Source: Mytilus trossulus
Lineage: Eukaryota
NCBI RefSeq assembly: GCF_036588685.1
Contig: NC_086380.1
Location: 63,612,001 to 63,676,000, forward strand
Length of the DNA stretch: 64,000 bases
Direction: 5' to 3'
Shown: one piece after another, positions 1 through 64,000 of the stretch
Numbering within the stretch: the first letter of the stretch is position 1
How the letters are laid out: each line of letters starts with the position of its first letter
The notes under the pieces: model-generated
What the model was told of the DNA's origin: nothing
What the model saw: only the letters and a program-made list of their open reading frames with translations
Databases searched by the model: none
Position numbers and translations under genes: made by a program

Positions 1-5
1 TCTTA

Positions 6-282
6 AGGCTGAGCAACCATTTGATTTTCTTGGGAGGGGGGGGGGGGATGCTAGTTTTTTTTTTGGAAAAAAAAGTTTGTTTCCAGTTTTTGGAGAAAAA
101 AATAATTTGTTTTTGACCCTGAGAAAAAAAAAATGTTTGTTTCACACTCAGCTGCCACTATATGTAATGCTAAAACTGAAAGAAAAAATTTGTTTTCGAC
201 TTGTCGCCAAAAGATATATAGTTTGTCCAGAAAAAAATTCCATAGCCCCCCCTCCCCCCAGAAAATCAAATGGTTGCTGCCT
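6..282. mobile_element. MITE with terminal inverted repeats (Kolobok-like, TTAA at left)
   Basis: Left AGGCTGAGCAACCATTTGATTTTCT+G-run mirrors right C-run+AGAAAATCAAATGGTTGCTGCCT; A/T-run interior; superfamily is inference. Confidence 0.7.
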
Positions 283-435
283 AAATGAAACTATCCTTGA
301 TTCTACCAAATTTGGACAGAAGCCTGTTTATGATCATTAGATAATATCCAGAAGTAAATCCCCCCTATTTTTGTTTAGCATGTACGTGACTAAGACAAAG
401 AAGGCAAGACACAGGTTTCCATGGAACTCTTACAA

Positions 436-826
436 TTTTTATACGACCGCAAAATTTGAAAAAATTTTCGTCGTATATTGCTATCACGTTGGTGTTGTCG
501 TCGTCAGCGTCCGAATACTTTTAGTTTTCGCACTCTAACTTTAGTAAAAGTGAATAGAAATCAATGAAATTTAAACACAATGTTTATGATCACAAAAGGA
601 AGATTGGTAGTGATTTTGGGAGTTAAGGTCCCAACAGTTTAAGAATTAGGGGCCAAAAAGGGACCCATTATTTTTCTTGGTTTTCACACCATAACGTTAG
701 TATAAGTAAATAGAAATCTATGAAATTTAAACACAAAATTTATGACCATAAAAGGAAGGTTGGTATTGATTTTGGGAGTTTTGGTCCCAACAGAATAAGG
801 GCCCAAAGGGTCCAAAATTAAACTTA
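436..826 (+). mobile_element. Helentron-associated non-autonomous element (HINE-like), 3'-truncated
   Basis: T-run start, 5' hairpin ATACGAC..GTCGTAT, (GTC)n microsatellite, then ~160-bp core repeats also found at 11.6-11.9 kb and 60.2-60.85 kb. Confidence 0.65.
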
Positions 827-935
827 GCTATTGAGTTTTATGGAAATCCATGTTAATTTGAAAAAGTTATAAAACAAATTAAAGATGACTATCTGGATTT
901 AGCCTAAACTGAAAACTGAAAACTCTGATTCCTTT

Positions 936-1088
936 CACGGATACTTATTGGACCTTTTGGATTATAGCTCTTCATCTTTTATATAAGCTTTGGATTTCAA
1001 ATATTTTGGCCACGAGCATCACTGAAGAGACTTGTTAATTGTCGAAATGTGCATCTGGTGCAAGTAAATTGTTACCGTTAATTTTATT
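936..1088 (+). mobile_element. retrozyme-like interspersed repeat, family 2 (partial)
   Basis: Interrupts the tandem repeat; contains hammerhead; same sequence recurs at 34654-34696 and 30909-30945. Confidence 0.65.
1016..1061 (+). ncRNA. minimal type I hammerhead ribozyme (family 2)
   Basis: GCATCA-CTGAAGA-GAC[ttgttaatt]GTC-GAAA-TGTGCA-TC^TGGTGC: CUGANGA and GAAA cores, stem I GCAUCA/UGGUGC, stem II GAC/GUC, near-palindromic stem III, AUC cleavage triplet (cut after 1055). Confidence 0.8.
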
Positions 1089-2140
1089 AGCCTTTTTTCA
1101 ACCTTTCTATTAAATCCATCATTGTCTATAGAATGACAGCAAAACAACAAACTACCAAACAACCTGTTGTTCTGTAAGATCAATATATAAGTGAAATAAT
1201 TGTAGAATTTTATGAAAATGCCAGTTAATTTGAAAAAGTTTTGAAAAAAATTAAAGATGACTATTATACCTGGATTTAGCCAAAACTGAAAATTTTAGCT
1301 TTTTTTTTAACCTATTTAATAAATCCATATAGAATAACAGCAATTCAACACACTACCAAAGAACCACTGGTATTCTGTAAGATCAATATATAAATGAAAT
1401 AATTGTAGAGTTTTATTAAAATGCCAGTTGACTTGAAAAAGTTATGAAAAAATTAAAGATGACTATCTGGATTTAGCCAAAACTGAAAATTTTAGCTTTT
1501 TTTATAACCTGGATTTGGCCTAAACTGAAAATTATTGTTGAGACCTTGTCATTTATGTTTTTTGTGCCTGCAAAAGGATTTTCCTACACACCGATAATTT
1601 TTTTTACAATAAAATAAGTCCAAGCCCATCCACTATATATTTTTAAAAAAGTTCTCGCCCATCCAAATATTTCCACAAAAAAAGTGCTTGCCCTGCCCCA
1701 TTTTGCACCGGCCCATCCATCTGATAAATATTGAACGGTCCCTTATGATATGACCTTTCTAATTTTAATGCCACCTTAGAGAATTTCTCCTGTTTTCACC
1801 GAAAATATAGTGTGGATGGGGCATACAAGTACTATGGGCACATTCTGGTTGGAATTTAAAATATCCTGGATTTCTACCAAACTTTGACGTTAAAGTTTGT
1901 TTATGATCATAAAAGAGGGAAGAAAGATACCTGAGAGGGACAGTCAAACTCATAGATTGAAAACAAACTGACTACTCCATGGCACAAAATAAAAATAAAT
2001 AAAATAAGATAGTTATAATCCAGAAGTAAACTTTCCTGTATATATCTTATAAATGGACCAGTTTTTGTTCTGTTTAACAATATACATATAGTCTGCAGTT
2101 TAAGTTTTTTTAAACATTTATTAGATTAAAAAAAACATCC

Positions 2141-3042
2141 TTTTTTAGCTCACCTGGCCCGAAGGGCCAAGTGAGCTTTTCTCATCACTTGGCGTCCGGC
2201 GTCCATCGTCGTCCGTCGTCCTGCGTCCGTCGTCGTTAACTTTTACAAAAATCTTCTCCTCTGAAACTGCTGGGCCAAATTAATCCAAACTTGGCCATAA
2301 TCATTATTGGGGTATCTAGTTTAAAAATTGTGTGGCGTGACCCCGCCAACCAACCAAGATGGCTGCCACGGCTAAAAATAGAACATAGGGGTAAAATGCA
2401 GTTTTTGGCTTATAACTCAAAAACCGAACCATTTAGAGCAAATCTGACATGGGGGTAAAAATGTTCATCAGGTCAAGATCTCACTGCCCTGAAATTTTCA
2501 GATGAATCGGACAACCCGTTGTTGGGTTGCTGCCCCTTAATTTGGAATTTTAGGAAATTTTGCTGTTTTTTGTTATTATCTTGAATATTATTATAGATAG
2601 AGATAAACTGTAAACAGCAATAATGTCCAGCAAAGTAAGATCTACAAATAAATCAACATAACCAAAATGGTCAGTTGACCCCTTTAGGAGTTATTGCTCT
2701 TTATAGTCAATTTTTAACCATTTTTCATAAATCTTGGTAATCTTTTACAAAAATCTTCTCCTCTGAAACTATCACCCCAAATTTAAACAAACTTGGCCTC
2801 AATAATCATTGGGGTATCTAGTTTAAAAACTGTGTGGCGTACTGACCCCGCCAACCAACCTAGATGGCCGCCATGGCTAAAAATAGAACATGGGGGTAAA
2901 ATGCAGTTTTTGGCTTATAACTCAAAAACCAATTCATTTAGAGCAAATCTAACAAGGAGTAAAATTGTTTATCAGGGTAAGATCTATCTGCCATGAAATT
3001 TTCAGATGGATCGGACAAAGTGCTGTTAGATTGCTGCCCCTG
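2141..3042 (+). mobile_element. Helentron-associated non-autonomous element (HINE-like)
   Basis: TTTTTAGCTCACCTGGCCC-GAA-GGGCCAAGTGAGCT hairpin, (CGTC)n microsatellite, core repeated with ~500-bp period (2240 and 2742); inverted copy at 14745-15342. Confidence 0.8.
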
Positions 3043-3743
3043 AAGTTCTTTGACTACATTTATTCAGAAACCTATGTGTCAAATATTTCTTTTTACAATC
3101 CAAATTCAGACCTGTATCAACATTGTGTCCATTTTCCCCCAAACTGTTTAATCCAGTTGTTATATCATCACTAACTATCCATCACTACATCAGAGGACAG
3201 ACCTATAAAGGGCGCTGAATCATTTGAGTTAAACCTCTACTTTCATATCCAGCTGCCCTCAGTGAAGCAATTTACTCTTCATAATTATGTTCATGAGTAA
3301 AAATAGTGTTGAATTTCAAAAGCTTCCATATACATGTACATATAAAAAGTAAGAAAGGAATAATATGTCAAGGGGCATTTGTTATAGATTGAATGAAAAT
3401 GTTTAATTCAGCTATACATTCCCCTATAGATATATTTTTTATATAGATATATGGGTCAACTTTACATCTATTGTGCATTACACTTACAGCTTTCAAATAT
3501 GAACAGATTGTATTAAAGCATATACATTATATTTCGTCTGATATTTAAGGCCAGTCTCAAAGAAAAATTTGCAATTATTTGATTATTTTATTTTATCATG
3601 TTTATCATTTGTCTTCATTATTTTTTTCTCATGTATATTTTAAATGTAATATATTATATATATATAAAAATATAAAGAAATAGTAAATTAATTTTTTTTA
3701 TGCTTTTATTAAATTAATTAATTGAATTATTTTTGTAGGCTCA

Positions 3744-6695
3744 ATGTCTAAAAGAGGAGCAGAACCCACTTCTTCAAGTGCGCATATTGCTTATAAACAA
3801 AAGAAAGGGAAAAAAGAATGCCCAGGCTGCAATCAGTGGTTTGGAAATAGGCACTTCGAGAATCATAAAACCAAATATTTTAGGCATAGAAATTGGAGAT
3901 GTAAAACTAGTGATCCCCAAGAATGTGAGGTGGGTGAGTATGAAGTTTTATCTAAGAATTTAAGTACTGAAGGATTACATGCATCACCTTTTGTGTCATT
4001 GATTAAAAAAAAAATACATCAAAAGTTGAATTCTAGTTTGAATTCTGGAGATGAACAATCTGAAGATGAAGATGAAGAATTTTGGAACAATCTTACATTA
4101 GCTGACATTGATGCAGACTTCAATGGGCAGGATGAATCAGCTAGTGGCACTTATTATTTAAATATTTTTTCACATGATGCTATAAATGATGACAATTTAA
4201 AAAAAAACACTTTTTATTTATTTGTTTGTCTGTGTATTTTTATCTGTACTTGGCAATCTTCTCATGTTATTCCGGATATTGCAGTCCAACATTTATTATT
4301 GTTTTTATCTGATTTTTTTAATGCTCTATCAGCAGAAGTTGTTGCCTTTGCTGGACTTGCATCAGCTTTTCCAGCTACAATTTATAAGTTGTACAAATAT
4401 ATTGGATTTCAAAAAGATAATTTTACAAAATTTGTTGTATGTAAAAAATGTTATAAATTATATAAGTATGAACTATGAAGATTGTTTAATAATAGTAGAG
4501 GGTCAACAACAATCCAAAAAATGCAATAATGTAATTTTTCCAAATCATACACAGGTTGGTAGAAGAAGGCCGTGTGGTGAGCCTCTTCTTAAAGTTGTTC
4601 AATTACAAGGAACAAAAAAGTTGTACCCATTTAAAACTTATTGTTACAAATCAATTGCTTTGACCTTGTCTAGTTTTGTACAAAGACCAGATTTTGAAGA
4701 AAAATGTGAGATTTGGCGATCAAGAAGACAGGAACCTGGATTTTTGGCTGATGTGTTTGATGGAAATATATGGAAGGAGTTTCAGAGTGCAGAGAAAAAC
4801 AATTTCTTGAAAAACAAACAAAGTTATGGAATAATGTTGAATTTAGACTGGTTCCAACCATATGAACATGTCCAGTACTCAGTTGGAGTAATGTATGCAG
4901 TTATTTTGAATTTGCCACGAGAGGAACGTTTTAAAATTAAAAATGTTATACTGCTTGGAATTATACCTGACATGAAGAAAGAGCCAAGCGTGCAAACTTT
5001 TATTGGTCCTTTGATAGATGAGCTGAAAGTAGGGTGGAAAGAAGTTTTTTTTTTAACATCATACCAGGAAAAGAACAAGGAAACCATATTCAATTGCTTT
5101 GATGTGTGTAGGCTGTGACATTCCAGCAACAAGAAAGCTGTGTGGATTTTTAGGCCACGGTGCCACACTTGGGTGTTCAAAATGTTACAAAACTTTTCCA
5201 GGTGATATAGGACATAAATGTTATGGTGGGTTTGATGTTAATGAATGGCCAAGCAGAAATTTACTAGAGCATAGACATAACATGAATGTAGTAAAGAGTG
5301 CTAGAACCCAAACTGAGAGAGACAGGCTTGAGAGTCAGTTTGGGATAAGATATTCTCCAATCTGGGAATTAGATTATTTTGATCCAATAAGGATGTCAAT
5401 AGTGGATCCAATGCATAATTTATATCAGGGAACTGCGAAAAAAATGATTAAGATTTGGCTTGAACTAAAAATTTTGTTACCAGCGAGAACAGCTCATTGT
5501 AGTACAGGAAAGGGTTGACTCAGTTAATGCAGCTAGCAATATTGGATCAATACCAAGAAAAATAGCTTCATCCTTTGGTGGATTTACAGCTGATCAATGG
5601 AAAAACTGGACAAACATTTTTTCAATTTTTGCACTAATTGACATTTTGCCTTCAGATGATCTTGAAGTTTGGAGAGAATTTGTTCTTGCTAGTCATATCA
5701 TTACATCAAAATTTATTACAGAACCAGATATAAGACGGTTTGAAAAACATATATTGAAATTTTGTAGATCATTTGAGCAACTGTATGGTACTGATAAAGT
5801 CACACCTAATATGCATCTTCACTGTCATTTAGCAAGCTGTGTGAGGGATTTTGGACCAGTCTATTCCTTTTGGTTATTTAGTTTTGAAAGGTACAATGGA
5901 CACCTTGGCTCACTTCCAAACAACAGCCGTGCAATAGAGTTACAGATAATGCGGCGCTTTACAAGAGATGCATATGTAAATTCCATTGAACTACCAGATA
6001 ATTTTCAAGAATTATTTAGAAAAAATTTCTTGGATCTGAACAGGTGCACTGAAATAGGAATTGAAGTAACGGATCAAGAGATTCGTAATATTTTGTATTT
6101 GTCACGGAGAAGTGCTCCGATACCAAATCAAGACTGGTCAAATATTTCAGCCTATAAGTTTTCAAAGGTTTCAACTCATTGTCTTACTGCAGAAGAATAC
6201 AGAGTTCTAAGACGCACTTATACAATTATCTATCCCGATTTAGCCAACATGGTATTACCAGAATCCTGTCGAAAATGTAGCTCTGTCACACTTAGAAATG
6301 AAGTTTATGGTTCTTGGGAGTCTAGACATAAACGTTCATCATTTGTCATGGCATATTGGAATGCAGAAGATGGACAAATTGTGGAAGATATTGGTACAGG
6401 GGATCTGCTCCCTGGTATTGTTCAAACTTATTACCTTCACAACCTCATCATAGAGAATGAAAGTAAGGTTCACTTGTTTGCAAAGGTCAACTGGTTAGCA
6501 CCACTTCCTGACCGCTATAGATACCATTGTGGAAAGCCAGTAGAAGTTTGGTCAAGAGATATATATGATGTGTTTGGACCGTCAGCTTTCATACCTGTTC
6601 AAAAGATATCTTGTAAATATGTTCGAGCAGATGGAAAACTCTCTGAAAAACTTGTGTCGTACATATGCCCTCTAAACAGTGGAATGAATATATGA
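3744..6695 (+). pseudogene. EnSpm/CACTA-type (Transposase_21/Tnp2-like) DDE transposase with three frameshifts
   Basis: ORFs 3744, 4222, 5099 and 5646 join through +1 shifts at ~4470, ~5057-5095 and ~5485. Motifs: LNLDWFQPY, YAVILNLPREERFK, GCDIPATRKLCGF, DPMHNLYQGT, IGSIPRKI..FGGFTADQWKNW, TPNMHLHCHL..FGPVYSFWLFSFERYNG. Acceptor-like TTTTTGTAG just before the ATG; AATAAA near 6990. Confidence 0.9.
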
Positions 6696-7352
6696 TGTAT
6701 ACATTTTGGATTAAACTAAAAGTTTGTTATTGATTAAGTATGGTGCAAATAACCTTTCTTAGATTAATTATGCACATGTTCTCTAAGCATCAATATAATT
6801 ATATGTTCTTCCAAAAAAATTTATGGGCTATATACTATGTCTTTCACTTAAATCAATATAATATATAAATCTAGCTGTTTATGGCTAGGCTTGTCTGCCA
6901 TAATTTGTAAGGACATATTTTCCCAGATTAGACTTGTCTCAACGACATCCTTGTTGCATATTTTTTTTATAACTACCTGTATTATCTAGTAATAAAACCA
7001 CCAGCATTTTTATCTTGGTTTTAATTGTGTCTCTAATTAAACTTATTAGTTCAGTGTCGAAAGTTTATTTTTTTTTCTGCTTAAATCATGTCTATTTGAT
7101 GAGTTAAGTCTTCTTCCATTATTTTTTCAAGTGTGTTTTATCTTGTTGAAATGTTTCACTACTGTCTCAGTTTAGGTTGAAGGTAGGCATGTCTATTTAA
7201 ACGTTTAAACCAGCTGCATTTGAACTTCAATGAAACTTGTATCAATGGAATATGTATGTATTAATATGCCTATTTATTGAAGTGGAAATTACTTTTGGTT
7301 TCAGTAAATTATCTAAGAATTAGTTGTGGGAAATTCATTCAAAGTTAAAAAT

Positions 7353-7494
7353 CAGTGGCGGATCCAGAAATTTTCGTAATTGGGGGCCCACTGACTGCCT
7401 AAGAGGGGACCCGCTCTAGTCACGCTTCAGTGATTCTCTATTTAAGCAACCATTTTTTTTTCCAAAAAAAGGGGGGGGCCTAAATCCGCCTCTG
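7353..7494 (+). mobile_element. MITE with CAG..CTG ends and 5-bp TSD (hAT5-like)
   Basis: TIR CAGTGGCGGATCCAG / TAAATCCGCCTCTG; TSD AAAAT on both sides. Confidence 0.85.
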
Positions 7495-7538
7495 AAAATG
7501 GCAATAATATTGCATGTTTCTTTATCTTTGCAATTTAT

Positions 7539-7624
7539 AAATTTTGAGTTTCTTCAGGAAAATAGTTCGAATATTAACAAATTTGTTAATATTCGAACTA
7601 TTTTCCTGAAGAAACTCAAAATTT
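7539..7624. repeat. perfect 86-bp palindrome with no spacer
   Basis: Every base pairs about the 7581/7582 axis; same peptide appears in both strands of the ORF track. Confidence 0.95.
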
Positions 7625-7789
7625 GGCGATTGTTCTATAACTGTTTCGTGGATAGTTTTCTCATTGGCAATCATACATGTACGTACCTGTTTTGTAAATA
7701 GATAATAGACAATATTTTTTAGCACAGACACATTTACATCAAATGGTTGTGGCATACAAAATCAAGACAATAAAGTGACTATATATAGA

Positions 7790-8090
7790 TATAGGAAGAT
7801 GTGGCGAGAGTGCCAATGAGACAACTCTCCATTCAAATAACAATTTTAAAAAAAGTAAAAATTAACTATTATAGTATAGGTCAATGTACGTCTACAACAC
7901 GGAGCCTTGGCTCACATCGAACAACAACTATAAAGGGCCCCAAAATTACTAGTGTAAAACCATTCAAACGGAAAAAACTACGGTCTAATCTATAAAAAAA
8001 AAACCACCAGAAAAACCTACATATTACATAAAAAAACGACAACTACTGTACATCAGATTCCTGACTTCGGACAGGTGAAAACATTTGCAG
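7790..8090 (-). repeat. abundant interspersed repeat family A (probable retroposon 3' tail)
   Basis: AAGATGTGG..TGCCAATGAGACAACT..TATAGGTCA..CTATAAAGGGCCC; related copies near 15680-15950, 22590-22745, 34940-35240, 39840-40345, 52040-52270 and 62515-62720; orientation inferred from the shared conserved end. Confidence 0.7.
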
Positions 8091-8095
8091 TATGT

Positions 8096-9570
8096 ATTTT
8101 TTTGTCGAGCTTGCAACTTTTGTTGCAGAAAGCTCGACATAGGGATAGTGATCTGGCAATTTCGGCGGCGGTGTTAGCTAATTTCGTAAAAGCTTTACAC
8201 TTTAAAAGGTGGAAGACCTGAATGCCTCATACTTTTTTATATGGATTCCTTATGTTTCGAAGTTTCCGTCTGTCACTTTTCCATTTTCCTTGACCTCATT
8301 TTCACGATAAAGTGACTACTTGAAAAAAAAAAATTATAATGTTAATCAGTTCACTCTAATTATTAGTAATAGGGTAATGTAACTTGCAAGATCCGTATGC
8401 GCGTCACACAGTTTTCATTTGAACTTGACCTCATTTCATGGATCAGTGAACAAGGTAAGTTTGGGCGGTCAAGTCCATAACTCATACTATAAGCAATAGG
8501 TCTAGTTTATTTGTTGTATGTCAGGATTGTATGGTGTATATGTCCAACTGGCAGAAGTCATCTGCCCTTAACCTCATTTTCGTGGTTTAGTGGTTATAGT
8601 TAGGTCTGTGTGTTTTTCTGTATGCATTAGGTGTACTATATTTGGTGTACATGTCAAATCCAGGTATCATCTGACCTTGAACTCATCTTCATGGTTCAGT
8701 GGTTACATAGTTAAAGCCCGAGTCACAATAGAACACGATCACACCACGGCTCACAGCAATCTTTAGTAAATTCAGATCGTGGTTAGTTCGCTGTATGAGC
8801 GGCATGAAAATACAAATTTTCGTTGTTTTCACGATGCTACTTCGTCCTCGTTACGCTTCTACGACCCTGTTATGAATATATATTTCATCAGGGACTTTCG
8901 AGTATAAAGTATAGGGACTTTCTAGTATAGAAAGTATAGGGAATTTCTAGTATAGAAAGTATAGGGACTTTCTAGTAAAGAAAGTATAGGGACTTTCTAG
9001 TATAGAAAGTCCCCGATTTCATGTGACAACGACAATGGACACATAGAGCATGATGATCGTACGTAGTACAAAGGTAATCAGGTCGTAATAACACCATGAC
9101 GAGGACGACATGGTGTGCTAGAATCGTATTATAGTCTTGAAAAGCATGGTATAGTCGTAATGGAAGCGTGGTTTGGTCGTGGTGAGAACGTGTGGTCGTG
9201 AAAAAGGTTGAGGTAACGTCGCTGTGATATCGTATCGCAGTCTCTCGTTTTCAAGTACACTCTTACTACGATGGTACTTACTATGTTCTCACTACGCTTC
9301 TTCAACAACCTGATTTCACCAGGACCGCACCAAGATTGTTTTTAACATGTTCAAAGTTGGTCACACTCATCACGATGACGAAGAACTCATGCACCACGTA
9401 CGTACTATATACAACCTTACGGTGTCAAAACATGCATTTTTTCACAGATCGCAACCAAGTACTTGTGTTTTGGTCTGGGTTTTTTCTCGGTAGGTATTAG
9501 TTCTACTACATATCTGGTTTGTTGAATGATTGTGAGGTGTACATGTTCAACTGGCCGGTGTCCTATGACA
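8096..9570 (+). mobile_element. HINE-like element interrupted by an insertion at ~8713-9460
   Basis: T-run, hairpin GTCGAGC-TTGCAAC..GTTGCAG..GCTCGAC, GGC repeats, tandem TGACCTCATTT cores; core resumes after 9460. Confidence 0.6.
8889..9015. repeat. mini element made of five 23-25-bp self-complementary tandem units, flanked by an ATTTCAT duplication
   Basis: AGGGACTTTCTAGTATAGAAAGTAT at 8890, 8913, 8938, 8963, 8988; ends CAGGGACTTTC..GAAAGTCCCCG; ATTTCAT at 8882-8888 and 9016-9022. Confidence 0.85.
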
Positions 9571-9580
9571 TCGATATAGG

Positions 9581-9781
9581 CTATATATATATATTTTTGT
9601 TTAAATATACTTTTTCACTCTTTTGGTCTTTTGGAAAATGTTGTTTGTGCTGTTTTTAGACCCTTCTACAACGAAATTTGTTTGACATGCACACGTATAA
9701 AAATTGCGGTTTTTATCCAACGCAGTCATAGGTTTGAACGTAGTTTTCAATTTAGACTCGGCTATATATATATATATATAG
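9581..9781. repeat. TA-microsatellite-flanked interspersed repeat (possibly a Penelope-type terminal fragment)
   Basis: (TA)n at both ends of a ~170-bp unit; class assignment is weak. Confidence 0.35.
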
Positions 9782-11348
9782 ACCGCTAGATGGCCCCGAA
9801 TTATTCGAGTTACCAATAGGGCAACAATTAAAGATGTTTTGTGTTGGCTTTCGATTGGATTCTAATTAAGATAATATCTTTTATTTGTCATATAAGTAAC
9901 ATTATACTTGTGACATAAACAAAATTAACAACAACAATAAAATAACTGAATTGAACACACACATATCTATATATATACAAGTAAAACTAACTAAGAGTCC
10001 CCTGTCCTCAGCTCTAAAGACTGTTTTAAAAAGGAACTTGTTTTTTCACTTGGTTTATATTAGAAGGATTTAGTAGGACTACTAGTTTTTGAGTATCGGA
10101 TAGATTTGGGAACATAGGTTTATCTATTGACATGTCATTAAAAAGTTTTACACGTAAAACATTTTTAATTTGACAGTGGAGGAGAAAATGATTTTCATCT
10201 TCTCAGGTTTTAATCGCCGTATTCAAAGACATAAATTCTGAAGTATATTTTGGGCACATTTACCCGAACTTAACTGTGGAACAGTACAGAGTTGAAAGAA
10301 GAAAAATTAAAATTAACGCTAATTGTTTATAGTTTGAATAATTGATTAGCAACATAAAAAATCTCTGGACTGCTGCCTGCTTAATGTCTAGTGGAAAGTA
10401 TTCCATGCATATTTAGAGGGAATGTAAACACTATAGTTAAGTAGTTGAATTAATTGTATATATATGTAGGACTCTAAAGTACGATGGTACTCTAAAGTGC
10501 GATGGACATCATTAACAGTCTATCATTAATGTGAGCAATCTTCTCTCAAAGTCGTCATTGTAAATTACAAATACAAAATTTGTTCTATTTTTTTAGCAGA
10601 CATTTCCGTAAAAAAACTGTCGCCATATTTTGTTCAAGAACGGGTTCGTCAAACAAGGTTCGCATTCTGGATACAATCTGGACTCAATCGGCAAAAAACA
10701 TCAATTACTAATCTCTCCAGATCATGCCCGTTCCACAGGACACCGTCCAGAAAACACAGAAAATTGTTACGATTTTGATCCGATTAAGCAGAATCTGTCA
10801 CGACATAATCACGATTGTAATCCAACTATAGACAAAATCGGATGAGTTTTCCCGAATGTAACGAAAACCACGTAACTGTCCGGGGGGGGGGGGGGTGCTT
10901 TGCCGACCTCTCCGAGCCTTAGGAATATGTTACGAACGTATACTACAGTGTTCGGGCAATAGTAGGACATTCCAGTTCACTGAGGATAGAAATACGACTC
11001 TTTTTACTTTTTTGTCTTACGTTGTCTGATCTCAAACGAGAGCAATAGTCGGCGCTGTGTTAACCCCGCATGACAAGGAACATTATATTATCGGGAGTCC
11101 GGATTTGTCCATGTGTTTGTCCGGCCATCAGTTTATAAGCCCTCTCATATATGTTATTCTTGCCAAATGTAAACAAAACTTATATCTGAGATATATCGTC
11201 AGCAAGGGTTCGGAGACTGCAGATATGTTCCGAGCAACTTTTTTTTAAATGTGTTAGGCTTTAGAAACAATAGTTTTATGGGAATATTGCATTGTAAGTG
11301 CTCGCATGCATACGCATGTACAAACAATTACAGAAACTTATCAAAGAT

Positions 11349-11505
11349 CAGTGGCGGATCCAGAATTTTTCATAAGTGGGGGCCAACTGACTGCCTAGGA
11401 GGGGCCCCGCTCCGGTCATGCTTCAGTGATTCCCAATATAATCAACCAAGTTTTCCCAGAAAAGGGGGGACGGGTCCCCGGGCCCCTCCTCTAAATCCGC
11501 CTTTG
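11349..11505 (+). mobile_element. MITE with 5-bp TSD (hAT5-like)
   Basis: Same family as 7353-7494; TSD AAGAT on both sides. Confidence 0.85.
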
Positions 11506-11557
11506 AAGATTGATAGGAGCAATGTCTAGAACTAGTTCGAAAATCAGTACGGGTCAC

Positions 11558-11935
11558 TTTTTTATTTGACCAAAAAATAAATGCGTTTATTTAATGCTAT
11601 TACGTTGTCGTCATCGGCGTCGGTGTCGTCCATGCATAGCCATTTGCAGTTGGTTTCCGGGCAATAACTATTTTAAGTATAAATGAATGGATCTCTATGA
11701 AATTTTTCCACAAGGTTCAATACCAAAAAAAAAGTGTTACCCTTGCATTTTAAAGTTATAGGAATTATAGGGACCAAACAGTGGTCAAAATAAGCATTAT
11801 TCTTTTTTTCGGAAAATTACTTGTTTATAAGTGAATGGCCTCTCTAAATTTTTACCACAAGTTTCCATACCATACAAGAAAATTTGGATTTTTTTTTTAT
11901 AATGGTTCTGTGGTGGAATTAGGGCCAAAAAGGGG
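11558..11935 (+). mobile_element. degenerate HINE-like element (family of 436-826)
   Basis: T-run, GTCGTC microsatellite, two diverged core units. Confidence 0.5.
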
Positions 11936-13501
11936 GAGTAGAAGCAATGTTTTTTGTTGTGTATACTGATAAGGTCAATATATATATGAAAGTGCCTAGA
12001 AAATCAACCAAGCTATTTTAGAGTAGATCTGATTCGTAACTTCCGTCCCGACAAGAGCTGGAATATGTACTTTTTATTTCTAACTTCTACGACAACATCG
12101 TCTAGCATTGCACAGATGCCTTTATCCCCTCCTCTAACTCTAGCTATAAGATTTCGTTTCGGGAAGCGTTACATGTACCTTCTAGTAGGAATGAAATATA
12201 TATAAAACTTAGAAAAACAGTATAGGTTTATATTTCACATTCACCTTTGAAATCTGAATACAACAGTGTATTTAGAATAATAGATATTTTTTCATCTTTA
12301 ACCCGCCGCCCCCCCCCCTTTTTCTTTAATATGTTGTATTGTAAAGAAAAAACCTGAATTAGAGTTAAAATCTATTTTTATCTCTGATCATGTTTCATTG
12401 AATGAGATACACGTGAATATAAATGTTAATTTGAAGTTATGTACGTAGTAAACTGATAAAAGTATTGATAAGTTGCCTAGTCAAAACGACAAGATTTCGC
12501 TATTATTTTAGAGAGATAAACGGATACATTTGCATACGATAACTACGTTCGAAAACAACTTTCACTTTCGTCTTTAGGAGAAAGGTCTTCAAAATTACAA
12601 CTGAAGATGTTTTACGTTCCCCTTTTCTTTACTTTGGTATATAATTAATTGATCCCCCGGAGCGGCTCTAAGGATAGCTTGAAAAGGTCTTTCAAGTGCC
12701 TTCATTAATATTTATGAAAATGGCGGGACATTTAGAATGGCCAAGGTTATTTCTAATTAAGTGTCTGGTGTTAGAATTTATTTTGTTGCGGTTAAAACCA
12801 CATTTGTCAATGTGTCAGATATTTCCGACATTTTTGACCTTTGCACCTAATTAACACAAAAAGACTAGGAATTCCCAACAGTCAGCGTCGTTGTAACAAG
12901 GAATGGCAATGTATCGCATTACTATTATTTATAGATCAATACACGTACACATTTTTGAACTCATTTGCTTAAAATTTTGATATTGTAGTTTGTGTCAGAC
13001 TTGCTAACTTGAGCAGTTAGATATTTTATAAAACAAGTACAAGCTAAACTGTATTTAAAAAAATAGGACAAGGGTCTCAAATAAGAATAAGAAAAGAAAT
13101 TTTAAAGAAATAAAATGTTTTCGACTTATCGCCAAAAAATATAATTTGACTACCAAAAAAGTTATAAAAAGGTATTCACATTGTAAAAGCACATCACCGA
13201 GTTCTCGAAATTCGAGCAAGAAAAGTGAGGTAACATTTTGAAGGTATGGAGTAAACAAATTTATGTTCACATTGCCTATCATACTCAATCATGACAGACT
13301 GATCTGACTCGTTTTAACAAAAAAAAGTTCGGGCTGGACTATCTTGCTTGACATTGATCCAACTTCTCCCCGACAATTTTTACCATGTCAATAGAATTCG
13401 AGTAGGGATCAAGAATCCATGCACTAGGTATTCGTTGGGAAATGATAGTGTAGAGATCAAGATTGATCATCATACAAATATTTGGCATAATGTATTTTAT
13501 A

Positions 13502-13595
13502 GAGTGGAGTATTGGAGTGGAGTGTTGGAGTGAGATTTTGGAGTGAAATTTTTGGAGTGAGATTTTGGAGTGATTTTTTTGGTGAAATTTTAGAG
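13502..13595. repeat. TGGAGTG-type simple repeat tract
   Basis: Multiple (T)TGGAGTG units. Confidence 0.75.
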
Positions 13596-14744
13596 TATAC
13601 AGCTTTTCTTTGCTGCTAACCTGAAAAAAAAGCTATACTTTTTCAAACTGTCATTCGTTTTATACCATGAAAATTGTGCAGTGGTATGAAAAGTAACAAA
13701 TGACAGTTAATTTAAATTTTATGATTGTGGTGCAAATTTTAATATATTTTTGTTAACCCAGTTTAACAAAATCTTTTTTTTAAACAGAGTTACAGGGTGT
13801 CTGTTTGTAGCAGGGTCGACATATGACTAAAAGTTATCTTGAGCCATTTTCTGTGTCGTCGTCCTGCTTATTAGTCATATTTTTGGTTATCCGCAAGCTC
13901 TTCCTGAACTACCTGGTAAAAAAAAGGGTTGGAAATAATAGGATCAATTTTTATTTTTGGCTAGTGAGGAGTTAAAACACATTTTCCAAAAATCCCCAGA
14001 TAATGAAATGGTTGGTGCCATATTTTAATTTTTTTATTTCGTTTCCCGTAGTCAAACATTGCCTTGAAAATGAGGCAGGGTCTGCAATTAACTAAATAAA
14101 GTTGTTAAATAAAGTCTACCATGAAATATGATTACATCATCTAGTAACAGCTACTATGCCCATTATCTTCTGAACTGCTATGAAAAAAGAGGGACAATAG
14201 AAAACATACTTTTTGTTTTGTTCGACAGTCAAAATGTTGTTGGCTGATATGTTGAGAAGATATCACTTGTTATGTTATTTTATTAACAAATAACCAAATC
14301 TGATAAGTTGATTATTGTAAAATATGAGATAATGACACTTTCCCCATTTTGCTGTTTTTATAACAAGAGAAAGATAAACTTTTTTTTTATTACCTTCATT
14401 TAAATCCAATGTACATGTAAACCTCTCATATCTTCAGGGTTAACAGGAGGATTTTGAAAATAAATAACTCAGCCTTGATAATTACAAAAATAAATGGTTT
14501 GTTCTTTGGTAGTTTGAAAATAAATTACCTGACTTGAAATGTATTAAAAATAAATAACTCAGCAGGTCTTTAGCTTCTTGCCAAGTTGGGCCTTCAGCGG
14601 TTCCAAAACCCTTCAAAAAAATGTTTGCCTCGCTCCGCTCGGCAACATTTATTTGACAATACTTTTGAAAAGGCTACGTAAACTGTATAAACAATCTTTA
14701 ATACTATGTACATTGTAAGTATGCAAAACATGTATAATAAAAGA

Positions 14745-15342
14745 TAATTGTGGCCAAGTTTGGATTAATTTGGCCCAGTAGTTTCAGAGGAGAAGATTTT
14801 TGTAAAAGATTACCAAGATTTACGAAAAATGGTTAAACATTGACTATAAAGGACAATAACTCCTAAAGGGATCAACTGACCATTTTGGTCATGTTGATTT
14901 ATTTGTAAATCTGACTTTGCTGAACATTATTGCTGTTTACAGTTTATCTCTATCTATAATAATATTCAAGATAATAACCAAAAACGGTAAAATTTCCTTG
15001 ACATTATCAATTCAGGGGCAGCAACCCAACAACGGGTTGTCCGATTCTTTGTTTTTTTTTAGTTAGAAGTCAAAAACTGTATTTTACCCCTATGTTCTAT
15101 TTTTAGCCATGGCGGCCATATTTAATGGTTGGCCGGGTCACCGGACACATTTTTCAAACAAGATACCCCAATGATGATTGTGGCAAAGTTTGGTTTAATT
15201 TGGCCCAGTAGTTTCAGAGGAGAAGATTTTTGTAAAAGTTAACGACGACGGACGACGACGACGGACGACGGACGACGACGCCGGACGCAAAGTGATTGGA
15301 AAGCTCACTTGGCCCTTCGGGCCTGTTGAGCTAGCCTAAAAA
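14745..15342 (-). mobile_element. HINE-like element, inverted copy of 2141-3042
   Basis: Reverse complement of the hairpin, (GACG)n and core of the 2141 element, with an internal deletion near 15050. Confidence 0.8.
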
Positions 15343-16999
15343 CTGACATATTTTTGACTCGACCAAACTCGATCGCTTCTTGGTGTCTTCTCAACCATAC
15401 ACGAGTACACATGACTGCTACAAGATACAAATTGAATAAAAGGACGTACAGATCAGATATTCACATATTTCTTATTCATCACAAATACAGTATTAACATT
15501 TTAATTGGATTTTAGAGGAGGAAACAGCGTTTATAAAAAAAAAAATTGTCGAGAGATGAAAATCATTCACTGACTTTTATTGTCATATAAACATTGTAAA
15601 ATTACAACCCATTGATATATAAATCTCCGTTGTAGTAGAACTTTGAAATAATACATACAAGCATAGTTGGTTTATTAAAAAGAAGATGTGTTATATGATT
15701 GCCAATGAGACAACTCTCCACAAGAGACTATAGGTTACCGTACAGCCTTCAACAAAGAGCAAAGCCCATACCGCATATATAGTCAGCTATAAAAGGCACC
15801 GAAATGACAATGTAAAACAATTCAAACGAGAAAACTAACGGCCTTTATCATAGGCTCCTGACTTGGGAAAGGCACATACATGCATAATGTGCCGGGGTTA
15901 AACATGTTAGTTGGATACGAACTCTCCCCTAACCTTGGATAGTGGTATAGTAGTAATTTTTCGAAATTCGTTTTGCCGTCATGAGGTTAAGTCTGGTAAA
16001 TCACTCAGATAACATGCATGTATACGCCGTCTTTCTGGCGTCTTTACTAAAGAAATTTGTTTTAAAGCAATCACATTCCATGTATTATTTTCTTTATGTA
16101 TATTAAATAAAAATCCCGATCCCAAAATTTTCAAAACGTCCATGGCATACGGGCGTTTTTTATCCGACACCTCATCTGGTATACTCTTCGTGCCACAAGA
16201 CCCTTCTATTGATATTAAAGATTTGCACATCCGCAAATGAATGGCCGGGCAAAGAGAGATTTTTAACTTTTTCCCAGTCTAGCCGGACGAATAGACACTC
16301 CGTCTTTGTACTCGTTGGTCCGGTTGGTGTCTCTTTTACACATTCCCCGTTAAAATTCTAAAAAATGTCGAATGTTCAACCCTAAATCTGTAATGGTTGC
16401 ATAGTGACAAAACTGCAATCTAGACTTCTGCCACATCTCAAAGGACTAAAAGACAAAGCACGTCGCTATGGATTCTTCTTCCAACCATAGCAATAGTACT
16501 CAAGAACATGCACACTAGCTTACCTCGCTGTTCCTCTATTTATAGCGATGCTAAATTTTAATTCAAGTCAGGCCCAAATTGAATACTAACTTTTTTGCAA
16601 TCTTTATAATGTTCATGTCATGTTTTTGATACTTTTCGTATTTCATCGAGCACCCATATTTTATAATTGAAGGATGGCTACAATATAGAAATAAAAAATA
16701 TATTGTTTATTTTCAAATACCACAAATATCTGCCAAACACCAAATGACGGTAAATTAAACAAACAAGTTGATAGACGGCCTTCAACATTGAGCAAAAGCC
16801 ATACAATGTAATAAATTGCGAGGCAATTCAAACGAAGATGACCAACAGCTTTCGGTATGTTATGATAAAACATGATAGACAGATAGACAGATAGAAAAAA
16901 TCAGGTCCCTGAAAATTTGATTTTACCCTGAACACAGAGACTTTAATTTACGGGTGACAGAATCTGTGACCCAACCAACATGTTTTTTTTTATTGGTGG

Positions 17000-17131
17000 C
17001 ACGCCCCCCCCCCCCAATTTTAGGTAAAAAAATGGTTGATAAAACAGGGAATCACCGAGGCATGATTGCAGCGGACCCCTCTTCGACTGCCAGTGCTCCT
17101 CCCCTTATGAAAATTTCTGGATCCGCCACTG
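17000..17131 (-). mobile_element. partial copy of the 5-bp-TSD MITE
   Basis: Ends AAATTTCTGGATCCGCCACTG; other end missing. Confidence 0.7.
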
Positions 17132-17597
17132 CATGCATGGCAAACAGAAAATAAAAGTCAGTAATAAAAGACCAGTTTAAAAACCTTTTGTTTTCTTCTA
17201 ACACTGTCTATCTTATTTGACAAGTATTTACTTGACAGTTTAGAGGAAAGATTGATGTAGGTTTATGTGAAATTGGTGAGAGAAAACAATGTTGCAGGGA
17301 GGATAAAGATTGTCATTGAACTTTTTATTTCACTCTAAGTCATAAGCCCTGATTTTACACATACTTTTACAATTTTATCTCAGCATGTTATCAGTAATTT
17401 GTTACATATATAAACTTTCTCTATGGTTAACTAATTGTAACCAGATGTGTGTTGACTATGTAAACCTCTTAATGTTAAACTGTTTTATCGGGTTTTGTAT
17501 AATTGGTATGTCCCTGTCCTTCCACAGGTTTCATTGTATTTTCTGCTCTCTCTGGTAAAAAATATGATGATTTTGAAAATAAAATCTGGGACTATTA

Positions 17598-17832
17598 GAC
17601 CCCGGTGATCGATCTTTTTTCAGGTGCTTGTTATATTTAGACAGGAAAATAAAAGTCAGACCGGTTCTTTTTAAGTTGTAGTGAAACGCACTAGATTAAA
17701 TAAGATCGATCGCGATCGATCTTGCTTGTGCAACGTAAATCCGAACTTGGGTGAACGCGCGCGGCCCTTGTCTTTTTTAAGATCGATTCAAATAAAGAAC
17801 GATTCAGTTTCAGTGCCAGTGTAAACATGGTC
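17598..17832. mobile_element. PIF/Harbinger-like MITE
   Basis: GACC..GGTC ends flanked by TTA/TTA; GATCGATC palindromes inside; left TIR partly lost. Confidence 0.45.
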
Positions 17833-18099
17833 TTATACTAATAGTATAATAGTCCAGATAAAATTTATAATAAGAAAAAAGTAAAAGATTGATAATGAAA
17901 ATACGAATATTTATTTTACTACGTTATACAACCTTCCCTGCATTTATCTGAAAGGATTTTATTTCTCAACTTTATTTTCTATTCCTTGTATTTTTTATTT
18001 CTCGTTAACTTTATGACTTCCTATTTTTGAAAACAGTTGTTGAAGTGAATTCAGGAAAAAAAACAAAGATATACCATAAATAATTATTCCAACATCACA

Positions 18100-19620
18100 T
18101 GCGAAAAAGCATGTAATTAATCTATCAAAACGCAGATTATCAAATCAGGAATATATCCTAGCTGTTGGCGAAAGGCTTGAAATTTATACCAACGCAATCT
18201 AGCAAAAATGCAAAAATGTCTATACTAAAAGACTACAATGAATTTGCTAGAAAATTACGATGTCGGTATATGTTCAGTCAAGAAAAAAACTGACATTCAT
18301 ACATTTCGTAGCAATACATGATATAAACCTGCCTCTACTTGCCATACGTTAGAAAATTATATAGAGTTAACCAAGCTTGAATTGTCTTTTCTACCAATAG
18401 AAAGAATTGTAAAAAACAATCTTACCAAGGGCGAAAGAATAGCGCTACGCAATTTGAAAAATGATGAAACAATAGTTATAAAAAAGGCAGATAAAAATTC
18501 AAATTGTGTGATTTTAGACAAGCTAGACTACATAACAGAAGTCACAAGACCACTAAATACTCAACATTACTGCCATTAGATTCATTTAACATGGCAGAAC
18601 TGAAAATTCAAGTCATTGATAAATCATTATACGATCAAGGCATAATCGACAAAATATCATTTCGATTTTTAACAAATGGTCAAACATTAAGAGATGCACG
18701 ATTAGGGAGAATTTATATTCTTCCAAAATTCACCGCCTTGAATTAATTGAGACGTTTAAACAAATACAACATGATGGATTAAATGAATTAAATATAATTC
18801 CACCTGTCAGACCAATTATAACTCAGTGTGGTTCTGTAACTGAACTTATAGGTCATTACGTTGACTATTTTCTTATACCAATAGTTCAAAATCAGTCCAC
18901 ATATATAAAAGATACTACATCGTTCATTAATATCATTGAGAAATTAAACCTATGGCAAACAGTCTGTTAGTTTCGTATGATATAACACAGATGTTTACAA
19001 ATCGACCTCAAGAAGCATTATTGCGTGCGGTTGAACGAGCCTATGACAGTTTTGAAAAATCGAACTTCAAGGTCAATACTCCGCCAGTCAATGTATTAAG
19101 ACATTTGTTGAGAATCATTTTAGAAAACAATGTATTTGAATTTGATGGGAAAATTTACAAACAAATAATAGGTACGGCAATTGGTGCAATTCCTTCACCG
19201 GAAATCTGTGACATACTAATGTTTGAAATAATGAATCAAACTATTTCTGCATTTCAATATAATAAAAAGACAAAATATTCTATCATGCCAGATATAGAGA
19301 CGATGGATTCATAATATATAATGGAACATTAGATGAAATTATAGACTTTTTTCGTCTTGTAAATGATTATAACCCCTTATTAAAGTTCACCTATGAAATA
19401 AAAAAACGATAAAAAGTGTCGTTCTTAGATGTTGATGTTATTAAAGGTCAAAGATTTACAACATATGGCATTCTTGACCTCGAAATACATTTTAAAGAAA
19501 CAAATTCTTATCTGTTTCTGCACAGAAATAGCTGTCACTCACAGCATGTGTTCAGAGGATTTATTAAAGGTGAAGCAAGACGGCGAATTAGAAATACAAG
19601 TGACCATAACAAATTAATAA
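18100..19620 (+). pseudogene. Penelope-like element reverse transcriptase, multiply frameshifted, 3'-truncated
   Basis: VINLS, LAKGLKFIPT, NLTKGERIALRNLKNDETIVIKKADK, GRIYILPK, RPIITQCGS, YIKDTTSF, LVSYDITQMFTN, NVFEFDGKIYKQIIGTAIG, catalytic YHARYRDDGF (19281-19310), LKFTYE, SFLDV, thumb FKETNSYLFLHRNSCH; no GIY-YIG domain seen. Confidence 0.88.
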
Positions 19621-20053
19621 ACAATCAAACTAATTTCGGCTCAGGGGATATAAACTCTAAGCCGGGAATGTCTCAGTATATACCCTGTCTGAGACCTTAA
19701 TAATATATAATATATATAAACAGTAACATGAGTAAATCAAAATATTTAATGAATATAAGATAAGATAAGATAACTTTATTAGCACTAACACATTGACAAT
19801 AAATGGTTATGGCAACAAATTAAAGACTAACTACAATAACATATATACAATGAAGGAGTGACAGTGGATAATTATGAGAGAAATAATATAAAAAAATAAA
19901 CGGGAAGCATATACATTATTACAGAAATCAAGTACCTTTTAATAATGAGTTTCTCACCAACAAGCATTCATTCAAATAGTTGACGACAATTTTCAATATT
20001 GTTTGGGAATTACTATTTAGAATTGATATAAGCAAGTTATATGATAAGGAAGG

Positions 20054-20889
20054 AAAGGAGTAGGTCCAATAAAGACCGATTTTGGCCTCAAATTTCAGTT
20101 TCATCTGACGAAAGATTTTGACCACTTTTTAAACACTTAAGTCACGGTTTATTTCATATGATTCAATTAATTTATGTGAAAGATTTTAACTTAAAATAGT
20201 CATTAAAATCGATCTGATTCAAGCTCAAATATGAAAAATCTACCAAATATGCGAAAAAATGTAACTTTTTAGATGGTTTTTGTCAAAAACGAAAGTGGTC
20301 GCATCCGTGTTCATCCTCAATTTTTATATATGTTATGTATTATCATCAAATACAACTTCCATTTCAAAATTTTGGATGAACACGAATGCGGCCACTTTCG
20401 TTTTACACGGAAACCATCTAAAATTTAACTAAAATGCTGGAATTGTGAAGATTTCAGTAATTTAGCATGACTTATAGGTGCTAGTGCCCAATATATGTGC
20501 ATTGTATTGTCAAAAACAGCTCATATTTATGTAGCAGAACCTTGACACCATTTGCGATTATGGTCTTAAGGAAACGATGATAGTCCGTCGGAAGGGGACG
20601 ATAAATGGCTGACCCCTGTTAAGAGAGAGTCATATCTCTTGCACGTTAAAGACACCCTTGTAGATTTCGAAAAAGGGTAGGCTAATGCCGCTACAAGGCA
20701 GCACTCGCACCTGCAAAGTGGAGAGGGATTAATATAAGTTGCAAAACATGTTTCCCAATCCACTGTAAATAAATATGTTTAAACTAAAATTCTACTTTCC
20801 AATAAATAACTAAAAGTTTACATTTTAACAATTTTGTAAAACTGCTATATTTTGGGGCCGAACAGATGTCTTACTGGACCTACTCCTTT
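20054..20889. mobile_element. non-autonomous DNA transposon (MITE) with internal hairpin
   Basis: TIR AAAGGAGTAGGTCC / GGACCTACTCCTTT; internal inverted repeat GAAAGTGGTCGCATCCGTGTTCATCC / GGATGAACACGAATGCGGCCACTTTC; right half repeated at 32055-32432. Confidence 0.8.
20541..20788 (+). mobile_element. 5'-truncated SINE body with Deu/Nin/Meta-like conserved core
   Basis: GTCCGTCGGAAGGGGACGATAAATGG..CCCC..GCACGTTAAAGA core; AATAAA and TAAAC-type tail; absent from the paralogous MITE at ~32320-32340. Confidence 0.7.
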
Positions 20890-22754
20890 GTTGTTCAATA
20901 GAACATTATCTAATTTTTTAATAAGGTTATCTCTCACATATTTATAGGAGGAACATTTTAAAAGAAAGTGAAGTTCATCTTCAATGTATCCATTGTTACA
21001 GCAAAGACATACCCTACTCTATTTTGGTATTTTTAGATATCGCCCTCTTCCAATAGATAAAGTATGAGCACTTAAATATCTACCACTTTTGGATTTGCAT
21101 TGATCAACATACGAGGGTCTTTTATTTGGTTTATAAAGTATATTAAAAAAGTTCAATTTTTTTATTTTGATTGATGTCAGTCTCTTGCTTTTGGAAAGCC
21201 ATATCATTGATTCTCTCTTGGGTGGGTTTTTAATACATCTTAATATCAATAGGATTTAGATTAAAACACAGGTACCTTACAATTACAATAAATTTAAAGT
21301 AACAAAAAAGTACTATATTTTGAAAGTACATTTCCAGTACCACAGATTTTTTGTACAGAAAAAGTACCTATGCAAAAGTAGCATTATAGGAAGCGATTTT
21401 TACGGCATTGTCATTTCTTCTCTCTAGGAAAAGTCTTGAGAGATATCTGCACCACGTTGTTTTATGAACCTTAAGTACATGTATGCCCTGCTGACTACAA
21501 ATTTTGGGGTCGATTAGACTTGTAGGTTCAGCGTCCGCATAACTTCCACTTACGGAAAAGCGATTTATGTTGTACAAACGGGTATCATTATTTGCGAAAG
21601 AGTCAGTAGCAAAATACGACGACTGGGGAAAAAATCCCGTTTACTTCGTGAAAATTGTGAAATTTGCGCTAAAACAGCTTTTACTTTTAATAGTGTGCCC
21701 TTTTATACAGTTACTAGTATGCTGCACATTTGGTTATTTTTTTTTCAAAGAATTATCCATCCATCTGTAAAACTGTGTTGAATATATTAAAAAAGAAAGA
21801 CAAATTTTAAAATGTATAATCTTAATCTTTACGCTTTTCCAATGTAATGGGAGATAACTTATTTTTAAAATAAATATTTTCCTCTGAAACAGATATGATT
21901 GTTGACAAAAAGAGTTACATCCCATCATACATATTATAAAAAAAGTAATACGATATTCAAGAAAAATCTGACAAAGTGAACTGTATAGAAATAAGTATAT
22001 ATATGATTATCATAAATATCAAATAAAAGGAAAATGTCAAAATGTCAAAATATAATTAGTTTATAATAAGGGGGATAACCAAAACTGCTTGTTTCTTAAA
22101 ATATATTCTATTTGTGTTGTTGATATGTACATATGTACTTCGATAAATACATGTTGTTTAAACTATTCATAACTGGATTATTCTTTATAAAAGACGATAA
22201 AAATCTATCAATGAAATTTAGCCATTATTCAAGCTCTTGTTATTTGTTGTGTTTTGATTGAGATAAAAGATAACCAGAACGTCCATGGAAATCTGACGAA
22301 GACTTTTACTTACTTGAAAATCTCGATCTACAGGTTTAGGGATTTTCAGGATTTAAATATTGATTTACGTAAGTTGTTAATATTTTTCCAACGAAAGTTT
22401 CTTTTTTCTTCTTCTTCCTTTTGAACAATTATAATAAGCCCGATCGTAAAGTCGTCTTGTTTTCTTAATATCGCTTTAGCTCCATTTTATTTTGTACAAC
22501 ATGTCTTCATCTGACAGTAGTAAAGCCTTGTTGACCCTTAAGAAGAAGAATTACTTCATCATTGAAATTAAACAAGAAACATAATATAAAAAAAATGTGG
22601 TATGATTGCCAGTGAGACAACTATCCACAAAAGACCAAAATGACACAGACTTTAACAACTATAGGTCACCGTACGGCCTTCAACAATGAGCAAAGTCCAT
22701 ACCGCATAGTCAGCTATAAAAGGCCCCGATAAGACAATGTAAAACACGTTACTA

Positions 22755-23006
22755 AAAACTGGCATTAAATTTCAAATTTACCGAACAAACATTTATTAGT
22801 ATAAACTTGTTATTTAATCTAAATTAAATTTCAGTTAAATCGTCTGATATTAGTAGTTTTGATAAAAAATAAACGTATACCAAAACTGGCATTAAATTTC
22901 AAATTTACCGAACAAAAATTGATCAGTATAAACTTGTTATTTAATCTAAATTAAATTTCAGTTAAATCGTCTGATATTAGTAGTTTTGATAAAAAATAAA
23001 CGTATA
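22755..23006. repeat. near-perfect ~126-bp tandem duplication
   Basis: AAAACTGGCATTAAATTTCAAATTTACCGAAC..AAACGTATA occurs twice in succession. Confidence 0.9.
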
Positions 23007-24336
23007 TTTAAATGACAAATTTAACGGTGATAAACTAGATTTAAACCTTTTAAATAACAAATTTAAACTGCTATTATTTTTCAAATAAATATCAAGTTTA
23101 ATAACCCATAAATCGGAATTAAACTTAAAAAAATAAGAAATTTAAAAAAATTATTAAATTTTCATAAACTACTAAAATAATTCTTCATAAATCAGACCTT
23201 AAATTCAAAACTAGAAATTTAATATATGAATAAATTTTGTAAACGTATCATTTCATGCAGTGTACATTGTAAAATAATGTAATACAAGTTTGTCAATCTA
23301 TCTAGTGTTAGTGTTACAAAATATTCCATTGTGTGCATCATTGTAACATATTAGTTTATTTTTGTTAGTGATTGGGATTGTAACACAATGTTGCCTGCTG
23401 TATTTTTGACAGTTTCTAACTATTATGTCTGTTTGTTTTGTTCACGCATTATTGTCAATATACTTGAATTTGATGCAACTGTCATACAAGTGAGAGTTTT
23501 AGATTGCTATAAAACCAGGTTTAATCCACCATTTTCTGCATCAGAAAATGCCTGTACCAAGTTAGGAGTATGACAGTTGTTATCCATTCGTTTGATGTGT
23601 TTCATCATTTAATTTTGTCATTTGATTCGGGACTTTCCGTTTTGAATGTTTCTGTAGTTCCGTATTTTTGTGATATAACTTTTCAACATAGTTAATCATA
23701 AAAAGACAGTAGAATAATAACTCATGTACGTTTAGAATTGAAATTCCCTAAAATGCTTTATTAGCCATGATGATTTTCTTCTCAATAGTAAAAAATACTA
23801 GCGTAACAAAATAGATAAATCAGTGCATATAAATAATAAGTTATTATTTAAGAGATGCACTAATACATTTGTTCTAGATGAAATGATGATTGTATTATGT
23901 TTTTACTTCTTTATTTTAATAACAATGGTCACAACATACACGACATTTCATCATATACTATATTGAAAAGAAAAGAAGAAAGATACGGCAGTAGGTATAT
24001 ATTTTTAACATGCAAGAAATTTGTAATAACATCTCAAGCCTAGTACGTATATATAGAAACGTCTTTGGCTTAATAATGATTCCTTATATATTTATATAAT
24101 TATATTTGAACAGGCACAAAACAAATGTAATGAGTAAAGCAAATTTTGAGTAGGTTCTAAAAACATTGTGCATTTACTTATTTTTGTTTTTTGGACATTT
24201 CTTGGACCAAATAGACATGCAATACTTATACTATAGATAATAAATAATGTTGTATTTTTTTCATATTAGTATATTTTTTTTTAATAAACCTATAAACAAA
24301 CGATTAATTTATATTTACTTTTTTCATTTGATTTGA

Positions 24337-24590
24337 AAAGAGGGTCGACAGATGCAAAAGACAAAATCAGACTCATAGATCGAAAATAAACTGATAACGC
24401 TATAGCAAAAAAAGAAAAAAAAGGACAAACAGACAAAAAGGAGTACACAAGACACAGCATAGACAACTTCAGTTACACGAACCCCATCAAAAGTTTGGGT
24501 GATCTAAGGTGCTCCGGACGGGTACGCAGGGCCTCTTCCATGAGTGACATCAGTTATGTTGTGCATGTTATTACAAATCCGGTAGCTTTT
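24337..24590 (-). repeat. interspersed repeat, probable non-LTR retrotransposon 3' tail
   Basis: ACTCATAGATCGAAAATAAACTGA..GACAAACAGACA..ACACGAACCCCA..GGTGATCT.AGGTGCTCCGG; other copies at 1921-1990, 25600-25770 and 54945-55260. Confidence 0.6.
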
Positions 24591-25843
24591 GTTATTCCTC
24601 GTATACGGTATTTGATGAACATTTGTCAAGATATAAATTTCTCAACTTCCCTGACCTGACATTTGTGTAAAACATGTATCATTTTAATACTTTTTAGAAA
24701 TTATTAAGTATCTACCTTTTAGATGAATATGGCTGTGCATTAGGCCTCGTATTGTCACTTAGCTCCACATGTGTTTCTATTTTAATATATTATTGGCTGT
24801 CAATAGTATAACTGGAGCGTCTAAAATGAACGTTAATTTAGTAAAGATCGTTAAATGCAGTAGTCTTCTTTTTTCTAAAAGAACGAGCATGGTCCTTACA
24901 ATCTATTGAAAATATGTACAACACTAGAAACTGAATTTTAAATTGTTTTAATTATAGAAAGGTAGTGTATTCGATATATACAATACAACTCGGTGAGTAT
25001 CTATTTGCAGAACAAAACGATGAATTGTCGGATTAAAACTTCCTACTATTTTTTCAAATACACCCTTGAATGTTTCAATTCGGGTTACACCATCGATGAA
25101 GGAGAAAGAATAAAAAGGTCATGGATACGATATTAAAGGAATCGTCAGACAGTTTAATTTCAGATTCCAGGTCTTTTATTTCTCGGCAGTTTTCTAACAT
25201 AATTGAAGACCAGTCAGTGTGAATAGATCCTCGTATATTCAGGGATGCAATTTTTCTTGATAAGGCACACGTTTTCAGGAAAAAGCCCCTACAAAAAACT
25301 TTAAAAGAGACTGTATATAAACGTTATATGTATTCAATAGTATTTCGAATAACTGAATAAGTAACCGAAGGTAGACGACAAGTTGCATTGTAGTCTTGCA
25401 GATCGGTGGGTTTGATGATAAAAGCACCAATCTTTGCATTGAAGTATGTCTTGTTTTATTCCAAGTACTATACAAGCTATGAAATGTACCCATCTAGAGA
25501 TTTGTTAAACGTTTTTTTTTCTAGATGTCCGCCACAAAATATAAAAATAGAAGGATATATCACTTTTATAGGGTCAGATTAGTAGAAAAAAAAAAAAGGC
25601 AAAAAATACCACAGCGACAGTCAAACTCATAAGTCGAATATAAACTGACAAAGCAATGGCTAAAAATGAAAAAGACAAACAAACAAACAATAGTACTAAT
25701 GGCACAACATAAAAAACTAAAGAAAAGGCAACACGAACCCCACCAAAAACTAGGAGTGATCTCAGGTCACTGAGAACGGAGAAGGTGTGGGAATCATATT
25801 TATTATCAATATCTCACAACTATCGCATGTAATAGTGTTTCTT

Positions 25844-26051
25844 CTGTAGATTCATTTATTTTCGTGGGTACCAATTTTCGTGGTTTGAGGAAAACTTGCA
25901 TATTGGTGGATATTTAATTTCGTGGTTTTGACAAAGTATACATACATTCCTTTACAAAATTTTTACTTCGTTGAGTATTTAAATTCGTTGTTCCCCTGTA
26001 CCCACGAAAGCCACGAAAATTGGTATCCAACAAATATTAATGAATTCACAG
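25844..26051. mobile_element. Tc1/mariner-like MITE
   Basis: CTGTAGATTCATTTATTTTCGTGGGTACCAATTTTCGTGG mirrored by CCACGAAAATTGGTATCCAAC..ATGAATTCACAG-TA; related split copy at ~53890-54665. Confidence 0.7.
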
Positions 26052-26588
26052 TAACAAAGAAGATATTCTACGTGAGGAACAGTAAAAAACCAAAACACAA
26101 GTCTCAAGTGCCGAGGACTATGGTGTTGTGTACGGTCCTGTGGTGGGCTGTGCGGCAACATTAAATGATCATGAGCTGTCATCAAGAAATGTTTATAAAC
26201 TGCCGTGAAAAACAATTGTTTAGATGATAAAAGTATAGAAAAGATATTAAGTGACTCAAAACTAATTTTGTAAAACAAAACAAGATAAGAACATAGATAT
26301 AAAATGCAAACAAACCTACAAATTGACCAAAACCAAACTTTTTCCTTTTTTTTTCCGTGTATGCACGTGGTGTATTATACACCGGATTAATTTTTAACGA
26401 ATATCATCCCCGTCTTATATGGTTGATTCATTCCTCCATCTGCTCTAAGTAACAAGTTAACATCCTGATCTGGATCTTTCAACAAGTGACACCTCCCTAA
26501 GTGATCTTGTTTAACTAAATATTATTGATTAATATCCAGTGGAACGATAATATATCATAATAGTGTATTTATAGATGTTTCTACTTAC

Positions 26589-26890
26589 GGAATGACTGTA
26601 ATATTTTTTCTGTCTATGAAGAAATAACATAAACAAATTGGTGCACACTGAATAACGTGCGTAGCGGGTTATTTAGCAGTGTGCACAACATTTTTTATGT
26701 TATTTCGAATAGACAGAAAAAATATTACAGTCATTTCTTATAATTTAATTCTCAATTCCATTTAAAACTGTAGAAAACCATGAAAAAAACGTTAATGACG
26801 TCACAGCCACATGACTGAATTATGTCTATGGGCTCATAACAAAATAACGTTAGCCAATCAGAAGACGCGTTACATCCAAAATTGAATTAT
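26589..26890. mobile_element. non-autonomous repeat with ~150-bp terminal hairpin (Crypton-like)
   Basis: Long inverted arms at ~26589-26660 and ~26670-26740, then AGCCAATCAGAA near the other end; similar inverted architecture at ~40345-40670; superfamily is inference. Confidence 0.5.
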
Positions 26891-27344
26891 TAAATCTTAG
26901 AATCACAAAATTTAAAACCTGTAAAAATCATTAGTACAAGTAAATTATCTTGAGCTTTTATGTTTTGTTATTCAAATATGGACGTTTCAAATTATGTAAG
27001 GTGTTCCAAGCTTAGACGATTGAGGGTCAACGCAGGTGTCAGGAAGGGTGTGTATTTCGTAGTCAACAGACATTACATGGGATGGTACTCAGTTCAAGTA
27101 GAAATTCCGTGAATAATACAGTTTAGTTATCATCTTCATGTTACCACTATCGAGACAAAAGAAAGATTGTGGAAGTGGAACCAATTATCATTTATGACTA
27201 ACATGGTACTACCAATGTCAAACATATTCTGTTTGAGTCCGAAATCGTTCAAATGTTTCCATTCATGGGATCTTTGATAAAATTGTCTAGCATGCAGCAT
27301 CAATGAATCATAGAATTAAAAAGAAATTATTTATGTATTATTGT

Positions 27345-27760
27345 CATTTTGTTTTATCTTCTGATATCTGACTCGGACTTCTCTTGAAATGAATTTTAAA
27401 TGTGAGTATTGTTATGCGTTGACTTTTCTACATTGGCTAGAGGTATAGGGGGAGGGTTGAAATCTCATAAACATGTTTAGCCCTGCCGCATTTTTGCACC
27501 TGTCCCAAGTTAGAAGCCTCTGGCCTTTGTTAGTCTTGTATTATTTTAATTATAGTTTCTTGTGTACTATTTAGAAATTAGTATGGCGTTCATTATCACT
27601 GAACTAGTATATATTGGTTTAGGGTCAGCTGAAGGACGCCTCCGGGTGCGGGACCTTCTCGCTACATTGAAGACCTGTTGGTGACCTTCTGCTGTTGTTT
27701 TTTATGTGGTCGGGTTGTTGTCTCTTTGACACATTCCCCATTTTCATTCTCTATTTTAGT
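27345..27760 (+). repeat. abundant interspersed repeat family B (SINE-like or retroposon tail)
   Basis: Ends GTTGTCTCTTTGACACATTCCCCATTTTCATTCTC.ATTTTA; fragments at 16325-16360, 42470-42570 and 43157-43198. Confidence 0.65.
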
Positions 27761-29066
27761 GCATCTACTTTTGCAACTTTTTGAATGTATTCAACCATTC
27801 TTTTGAAATTTAATTTTTTATTATTACTTTGTTCGAAAATTTTTGATATTCGTGCTTTACTTTCATCCCCGCGTATTGTGAATGTTATATTGACAAATAT
27901 ATAACATGCATTTTCTATAGACTTCATCAAATAAACAGGTAATTTATCCATATTGATAATAATTCTCTATGTTATTATCTAGGTCGATGTTACAGTAATA
28001 AACAAGCAGCTTAAAATGTCTTTGTGAAACAGGGACATCACAGTTTTTCAACATAGAAAAACTATTATAAGCTCATGCTGACATGGTATGAATACGGATC
28101 CTGGAAATCTTGGAAATCCTACATATATTGGAGATTTGTTTTCCTGCTGAAATTAATGTCCTTGCTTATTAAAGGTTGTTTGGAAAAAAATCGGGTTTAG
28201 GTTTCTAATTATGTTATTTGATGTATTTTATAATAATTAATATTTATTAATATAGAATTTTGTCTTTATTTGTGCAGTTTAATGCACTATCTAACTATTA
28301 GTACGGCGGCTTTATGAAAAATTGTGCACATCCTGCTACAAGCATGAAATTTGGCATAGACCTTCCTCAACTAATACTCTTTTATTTCAGATAGGGAGGC
28401 ATTTGAAAAAAAATGTCTCACTTCCGGTAAAATCCAAAATGGCGGACATCATACCTGAATGAGCCCAATATTGAAGGCTAATGTGTAAAAAGGTGTTATT
28501 ATCATGCTACTATCATAATATTTAGTACAAACCTCTGTTTTTTACTACTTTTAGATAAATTAAATAGATTAGATGTCTTTAGTAACCCTGCTTCTAGTAA
28601 AATCCAACATGGCGGACATTGTACTTAAATAAGCTTATTTTTAATGGAGGGTAATATATGTTTTTTGACGTATTGCTACTATCATTAAATTGCGCAGGAA
28701 AGTTTCTTTGGTGCTTCTCACATTGATACAATGTATAAGACATATGTCTTTAGAACCCTTACCTCCGGTAATATCCAAAATGGCGGACACAGAATTATCA
28801 ATTTCTTATTGTAATATTCAATTTTTTTTCAAAACGTTGTTTTTTTTTCTGTTCATTCAAATTTTGGCTTTAAGTTATTCTCGAAATCATTAGATCTATT
28901 CTGTTGCAAATGTTTAAAAAAAAAACAACACTTCCGGTAAAAAAACCAACACAATATGGCGTAAATTTCAAAGATGAGTCCTCAATCCATATTTTCGATA
29001 TAGAGTATTGGGTAGTTGATTAAAACAAAATAAAAACACTATAATAGTACTAAAATATTTTTAAAA

Positions 29067-29930
29067 TTACAACAATTTTCGGACAAAAATAACGGTCACC
29101 ACCACATGTACACATCGCAGTGCACGGGAGACCCGATTTTCCACATTAACAACGACCGCAGCATCCTTTCTTACATTTACAATGTTCACGCTTCTGACAA
29201 AATGATAAGGCCTCAAAAAGATTTTTTTTAAAGTTATCCTCTTTTTCCCCGCCTGGACTGGGTAGCATAAGAGCCAATCCAAAGCTCGTCTCTCTGAACA
29301 CCTACCTAAGTATATTGCATGTTTTACATGCTGGAAAAGATAAGTTGAGAGAAAAGCCAAAAAAAAACTTCCCTTTTGCACAAATAGTTATTTTCTTGCT
29401 TCGTTAACCATGTTAATCCCATTTGTTAAGTTTGTGTGATATTACCGTAAAACCCCGATGATTAAGGCTGATCAATCATCATTCTTTATGTTAAGGTCAC
29501 ATCTTTAAATGCAATCAATGTCTCCCACGCAGTCTTTTCTTTTCTTTTCAAGCAAAGAGAGAACCATATCACAACCGGTAAAGGCATGGATAACAATAAG
29601 TGTGTGTGATCACTCATTGCCTAGTGCATTTGAAAGGCCATTGATAGATATTAATCCAAAGTATGTTGCCCTCCCAAACACAATCCATAGTTCGTCTACC
29701 CGTATGTCATGGAGTGGGGAAACAGTTATGACAGCATCATAATTAACGACTGTTCGAATCATGACTCGTTTAAGTTCGTGTTTCATTGCATCAGACACAT
29801 GCACCATGATTCCAGTGTCTGCATCTAAATGTGAACTTGGTACTTAACTTGAAATACATCACGTGGTGGATAATATAGAGTATCCTGAGCATTTGTTGAT
29901 ACAACTACCATATCCATCAAAGACTTCATC
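29067..29930 (-). pseudogene. Academ transposase C-terminal relic (PIN/XPG-like nuclease region and CXC Cys cluster), left arm
   Basis: HLDADTGIMVHVSDA, ELWIVFGRATYFGLISI, HAFTGCD, KHAIY, LPSP, HCKCKKGCCGRC*CGKSGLPCTAMCTCGG. Confidence 0.8.
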
Positions 29931-29935
29931 AACTC

Positions 29936-31035
29936 TTGTTACAGTTTCAAGGTATTTTTATTTTTATTAAAGTAAGGACATATTACCCAATCATCATACT
30001 CGTTAGGAAACACCTTGAAACTGTAGCAACAGTGGATGTAGTCTCGGATGCGAACATAGACAATACTGGTAGTTTGAAAGCTGCTACAAGAACAAGAGCT
30101 ACATTGAGGGGAAAGAGAATACACAGAAAAATCCAGGGTAAAAAAATCCTCAAAATTGGCAAACTTGATGATGTTTCAAGTTTAGCACCATGTTTACACG
30201 AAGAGACTGATACTATAATCAAGATCGATGTGTCTGATGCAGTGAAACACAGACTTAACTGAGTCATGACTTGAACAGTCGATACTGATGTCATGGGGCA
30301 GAAAAACTTTTGTTTGCATTTGGAAGTGGAAAAAGCTTAAGATATATATCTATCCATGACTTTTCAAATTCACTAAACATTAAAAGATAACACGTTTGCT
30401 GAAAAGGAACTGTGTTAGTGACATAAATGGCGTTTGAAGATGTGACCTCAGCATTTAGAATGATGATTGATTAGCCAACATCACCAGATATGGATTTGAT
30501 AAATTAAATGTCATTGAAAACAATACGTGGTTTTGTTGTAAGATTGAAAAAAAAACTAATCAGATGGGGTTAACAAAGTAAGAAAACATGCGTTTAAATG
30601 ATGATATATCAGCCTAAATCACCGTTTTTTTTTTCTGTAAGATCGCACAAACTTATCAGATGGAGCTTATATGATTAACGATGAAAGAAAATAACTATTT
30701 GCACAAAAAGGAAGGCTAATTATAATTGAGGCTATTCCCTCAACTTGGTCTAATCTTTTCAAGCATGTAAAACGTGCAATATACTAATGCAGGTGTTAAG
30801 GGGACGAGCTTAGGAGTGGCTCTTATGCTACCCAGTCCAGGCACTAAAGGATGGCGAAGGGACAAAGAGGATCTCTTTTAATAAAAACTCTTTCTAAGGC
30901 CTCATCATGGCATCGGGTGCAAGAAAATTGGTACCGTTTATTTTATTTGTCAGAAGCTTGTACATTGTGGATGTAAGAAAGGATGCCGCGGTCATTGTTA
31001 ATGTGGAAAATCGGATCTCCCGTGCACTGCATTTT
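29936..31035 (+). pseudogene. Academ transposase C-terminal relic, right arm
   Basis: VDVVSD..SLKAATR..RGK, LAPCLHEETDT, TVDTDV, FAFGSGKSLRYISIH, KRAIY, HCGCKKGCRGHC*CGKSDLPCTA. Confidence 0.8.
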
Positions 31036-32054
31036 GATATTTTGAAATTCACGTCAAATTTTTACCGGAAGTGTCAAATTTGTATTAAACATGTACAACA
31101 TGATAGAATTAGTGGTTTTGGGGATAACTTAAGCCAAAAGTGTAATGACCAGCACACAAAAAAATCATTTCATTAACATTTTAAAAAAATTACCGGAAGT
31201 AAAGGTTTTTAAGACATATGCCTTATACATTGTATCCATCAGAAGCCCCCAAGAAAGGTTCCTGCACAATATAATGATAGTAGCAATACGTTAAATCACA
31301 TTTCAATTACCCTCCCTAAAAAACTAAGCTTAATTAGGTACAATGTCCGCCATGTTGGATTTTAACCGAAGTAGGGTTTTTGGAGACATCTGATCTATAT
31401 GATATATCCAGTAGTAGTACATAACAAAGGTTTGTATCAAATATAAGGCTAGTAGCATGATAATAACACCTTTTCACATACAAGTCTTATATACAAGATA
31501 TTAGGCTGATTCAATTATGATGTCCGCCATTTTGGATTTAATCGGAAGTGAGACATTTTTTTTCAAATGCCTTCCTATCTAAAATAAAAGAGTAATATTT
31601 GAGGAAGGTCTATGCCAAATTTCATGCTTGTAGCAGGATGTGCACAGTTCGTCTGAAATATGCTTGTAGCCGCCGGACTATATGTGAACCTTTCTTCCAA
31701 ATCGAAATGTGTAAAACAAATAAATCCTGTGCTCATAGTTGCTTTAAACTAAAAATTTACTAATGAAGTGGGTGATTAAATTTCTTAACTTTTACATACA
31801 AATAGAATATAATTAAATCAAAATTACAACTACAAACGATAAGACACAAAACAATATCCGATCAGAATTACAAAATAAACTTTATACCTAAATACACGAA
31901 CACTGGATACACAAATACACAATCGCGTCTTATAACAATGTGAATAACATTCATCAATACAGTTATATTCGGAAACATTCGGTTCTTAAAAGACCCGACG
32001 ATGTAAATTGTAAAATCTTAGACATAGTACAAATCGTATGGACTAACCAACTTT

Positions 32055-32432
32055 TCAGTTTGTTTTTTTCAAAAGCGAAAGTGGCCGCATCCGTGTTCAT
32101 CCTCAACCTTCATATATGTTATGTATTATCATCAAATACAACTTACATCTCAATATTGTAAATGAACACGAATGCGGTCACTTTCATTTAAGACGGACAC
32201 CGTCTAAAATTCAAATAAAATGCCGAAATTGTAAAGATATCAGTAATTTAGCATGACTTTATGGTGCTAGTACCCGATATATGTGCATTTTATTTTAAAA
32301 AAAACAGCCCATATTTATGTAGCAGAAGCATTCTTCTTTCCAATAAATAGGTTAAAAAAGAATCATTTTCACAATTTTGTGAAACTGCCCTATTTGGGGG
32401 TAAAAAAATGGATCTTACTGAACCTACTCCTT
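32055..32432. mobile_element. right half of the 20054-20889 MITE family
   Basis: Collinear with 20270-20889 without the SINE; ends TGAACCTACTCCTT. Confidence 0.75.
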
Positions 32433-34653
32433 TATGCCCCATCTACAATACCATATGTTTTACAAAATGAGTATGATGCACTTTACACTTGAACAAATAA
32501 AGACAACTGTTACAGTAGTATTTCGTTTTTCAATAGTCATACATCTATTGAGAGAAAACAAATCCGGGTTACACACTAAAACCGAGGGAAATACAATTAC
32601 TATAAGAAGAAATCAAAAGCACTAGAGGAACACTGAAGTGAAAACAAACGCCAATATATATACATAGAAACAAACTTTTTGATAATAACCGTCACTTGGA
32701 ACAGGGTATTTTAAGAAAAAGGGTGATTTGAACCTGGTATAATGGCTAGCCAAATATCACACTTTATGACAAAATTTAAAAAAAAATCGCTAAAGTGACA
32801 ACACTACGGGACAGAAAAACAGCACAGACACACGCAAGAACATTCATCATAGAGAAACGTGCACAAACAAAACACAACATGCAAATTTTGAACAACAACG
32901 AACATATTCCACAGGATATCACAAACTGTGACGCGCTTACGTAAATTACAAGCAATCTTGATGTTAAATCGAATGTCAAGTGAAAGGACGTTCCTAATAA
33001 AAAAAAATGATTATGAGTATGTTTATGCTATGAACAATTGAGATCTCATTTAAAATGAATGAAAAAGATATTGGTATTATTAACAAATATCTACATTTCA
33101 CACAGCATTACTAAAGCCAATAATATTTTAGGTTCCATTAACCGGGCATTGAGTTGTAAACATGGTTAAGGCTGATCTTCATTTCTATACATATATTTTG
33201 CATTCGTATGACTACGTTTGTAATAAAGTATAACTAATAGCACCCACTTTTAAAAAAATAAGTATTTTTGAGAAAATAATAAATAAACATGAAATCGCTC
33301 TGCCGCTCACATACATTATTCTGCGCGACAGTAAAACCAGCTGATATATGTATAGTCATTTATCTCTATTTTTACGATTCTTGCATAAAACCAAACATTT
33401 CTTTACAACAAATGCAATAGATAGCAAACGTTTAACAGACATATTAAAGATGTATAGGGGATGCAAACCAATTGAGGTTATATAAAGCAGGTTAATTATT
33501 AATCTCGAGCTAAAACTAACATAAATACAAATACAAAACCTTCGTTGCACGATGACAAAACGAAGCTAGAGTAACTTGCGTTGTTTAACCTTTGTACATT
33601 GTGACTTCAAAATGTAATATACATATTTTTATGTTGTTAACTTGTCAATGCATGCATTATATTATAGTAAATGCATTTATTTTAAAAAGCTCAAACAATT
33701 TCTGACAGTGTATCACATTATTCCCTGATTTCAATTAAAATCATCATTTGTACATACATTGCAAATTTCAATGTTCTATACATTTTTTCCAGCTTGTGTT
33801 GACCTCCGACTTTTTTAATTTACTTTGTTGATTATTTTGCTTTGAGAAGAGGAGTGCGTTAAATTGATTTATACATTTCAATTTTTTACTTTATTGTATT
33901 ATTCATTGTAGTTGTATTCATATTGTTTTTTTATTTTGTTAGACATGTACTGTCTGCTAATGGTAATTGAGTTATCTACCTTTGCACATTGTCTATATAT
34001 ATTAGTGCTTTTATTCGGGTATCTTTACAGTTAATTATATTAGTCCTATATGTGGAAAAAGAACCTGTATGGTATACGATTAGTAATAATACACATAACA
34101 TGATATGATTAAAAAATCAGTGCAATCATGTTAGCTCCGCTTTTTTTTGTTTCTAGATTAGTTTGTCGAACACAATACATTATATTAGACCAATAGTTCA
34201 CCAATGCGTCCTTGATTTAAAATTCACAAACTTAATAATAGACCGCCTAAACAAAAGGTTTTGTTAAATCTACATACACGAAAGGTCGTAGTATCACAAA
34301 TGAAGCAGAACGATAATTTCAGTCATGTTTTTGAATAACTTGTTTTCAAATCTTTCGTTTTAATGAAATTTTTTTAATTAAATATAAAATTAGACGAGTA
34401 CATGCAAAGTAATACCTAAAACATGTAAAAATCATTTTACAAAACCGATAAAAGCGAGTAAAAACAAAACACATTAAAACGAACGATTATTACAACTACA
34501 TCTGGATAAATAAAATAGATATTAAAGTGAACTCATTCAATGATTGTTACAGCCATGTTCAATGAGTATGCAGCTAATTGTTATATTTTTGTTTAGCAGG
34601 TTTGCTTGCTACCTGAACCTTGAAGTCAGTGTTAGGTTAGGTAAACTACCCTC

Positions 34654-34696
34654 TTTTTGGCCACGAGCATCACTGAAGAGACATGTATTGTCGAAA
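34654..34696 (+). ncRNA. truncated family-2 hammerhead (stem I 5' strand to GAAA)
   Basis: TTTTGGCCACGAGCATCACTGAAGAGACATGTATTGTCGAAA, then an abrupt switch to an inverted family-1 copy. Confidence 0.7.
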
Positions 34697-34720
34697 AGGT
34701 ACCAGGATTATAATTTAGTA

Positions 34721-34763
34721 GGCCAGACGCGCATTTCGTCAACATAAGACTCATCAGTGACGC
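34721..34763 (-). ncRNA. minimal type I hammerhead ribozyme (family 1) in retrozyme fragment 34697-34812
   Basis: Reverse complement GCGTCA-CTGATGA-GTC[ttatgtt]GAC-GAAA-TGCGCG-TC^TGGC; intact core, GUC triplet. Confidence 0.85.
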
Positions 34764-36457
34764 TCATATCAAAATGTTAATTAAGCCAAACAAGTACAAA
34801 GTTAAAGAGCATGGCGGATAAACATTTCAGCCTTAATGTAACTCTATTGTATTACATGACCTCTTTGGATCTGCCTCTGAAATGCAGGCCAAAAGCCTAT
34901 AATCCATTGATTATTTTTGTTATTACTGCTGTCTATATCAAAAAGAAGATGTGGTGTGATTGCCAATGAGACAGATGTTCATAATACCAAACGACACAGA
35001 AATGAACAACTATATGTCACCGCATGGCCTTCAGCTGCATAGACAGCTATAAAAGTCCCGTTAAACAATGCAAACAAGGAAACTAACGGCCTAATGTCTG
35101 AACAAAATAATGAACGAAAAACAAATATGTCACCAACGAATTACACGCTCCTTGCTTTAGGACAGGCACATACAGAATGTGGCAGGGTTCAACATGTTAG
35201 TGGGCACCCAACTAGTCCCTAGCCTGGGACAGTGATGTAATCGTAGATAATGTCGTATTTAAATTCTATCAAATTGAAAATCGCACGCGTGTATCCGTAC
35301 CAATTAACACTTTCCTATAGATAATGATGTTTTTTAACATCTGCAAAATACCTCCGAGAGTGTTTCAATAATATAACGCATATTATAGCTTGCTGTCTGC
35401 ATGTTATTGTGGTATATATATATTTTTTTTAAACATGATCATTGATTAAAACCATATCAAAGCATAATTTAATACATGAATAACTCATTGACAAATACAA
35501 TATTGTGTCAACGAAGCGTACAGTATAAAAAGGTGTGATAATAACGAAGCGTACGCACCATGAAAATAAAGACATTTTAAAATGTGTCAATTTTTGTTTC
35601 TAGATACCACATAAACCTTCGATTTTCATAAGTTTGTTAATTTCTACTATGATTTTTTTTGCAAATGTATGTTTAAAAACTATGAGGCACGAGAAACATT
35701 AAGTTTCGGATATTTAAAAATACCAAGCATGCTTTTGTAATCGATATTTCCGTGCGTTTTTTTTTTTTATTTTTTGTCTATAAAAATGTCACAAATTAGA
35801 AAATCGTTGTATTAAGTAATGAGTACTATGGCAAAGAATATATTAGGGCTAAATACCCGGAGAATATATACTGGATTTTCTTTAACAGTATCAATTCTTC
35901 ACTGTCTGAACTCATTGGTACACGGTGTGTTCGATTCAAACGAGTCATCTTCCGGATTCATCTGTATCGGGGTTATACGGGGTGTGATATGAAAATTCTA
36001 CTGTGGAATTCTTAATGAGCACATAACACTCCGCATAATTGTAAAACGCTTTAAAACAATTTAAAAGTCTTGAGACAAGGATTTGACCAGACCAGACACA
36101 GTTTTATACACATTTTTTTTAAATTTCCGAGCGATGTTAGTAATTCTCTTTTTGTACAATCTTTGCTACATAGCGAACTCAAACTAACGTATATGTTTAT
36201 CAGTTTACGTCACTAGGTATAAATTAAGGCACATGACTATTCTATAGCGGGAAATATTTTTTCGAAAATAATAAAAGAAAAAAAAAGAGCAGACAGAGAA
36301 ATCAAAGAAACAACACACAGGAAAATCATCATACTCGAGAGAAAAGGCAAATACTACCTATTCTTTTCAAAAATTTGGCAGTTTTGATTGTGGAAGAAGA
36401 GGCTACTGGACCGAATATTGTCAGGGAAACACTGAAAATACTTATGGAGTTACCTCT

Positions 36458-36990
36458 TAAAGGGTCAAGGGGCACTAGCTACGATATATATATATTAGAT
36501 CTATGATGATTTATTTTGTTCAATGATTAATGAAAGTGGGATAATGAATTGATATAGCTTTTAACAGTTTAAATCTTTTCAAATTAAGCTTAAAAAAGTG
36601 ATTATGAATTATCCATTTGCAAGTGATTACTAATGTTTTGACCTCATATAATCTGAAGTCATCTGAACTTCAATTTAGCCCCTTAGCTAGAGATGGATAC
36701 CGGGTTCATTGTAGTGATTGACTGATTCGATCCACAAAAAATCATTCATATAAAAAACGATCATTAAAACCTATTTTTAATCTATAATATGAAATTAAAC
36801 AGACATAGTAAAGACCACATGCACGAGACTGATATATATATATTTATGTCTACATTTATTTTTATATCACTTATATGGTAATCGGAGGTCTTCGGGGCTC
36901 AACGCAGCAGTTAATTAGAAGGCGTCTAGACTAGAATACAAAATAAATTATCAAGTCAATACCCAGTATATTGTTTATTTTAGACTTATT
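36458..36990 (+). mobile_element. possible TTAA-type non-autonomous DNA element, one end only
   Basis: Starts TTAAAGGG..GGGGCACTAGCT; matching end not found before the Gypsy relic. Confidence 0.3.
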
Positions 36991-37075
36991 TTATAATTTG
37001 GATAAATGTTTTACATTGTTAATAATCAAATGTGTGAATTTGAGTCTAATAGGAACTTGACATATATACATGTAA

Positions 37076-37938
37076 CGTAGATTCCCTTTTAAGTTAGTAG
37101 CTAGTTTAAAAGATTTCTCTTTGTCAGACCATGTGTTAATTGCTGCAATTAAATCAAACTGAACTAAGTAGTCTTCCAAATAACATCCCCATCATTAAGT
37201 GCTGGTTTCGTTTTTTAATATTTTTATAAGTTAATATCATTATCACTCTAAAAAATTGATTAATTGCTAATGCCAGCATTATTTAGATTACAGGTTATAT
37301 CATCAGTATGGTATTAGTGTTCGGTCCAATTTACCTACTGAACGTTAAAGATAATGCTTGGTACGTTGCTCCCTAATCTTATTCTAGATAAATCCCCAAA
37401 TCCCGTCTACCTCGTCGGGCATCAGATTCACAAAACGTTGTGAATCGTCATGTATTCCCCGAGTCTCTCTCAGCAGTATCCATTTATTTCTGACTTCATA
37501 ACCCATACCTATACCCTCTGGCAGCCTCGTTCGAAAGAGATCTTCAATTCGGTTTTACTGTTTGCGAAAGTGTTTGTGTGTTTTGTATGTAATTCTTCGA
37601 ATTGATGATTGTAGAAATAACAATCAACTTATATTAGCTTTAAGATGCATCAAATATCAACAATACAGATATATATTGAATGACTTAACAATATAACAGC
37701 CTTATATATAGATAAACATACTATTTACTGCCTAACATGAATTAAATGAAAATTAATATCGGAAAAAGATTTACCAAGAAAGTGTATACTTATCGTAATT
37801 TGGGAATCGTCAAATTGTAAAACCATTGCAATGCCATAATAATAATTTCCCTATCGAGAAGTTACTCCCTAAATTATCCAAACGAAGGGCCGATTTGTTA
37901 AAATGCCAGAAAAGGCCATATACCATGTGTTAGTAACA
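37076..37938 (-). mobile_element. Ty3/Gypsy LTR retrotransposon 5' relic (LTR, PBS-like site, gag fragment)
   Basis: Gag-like KPALNDGDVIWEDYLVQFDLIAAINTWSDKEKSFKLATNLKG (~37076-37212); degenerate PBS TGAAGTCAGAA (37488-37498, cf. TGGTGTCAGAAG); candidate LTR start TGTTAC at 37938. Gag is solid, LTR limits are tentative. Confidence 0.6.
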
Positions 37939-38365
37939 CGAGGTGTTATATGACCAACTGGTGTGAGATGTTCTTCGGTTAAATTATATCTTATCTTATC
38001 TTATAGACGATAAAACCGTAAAAGACCAGGACAAATACAGATATTCATAGATTCAGAATGAGAAAAACAGCATCCCATTTTAATTTGTTCGCCATTATTT
38101 GGCTTCTTAACAAGTAACTTGGTATAGAACATTTTGCATAAAAAGGGTGTAAATAATTAAACAAAATTAAAAAAAAAAAAAAACAATATTATTGGCCTTG
38201 TTTTTTGTAGGAATACCTGTTCAAGGTATGAAATAGATGACGTGACGTATTTTCATGTACTATAATTAGCATTTATCGGGCTATTTAAAATATGATTTAC
38301 CTATCTTATCGAATGAAAAGAATTTACGGGAAAATGGCTCTACCTATTCCATGTTAACAAAACTT

Positions 38366-38578
38366 TGAATTTTTCAAAGAACTAAGGATTTTCTTATCCC
38401 AGACATATATTACCTCAGTCGTATTTGGCACAACAGTTTGGAATGTTTCTTAATGCTCATCACTTTTGTACGTGTTTGGTTTTATACATATTTTGATATG
38501 AGCGTCGCTGATGAGTCTGATGTAGACGAAACGCGCTTCCGGCATACTTAAGTATAATCCAGGTACTTTTGATAACAT
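38366..38578 (+). mobile_element. retrozyme-like repeat, family 1, with hammerhead at 38502-38545
   Basis: GCGTCG-CTGATGA-GTC[tgatgta]GAC-GAAA-CGCGCT-TC^CGGCAT; collinear with the inverted copy at 34697-34812; stem III carries one mismatch. Confidence 0.8.
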
Positions 38579-38669
38579 AAGAAAGTTTTCTTTATGTAAT
38601 GCATAGTTCACGACGAAATCAAAATTGCGGGTTCATTGCATGGTTTTTTATTACACAAATGGTCTTATC

Positions 38670-41420
38670 TGTGATATTATCACCGAATATGAGCGAAACG
38701 ATTCTTTCAAACATACATATTTCTACGGATTGTATGTTTAAATTGTGTTGTTTTATGGAACACGTATTGTATATAGCATATAGTTCAGTTCGTTCACTAA
38801 CAAGAGATATTTTACCGAGGGAGTTTTTTCTTAAACTTTTAAAATACGTTTGCAGAAACCTTTATTAAAATGATTATTATCCAAATGACCATACCACTAG
38901 AATACTTTGAATTATTTATGAAATTCAACTACCAAAGATAACAAGAAGACAAACACATATACAAATATGCTATTATATAATTTAGATATTATGTATTTCA
39001 AATCATTTATATATTACAAATATATTAGATCCATTGTTTTTTTAAATCTTTTATAACATCTAAAAAACATTAATGAAACTTTTTCTTAACAAAGAGATTT
39101 AAAGATTAGCCTTCCACTTGTATCATGTCAAACCATTGAAATTTCATTTGACTTTTCACCTGTCTCGGTTTTTATTCATCATTTGCTTTACATTTGTCAG
39201 CTTTTAACGTTCCTGATAAAGATAAATCCAGGATAGCGCTTTAAAATCATTCAATTTGTAAAGTGTTAATACTTTTTAAATGTATTTTAATAATACCATT
39301 ATAGTATTTTAACGACGCAAATATATGACACAAATAAGTTCGGGTTCTCAGGAGATATTGTTTCATTAATTCTAAATTTGTATCCATCAAATAATAAAAT
39401 GAATCGTTCTTCGTCTTAACATTAAGACGAATGACAAACATAGCGTGTAAACTCCAACAAATAATGTTTTAATAAAAAAATGTTATACTCTAAAAAAATG
39501 TTTGGTATGAAAGTAAAGACTGTTTAACTATTATATATATTTTTGATATGCTATTATTTTACATAGTCTATTATTATGTTGGAGACTAAAATTTGAATAA
39601 TGACACCTCAACTTGCCTAATCGCTATGAAAAGTGTCAGGGTTCAAGATAATTGCTTCACATGTTTCATTACAAATGTAACCCGAAGATGAAAAATATAT
39701 GTATACCAAGAAACACATGTTAAAGAGATTTTTTTATGATGACTACGTTAAGAAACAGTATTAAAAAAAACATATGAAAAATGTTCGAAAATTAGCGCAC
39801 ACTATTATTTTATAGATGTTCAAATCTTACAATATAAAAAAAGAGATGTGCAATGATTGCCAATGAGACAACTGTACACAAAATTTTGAATGTAGTAGAT
39901 GTTAGTAATTATAGATCACCTTCAAGACTTCACCATATCGTATGATAGGCTATATAAGGCCCTAACATGAAAAAAACAAAACAAAAACAATTCAAGTTAA
40001 TAAAAAAATAACGATATAATTGATAACAAACAATATACGAAACACGAAAATGACACACCAATGACAACACCGTGAAATACTTGCTCTTGAATTTAGACAA
40101 GCATATACAGAATGTGATAGGGTTACACATGATTATAATTACTTTAGATGTATATAAAAAAGAAAATGCGGTATGATTGCCTATGAGACAACTGTGTAGA
40201 AGAGACCAAAATGACACAGATACTAACAACTATCATGACTATAGGTCAACGTACGGCCTCCAACAATGAGTAAAGCCGATACTGCATAGTCAGCTATAAA
40301 CGGCCCGGGAAGACAATGTAAATAAATCCAAGCGAGAAGACTAACGTTTTATAATAATACGTTATTCTGATTGGCTAATTAACTGCACACCACGTGTTAT
40401 TTATTAAGCAATTGCATTACACAATAACACTTATCATTCATGATAACACGAGGTCCCACAATGAACTTCACAGGTGAATGAAATAACAAAATGGCAAAAT
40501 TCGTGTTTTCATGATTCTAGCTAAAAAGTAATTAAACGTATTAAATGCTTCTTTTTGTAACTTCAAAGGGTTGTTAAAGTGTTGGCCGTACGCACATTTT
40601 TAGAATGATGCTCTTCCGGTTTTCATAAAAAATATATTTCGGTCTACGCTTTTACACTCCAAAGAAGCATTCATTTCAGTGAGTGCTCAACCATACACGA
40701 TTAAATAGACAATCAAGGTAGCAAACGACATAACTTAGGGAATCGCATTACCTCTAAAAAAAGACCTGAAACGGATATATAGGCAATGTCTTATTATATT
40801 GTCCAATATAAAAACAAAACTGAGTATTATACTTATCTATTCAATAGCATTAATAACGACGCAACAATAAAATTAATTTGGTTAAATTGCTCGTCAAAAT
40901 AATATTAATTGGAAATAATGTAGTATAGAAATATTCATTGAGTTTTTAAATCCTGTGGATGAGAAAGTCACAATTTGTACAAATTAAAATCAGTACATTT
41001 TATGTTAAAGATTCGACGAGATCATATTGATAAATATATTGATTTATTGAGTAATTAATATTTAATAGACTTTTAGTATTTGTGGATATACTGTGGCTTG
41101 AACAAGTGTACAGTCTTTGAGGGATCCATTGACCTTCTACGGGAATATTGGCCATCCGAAATTATTACCTTTCTGTAGTTAAACTCGACGAATGAAACAG
41201 TAGTTGGACAATAAAGACCACCGAGCTTCCATCTGCTCATATTCAAATCAATAACCATAGTTTCTACTACTTTTTAGCTACACTATTTGTATTTGGTTTT
41301 TGCAAACCACTATAATTTTACATAATTTAGGCATCTATAACCGTATGATTTGTTCAAGAGTGAAACAGCAGGTATTGAAACATGTGTTTGTATGAGTCCT
41401 TTAACCTGTTAAGTAAAATT
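38670..41420 (+). repeat. segmental repeat copy A (~3 kb)
   Basis: Collinear anchors shared with copies B and C: TGCAGAAACC, GCAAATATATGAC, GTAACCCGAAGATGA, TGCTCGTCAAAATAATATTAATTGGAAAT, GGATCCATTGACCTTCT, CATATTCAAATCAAT. Confidence 0.85.
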
Positions 41421-42667
41421 TCACCTGCAGATGGAATATACATTTCCTAAATTATTTGTTATTCAAGAGCTTGCAGCTGCTAGGTAAAATTTGCAAAATG
41501 AAGGCAACAGTAGTGACCCGATGTTCAAAAGCCCTAAATAGATTGAGCGAAAACAAATACGAGGTGAACACATTAACTTGACAGAAATACAGCACACACA
41601 CACACAAGATATTCATCACAGAAACACACACACACACATAATATATCGGTCGAAACAACATGCAAATTGCAGAACAACAACACACATGTTCCATCAACGA
41701 CAAGCAGTTGGTTTCCTACCAGTCAATTCAAAGTTGACACAAATAACAGCATTAACAAAAGATTATAATTCAGGTTTAAAGAAAAGTAAAATATTACTTG
41801 CATGTAACAGTTATTATCAAATATGTATGTACATCTTTAAATTGTTAATATATGTACACTATTTCTTTTAATAACTGTATTATATGTCTCTCCTTAGGCT
41901 AATGATGACTTTTCGATACTGTAACATTTTATTTTTTACTGAACTATACAAATCAATTAACATGCTTCACAAAGTAAACCAACAAGTTTAACAAGTTAAA
42001 TAGCTATTAAATAAGAATAACAAAAAGGTCCGTTTTTTTAACCATAAACACAGTTCAAGAATTGTTTCATTGTAATCAGAATGTAATCAAAAAGTAATCA
42101 GGATTACAGGGTATTTTGAAAAGTAATTGATTACATTAGATAACATGTAATCAAATTTTTGGCTTATTAATAATTTCAATGATTACTTGTGAATCAATTA
42201 CAGCTGATTAACGATTACTATTGCAATTACCCAAAGTATGTTTGGGTATGAATTATGACATACGATTGTTATTATAAATGTATCATTCCGGAACGTTTTA
42301 TTAGTACACGTTGCCTCAATTTAAGTTAATGTCATTATCCACGTATATATGTATCGATTGGCAAAAGTAATATTTTACATGCAGTGTTGTTACTGAAAAT
42401 TGTGAACCAAAATATGAGATAATAGTTGCATTTTTGTTGTTGTATATAGCCGGTTGTTTACGCTAGCAAAACCACTAATGGGTCTTCAATGCAGCGAGAA
42501 ACTCCCGCACCCTGAGGAGTTCTTCTGCTGGTCCGGAAGCAAACATGTATACTAGTTCAGTGATAGTGGAGTAAATACATTAAGTAATACATAGTTCCCG
42601 ACGAATTTGAAATTGATATTTCATTTCATGGTTCTATATTTAACAAATAGTCTCCTCTGTGATATTA

Positions 42668-43911
42668 CAGTTCTTGGATGGTGTAAACTTCCCACTCATA
42701 CACCATTACACCATACACCTTGTACCATTACACCATACATCTTGTACGATTACACAATACACCTTGTACCATAACACCATACACGTGACAACTTTGCACC
42801 ATACAACTTACACATTACACCATGAACCATTCACCATTATATCTACACGATCCAAAATTACCCATAATGCAATTTAATTTCAAATATCTATAATACTAAA
42901 ATTACGAGGTCCAATTTGTCAGCCGTCATCACGTAAAAACGACGAATCAAAGAATTCATCTTTATATATAACTAATAAAGTACAAAAGTGTAGATTAAAA
43001 ATTACACCACTCCAGGCCCCTTTGTTTTCCACGTAATTTATATTGCCAATAATTAAGAAGTTCCGGGTCGAGTCCGATACCGATACCAATAGTATATTCA
43101 CCTGTTACCTATTACCGCATCTGACAGGCGCACCACTAAACGGTGTATTCAGGATTAATAAAATTGAGAATGGAAATGGGAAATGTGTCAAAGAGACATA
43201 TACACGGGTCATAATCACAGGGTTGACACTACTAAATTGTCATATTGTTACCTATTGTAGTATTTTAATCAGTTAGACTTTCTAAGATAACAAAACGAAT
43301 ACTAAAAAATCTGGACTGAAAATAAGGCGTATAGGTACAGTTTTCAATTTGTTAGCGGGCATGACGTAAAACAGCGAATCAAAGAATTCAACTTTATTTA
43401 TAACTTATATAGGACAATGCTGTTGATTAAAAAATACTCCATTCCAGGACCTTTTGTTTTCCAAATAATTAATATTACCAATAATTGATAAGTTCCAGTT
43501 CGACGGGAAAATTTGAAATCAGAAACTGTGTATCTTTTAATCGGCATGACTTTATCAGATGACAATACTAATACTAAAATAAGACTTGCGCATAGTTATA
43601 GACTTTAATTCAGTCACGGACCCGCGATATCACGGGTGTGTTCTAGTTAAGATTATTATTATTGTTTATGTTAACAATTCGAAAAAAATAAAATAAAAAG
43701 AACTTCGTTTTCAACCAATGAAATGTCGTACACCATCATGCATACCATTTGCGATCGCACGTTACACAATCACACCATTCATCAAACACCATTACACCAT
43801 TCCTCTTACACCATACACCATAGCACCATACACCTTACACCATAACACCATATGCCATACACCATTACACCATATTCGTTATTTTGGGAAGTTTACACCA
43901 TTCAAGGGCTG
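42668..43911. mobile_element. TA-flanked MITE with TACACCAT simple-repeat interior
   Basis: TA-CAGTTCTTGGATGGTGTAAACTTCCC / GGGAAGTTTACACCATTCAAGGGCTG-TA; repeat tracts at 42699-42870 and 43725-43875. Confidence 0.8.
42887..43646 (+). mobile_element. non-autonomous Helitron
   Basis: 5' TC, 3' hairpin ACCCGCGATATCACGGGT followed by CTAG, inserted between A and T with no TSD; internal direct repeat at ~42915-43060 and ~43345-43500. Confidence 0.85.
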
Positions 43912-43984
43912 TATTACGAAACATGATCTTGAGTCAGGAATCTTTGTTCTTTGGTGTATAAAGAAATTTTAGAAAAGAATAATA

Positions 43985-44659
43985 CCGGCGTCACACATCA
44001 GCGTATAACTTCGACGTGAGCCGGGCGTGGTACAAGATCAAGCACGCTGCCCATACACGAGTTATTTTGAATGCATTCAACCTGTCTATCATATCTGTAT
44101 CGTGTGCACAGCGAGCTTTCAGCCTGTATTTGGCGTACCTTAGCGTTTATCAGGCGTTCAAGTAGTGTTTGTTGACGTATGCCTGACGTTTGTCTAACGT
44201 AGATAAAATGTACGCTACGAAGGAAAAGAAAGTCTCTTGAACGTATTTTAGACGCGTCCCGGTCGTATCTGGGACGATGATACGTAATTTCGGCGTTGTT
44301 TCTGGGACATTTTACTATGTGGTGTTTGTTACAAACACACATGCATACGTTTAAATTAAGGTCAAACGTTCTTGAAGACCATACAACATGCCCTAAACGT
44401 GTCTCAAATTTATATGTAGAGTTTTCAAAGCGCTTGTAGTGAATGTATTACGTGTGTTTAGCTAGACAAACGCTTGAGCTGGATGAACAATTTTAAGCTG
44501 CTTGAAAATTTCCTAGAGTCATAGCGTTCACCAAGCGTATACCTTTGAATTTCGACGTTCTTTAAGCTTATGCAACGCGCCTATTACGTATACCGACTTT
44601 GCCAAATTTCTTTGTACGTCTGGTGCACGCCGGTCTATACTCCAATGCGTGACGCCGGC
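43985..44659. mobile_element. CpG-rich MITE (Harbinger-like)
   Basis: CCGGCGTCACAC..GTATA / TATAC..GCGTGACGCCGG terminal inverted repeats. Confidence 0.7.
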
Positions 44660-44739
44660 ATAAAGGTGTTTCGAAATTTTCTGCCATCAATTCAATTCAA
44701 TTTCGTAACTTAATTGGCCATTTCATATTCTTTTTTTCG

Positions 44740-47700
44740 ACAGTCCCGGAAGAACCATGTGTAGACGAAATGTGTCTCTCTAGTGTATATACTTCTACGG
44801 CTTGTATCTTTGAAGGATGTTATTTTATGGAACAAGTATTATTCATACACAAAAGATTTGAGAGATTTTTTTTTACTTTTATAATCTTTTTGCAGAAACC
44901 CTTGTTAAAACAGTTATTTTTCTAAATGACCATAATGCTAGACTAATTTGAATATTCATGTCATTCGACTACTTACCATGCTTACTACCGATGAAAAGAA
45001 GACAAACACATGTGACATGAAAAACAGATATTATGTAATATGATTGAAATACTATGTATTCCAAATCATTTATTTATTACAAAGAATTCAGGTATAGTAC
45101 TAAAATCTGTTATAGCATCTACAAATATTTTATGAAAGTATTTTTTAAGAAATAGATTTCTAAATTAGCCTTTCACTTGTAATATATTAAACACTGGTTT
45201 GAAAGTTTAACACTTCCACTGTCTCGGTTTGAATTCATCCTTGACTTTAAAATACTCGGCTTTGGGCGTTCCTGATAAAGAAAAGTCCAGAGAAGCGCTT
45301 TAAAATCATCCAATTTGTAAAGTGTACTTTTCATTGTAATTCAATGAAACAATAATAGTATTGCAACAACGCAAATATATGACGTAAATAAGTCCGGGTT
45401 CTCAGGAGATCTTGTTTCATTAATTCTAATAATAAAGTGAAACTTTCTACGTCTTAAAAAAATAAGATTTGATGACAAAAAAAGCATGTAAACTCCGACA
45501 AAGAATGTATTTAATTCTGTAATGTTATACTTTTTAAAATATTTAGTATGAGAAAGAAGACTGTTTTACGATTATTTATATTGTTGACATGATATTATTT
45601 TACATAGTCTATTATGAAACTAAGATTTTAATAATGACACTTCTGCGATCTTTATCACTATGATAGGTGTCAGGGTTTAAAGTTATGGATTCAAATGTCT
45701 CATTAAAAAGGTAACCCGAAGATGACAAATACATGGATGCCAAGTAACACCTTAAAGGTATTTATTTTATGATGACTACGTTAAGAGACATGTATTAAAA
45801 ACATATAAAAAAATGTCCGAAAACTAGCGCATAATATTATTTTATAGATGTTCAAATTTTACATTAAAAAAAGAATTGTGATTTTATTTTATTATTTCTA
45901 CCAAATTTCAAATGAAGTAGATTTAAGCAATTATAGGCTACGGTGAGGGCTTCCTTATATGGGGACGATGTTCCAAATTATGGTAGAAAAATGAAAAAAA
46001 AAGAAAAAAAAAGGAAGAAATTTACCAATTTTTTCATTCTACTAATGAACTCAAAATCGTTAACTTTTTTATTCAGATCTACTTCCTGTGCCTGTTTTCC
46101 CTGCATTCGCGCAAAAATCTACTTTCTTGTCCGGTCTTGTTTGCATGGGACTTTAAATTAAATATATATTTATCAGTCTAGTAAAATATAAGATTGGAAC
46201 TCAATACAAATTCATTTTTAATAATTGTTTGATATAAAAAAAAAGTTACCTGATATAATCGTTTCTTTTGTTTACATTGAATATGACGTCATAACTTAAT
46301 GAAAGTCACAGCTTACAATAGAACCAAAATTGGGAACGTTATGGTATTTCCGTTTCTTTTATCAATATGTTTGAATTAAAAAAATAATGCATACTGACTT
46401 CGTCCCAATTCACAGGTTATGCCTGCCTCCTATTATCGTACACATTGGTATAAAAGGCCCTTATATGATAAATATTATTATGGGGACTAAATCTATTACA
46501 ATAAAAAAAAAAAAAAATTCCCGAATTTTCCATTGTATTAATAAACTCAAAATCGTTTAAAACACTGTTGTCACGTTTTTTTGAATTTCCGGATCTGCTT
46601 AGAAATCTTTCCGGTCTTCTTTGTATGAAACTTTGAACAACATGTATATTTATCAGTCTAAGAAAGGGACTCAATACTAATACATTTTTAAAAATTGTTT
46701 GTTATAAAAAAAACCGTTACCCAATGACAGCGTTTCTTAGTTTACATTGAATATGACGTCATAACTTAAATCACATCACAACTAAAATCCTTAACAACAG
46801 AACCAAAATCGGAATCGTTACGGTATTTCCGTTTCTCTTTTCAACATGTTTGATTTAAAAAAAAAATCATATTGACTTCGTCCCCATTCACAGGGAATGC
46901 CCGCCTCATATTAAATTCAAGTAAAAAAAAAACCTTACGGCATGATTAATATTAAAACAATTTACGAAACACGAATGTGCCACACCAATGACAACCCCTG
47001 TGAAATATTTCCTCTTGAATTTGGACAGGCACATGAATAATGTGATAGGTTACCCATGTTTGTGATGGCCCAACCATACACGATTAAATAGACAAATCAA
47101 TGTAATGAACACAATACCTTAGGGAATCAAATGAACTATGAATAAAACCAGGAATGGATGTATCGACAATGTCTGATTAGATTGTCCAAAGTAGAAAGGT
47201 ATTGATGAAGGGTCTTGTATAAAAGATTCCCAAATACTATTTTAGACTGAGTATTATATGTTTCTATTCAATAGCATGAAGATGAATAACGACGATCTTA
47301 TAAATTAATTTGGTTATTTTGCTCGTCAAAATAATATTAATTGGAAATTATGAAGTATACAAATATTAATTAACTTTTTTAATCCTGTTGATAATAAAGT
47401 CACAATTTGCAGAAATTAGATCAGTACATTATTTGCTAAAGATTCGACGATAACATATTGATAAATATATATTCGTTGATTACGGAATTAGTGTGTAATA
47501 GACTGGCAGTACATGTGGCTTTACTGTGGCTGATACAAGTACACGTACTGGGGGGGGGGATCCATTGACCTTCTGCGATAATATTGTCCATTTGAATTCA
47601 CTACATCAGTTATACACTAATGAAACAGTAGTTGGACGTTCAAAACACCGAGACTCCATCTGTTCATATTCAAATCAATGACCATAGTTTCTACTTCTTA

Positions 47701-48540
47701 TTAGCTACAATGTTTGTATTTGCTTTTGCAAAACCATTAGTTAAAAATTAGTGAAAAATTGTAAAATTTAATTTATATAATTTGTATATAATTTGATGCA
47801 ATTTTATGCCATCTTTATAATATGTAATAACTGATAATGAGCATTATTGATTCATTATTTGTTTTTACGATGTACTTCATACTGAGCTAGCGGAACATCA
47901 AGGACTGACATCAATCTCAGTACCAGAATATATCACAAATAAGACGATTCCTATTTAGAAGTTATCGATATCCGCAACCTTAGTAGCACTATACTGTACA
48001 TTTTCATGAACCTGCAGCTGCTATGTCGAATTTGTTAAATAAAGGCAACAGTATATTTTTTCATCAGACCCTAATTATCAATTTGAGATACTAGTGTGAA
48101 ACATAAGTTATAAATGAACTTAGATCTCAACTATCCAGGAAAAATTAAAGCTCATGCTGTTTTATAAGTCCTTCTATGTCATATCGTTCTACAATGTTTG
48201 TGTTTCTTATATATCCATGGCTTACAAGTATTCAACTTTGACTTTTCCTGATGACGGCATATCCAGAAAAAACGAATCGGAGACAAGCAGTTAATGACGA
48301 GATAGCTTCATTTTCCTACATAGATCAGTTACTAAGTACTACATGTATGGGCTTGATGTGTTTTTGTTTTTAATTTTACCATTTGAGAAAAAGTGAAAAT
48401 AACATCAATACTGAACTCAAGTTCCGTAATCAAATAAATAAAAACAAAGCTCAAACACTTCAAATTGATGAGCAACCGTCATATTTCTGACATTTTTTTA
48501 ATGTAAAAAATGATGAATTTAACCTGGTTTTCCAGCGCTA
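44740..48540 (+). repeat. segmental repeat copy B
   Basis: Collinear with A, and shares a further ~800 bp with C (47745-48540 vs 53010-53760); carries a private insertion at 45943-46912. Confidence 0.85.
45943..46912. mobile_element. tandem dimer of a ~480-bp MITE-like element
   Basis: Two collinear units, each starting ATGGGGAC and ending GACTTCGTCCC..TTCACAGG..ATGCC.GCCTC; absent from copies A and C. Confidence 0.7.
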
Positions 48541-48619
48541 AATCACTCACTTACTTTTATGACAGTTGCATCAAATTCCATTATATTGACAACGATGTGT
48601 AAACAACACTTCGTATCTA

Positions 48620-50460
48620 TATATCTAACAAATCCAAATGTAACTAGTGTATGCATCAGAAACCCAACATTCCTTCCCCACTTTGTGTTATAATGGGACG
48701 TTCTGTCTATTCTAAACGAATGTGATGGAATGTGACCTTTAACGCCAGGAAATTAAAGGGGGTTTCTTAAGTATAGGAATAAATCTAAAACGAGCCAATG
48801 AAGACCATTAAAATGTAAAAACAGGGGTTTGTCAGAAGCAGGGTATCTTATTCCCCAAAAGGCACGTACCATGCGCACAGGACAAAGATCTGCCTTCCTT
48901 TGAGGAATAACCAAAGTCATTGAAGTACTCTCTGGTCAGCTTTCGGACTGCAAAACTTCAAATGCAATTTATATTTGATATTTCACAAATCATTAATAAA
49001 AAATTGTGTGGGCTCCGATACTATACTCGTATCGACAGCGAGCTCAACTATTCTTAATAAAGCAACAAATGCAAACCTAAATGCATAAGCGAACAGACAA
49101 GATTCATAATAAGAGGGGTAAACGGATGGAAGTGATCGTATAATTTTATGCAAAATATCTAAAGTAACAAGAGCGCGAATTCCTGATAATTAGGAACTCT
49201 ACCTTCGAACTCCCTCGAACATTTAGAAACTATAAAAGTACATGCAGTGCCAGTTACATAATAATTCATGATTTTAATTTGGATAATCCCGGATAAGCAT
49301 GTATTGATTGTAGATGATGGTAAACCAGAATACGATAAGTAAGCTATAAAACGAGTGAACACATCAATTTGTATAGGCTATGATACATTTAAGTCATATT
49401 TCTTGCTGATTGATAATTCAAGGAGTAAGGATAATCATTGCTCATGACTACAGACGATGACTGATTGACATTCCCTGTCACCACGCAAAAAACCCACAAT
49501 TCCTCAAGAGGATGATGGAAAGCGCTCTTTTATTAATCGGTACTGATCATCGTACACGACCCAACCATTAGTAGTACCGCTAGACGACCCTTACTGAATG
49601 CTTTGCATATATTTCAAATACTCGTGGGCTTTCATTAACCATTTTTCTAATAGAATTGCCATATAAATCATAAAGGCCGAAGTCCAAATTTCTATGTTGT
49701 TCAAATAATATGGTTTCTTATTGACCACAGTAAGGGCACCTCCTTTCAAAAAAAAAATCGCCATCCAAATTAGAATCACAGCCAAAAACTGCAGCAGATT
49801 TTAGCAATAAACCCAAATGAAGAAACTCACCTCGCCAATTTTTTTTTTCCTTAATCTTTATTGGAATATGAGCCCCAATCAGATCAAATCTGCTAAGGAT
49901 GCTTTTTCGGAATGTGATTAACTATAGAAATTTTATTACTGGCCTAGTGCGAGCCTGTAATTAGCGACTGGGACTTCCTATGATAAAAGGGGGTGCATTT
50001 CGCCCCCCCTGTATGTGTATACATACAATGACTATCCTGAATCGACGGGACCTTCTCGACTTGGGAAACTATACTAGAATCATTATCCTCTGCTGCTCTG
50101 TTGATCGTTGTGGCGACATCGTATAATTTTGGTCGCTGAGAATCTGTACTCGACATCAAAACTCTCGAAGATGACGTCCAAGTCCGCACGGTCACTTTGG
50201 TTTGGGTTGGAGGCAATAATTTCGTCTGCGCTTGTATTTACCATAACTTGAGTTAAATGACTACCCGCCACATTAATGTTTTGATTCCCATGAGGAGCCA
50301 TGTTTCTTTTTGGATCAAACTGCACATGCATTTTTCTAACATTTAATCTTTTACGCTTAGAAGTATACTTTTTCTCTGCACCAGATCGTAAACTAGTAGG
50401 CGGTTGCCTATTTCTTTTCTGAGGTTTCATCTGTGTTGAGGATGGAACTGGATTTTACAA
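48620..50460 (-). mobile_element. DIRS/Ngaro-type tyrosine-recombinase retrotransposon relic (gag plus YR, RT absent)
   Basis: Gag motifs FDLIGAHIPIKIKEK..WRGEF, IEIWTSAFMIYMAIL..EYLKYMQSI, GWVVYDDQYR; YR motifs FIAYLSYSGLPSSTINTCLSGI and LFAYAFRFAFVALLRIVEL; outer limits approximate. Confidence 0.8.
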
Positions 50461-50799
50461 AAATAAATTTGAACAAGCTTTCCGTTCAAATGTTAGAAAA
50501 TTTAGAACTGCCATCACATTGCGCTAACGTCACGTGACAGACACGGTCAAAGTTCAAAATGCAAAGCGAAAAAAGGGGGGACTCGAGAATAAATGCGGAA
50601 TTTTAACATTTATTAAACCTGTATTATCAGTAAACCGATAAACATTAATAAACTAAATAATTGTAAAATTTAAGCGATTTCTGTAATTTAGTTCTTTTTT
50701 TTATATTTCAATATTTCCGCTATTCCTTCTATTAGTTTAACAGAAAAAAGGACATTAATAAAAATGTATGCTTCTTTCAAAGGCAGATTTGTAGGCGGA

Positions 50800-53760
50800 A
50801 CACGTATATCTATATTTCGACGGTTTATATCTTAAAATGGAGTAGTTGCATGGATCACGTTTTGTATAAAACAGCATATACCTGTAGTTCGTTCATACTT
50901 TAGAGATCTCTGACGGAGAGATTTTTCTTACACTTTTAAAATCTTTTTGCAGTAACCTTTGTTGAAATAGTTTTTTGTCTAAATCACCAACTATTTTTAA
51001 TTATTTATGCATTTTAACTATCTACTGAGGATGTCAAGAAGACGAATACAACATGTAACATGAAAAACAAATATTCTGTTTGATTTTAAAGTATGTATTT
51101 TAAATCATTTATATTTTAACATATTTCAGATTAAATAATTTCTATAATCTGTTTTAACATCTGAAAAGTATTTTATAAAATTATTTCTAAATTAGCCGTT
51201 AACTTGTAACATAACTTGTAACATATTAAAATTTCACACTTCAACTACATGTCTCGGTTTTTAAACATCATTGTCTTTGCTTTGGCCATTCCTGGTGTAG
51301 ATAAATCTAGAGAAGCAGTTGATTTGAAAAGTTTACTTTGCATTGTAATTAAATAATACAACAATAGTATAGCAACAACGCAAATATATGACGTGAATGA
51401 GTCCGCGATCGAAGGAGATATTGTTTCATTAATTCTAAATTTGTATTCATCAAATAATAAAGTGAAACGGTCTTCATCTTAAAGATTAAGATTGGATGAC
51501 AAAAATAGCGTGTAACCTCATAAAAAGAATGTTTTTATTAAGTAATCTTATACTCTTTTTACGTTTCAAAATATCCAGATGGGATGACAAAAATAGCGTG
51601 TAAACTCCGACAAAGAATGTATTTTATTAAGTAATGTTATACTCTTTTTACGTTTTAGAATATCCAGATGGGATGACAAAAGTAGCGTGCAAACTCCGAC
51701 AAAGAATGTATTTTATTAAGTAATGTTATACTCTTTAAAAAGTTTTGTATGAAAATCAAGACTCTTTAACGACTTTGACATGCTATTTATTTTATATAGT
51801 ATATCATTATGTCGGGGAATAAAATTTGAATTATGACTATGAAAAGTGTCATGGTTTAAGATTATTCATTCAAAAAGGTAACCCGAAAATAAAAAAAAAT
51901 ACAAGTATACCAAGTCACACCTGTTTAAGGGATTTTTTTATGATGACTAAGTTAAGAGACAATATTAAAAACGTATGAAAAATTACCGAAAACTAGCGCA
52001 CAGTATTGTTTTATAGATGTTTAAATCTTACATTAAAAAGATATGTGTGATTGCCAATGAGAAAACTATCCACAAAATTTAATATTGTATAAATGGCTAT
52101 ATAAGGCCCTAACATGAAAAATATAAAACAATGAAAGTTAAAAAAATAACGGCACAATGAATAACAAATCAACACACGAAACACGATAATATATGACACA
52201 CCAATGACAACCACTGTGCCATACTTGCTCTTGAATTTGGACAGGCACAAACCGAATGTGATAAGGTAACCCCTGTTTGTGAGAGCTCAACCATACACGA
52301 TTAAACAAATAATAGCTCTAAATAAAACCGAGAACGGGTGCATCGGCAAAGTCATATTAGATTCAACAGTATAAAAAAAAACTGAGTGTTATACTTTAAA
52401 AAAAAGCATTGATAACGTCGAAACAATAAATTCATTGGTTAAATTGCTCGTCAAAATAATATTAATTGGAAATAATGTAGTTTACAAATATTAATTTACT
52501 ATTTTAATGCTGTTGATGAGAAAGTTACAATTTGTAGAAATTCGAATAAATAAATTGTATGCTAGAGATTCGGTGTTAACATATTGATAGATATATATTA
52601 ATTGATTGAGTAATAAATATTTAATTGACTGGCAGTGCGTGTAACTATACAATGGCGTATACAACTTTCCGTACTAGGAGGGATCCATAGACCTTCTGTG
52701 GGAATATTGACCATTTGAATGTATAAGCTCAGTTATACTCGACTAATGAAACAGTAGTTGTACAATCAAGAACACTGAGGCTCCATCTGCTCATATTCAA
52801 ATCAATGGCCATAGCTTCTATTACTTTTTAGCTACAATATGTGTATTTGGTTTTGCAAACCAACAGTTAGTTTTACATAATAAAGTGAATTATAACGGTT
52901 TGTGTTTTTGTTCAAAAGTTAAACATCAGGTATTGGAACATGTTTGTATGAGTCCTTTAACCTGTGTAATAAAAGATACTGTTATAGAACAAATATTTAC
53001 TTCTAAGAATAATAATTAGTGAAAAATTGCACACAAAGCTGTCTCCATCTTCTGAAATGAAAGTCATGAATTTGATGCAATTTGAAGCCATCTTGATTTT
53101 ATGTAATAACTAATAATGAGCATTATTGATTTAGCATTTGTTTTTTCGAAGTACATGATTGTACTTCCTACTGAGCTAGACGAACAAAGGGACTGACATC
53201 TACCTCAGTACCACAATACATTACAAATCAGACGATTTCTATTTCGAAATTATCAATTTCCGCAACCTTAGTAGCAATATACGGTTCATATTCCAGGACA
53301 TGCAGCCGCTAAGCATAATTTATAAAATGACGGCAACAGTATATTTTCGTCATCAAACCCTTATTATCAATTTGAGATACAAGTATGAAACAGAAATTAT
53401 AACTTAATTTAGATTTCAAATCTCAAGGAAAAGTCAAAGATTATGCTATTTCATAAGTCACTGTATGTCATATGGCTCCACAAATGTTTGTGTTTCTTAT
53501 ATATCCATGGTTTTACATGCAATTCATGACTAGATAGTTTCATTTTTTCTAAATAGATCAGTTACTAAGTATAACATGTATTGGCTTGATGTGTTTTTGT
53601 TTTTAATTTTATCATTTGAGAAAAAGTGAAAATAACACAAATACTAAACTCAGAGGAAAAGTCATAGTCCGAAATCAGATATAAAAGGTCAAACACTTCA
53701 AATCTATGGAAAACCGTCTTATAACTGACTTGGTACAGGCATTTTGCATGTAGAAAATAA
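50800..53760 (+). repeat. segmental repeat copy C
   Basis: Collinear with A and B. Confidence 0.85.
51495..51735. repeat. ~88-bp tandem triplication inside copy C
   Basis: GGATGACAAAA(A/G)TAGCGTG at ~51494, 51582 and 51671; single in copies A and B. Confidence 0.9.
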
Positions 53761-55959
53761 TGGAATATGACGGTTCTTGAGCATTCGTTTTGTTATGTGT
53801 TTTGTTATCTGATTTTGCCATGTGCTTATTGACTTTCCGAATTGATTTTCCTCCAAGTTCAGTATTTTTGTGATTTTACTTCTGACTCACTGTAAAAGTT
53901 CTTTTATTGATGGGGAATCAATTTTTCTTGGTTTTCGTGGATGACTTTATTTACAAATTTAAGTGTCTGACGATATATAACAATTTTTGTCCAAATCAAG
54001 ACATGGAATGGAAAAATCCGCATGTAGTTTTGACTACCGATATGATCTAGAGAATACATTGAATATCGGCAAATCTGAGACTATTATAACGAAGTCTTAG
54101 GGCAAAAGCACTCTACATATAGCTATGAACTACAACTGCATGCAGGATTATACGCATGCAGTCTTTAAGACTTAAACTGAACAATTGTTGATCTGTTAAT
54201 CTACATAAGTTAACATTTTTGATCGATAAAAGTCAGATTTCCGGTGATTATCGGCTATGTTCAAGTGTTAATTTCATTTCCTGATAATTCTTGTACAGTA
54301 AAAAAAAATCATGCTGGGCTTGATTTTGATTTTACAATTCAATCATTTATAGCGTTTGATTATGTTCCTGTTTTCTGTAAGTGACATGATTATGATCCAA
54401 TTAATATCTGGTGGTCTTTAATCTGTTCATCACTCGATCGCGGGTTAGTTAGTGTCATCACAAAGCTTTTAACAGGTGCAACAATTTAATTGTTTACATT
54501 GCAATATCATTCAATCTAGACCATTTGTAATCTTCGTTTCTAACGGCTTCAATTCTTTACTCTATCAATAAGAAAACTGAATCCACAAATTCAAAACTCC
54601 ACGAACATGTTACTTTTGCCCAAACCACGAATTTGATACCAACGAATAAAAGTACTTTCACAGTATTAATATCTTTTGTTATGTTCATTTTCATCTGTTC
54701 ACTGGAGGCCTTATCGTATACAGTGTTTCATCATTTTAATCTAATTTTACACGTGAGTGCTGAAAAAGTCATCTGTATCTTGGTGTCTTTGGCACACTAT
54801 ATAGGGTTTAAACAAGGCAGTCAAGATTGTAACGTACATATAGCAAAACTTGGAATTTTTAATAAACATTGCATCTAATTCCCTCGTGTTTTATAAATTT
54901 TTTGTAGATAGAATCCTTAACGTTAAAACTTTTCTATCAACTTATAACGCAATGGATAAAAAAGAAAAAGACAAACAGACTAATGATAGTACACAAGACA
55001 CAGCATAGAAATCTAAAGACTTAACAACACGTGCCCCACCAAACACTGGGGTGATCTCAGGAGCTTTTTGTTGTTTTTGTTATTACAAACAATGTAAATA
55101 GTCTAATTCGGTAGGTCATATGCGTGTGAAGGGAACAGGATTTTCGTTTCGACGTAAGGAATATATACGATATCATCCGTGAACCGTATATTCCATGATG
55201 GTCAACTAAGAAGTGATGGCGTCCTTTTAATTGTTACGAAGGAATGATTTCAACTTCACTATTTATTTTGTAATATTTTGTATTTCGTGAGTTAATACGC
55301 TTACACATTGGTTCATTACTATTGTCAGCATAATTTAAATTACTGGATTTGTCATCAGTACGGTGTCCAAAATTATAGATAATTCTCCCTCATCTTATTT
55401 ATCCCGGACTCCAAATTGTGTTTAGCCGTACACGTTGCAATTTTTTCCAAATGCACAACTGTTGCTCTATTTGAAACAGGGTTGTCGCTTGTTAACTCTG
55501 TCCTATTGTCAGTATGATGAATATCATCCTTGTAGTATATATTCCAATTCATTTGTGAGGGCCAACGATTTTGGTTAACTTTTATGCCTTTCTCTCTGGT
55601 GGCGTTAGATCATGTAAAATTTATACAATTACCGCAGTCCAACTATGACACAATCGCACTACGATCTGTAAATAAATGAAAATTTTGACGATTGTGTAGG
55701 TCACAGCAAGGTCGTGGTGAGATCTCCATGATTGTTATGAGCGCAGCCAACATTGAACATGTTCAAAATAACTGAAATGCAGTCGTGGTAAAATCAGGAC
55801 GCGAAGATATATATTAAAGCATGAATTGAAATTTTACACTTCAATTCTCGGTATATATACATCAATGTCTATACATATTTGGCTTTTGACGTCCCTGATA
55901 AAGATAAACACAGAGAAGCGCTTGAAAACCATTCGTTTGATGTGTTATATGAGTTGGAA

Positions 55960-57530
55960 AAAATGAGTGGTTGCCATGATAACGGACACTATATTTTGTG
56001 GTTGTGAGGCATAGTAAAATCTTTCAAAAATCAGCTAAATCACTACAATTCAGAGCCTGATTAAGAATAGAATCAAGCATTTTTCATTAATTTTCATATC
56101 TAAGATTGATACAACTCGGTTTAAGCATCATTTTAGTTAAGATTGTATGTAAATAAAATTTGATAATTTTTGAAAAAGTTTTGCCAAAAAATGCATATTT
56201 CAATTTTTTTTGAATTTGGGATTTTTGCGAAATTATGATATTTTCTATGGTGTTTTTTCAGAAAAGAACAACTGTGTATAGCAAAGTTAGCACTATAGTT
56301 ATGAAGTTTGGATACTACTTTACCAAATTAAGTAGAAAAAAGCTTGGGACTTTCTTTAATTTTATCACCATAGCAACCGATTTTTTTCTTGGAAACGGAG
56401 TTATTATTTGCAGAATATTGCAGTTTTAGAGCTTTTAAAAAAGGTACTGAATTGTTTCATAACTGATAAAAATAAATACATTTAAGCATAAGCCTACTCT
56501 AAATTACCATCGTAAAGAGTTGCTGACTTCAAAAGTTACCATGGAAATACATATTACTCATATCAACATCCATGTTAAAATGTATCAATAGAAATTTATG
56601 TAAACAAGGAACATATCATATAAAGACGGGGTTTATATTTTTAAGTTGGAATATGACTGCATGCTTTGCCTCCCTCACAGTCTTGTCTGTTCTTTTCTGA
56701 AGGTTCAACAAATGTAATATATAATGAAACATTAGGATTAAAACCGAAGGTGAGGAAAAAAGGGGGGGTAGGTCTATTTTAAAAAAAATCATACATGTAG
56801 ATTCTTGAAAATATAACGTTTGGTCGGAGAGCCTGATTATGAATAGAATAATGATAATATTATAAATAGAATCAATTTTATTTTCGGAAATTTCATATAC
56901 ATGAATAACATCGATATAGGTTGGTTTTAGCTTCAGATCTTAGTTAAGATTGCAGTTCAACCCCGACTTTTAGATTTTTGGTTAAGAAATACTAAAAAAC
57001 ATTCATTTTTTTCGGAATCATGAAGTATTGTGAAATAGTAAAATGTTCTCGTGTGTTTTTAAAAAAAAAATGAAAATATGTAAATCATAGCTAGCATTGT
57101 AGTAACAAAGTTTGAATACTACCTGACCAAAAAAAAAATACATTGCGTGGGGCTCTATTAAATTGTATCACCATGTTAACGTGTTTTCTCCTTAGAAACA
57201 TAGTTATTATTTATTGAATTCTGCAGTATAGTGAATTCAATGTTCTCAATTGTTTAGAAACCTTTATAAAAAGAAAGTATTCAAGTATATATAAGCTCTA
57301 ACCTACAGTCGTTAAGTATTATTACAACAGTTACCATGGTAACACATATCATCCAAAACAGTCAATCAAATGATAATCATATAGCATGTATAGTTTATGT
57401 AAAAAAATATATATAATTCTGTTAATTATGTTCATTTTTCTAAGGGTAAAATAGCTGCATGCTTTGCTTTGTTTCACTCTCAGTACTGTCATGACTGTCT
57501 TTGCTCATTGAAAAGACTCAACAATTTAAA
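55960..57530. repeat. diverged ~800-bp duplication carrying RFX X-box-like palindromes
   Basis: Paired anchors 56364/57167, 56535/57330, 56656/57454; GTTGCCATGATAAC at 55970 and GTTACCATGGTAAC at 57330. Confidence 0.6.
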
Positions 57531-60229
57531 TATATACACTGGTGTATTTTGGGGAGGAGTGGAGGTTGGGTCGGTTTTTTGTTTGAATCTTACATAGATC
57601 AGGAGCATGCACAGCTAAGGTGTACAATATAATCATTAACTACCTCAGATAAACTTCAAAGTTCGAATGTACTCTTAACTGATCCTAGGAGTGTACTTTT
57701 ATAAAACAAAACAAAAAACAGCTGCGCCATGACCGCATGTAACGCACGTCGCTTTTTCTAGGAATAATACACTTTTAATTACTTCCCAGTGTCAAATAAA
57801 CTACTAAACGAGAAGACCTCATTTCGTGTGTTGCTTCTCCTCCTTCCACAATACATTAATCATCATGCCTCTGTGTCCTATAGGTAACATTTATAGTCGC
57901 ATTTGTCATCCATTCTTATGATCATTCAGTTTGGGTATTTTGGATAAAAGCGAAAAAAAAAAGCGTCCGAATATTTCCCTGTCATTGGACAAAACTTTAA
58001 GCCAGATTAGACTTCCAGTTTGTGTTTTCTGTACTTTGACATATAAAGACTATGAATAAAGTATATACATTTGCTTTCTGCTATCATTTTGAGTTCTAGC
58101 ATGTATCATCCTTGCTTAACGTGTTTCAGTTAGGGTTATTTTAGGAGGAAAACGAAAATGAATAATATTTGCTATTTAATATCAATTAATTTACAGTGGA
58201 GGACCTTGAACTTTTCCTAATGGAAAGGGGTGGCGCTGACTGACCTAAGAGGGAGGGGCGTTCCTCTTATGTTTCAGTGATTTCCCATAAAATCAACAAT
58301 TTTTTTTCAACGAAATGGGGGACATTTGATGACCATTGAAATTTATAGTAAATTTAACTGCGAAGTTTAATATAGCGACCATATCCACATATGAATATTT
58401 GCACTTTGAATCTTGGAAATTCAGCCTTGTCTTAATCTGTTAAACATGTACTTTATTTTTTATCCATTTGAAACAATTTGTAAATGTTTTTTTTTTCAAT
58501 ACTGAATAAAATGTCAGCAGATATTCAGACAATGGAGTTGGAATGGCTATATCGCAGTAAGAGAAAAGTGTAAAGATTCACACTACAAGTCCTAAACTAC
58601 TTATACATGTACATTTATCTGTGAAACTGGAAAAATTCAAATTTTATATTATCACCGTAATTAGCTATTGTCAGAATGAAGGTCCAAATTACATTAACTA
58701 CTAATACTTAGTTGCCTGAAGATGAAAGCGATGATAGAGAGAACCTACCCAAAATGTGAATTATGCTATTTATGGTAGATATTTAAAGTGTTGATCCTGT
58801 TTTTGTGAACATACAGTGACAATTATAACCCAGAATGGAAGTGAAAATACACAGAATAGTACAAGGACAATGCTATGGCTGCTTTTTCTGTAAACTGAAC
58901 GTTTTTGCCGAGTCAGCTAGTATCAATGATTTTATGAACTATAATTTCTACAATCATGATAATGATTTGGATGTCATTATTGGCTATTAAAAAGAAATGT
59001 AAAGTATTCAGTGTCTTTTTGTATAAAACACAAACAGAAAAAGCTATATTTTGTGTAATTTACACTGAAAAAAAATATTCTGATGGGGATATTTTTTATT
59101 TGAAATTTCAAAAAAATATTCTGTCATCACCTTTTAAACCTGACCTACACATGTAACCAAGCTTTTTTTTCATTTTAACTAATGATATGCTTTGTGTTTT
59201 TCTAATTTGACAGCCTCAATATCAGGTATTATATATGGATCAAAATACAGAATAACATGCATAATTACACACAAATGAAAGTTAATGAGAAGCAAGATTT
59301 CCAACAACATTACATGTTCATAAATATATTCCAGCACATTTCTGTGCTTATTTTTCATTATGATTATTAAAGTTCCTATAAAAGTAAGTTCCAGATATAC
59401 TCATCGAAACAGGTTAAAAACAAAACATGCAATTAGCAGTTTCAAATTTAAAAATTTGGATTTTCGATCAAACCTTTTTTTTTTATTTGTTAAATAGAGC
59501 TTTCATTGAGAGTTTTTAGTACTTTGATTATTGTTTTACTATGATTTTGCTTTTTTTAGTAATAAGAAACAGCAGTTGAAGTATAAAATCACTCATTTTA
59601 ACAAGAGTTGCACTCTGATTTGTGGCTCTGTGTTAAGAACAAGATTTTGTTTCATGATTTTTTATATAAAAATACTATAAAAAAACAGCCGTACAGTGAT
59701 ATATAATAAATATATTACAAAATATTTGCCGTGGGTGGATTTTTATATTTCTTTAAGATATCATAGTAGTACATTTTGATATATTCATCTTTTGATTACA
59801 GTTTCACCTTTTCTATATTTTAGTATTTCTTCAGGTCCTAAATTTGGTAAAAATGCTAATAACTTATAACCTGTTTAATAAATATAGAGGCCCTACTATT
59901 CAAAAAAATCAAATATATACATGTATTAATTACTTACATTTTTTTTATTTCCTTAATAATGCTTTATCCCATGCATTGGTCAAAAAAGATATTTATCATG
60001 GCTAGAATTGATTATTTGTTGGAATTAAATTAATAAAATAACCTTGAATTTGGCAATTTTCCCGTAAAAATATGATGACGCTACAAAACTCGGCTATCCA
60101 ATAAAATTTAAGCAAAAAATGTTTGCAAGTGATATTGGGATGGTCTAAGTGTTGTGTGTACCAAATTTAAAGAGATTCCGCAAAATTCACTCCTGGACAC
60201 TTTTGCATGGTTTTCTGTGAGACAAGCTC

Positions 60230-61210
60230 TTAAGTAAATAGAAATCTATGAAATTTTGACACAAGGTTTAGGACCAAAAAAGGAAGGTTTCATTGATTTT
60301 GGGAGTTTTGGTCCCAACAGGTTAGGAATAAGGGACTAAAAAAAGGGCCCAAAAAAGCATTACTCCTGTTTTTTGCACAACAACTTTAGTATAAGTAAAT
60401 GGAAATAAAAACAGTTTTAACACAAGGTTAATGAACACAATAGGAAGATTGGGATTGAATTTGGGAGTTGAGGTCCCAACAATTTAGGAGTTAGGGGCAT
60501 AAAAGGGGCCCAAAATAAGCATTTGTCTTGGTTTTTGCATCATAACTTTAGTATAAGTATTTGGAAATCAATGAAACTTAAACACAAGGTTTATGAACAC
60601 AACAGGAAGGTTGGGATTGATTTGGCAGTTGAGGTCTTAACAATTTAGAAATTAGGGCCAAAAAAGGGGCCAAAATAAGCATTTTTCTTAGTTTTTGCAC
60701 CATAACTTAAATAAAAAATTATGAAATTTAAACACAAGGTTAATGACCATAAAAGGTAGGTTGTGATTGATTTTGGGAGTTTTTGTCCCAACAGTTCAGG
60801 AATAATTGGCCCAAAGGGTCCAAAAATAAAAACTTTGTTTGATTTTATCAAAAATAATTGGGGTTCTTTGATATGCCGAATCGAACTGTGTATGTAGGTT
60901 CTTAATGTTTGGTCCCGTTTTCAAATTGGTCTACATTATGTCCAAAGGGTTCAAAATTGAACTAAGTTTGATTTCATCAAAAATTTAATAATTGGGGTTC
61001 TTTGATATGCTAAATCTAAACATGTACTTAGATTTTTTATTATGGGCCCTGTTAGTTTTCAAGTTGGGTCCATTTAATCGAGGTGCAAAATTAAACTTTG
61101 ATTTCAACCAAAAATTGAATCCTTGGGGTTCTTTGATATGCTGAATCCAAATATGTGCTTAGATTTTTTATTATGGACCCAGTTTTCAAGTTGGTCCAAA
61201 TCGTGGTCCA
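60230..61210 (+). repeat. tandem HINE core repeats (~160-bp x4, then ~125-bp x3)
   Basis: AAACACAAGGTT.ATGA..AGGAAGGTTGGGATTGATTTTGGGAGT units matching 540-826, then TTGGGGTTCTTTGATATGC units. Confidence 0.8.
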
Positions 61211-61299
61211 GAAAGTTTGTCCTTAAAGATCAAATGGTTACTTTCAGAAATTTCTTCACTTAACCAAGTCATTTAAGTAAAAATATACAGGTCTAAACT

Positions 61300-61437
61300 C
61301 AGTGGCGGATCCATAACTATTTGTAAGGGGAGGGGCCGCTCCAGTCACACTTCAGTGATTCCCTATATAATCAACCAATTGTTTCCCACAAAGGGGGGGG
61401 GGGGTGGCGGAGGGCGGGCCCCCAGGATCCGCCTATA
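61300..61437 (+). mobile_element. MITE with 5-bp TSD (hAT5-like)
   Basis: CAGTGGCGGATCC..GGATCCGCCTATA; TSD AAACT on both sides. Confidence 0.8.
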
Positions 61438-62082
61438 AAACTGCTCTGGTTCTCGATTTTAACAATTTTTAAAGTATCAAACAAAGAAAAGTAACGCATA
61501 ACGGCGTGCCGCCAACTAAATTCAAACTTTATCTCTGTTTTGTGGTAATAAGCATTGTGTATAAGTTTCATAACATTTGGTTGAGGCAAACTAAAACTAG
61601 AAAATGGAAACCAACTTCGTGACAACTAAAGTACTGACGGACATGCGTGAAACTTTTGATATGAGACAAATCTTCACAAGAAAAGAATTGAAGCAGAAAT
61701 AAATAATCATAAGTCACCCTACGACCTTCAACAGTAAGTAAAGCATATGCCACATAGTTCCATATGAAGGCTTTGTAAACAGATATCAAACTAGTTGAAA
61801 ATAAAATAACTTAAAATAAAAAGATCATGACTGTTAAACCAGTAACTGGTGTTATGCTATTTGGCATGTGTCAATCGGTTCATTGATTTTTTAGGCATAT
61901 CAAAGAAAAACAGGTACGTGTCTAAATGGTGTCTTCCTCCTATTCACACTTTTAAAAATCACTATTCCTTCAATAGATATTTTGATTAATTATAAATTGT
62001 TTTTATAACAATCACGGTTAATTTAAAATCCACCTAAGATTAACCTGTACATTTCAAAAGAAATTATGATTGATACACTGTT

Positions 62083-62231
62083 CAGTGGCGGATCCAGGGA
62101 GAGGGGGCCGGGGATTGGAACCCCCATTGTTTTGGACTATCAATGCATTTGAATGGAAGCATATAGTTGGAACCCCTCCCCATTTTTTCTTGGTTATGAT
62201 TCCCCCTTATAAATGGCTGGATCTGCCACTG
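62083..62231. mobile_element. MITE with 5-bp TSD (same TIR, different interior)
   Basis: CAGTGGCGGATCCAG / CTGGATCTGCCACTG; TSD CTGTT on both sides. Confidence 0.85.
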
Positions 62232-64000
62232 CTGTTGTAGTAAATTACTTTAATAAAAATTTGATACATTGTTTATTTGCATTTTTTTTTCTCTCTTCAA
62301 AGCATACGTTAAAATAAAGAATAAGTCAGATAAACAGTAGTACATGTATATGTAATATATGATTAAAAAATCATTGATTTGTTAATCTAAAACTAGAAAT
62401 GCAGCATATAATATTTATCAACACAAACCACTGTTGTTTTCAGTACACAAAAAGTATCTGGAGAAAAGCACAAGGGACAGGAATTTAGGTTCAATACTGC
62501 TATTTGTCACTCTACCGCCTTCAACAACGAGCGAAACCCATACTGCATAGTCAGCTACAAAGGGACCCGAAATCACAAATGAACAAAAAAATCAATGTGA
62601 CAATTTTTTTTTAAAAATGTAACACAACAACAAATGACAACCACTGTATTTCAGGCTCCTGGTTTTGGAAATGCACACATATACAGAATGTGGCAAGGTG
62701 AAACATGTAAGTTGGATTCCAATCCTTCCGTAAAACATAAGCACAAAGTGGACATCACCGGCGACTTGTACATACCAACAACAAAAAGACACTAAGTACA
62801 TATATGAGAGTACATGCAGTTACTGCAAGCTAATCTAAACCGTCCAAATAATATTGAATATCTTTTTTATTTATGATTGTTTTCTATACAATTTGATTTT
62901 TTTGCATAAGATATCTATCTCTACCATAATATGTAAAAATAATATATATAACAGCACTCCTCCTAGTCCTTAGTGGCATTGTGAAGGTCCTTAGTGTATG
63001 AAGGAGTCTTTAGCAGTGTTTACACGTACTGTTTACTTTTACGATTCTAGATCAAAATACAAATGTTTGAGGAAACCATGCACCAAATTCAGCAGTTCTA
63101 CATTATTAACTCTGTCTCTCCATTTAAAATTTACTTTGTTATTACAATAACCAAATGACCCTTTCATGAAATCAAATGTAAATATAGAGAAATATAATTG
63201 TTGTTGATTATGGTTGAAAGAAGTCCATTTACAGGGCTGCAAAACAGATATCTCATAAGGTACATAAAGGTTTGTATCAAATCTGAACATCTGAAATTTT
63301 TTTTATCATGGTAAACAAAAGCAGATCAAGTGTTAATTAACTATCTAACTGTTGAGTATTTAATTCAAACTCCATTATTTAAATGTATCAAATAACAAAA
63401 AAAAACATGTATTTAATGCTGATTCTGAATTAGTTCAGCAGCTTCAGACCAGTTGCTAGGTTATTTTTTTTTGGTTGTTATGGTCTTTCGGCCACTTAAA
63501 TTAAAGCTTAGATAATTTTTTCATCATTTTCAAACAAATCATAAATTATATTGTCTGTTTAATTACAATGATATATAAAAAATAGCAACATTTTTGATAA
63601 TGAACAAGTATTGAGTTTTGTCATTTTTATGTATTTTACCTATTTTTGTTGCCATGGTAACAAAATATTTAAAAAAAACATCTCTGTTTTTATTTACTCA
63701 ATGTATGAACTTTAAGATGCAATCATAGTTTATGATAAACTTGTCTGCTCAATGTCATTTTTTCTTGATTTAAAAAATGATATTTAAGCTATTTTCAGAA
63801 AATGTCAAAATACAGATTTTTGCACCTTTTTAAATACCGTTTTAGCCTTATATCAATTTTTTTTCAAAACCTCAACATCAAAATATAAACTTCAAGTAAT
63901 GCATAATTATATGTTGAAATTTTTTTCTTTCTTGAAATTGTCATTATCATAAAATTGTTGCTACTAAAATGTCAACATTTTCCATGCCTGATTTCATCAT

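Follow-up and report, generated by a model that had tools for sequence, protein, structure and literature searches.

Three hammerhead ribozyme motifs lie in a stretch of 64,000 nucleotides of the Mytilus trossulus genome (the window), and they raise the question of which reverse transcriptase (RT) copies the retrozymes of animals and how a circular RNA gets primed. For Mytilus galloprovincialis, about 5,000 hammerheads of two families were described in 350-390-bp tandem repeats that are transcribed and give rise to abundant circular RNA, and Penelope-like elements (PLEs) were proposed as helper of the retrozymes (Cervera and de la Pena 2020, PMC7229834). In the available text of that article neither a particular helper nor a fixed 3' end nor a conserved hairpin is mentioned.

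Hammerhead copies in the window

A descriptor scan of the window returned exactly three hammerheads (Table 1), compared with a mean of 0.015 (maximum 1) in 200 dinucleotide shuffles; none of the same 200 shuffles gave a match with a palindromic stem III. The layout that a preliminary description had given for 1016-1061 (GCATCA / CTGAAGA / GAC..GTC / GAAA / TGTGCA / TC / TGGTGC) was found as claimed, and the motifs of a second family were present at 34763-34720 (minus strand) and 38502-38545. All three are the cut-short, partly decayed 3' ends of two published-type Mytilus non-LTR retrozyme families, here called family 1 and family 2. They are single, 5'-truncated, partial monomers, each with one or two broken pairs. 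In the hammerhead at 1016, loop II has a 2-nt insertion, the fourth pair of stem II is broken, loop III is a GUGC variant and the palindrome is weakened (duplex -6.0 vs -10.5 kcal/mol); pair 5 of stem I is broken in both the 34.7-kb and the 38.5-kb copy, and in the 34.7-kb copy pair 4 of stem II is broken as well. The copies are without the shared hairpin described below and without a second ribozyme, and the region surrounding them is duplicated on two other contigs. It is unlikely that they make monomers or circles, and they are probably dead ends.

The family-2 copy at 919-1089 sits inside a short local repeat (833-1530), the sister units of which allow the empty site to be read, and at both of its junctions there is short microhomology, with no target duplication that stands out. 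Target-site duplications could be sought in two window copies only, with a longest shared word of 4 nt, and these are too few to conclude from. The 42-nt family-2 fragment lying tail to tail with the 34.7-kb copy may stem from insertion into an older copy with a deletion, or from two-strand priming; a similar layout, with a hammerhead fragment against the fixed 3' end of another copy, was also seen in L236 (394-705). Long inverted repeats at 7541-7622 and 20268-20419 of the window had weak scores against several miRNA models, far below the gathering scores, and are probably transposon ends or palindromes.

Table 1. Retrozyme, hammerhead and Naiad features of the window; signed numbers are counted from the predicted cut.
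Position	Strand	Feature	Details
919..1089	+	Family-2 retrozyme copy, 5'-truncated	Monomer -142..+34; 90.5% to young array unit
1016..1061	+	Type I hammerhead, family 2 (CUGAAGA, AUC)	Predicted cut 1055/1056
1056..1089	+	34-nt segment from predicted cut to fixed 3' end of family-2 insertions	
23437..23683	+	Naiad copy, 3' end	85% to intact Naiad family; stops 2 nt short of where the shared hairpin would lie
30910..30947	+	Family-2 end-only fragment (-4..+33)	Stops at the same fixed 3' end
34655..34696	+	Family-2 hammerhead fragment, 42 nt (-49..-8)	Opposite orientation; abuts 3' end of family-1 copy
34695..34819	-	Family-1 retrozyme copy, 5'-truncated	-93..+31; 92.8% to young array unit
34720..34763	-	Type I hammerhead, family 1 (CUGAUGA, GUC)	Predicted cut 34726/34725
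38346..38576	+	Older family-1 copy, 5'-truncated	-196..+37; 86% to young array unit
38502..38545	+	Type I hammerhead, family 1, decayed	Site UUC; mismatch C.U at 15.2-16.2; G-C pair private to this copy
near 53621-53887		Other Naiad ends	

Retrozyme families across the genome

The genome-wide search that had been suggested for these motifs was carried out on 1.3 Gb (541 contigs), and a generic core pattern had 27,492 exact matches (reversed control, 0). At least four families were found, and both figures exceed those for M. galloprovincialis, with about 5,000 hammerheads obtained from a different assembly and by a different method (PMC7229834); the two systems share the type I hammerhead in tandem repeats, two ribozyme families and copies in the thousands. 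Tandem arrays, which had likewise been proposed as a check, were found for family 2 (period 350, 37% GC; 4.7, 8.1 and 19.1 units) and for family 1 (period 353-355). They have the hallmarks of non-LTR retrozymes, in which each unit of a ~170-400-bp tandem repeat bears a single type I hammerhead and the GC content stays below 45%. The homology upstream of the hammerheads that had been noticed between both families is real and spans the whole monomer (blastn 69.6% over 322 columns, E 2e-25), and the monomers are collinear. Inspection by eye, rather than a formal ORF analysis, revealed no reading frame common to families 1 and 2, and the whole family-2 monomer folds no better than shuffles (z -0.67).

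Two further families bring the coexisting retrozyme lineages tied to Penelope-like elements, several of which had been postulated, to more than two. Family 4 is family-1-like and about 368 nt long. Family 3 is a (TA)n-flanked repeat of 551-577 nt (573 nt) that is otherwise unrelated to family 2; their sole clear similarity is the hammerhead (89% over 36 nt), which suggests an exchange of ribozyme modules. The CUGAAGA core has 10,550 matches in the genome, a count that takes in family 3. In family 3 (L174 1488-8098 and other C1 loci), loop III is CCGG or CUAG, the site is AUA or AUC, and copies end near +372.

Other repeats were seen alongside. A 29-nt hammerhead piece has been tandemly amplified locally in L182 (1603-1690), as has a 131-nt unit containing the Naiad-type hairpin core described below (G000:C12:27544287-27545100). 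A (TA)n-flanked tandem repeat of ~442 nt with a tRNA-like segment occurs in L100, L174 (8100-9471), L179, L192 and L193. Other repeat-like type I hammerheads, whose loop III is palindromic (AGCT, TAGT-type), were seen in metagenome contigs L257, L260, L261, L264, L265, L272, L275 and L277-L279; they probably belong to other eukaryotes.

Fixed 3' ends of retrozyme copies

Copies of families 1 and 2 end 31-48 nt past the predicted cut, just before a 64-nt element, and their 5' ends are scattered. Among query-selected loci, 29 of 30 family-2 copies end at +33..+40 and 37 of 40 family-1 copies, some family-4 copies included, at +31..+48; this count excludes six overlapping loci, fragments shorter than 60 nt and ends that coincide with a locus edge, and it retains some duplicated loci. 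Sixty arbitrary 10-kb tiles contained 37 copies of families 1, 2 and 4, of which 22 have their end at +33..+51 (binomial p 5e-19), the upper bound of this range having been widened after family 4 was seen. By family, these are 13 of 17 (family 1), two of three (family 2) and seven of 17 (family 4); the 15 that end elsewhere are mostly old family-4 copies. Two family-3 copies end at +372 and +374, and the 5' ends in the tiles form a mild cluster (8/37 in the best 19-nt window). In public reads and contigs, loose ends with mixed flanks pile up at +34 for family 2 and at +37..+41 for family 1, each in four of four runs.

Neither poly(A) nor a common terminator was found at the copy ends, and family 1 is without a T4 there. 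Arrays start at arbitrary phases, yet they finish at the same phase as solo copies. The copies run through the cut site, and therefore the template would have been joined there and copying would have begun internally.

A 64-nt element shared with a Naiad family

Directly after the fixed end lies a GC-rich element of 64 nt, at +35..+98 in family 2 and +43..+106 in family 1. It is the most conserved part of the monomer between both families (58/64 columns, 91%), compared with 29/39 (74%) for the hammerhead and 109/196 (56%) for the body. A UUCG-capped hairpin downstream of it shows paired changes between families 1 and 2. The element of arrays L032, L187 and L048 had no match in Rfam at E up to 10. 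A search for divergent homologues in metagenomes yielded 27 loci, six being mussel-type copies and only one having the element, and no new covariation. The preliminary description contained neither the fixed 3' end nor this hairpin, which lies outside the truncated window copies.

A homologous element, with a 22-nt inserted hairpin, stands directly before the first ATG of an intact PLE family (L094). Its unit of 4,277 nt has an intact ORF of 1056 aa with an N-terminal GIY-YIG domain before the RT, CxC, DKA and a lengthened C-x-CxxC motif, and this combination, including a size within 3.4-4.4 kb, places it in the Naiad clade. No CUGANGA..GAAA core, and hence no canonical hammerhead, was found on the sense strand of the unit. 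The N-terminal GIY-YIG, CxC, DKA and the lengthened Zn-finger motif of mussels agree with the account of the clade by Craig et al. (2021, PMC8557442), as do the 4.3-kb unit, the lack of a canonical hammerhead and the 5' truncation; a start hairpin or retrozyme partner is not described in the available text of that article. Unlike the description there, Naiad ends here are mostly in AT-rich DNA that is not (TA)n, as seen in the 3' flanks in the tiles and the window, and the frequent (TA)n insertion of the clade was not observed. This does not exclude membership, because (TA)n insertion is said there to occur 'often'.

The pattern of the Naiad element (5-base spacer) has 53 matches in the genome, and in 24 of 30 loci fetched a GIY-YIG ORF follows; the other six comprise two retrozyme variants and four loci without a motif match. 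Naiad copies in the tiles and the window end at the same place as the retrozymes: 28 of 38 at -10..+3 of the element start and none of the 38 beyond +3, with family-2 ends at -1..+1 and family-1 ends mostly at -3..-1 on that scale.

In the predicted nested hairpin, all 12 counted pairs hold in five of five sequences, with three double and three single changes, a count that rests on two lineages (retrozyme and Naiad), so that the double changes may be few events; 170 of 500 shuffles had at least as many doubly changed pairs. A pseudoknot fold of the element was rejected, because the helix it would need contains a mismatch plus two G.U pairs in Naiad, none of them compensated, and the nested hairpin keeps all pairs. 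Retrozymes and Naiad resemble each other in sequence over a short stretch (blastn, 33-34 nt with E 1e-4 to 0.015; nhmmer E about 0.007), and the same hairpin could alternatively derive from shared promoter ancestry.

Because both the ends and the hairpin are shared, the Naiad enzyme probably binds and primes on retrozyme RNA and copies both families, starting just 5' of the shared predicted hairpin. No published link between Naiad and retrozymes was found in the literature searched, a search from which most subscription papers and Repbase were absent. The PLE diversity covered here amounts to 149 GIY-YIG matches of 615 candidates. As another possible partner, (TA)n-targeting PLEs with a C-terminal GIY-YIG (50 loci) were considered and discarded, with no monomer similarity beyond inserted retrozyme copies.

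RT-only Penelope-like families

The first candidates for a partner were endonuclease-less PLEs, which have the same layout as the retrozymes but do not share the element; they are retained as a rival. One such RT-only family, a young one, has a decayed piece in the window (18096-19637, plus strand) and intact units in L289 and L293-L312. It encodes a single ORF of ~650 aa without GIY-YIG, carries its own type I hammerhead and has a fixed 3' end at +56. Its 2,564-nt units form head-to-tail arrays at 99.5-100% identity on many contigs, and its targets are AT-rich, non-TA and non-telomeric. Many full-length RT-only relatives (~645 aa) list no GIY-YIG domain, and several are named from bivalves.

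That another Penelope-like enzyme of this kind, endonuclease-less and hammerhead-bearing for instance, copies the retrozymes, with the hairpin as an internal promoter or an ancestral remnant, is unlikely. The common layout speaks for it, and about ten related families are present in the genome; part of the element also resembles the consensus of a Pol III B box. However, Pol III would be expected to terminate at several T4-T6 runs in the monomers, the element was absent from the RT-only families by nhmmer and blastn (one tail match is an antisense insert in the UTR of one family), and these families are without an endonuclease. Naiad and retrozyme ends lie in the same register relative to the element.

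Some side observations concern the UTRs of these elements. In the 3' UTRs of RT-only PLEs in L321, L323, L324, L325 and L330, type III-like hammerheads with a long loop closing stem I appear by eye, and they seem to have complementary bases between loops 1 and 2, which is unusual for animal PLEs. The UTRs of multi-copy PLE families contain end fragments of family 1, which travel along with these families (L321 9544-9584, L326, L322; L111 4054-4081), antisense in one RT-only family and sense in a Naiad subfamily.

Transcription and the nature of the template

Transcription was followed in one raw RNA run (X24) of one study, chosen by its species label because none of the runs listed for these sequences was recorded as RNA; about 6% of it was read (8.7 million reads). 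On family 2, 2,116 reads were found, 302 of them across the unit junction, and on family 1 there were 6,407 with several hundred across the junction, some reads coming from sister families on shared parts. First mates were 2-7 times commoner on the minus strand; assuming the usual library convention, we infer that array RNA is mostly hammerhead-strand. In this run of fragmented RNA, read starts or ends did not pile up at the predicted cut of either family. The junction reads fit circles and linear array transcripts alike.

An alternative to internal priming on a joined template is a linear RNA with its 3' end at +34/+40 that inserts singly like a SINE, the arrays growing later by unequal crossing-over. 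A fixed 3' end with 5' truncation is indeed the usual SINE/LINE pattern, local amplification was proposed for the arrays of vertebrate retrozymes (10.64898/2026.07.22.740005), and ribozyme cleavage was dispensable for insertion in the Poseidon assay (PMC11167929). Against this stand the arrays, which begin at any phase but finish where solo copies do, and the copy ends without poly(A), common terminator or, in family 1, T4. Read ends do not pile up at +34 or +40, the loose ends at these positions being genomic junctions with mixed flanks, and circles are the main RNA form in Mytilus (PMC7229834). A linear template seems distinctly improbable, and internal initiation by the Naiad enzyme is preferred.

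Hammerhead class and the standing of family 2

Eight hand-picked sequences, the three window copies and five family types, were aligned. The core (CUGANGA, GAAA and UH with G10.1-C11.1) is invariant in all eight except for N7 and H17. Position 7 of the hammerhead core is variable, and an AUC site is permitted under the NUH rule; for these reasons CUGAAGA/AUC is an ordinary core and not an unusual one. In Rfam (RF00163), the 38.5-kb copy alone was reported among the window copies, with 34 bits, equal to the gathering score, and typical family 1 reaches 33 bits; family-2 and family-3 hammerheads were not reported at E up to 10. This miss and the 10,550 CUGAAGA matches would suit family 2 being a distinct, little-known lineage with an unusual core and active ribozymes in the window, but this is very improbable, given that the variable position 7 is the sole difference, the body is collinear with family 1, two families are already published (PMC7229834), and the window copies are solitary motifs in which pairs are broken, the palindrome at 1016 being weakened besides. 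The suggestion that the CUGAAGA/AUC family is less characterised probably does not apply, for two Mytilus ribozyme families are in print (PMC7229834), and both families flagged in the window are known in kind and probably in fact.

In the same alignment, both partners differ in six of the 12 pairs, and pairing is kept in 94.8% of cells, vs 83.9% in shuffles; this control takes no account of relatedness, and few actual events underlie the changes. Three of the double changes are in stem I (one of them a private swap of the 38.5-kb copy), two in stem II and one in stem III. The covariation of all three stems that had been described stands in that stems I, II and III change in pairs between the families. 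Stem II is not a flipped 3-bp stem: family-typical copies have 4 bp with two swapped pairs, the fourth pair being the one that the 1016 and 34.7-kb copies break. The GUC assigned to the 38.5-kb copy proved to be UUC, with a C.U mismatch at 15.2-16.2. The swap from A-U to G-C at the base of stem I in that copy is private to it and no trait of a lineage; the G is present in 183 family-1 cores and the C in 171, and of the 171, the first 100 listed include no core with both other than the 38.5-kb copy. A double change by chance is plausible, because this copy is 86% identical to a young unit.

With a helix I of 6 bp, a helix II of 4 bp and a helix III of 1-2 bp with a palindromic loop, the motifs have the geometry of canonical metazoan type I hammerheads. 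The long helix II (7-8 bp) and short helix I of PLE min-HHRs were not seen, nor was the unpaired base that these have between 9 and 10.1, and the label 'minimal' in the preliminary description is wrong by the definition of PMC4209133. The min-HHRs treated there resemble the mussel motifs in type I topology, in the palindromic 15.2-16.2 and loop 3 and in the dimer model, and they differ by a long helix II, a short helix I and an extra unpaired base from the canonical 6-bp helix I, 4-bp helix II and 2-bp helix III of the mussel. Stem III is self-complementary in four different octamer forms with a predicted duplex energy of -7 to -13 kcal/mol, and the 2-bp stem III hairpin is predicted to be unstable (+2.4 to +4.8 kcal/mol). 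These calculated energies fit the dimer model of PMC4209133. A strict need for dimers is doubtful because one cloned genomic repeat was reported to cleave at ~0.1 per min (PMC7229834).

Proposed mechanism and comparison with known systems

In the mechanism envisaged, transcription would run through the unit junctions of the arrays and yield mostly RNA of the hammerhead strand, in which hammerheads would cut once per unit, probably aided by pairing of the palindromic stems III of two units. The monomers would then be ligated to circles, the formation of which is published for Mytilus (PMC7229834). The Naiad protein would bind the hairpin in the element, its GIY-YIG domain would nick AT-rich DNA, and cDNA would be primed 0-3 nt upstream of the hairpin. 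Copying would proceed back through the cut site, needing a joined template (circular or uncut multimer), and would halt at a variable point, leaving either short ends such as those in the window or arrays of several units.

The closest precedent for the internal start is the Poseidon PLE of Anolis (PAc), for which RT initiation in vitro was internal, downstream of the hammerhead cut and near the ORF start (Frangieh et al. 2024, PMC11167929). Genomic ends match start sites and targets are AT-rich there as well; however, PAc is autonomous, belongs to another clade and starts inside the ORF in an AC-rich stem loop, and the available account of the assay includes no non-autonomous partner or circular template. 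Vertebrate non-LTR retrozymes are likewise non-autonomous riders of PLEs (Li et al. 2026, 10.64898/2026.07.22.740005), but they derive from the hammerhead-bearing pLTR of their PLE, whereas the likely helper in the mussel is without a canonical hammerhead, and what it has in common with the retrozymes is limited to a short hairpin.

It is an even question whether, more broadly, the retrozymes of mussels are RNA circles made by hammerheads and live as parasites of a Naiad that itself is without a hammerhead, by means of a borrowed 64-nt hairpin, which would dock a telomerase-related RT and set an internal start, ribozyme and docking hairpin being separable modules. The case for modules draws on family 2, which combines a family-1 body with a hammerhead shared with the unrelated 573-nt, (TA)n-targeting family. 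A docking hairpin with an internal start would, if true, explain how an RNA without a 3' end is copied into tandem arrays. For the wider questions of enzyme and priming, the hairpin shared with an intact Naiad and the same register of ends name an enzyme, an RNA site and a start position that could be tested in an existing in vitro assay and, if true, would represent a portable signal for reverse transcription of circular RNA.
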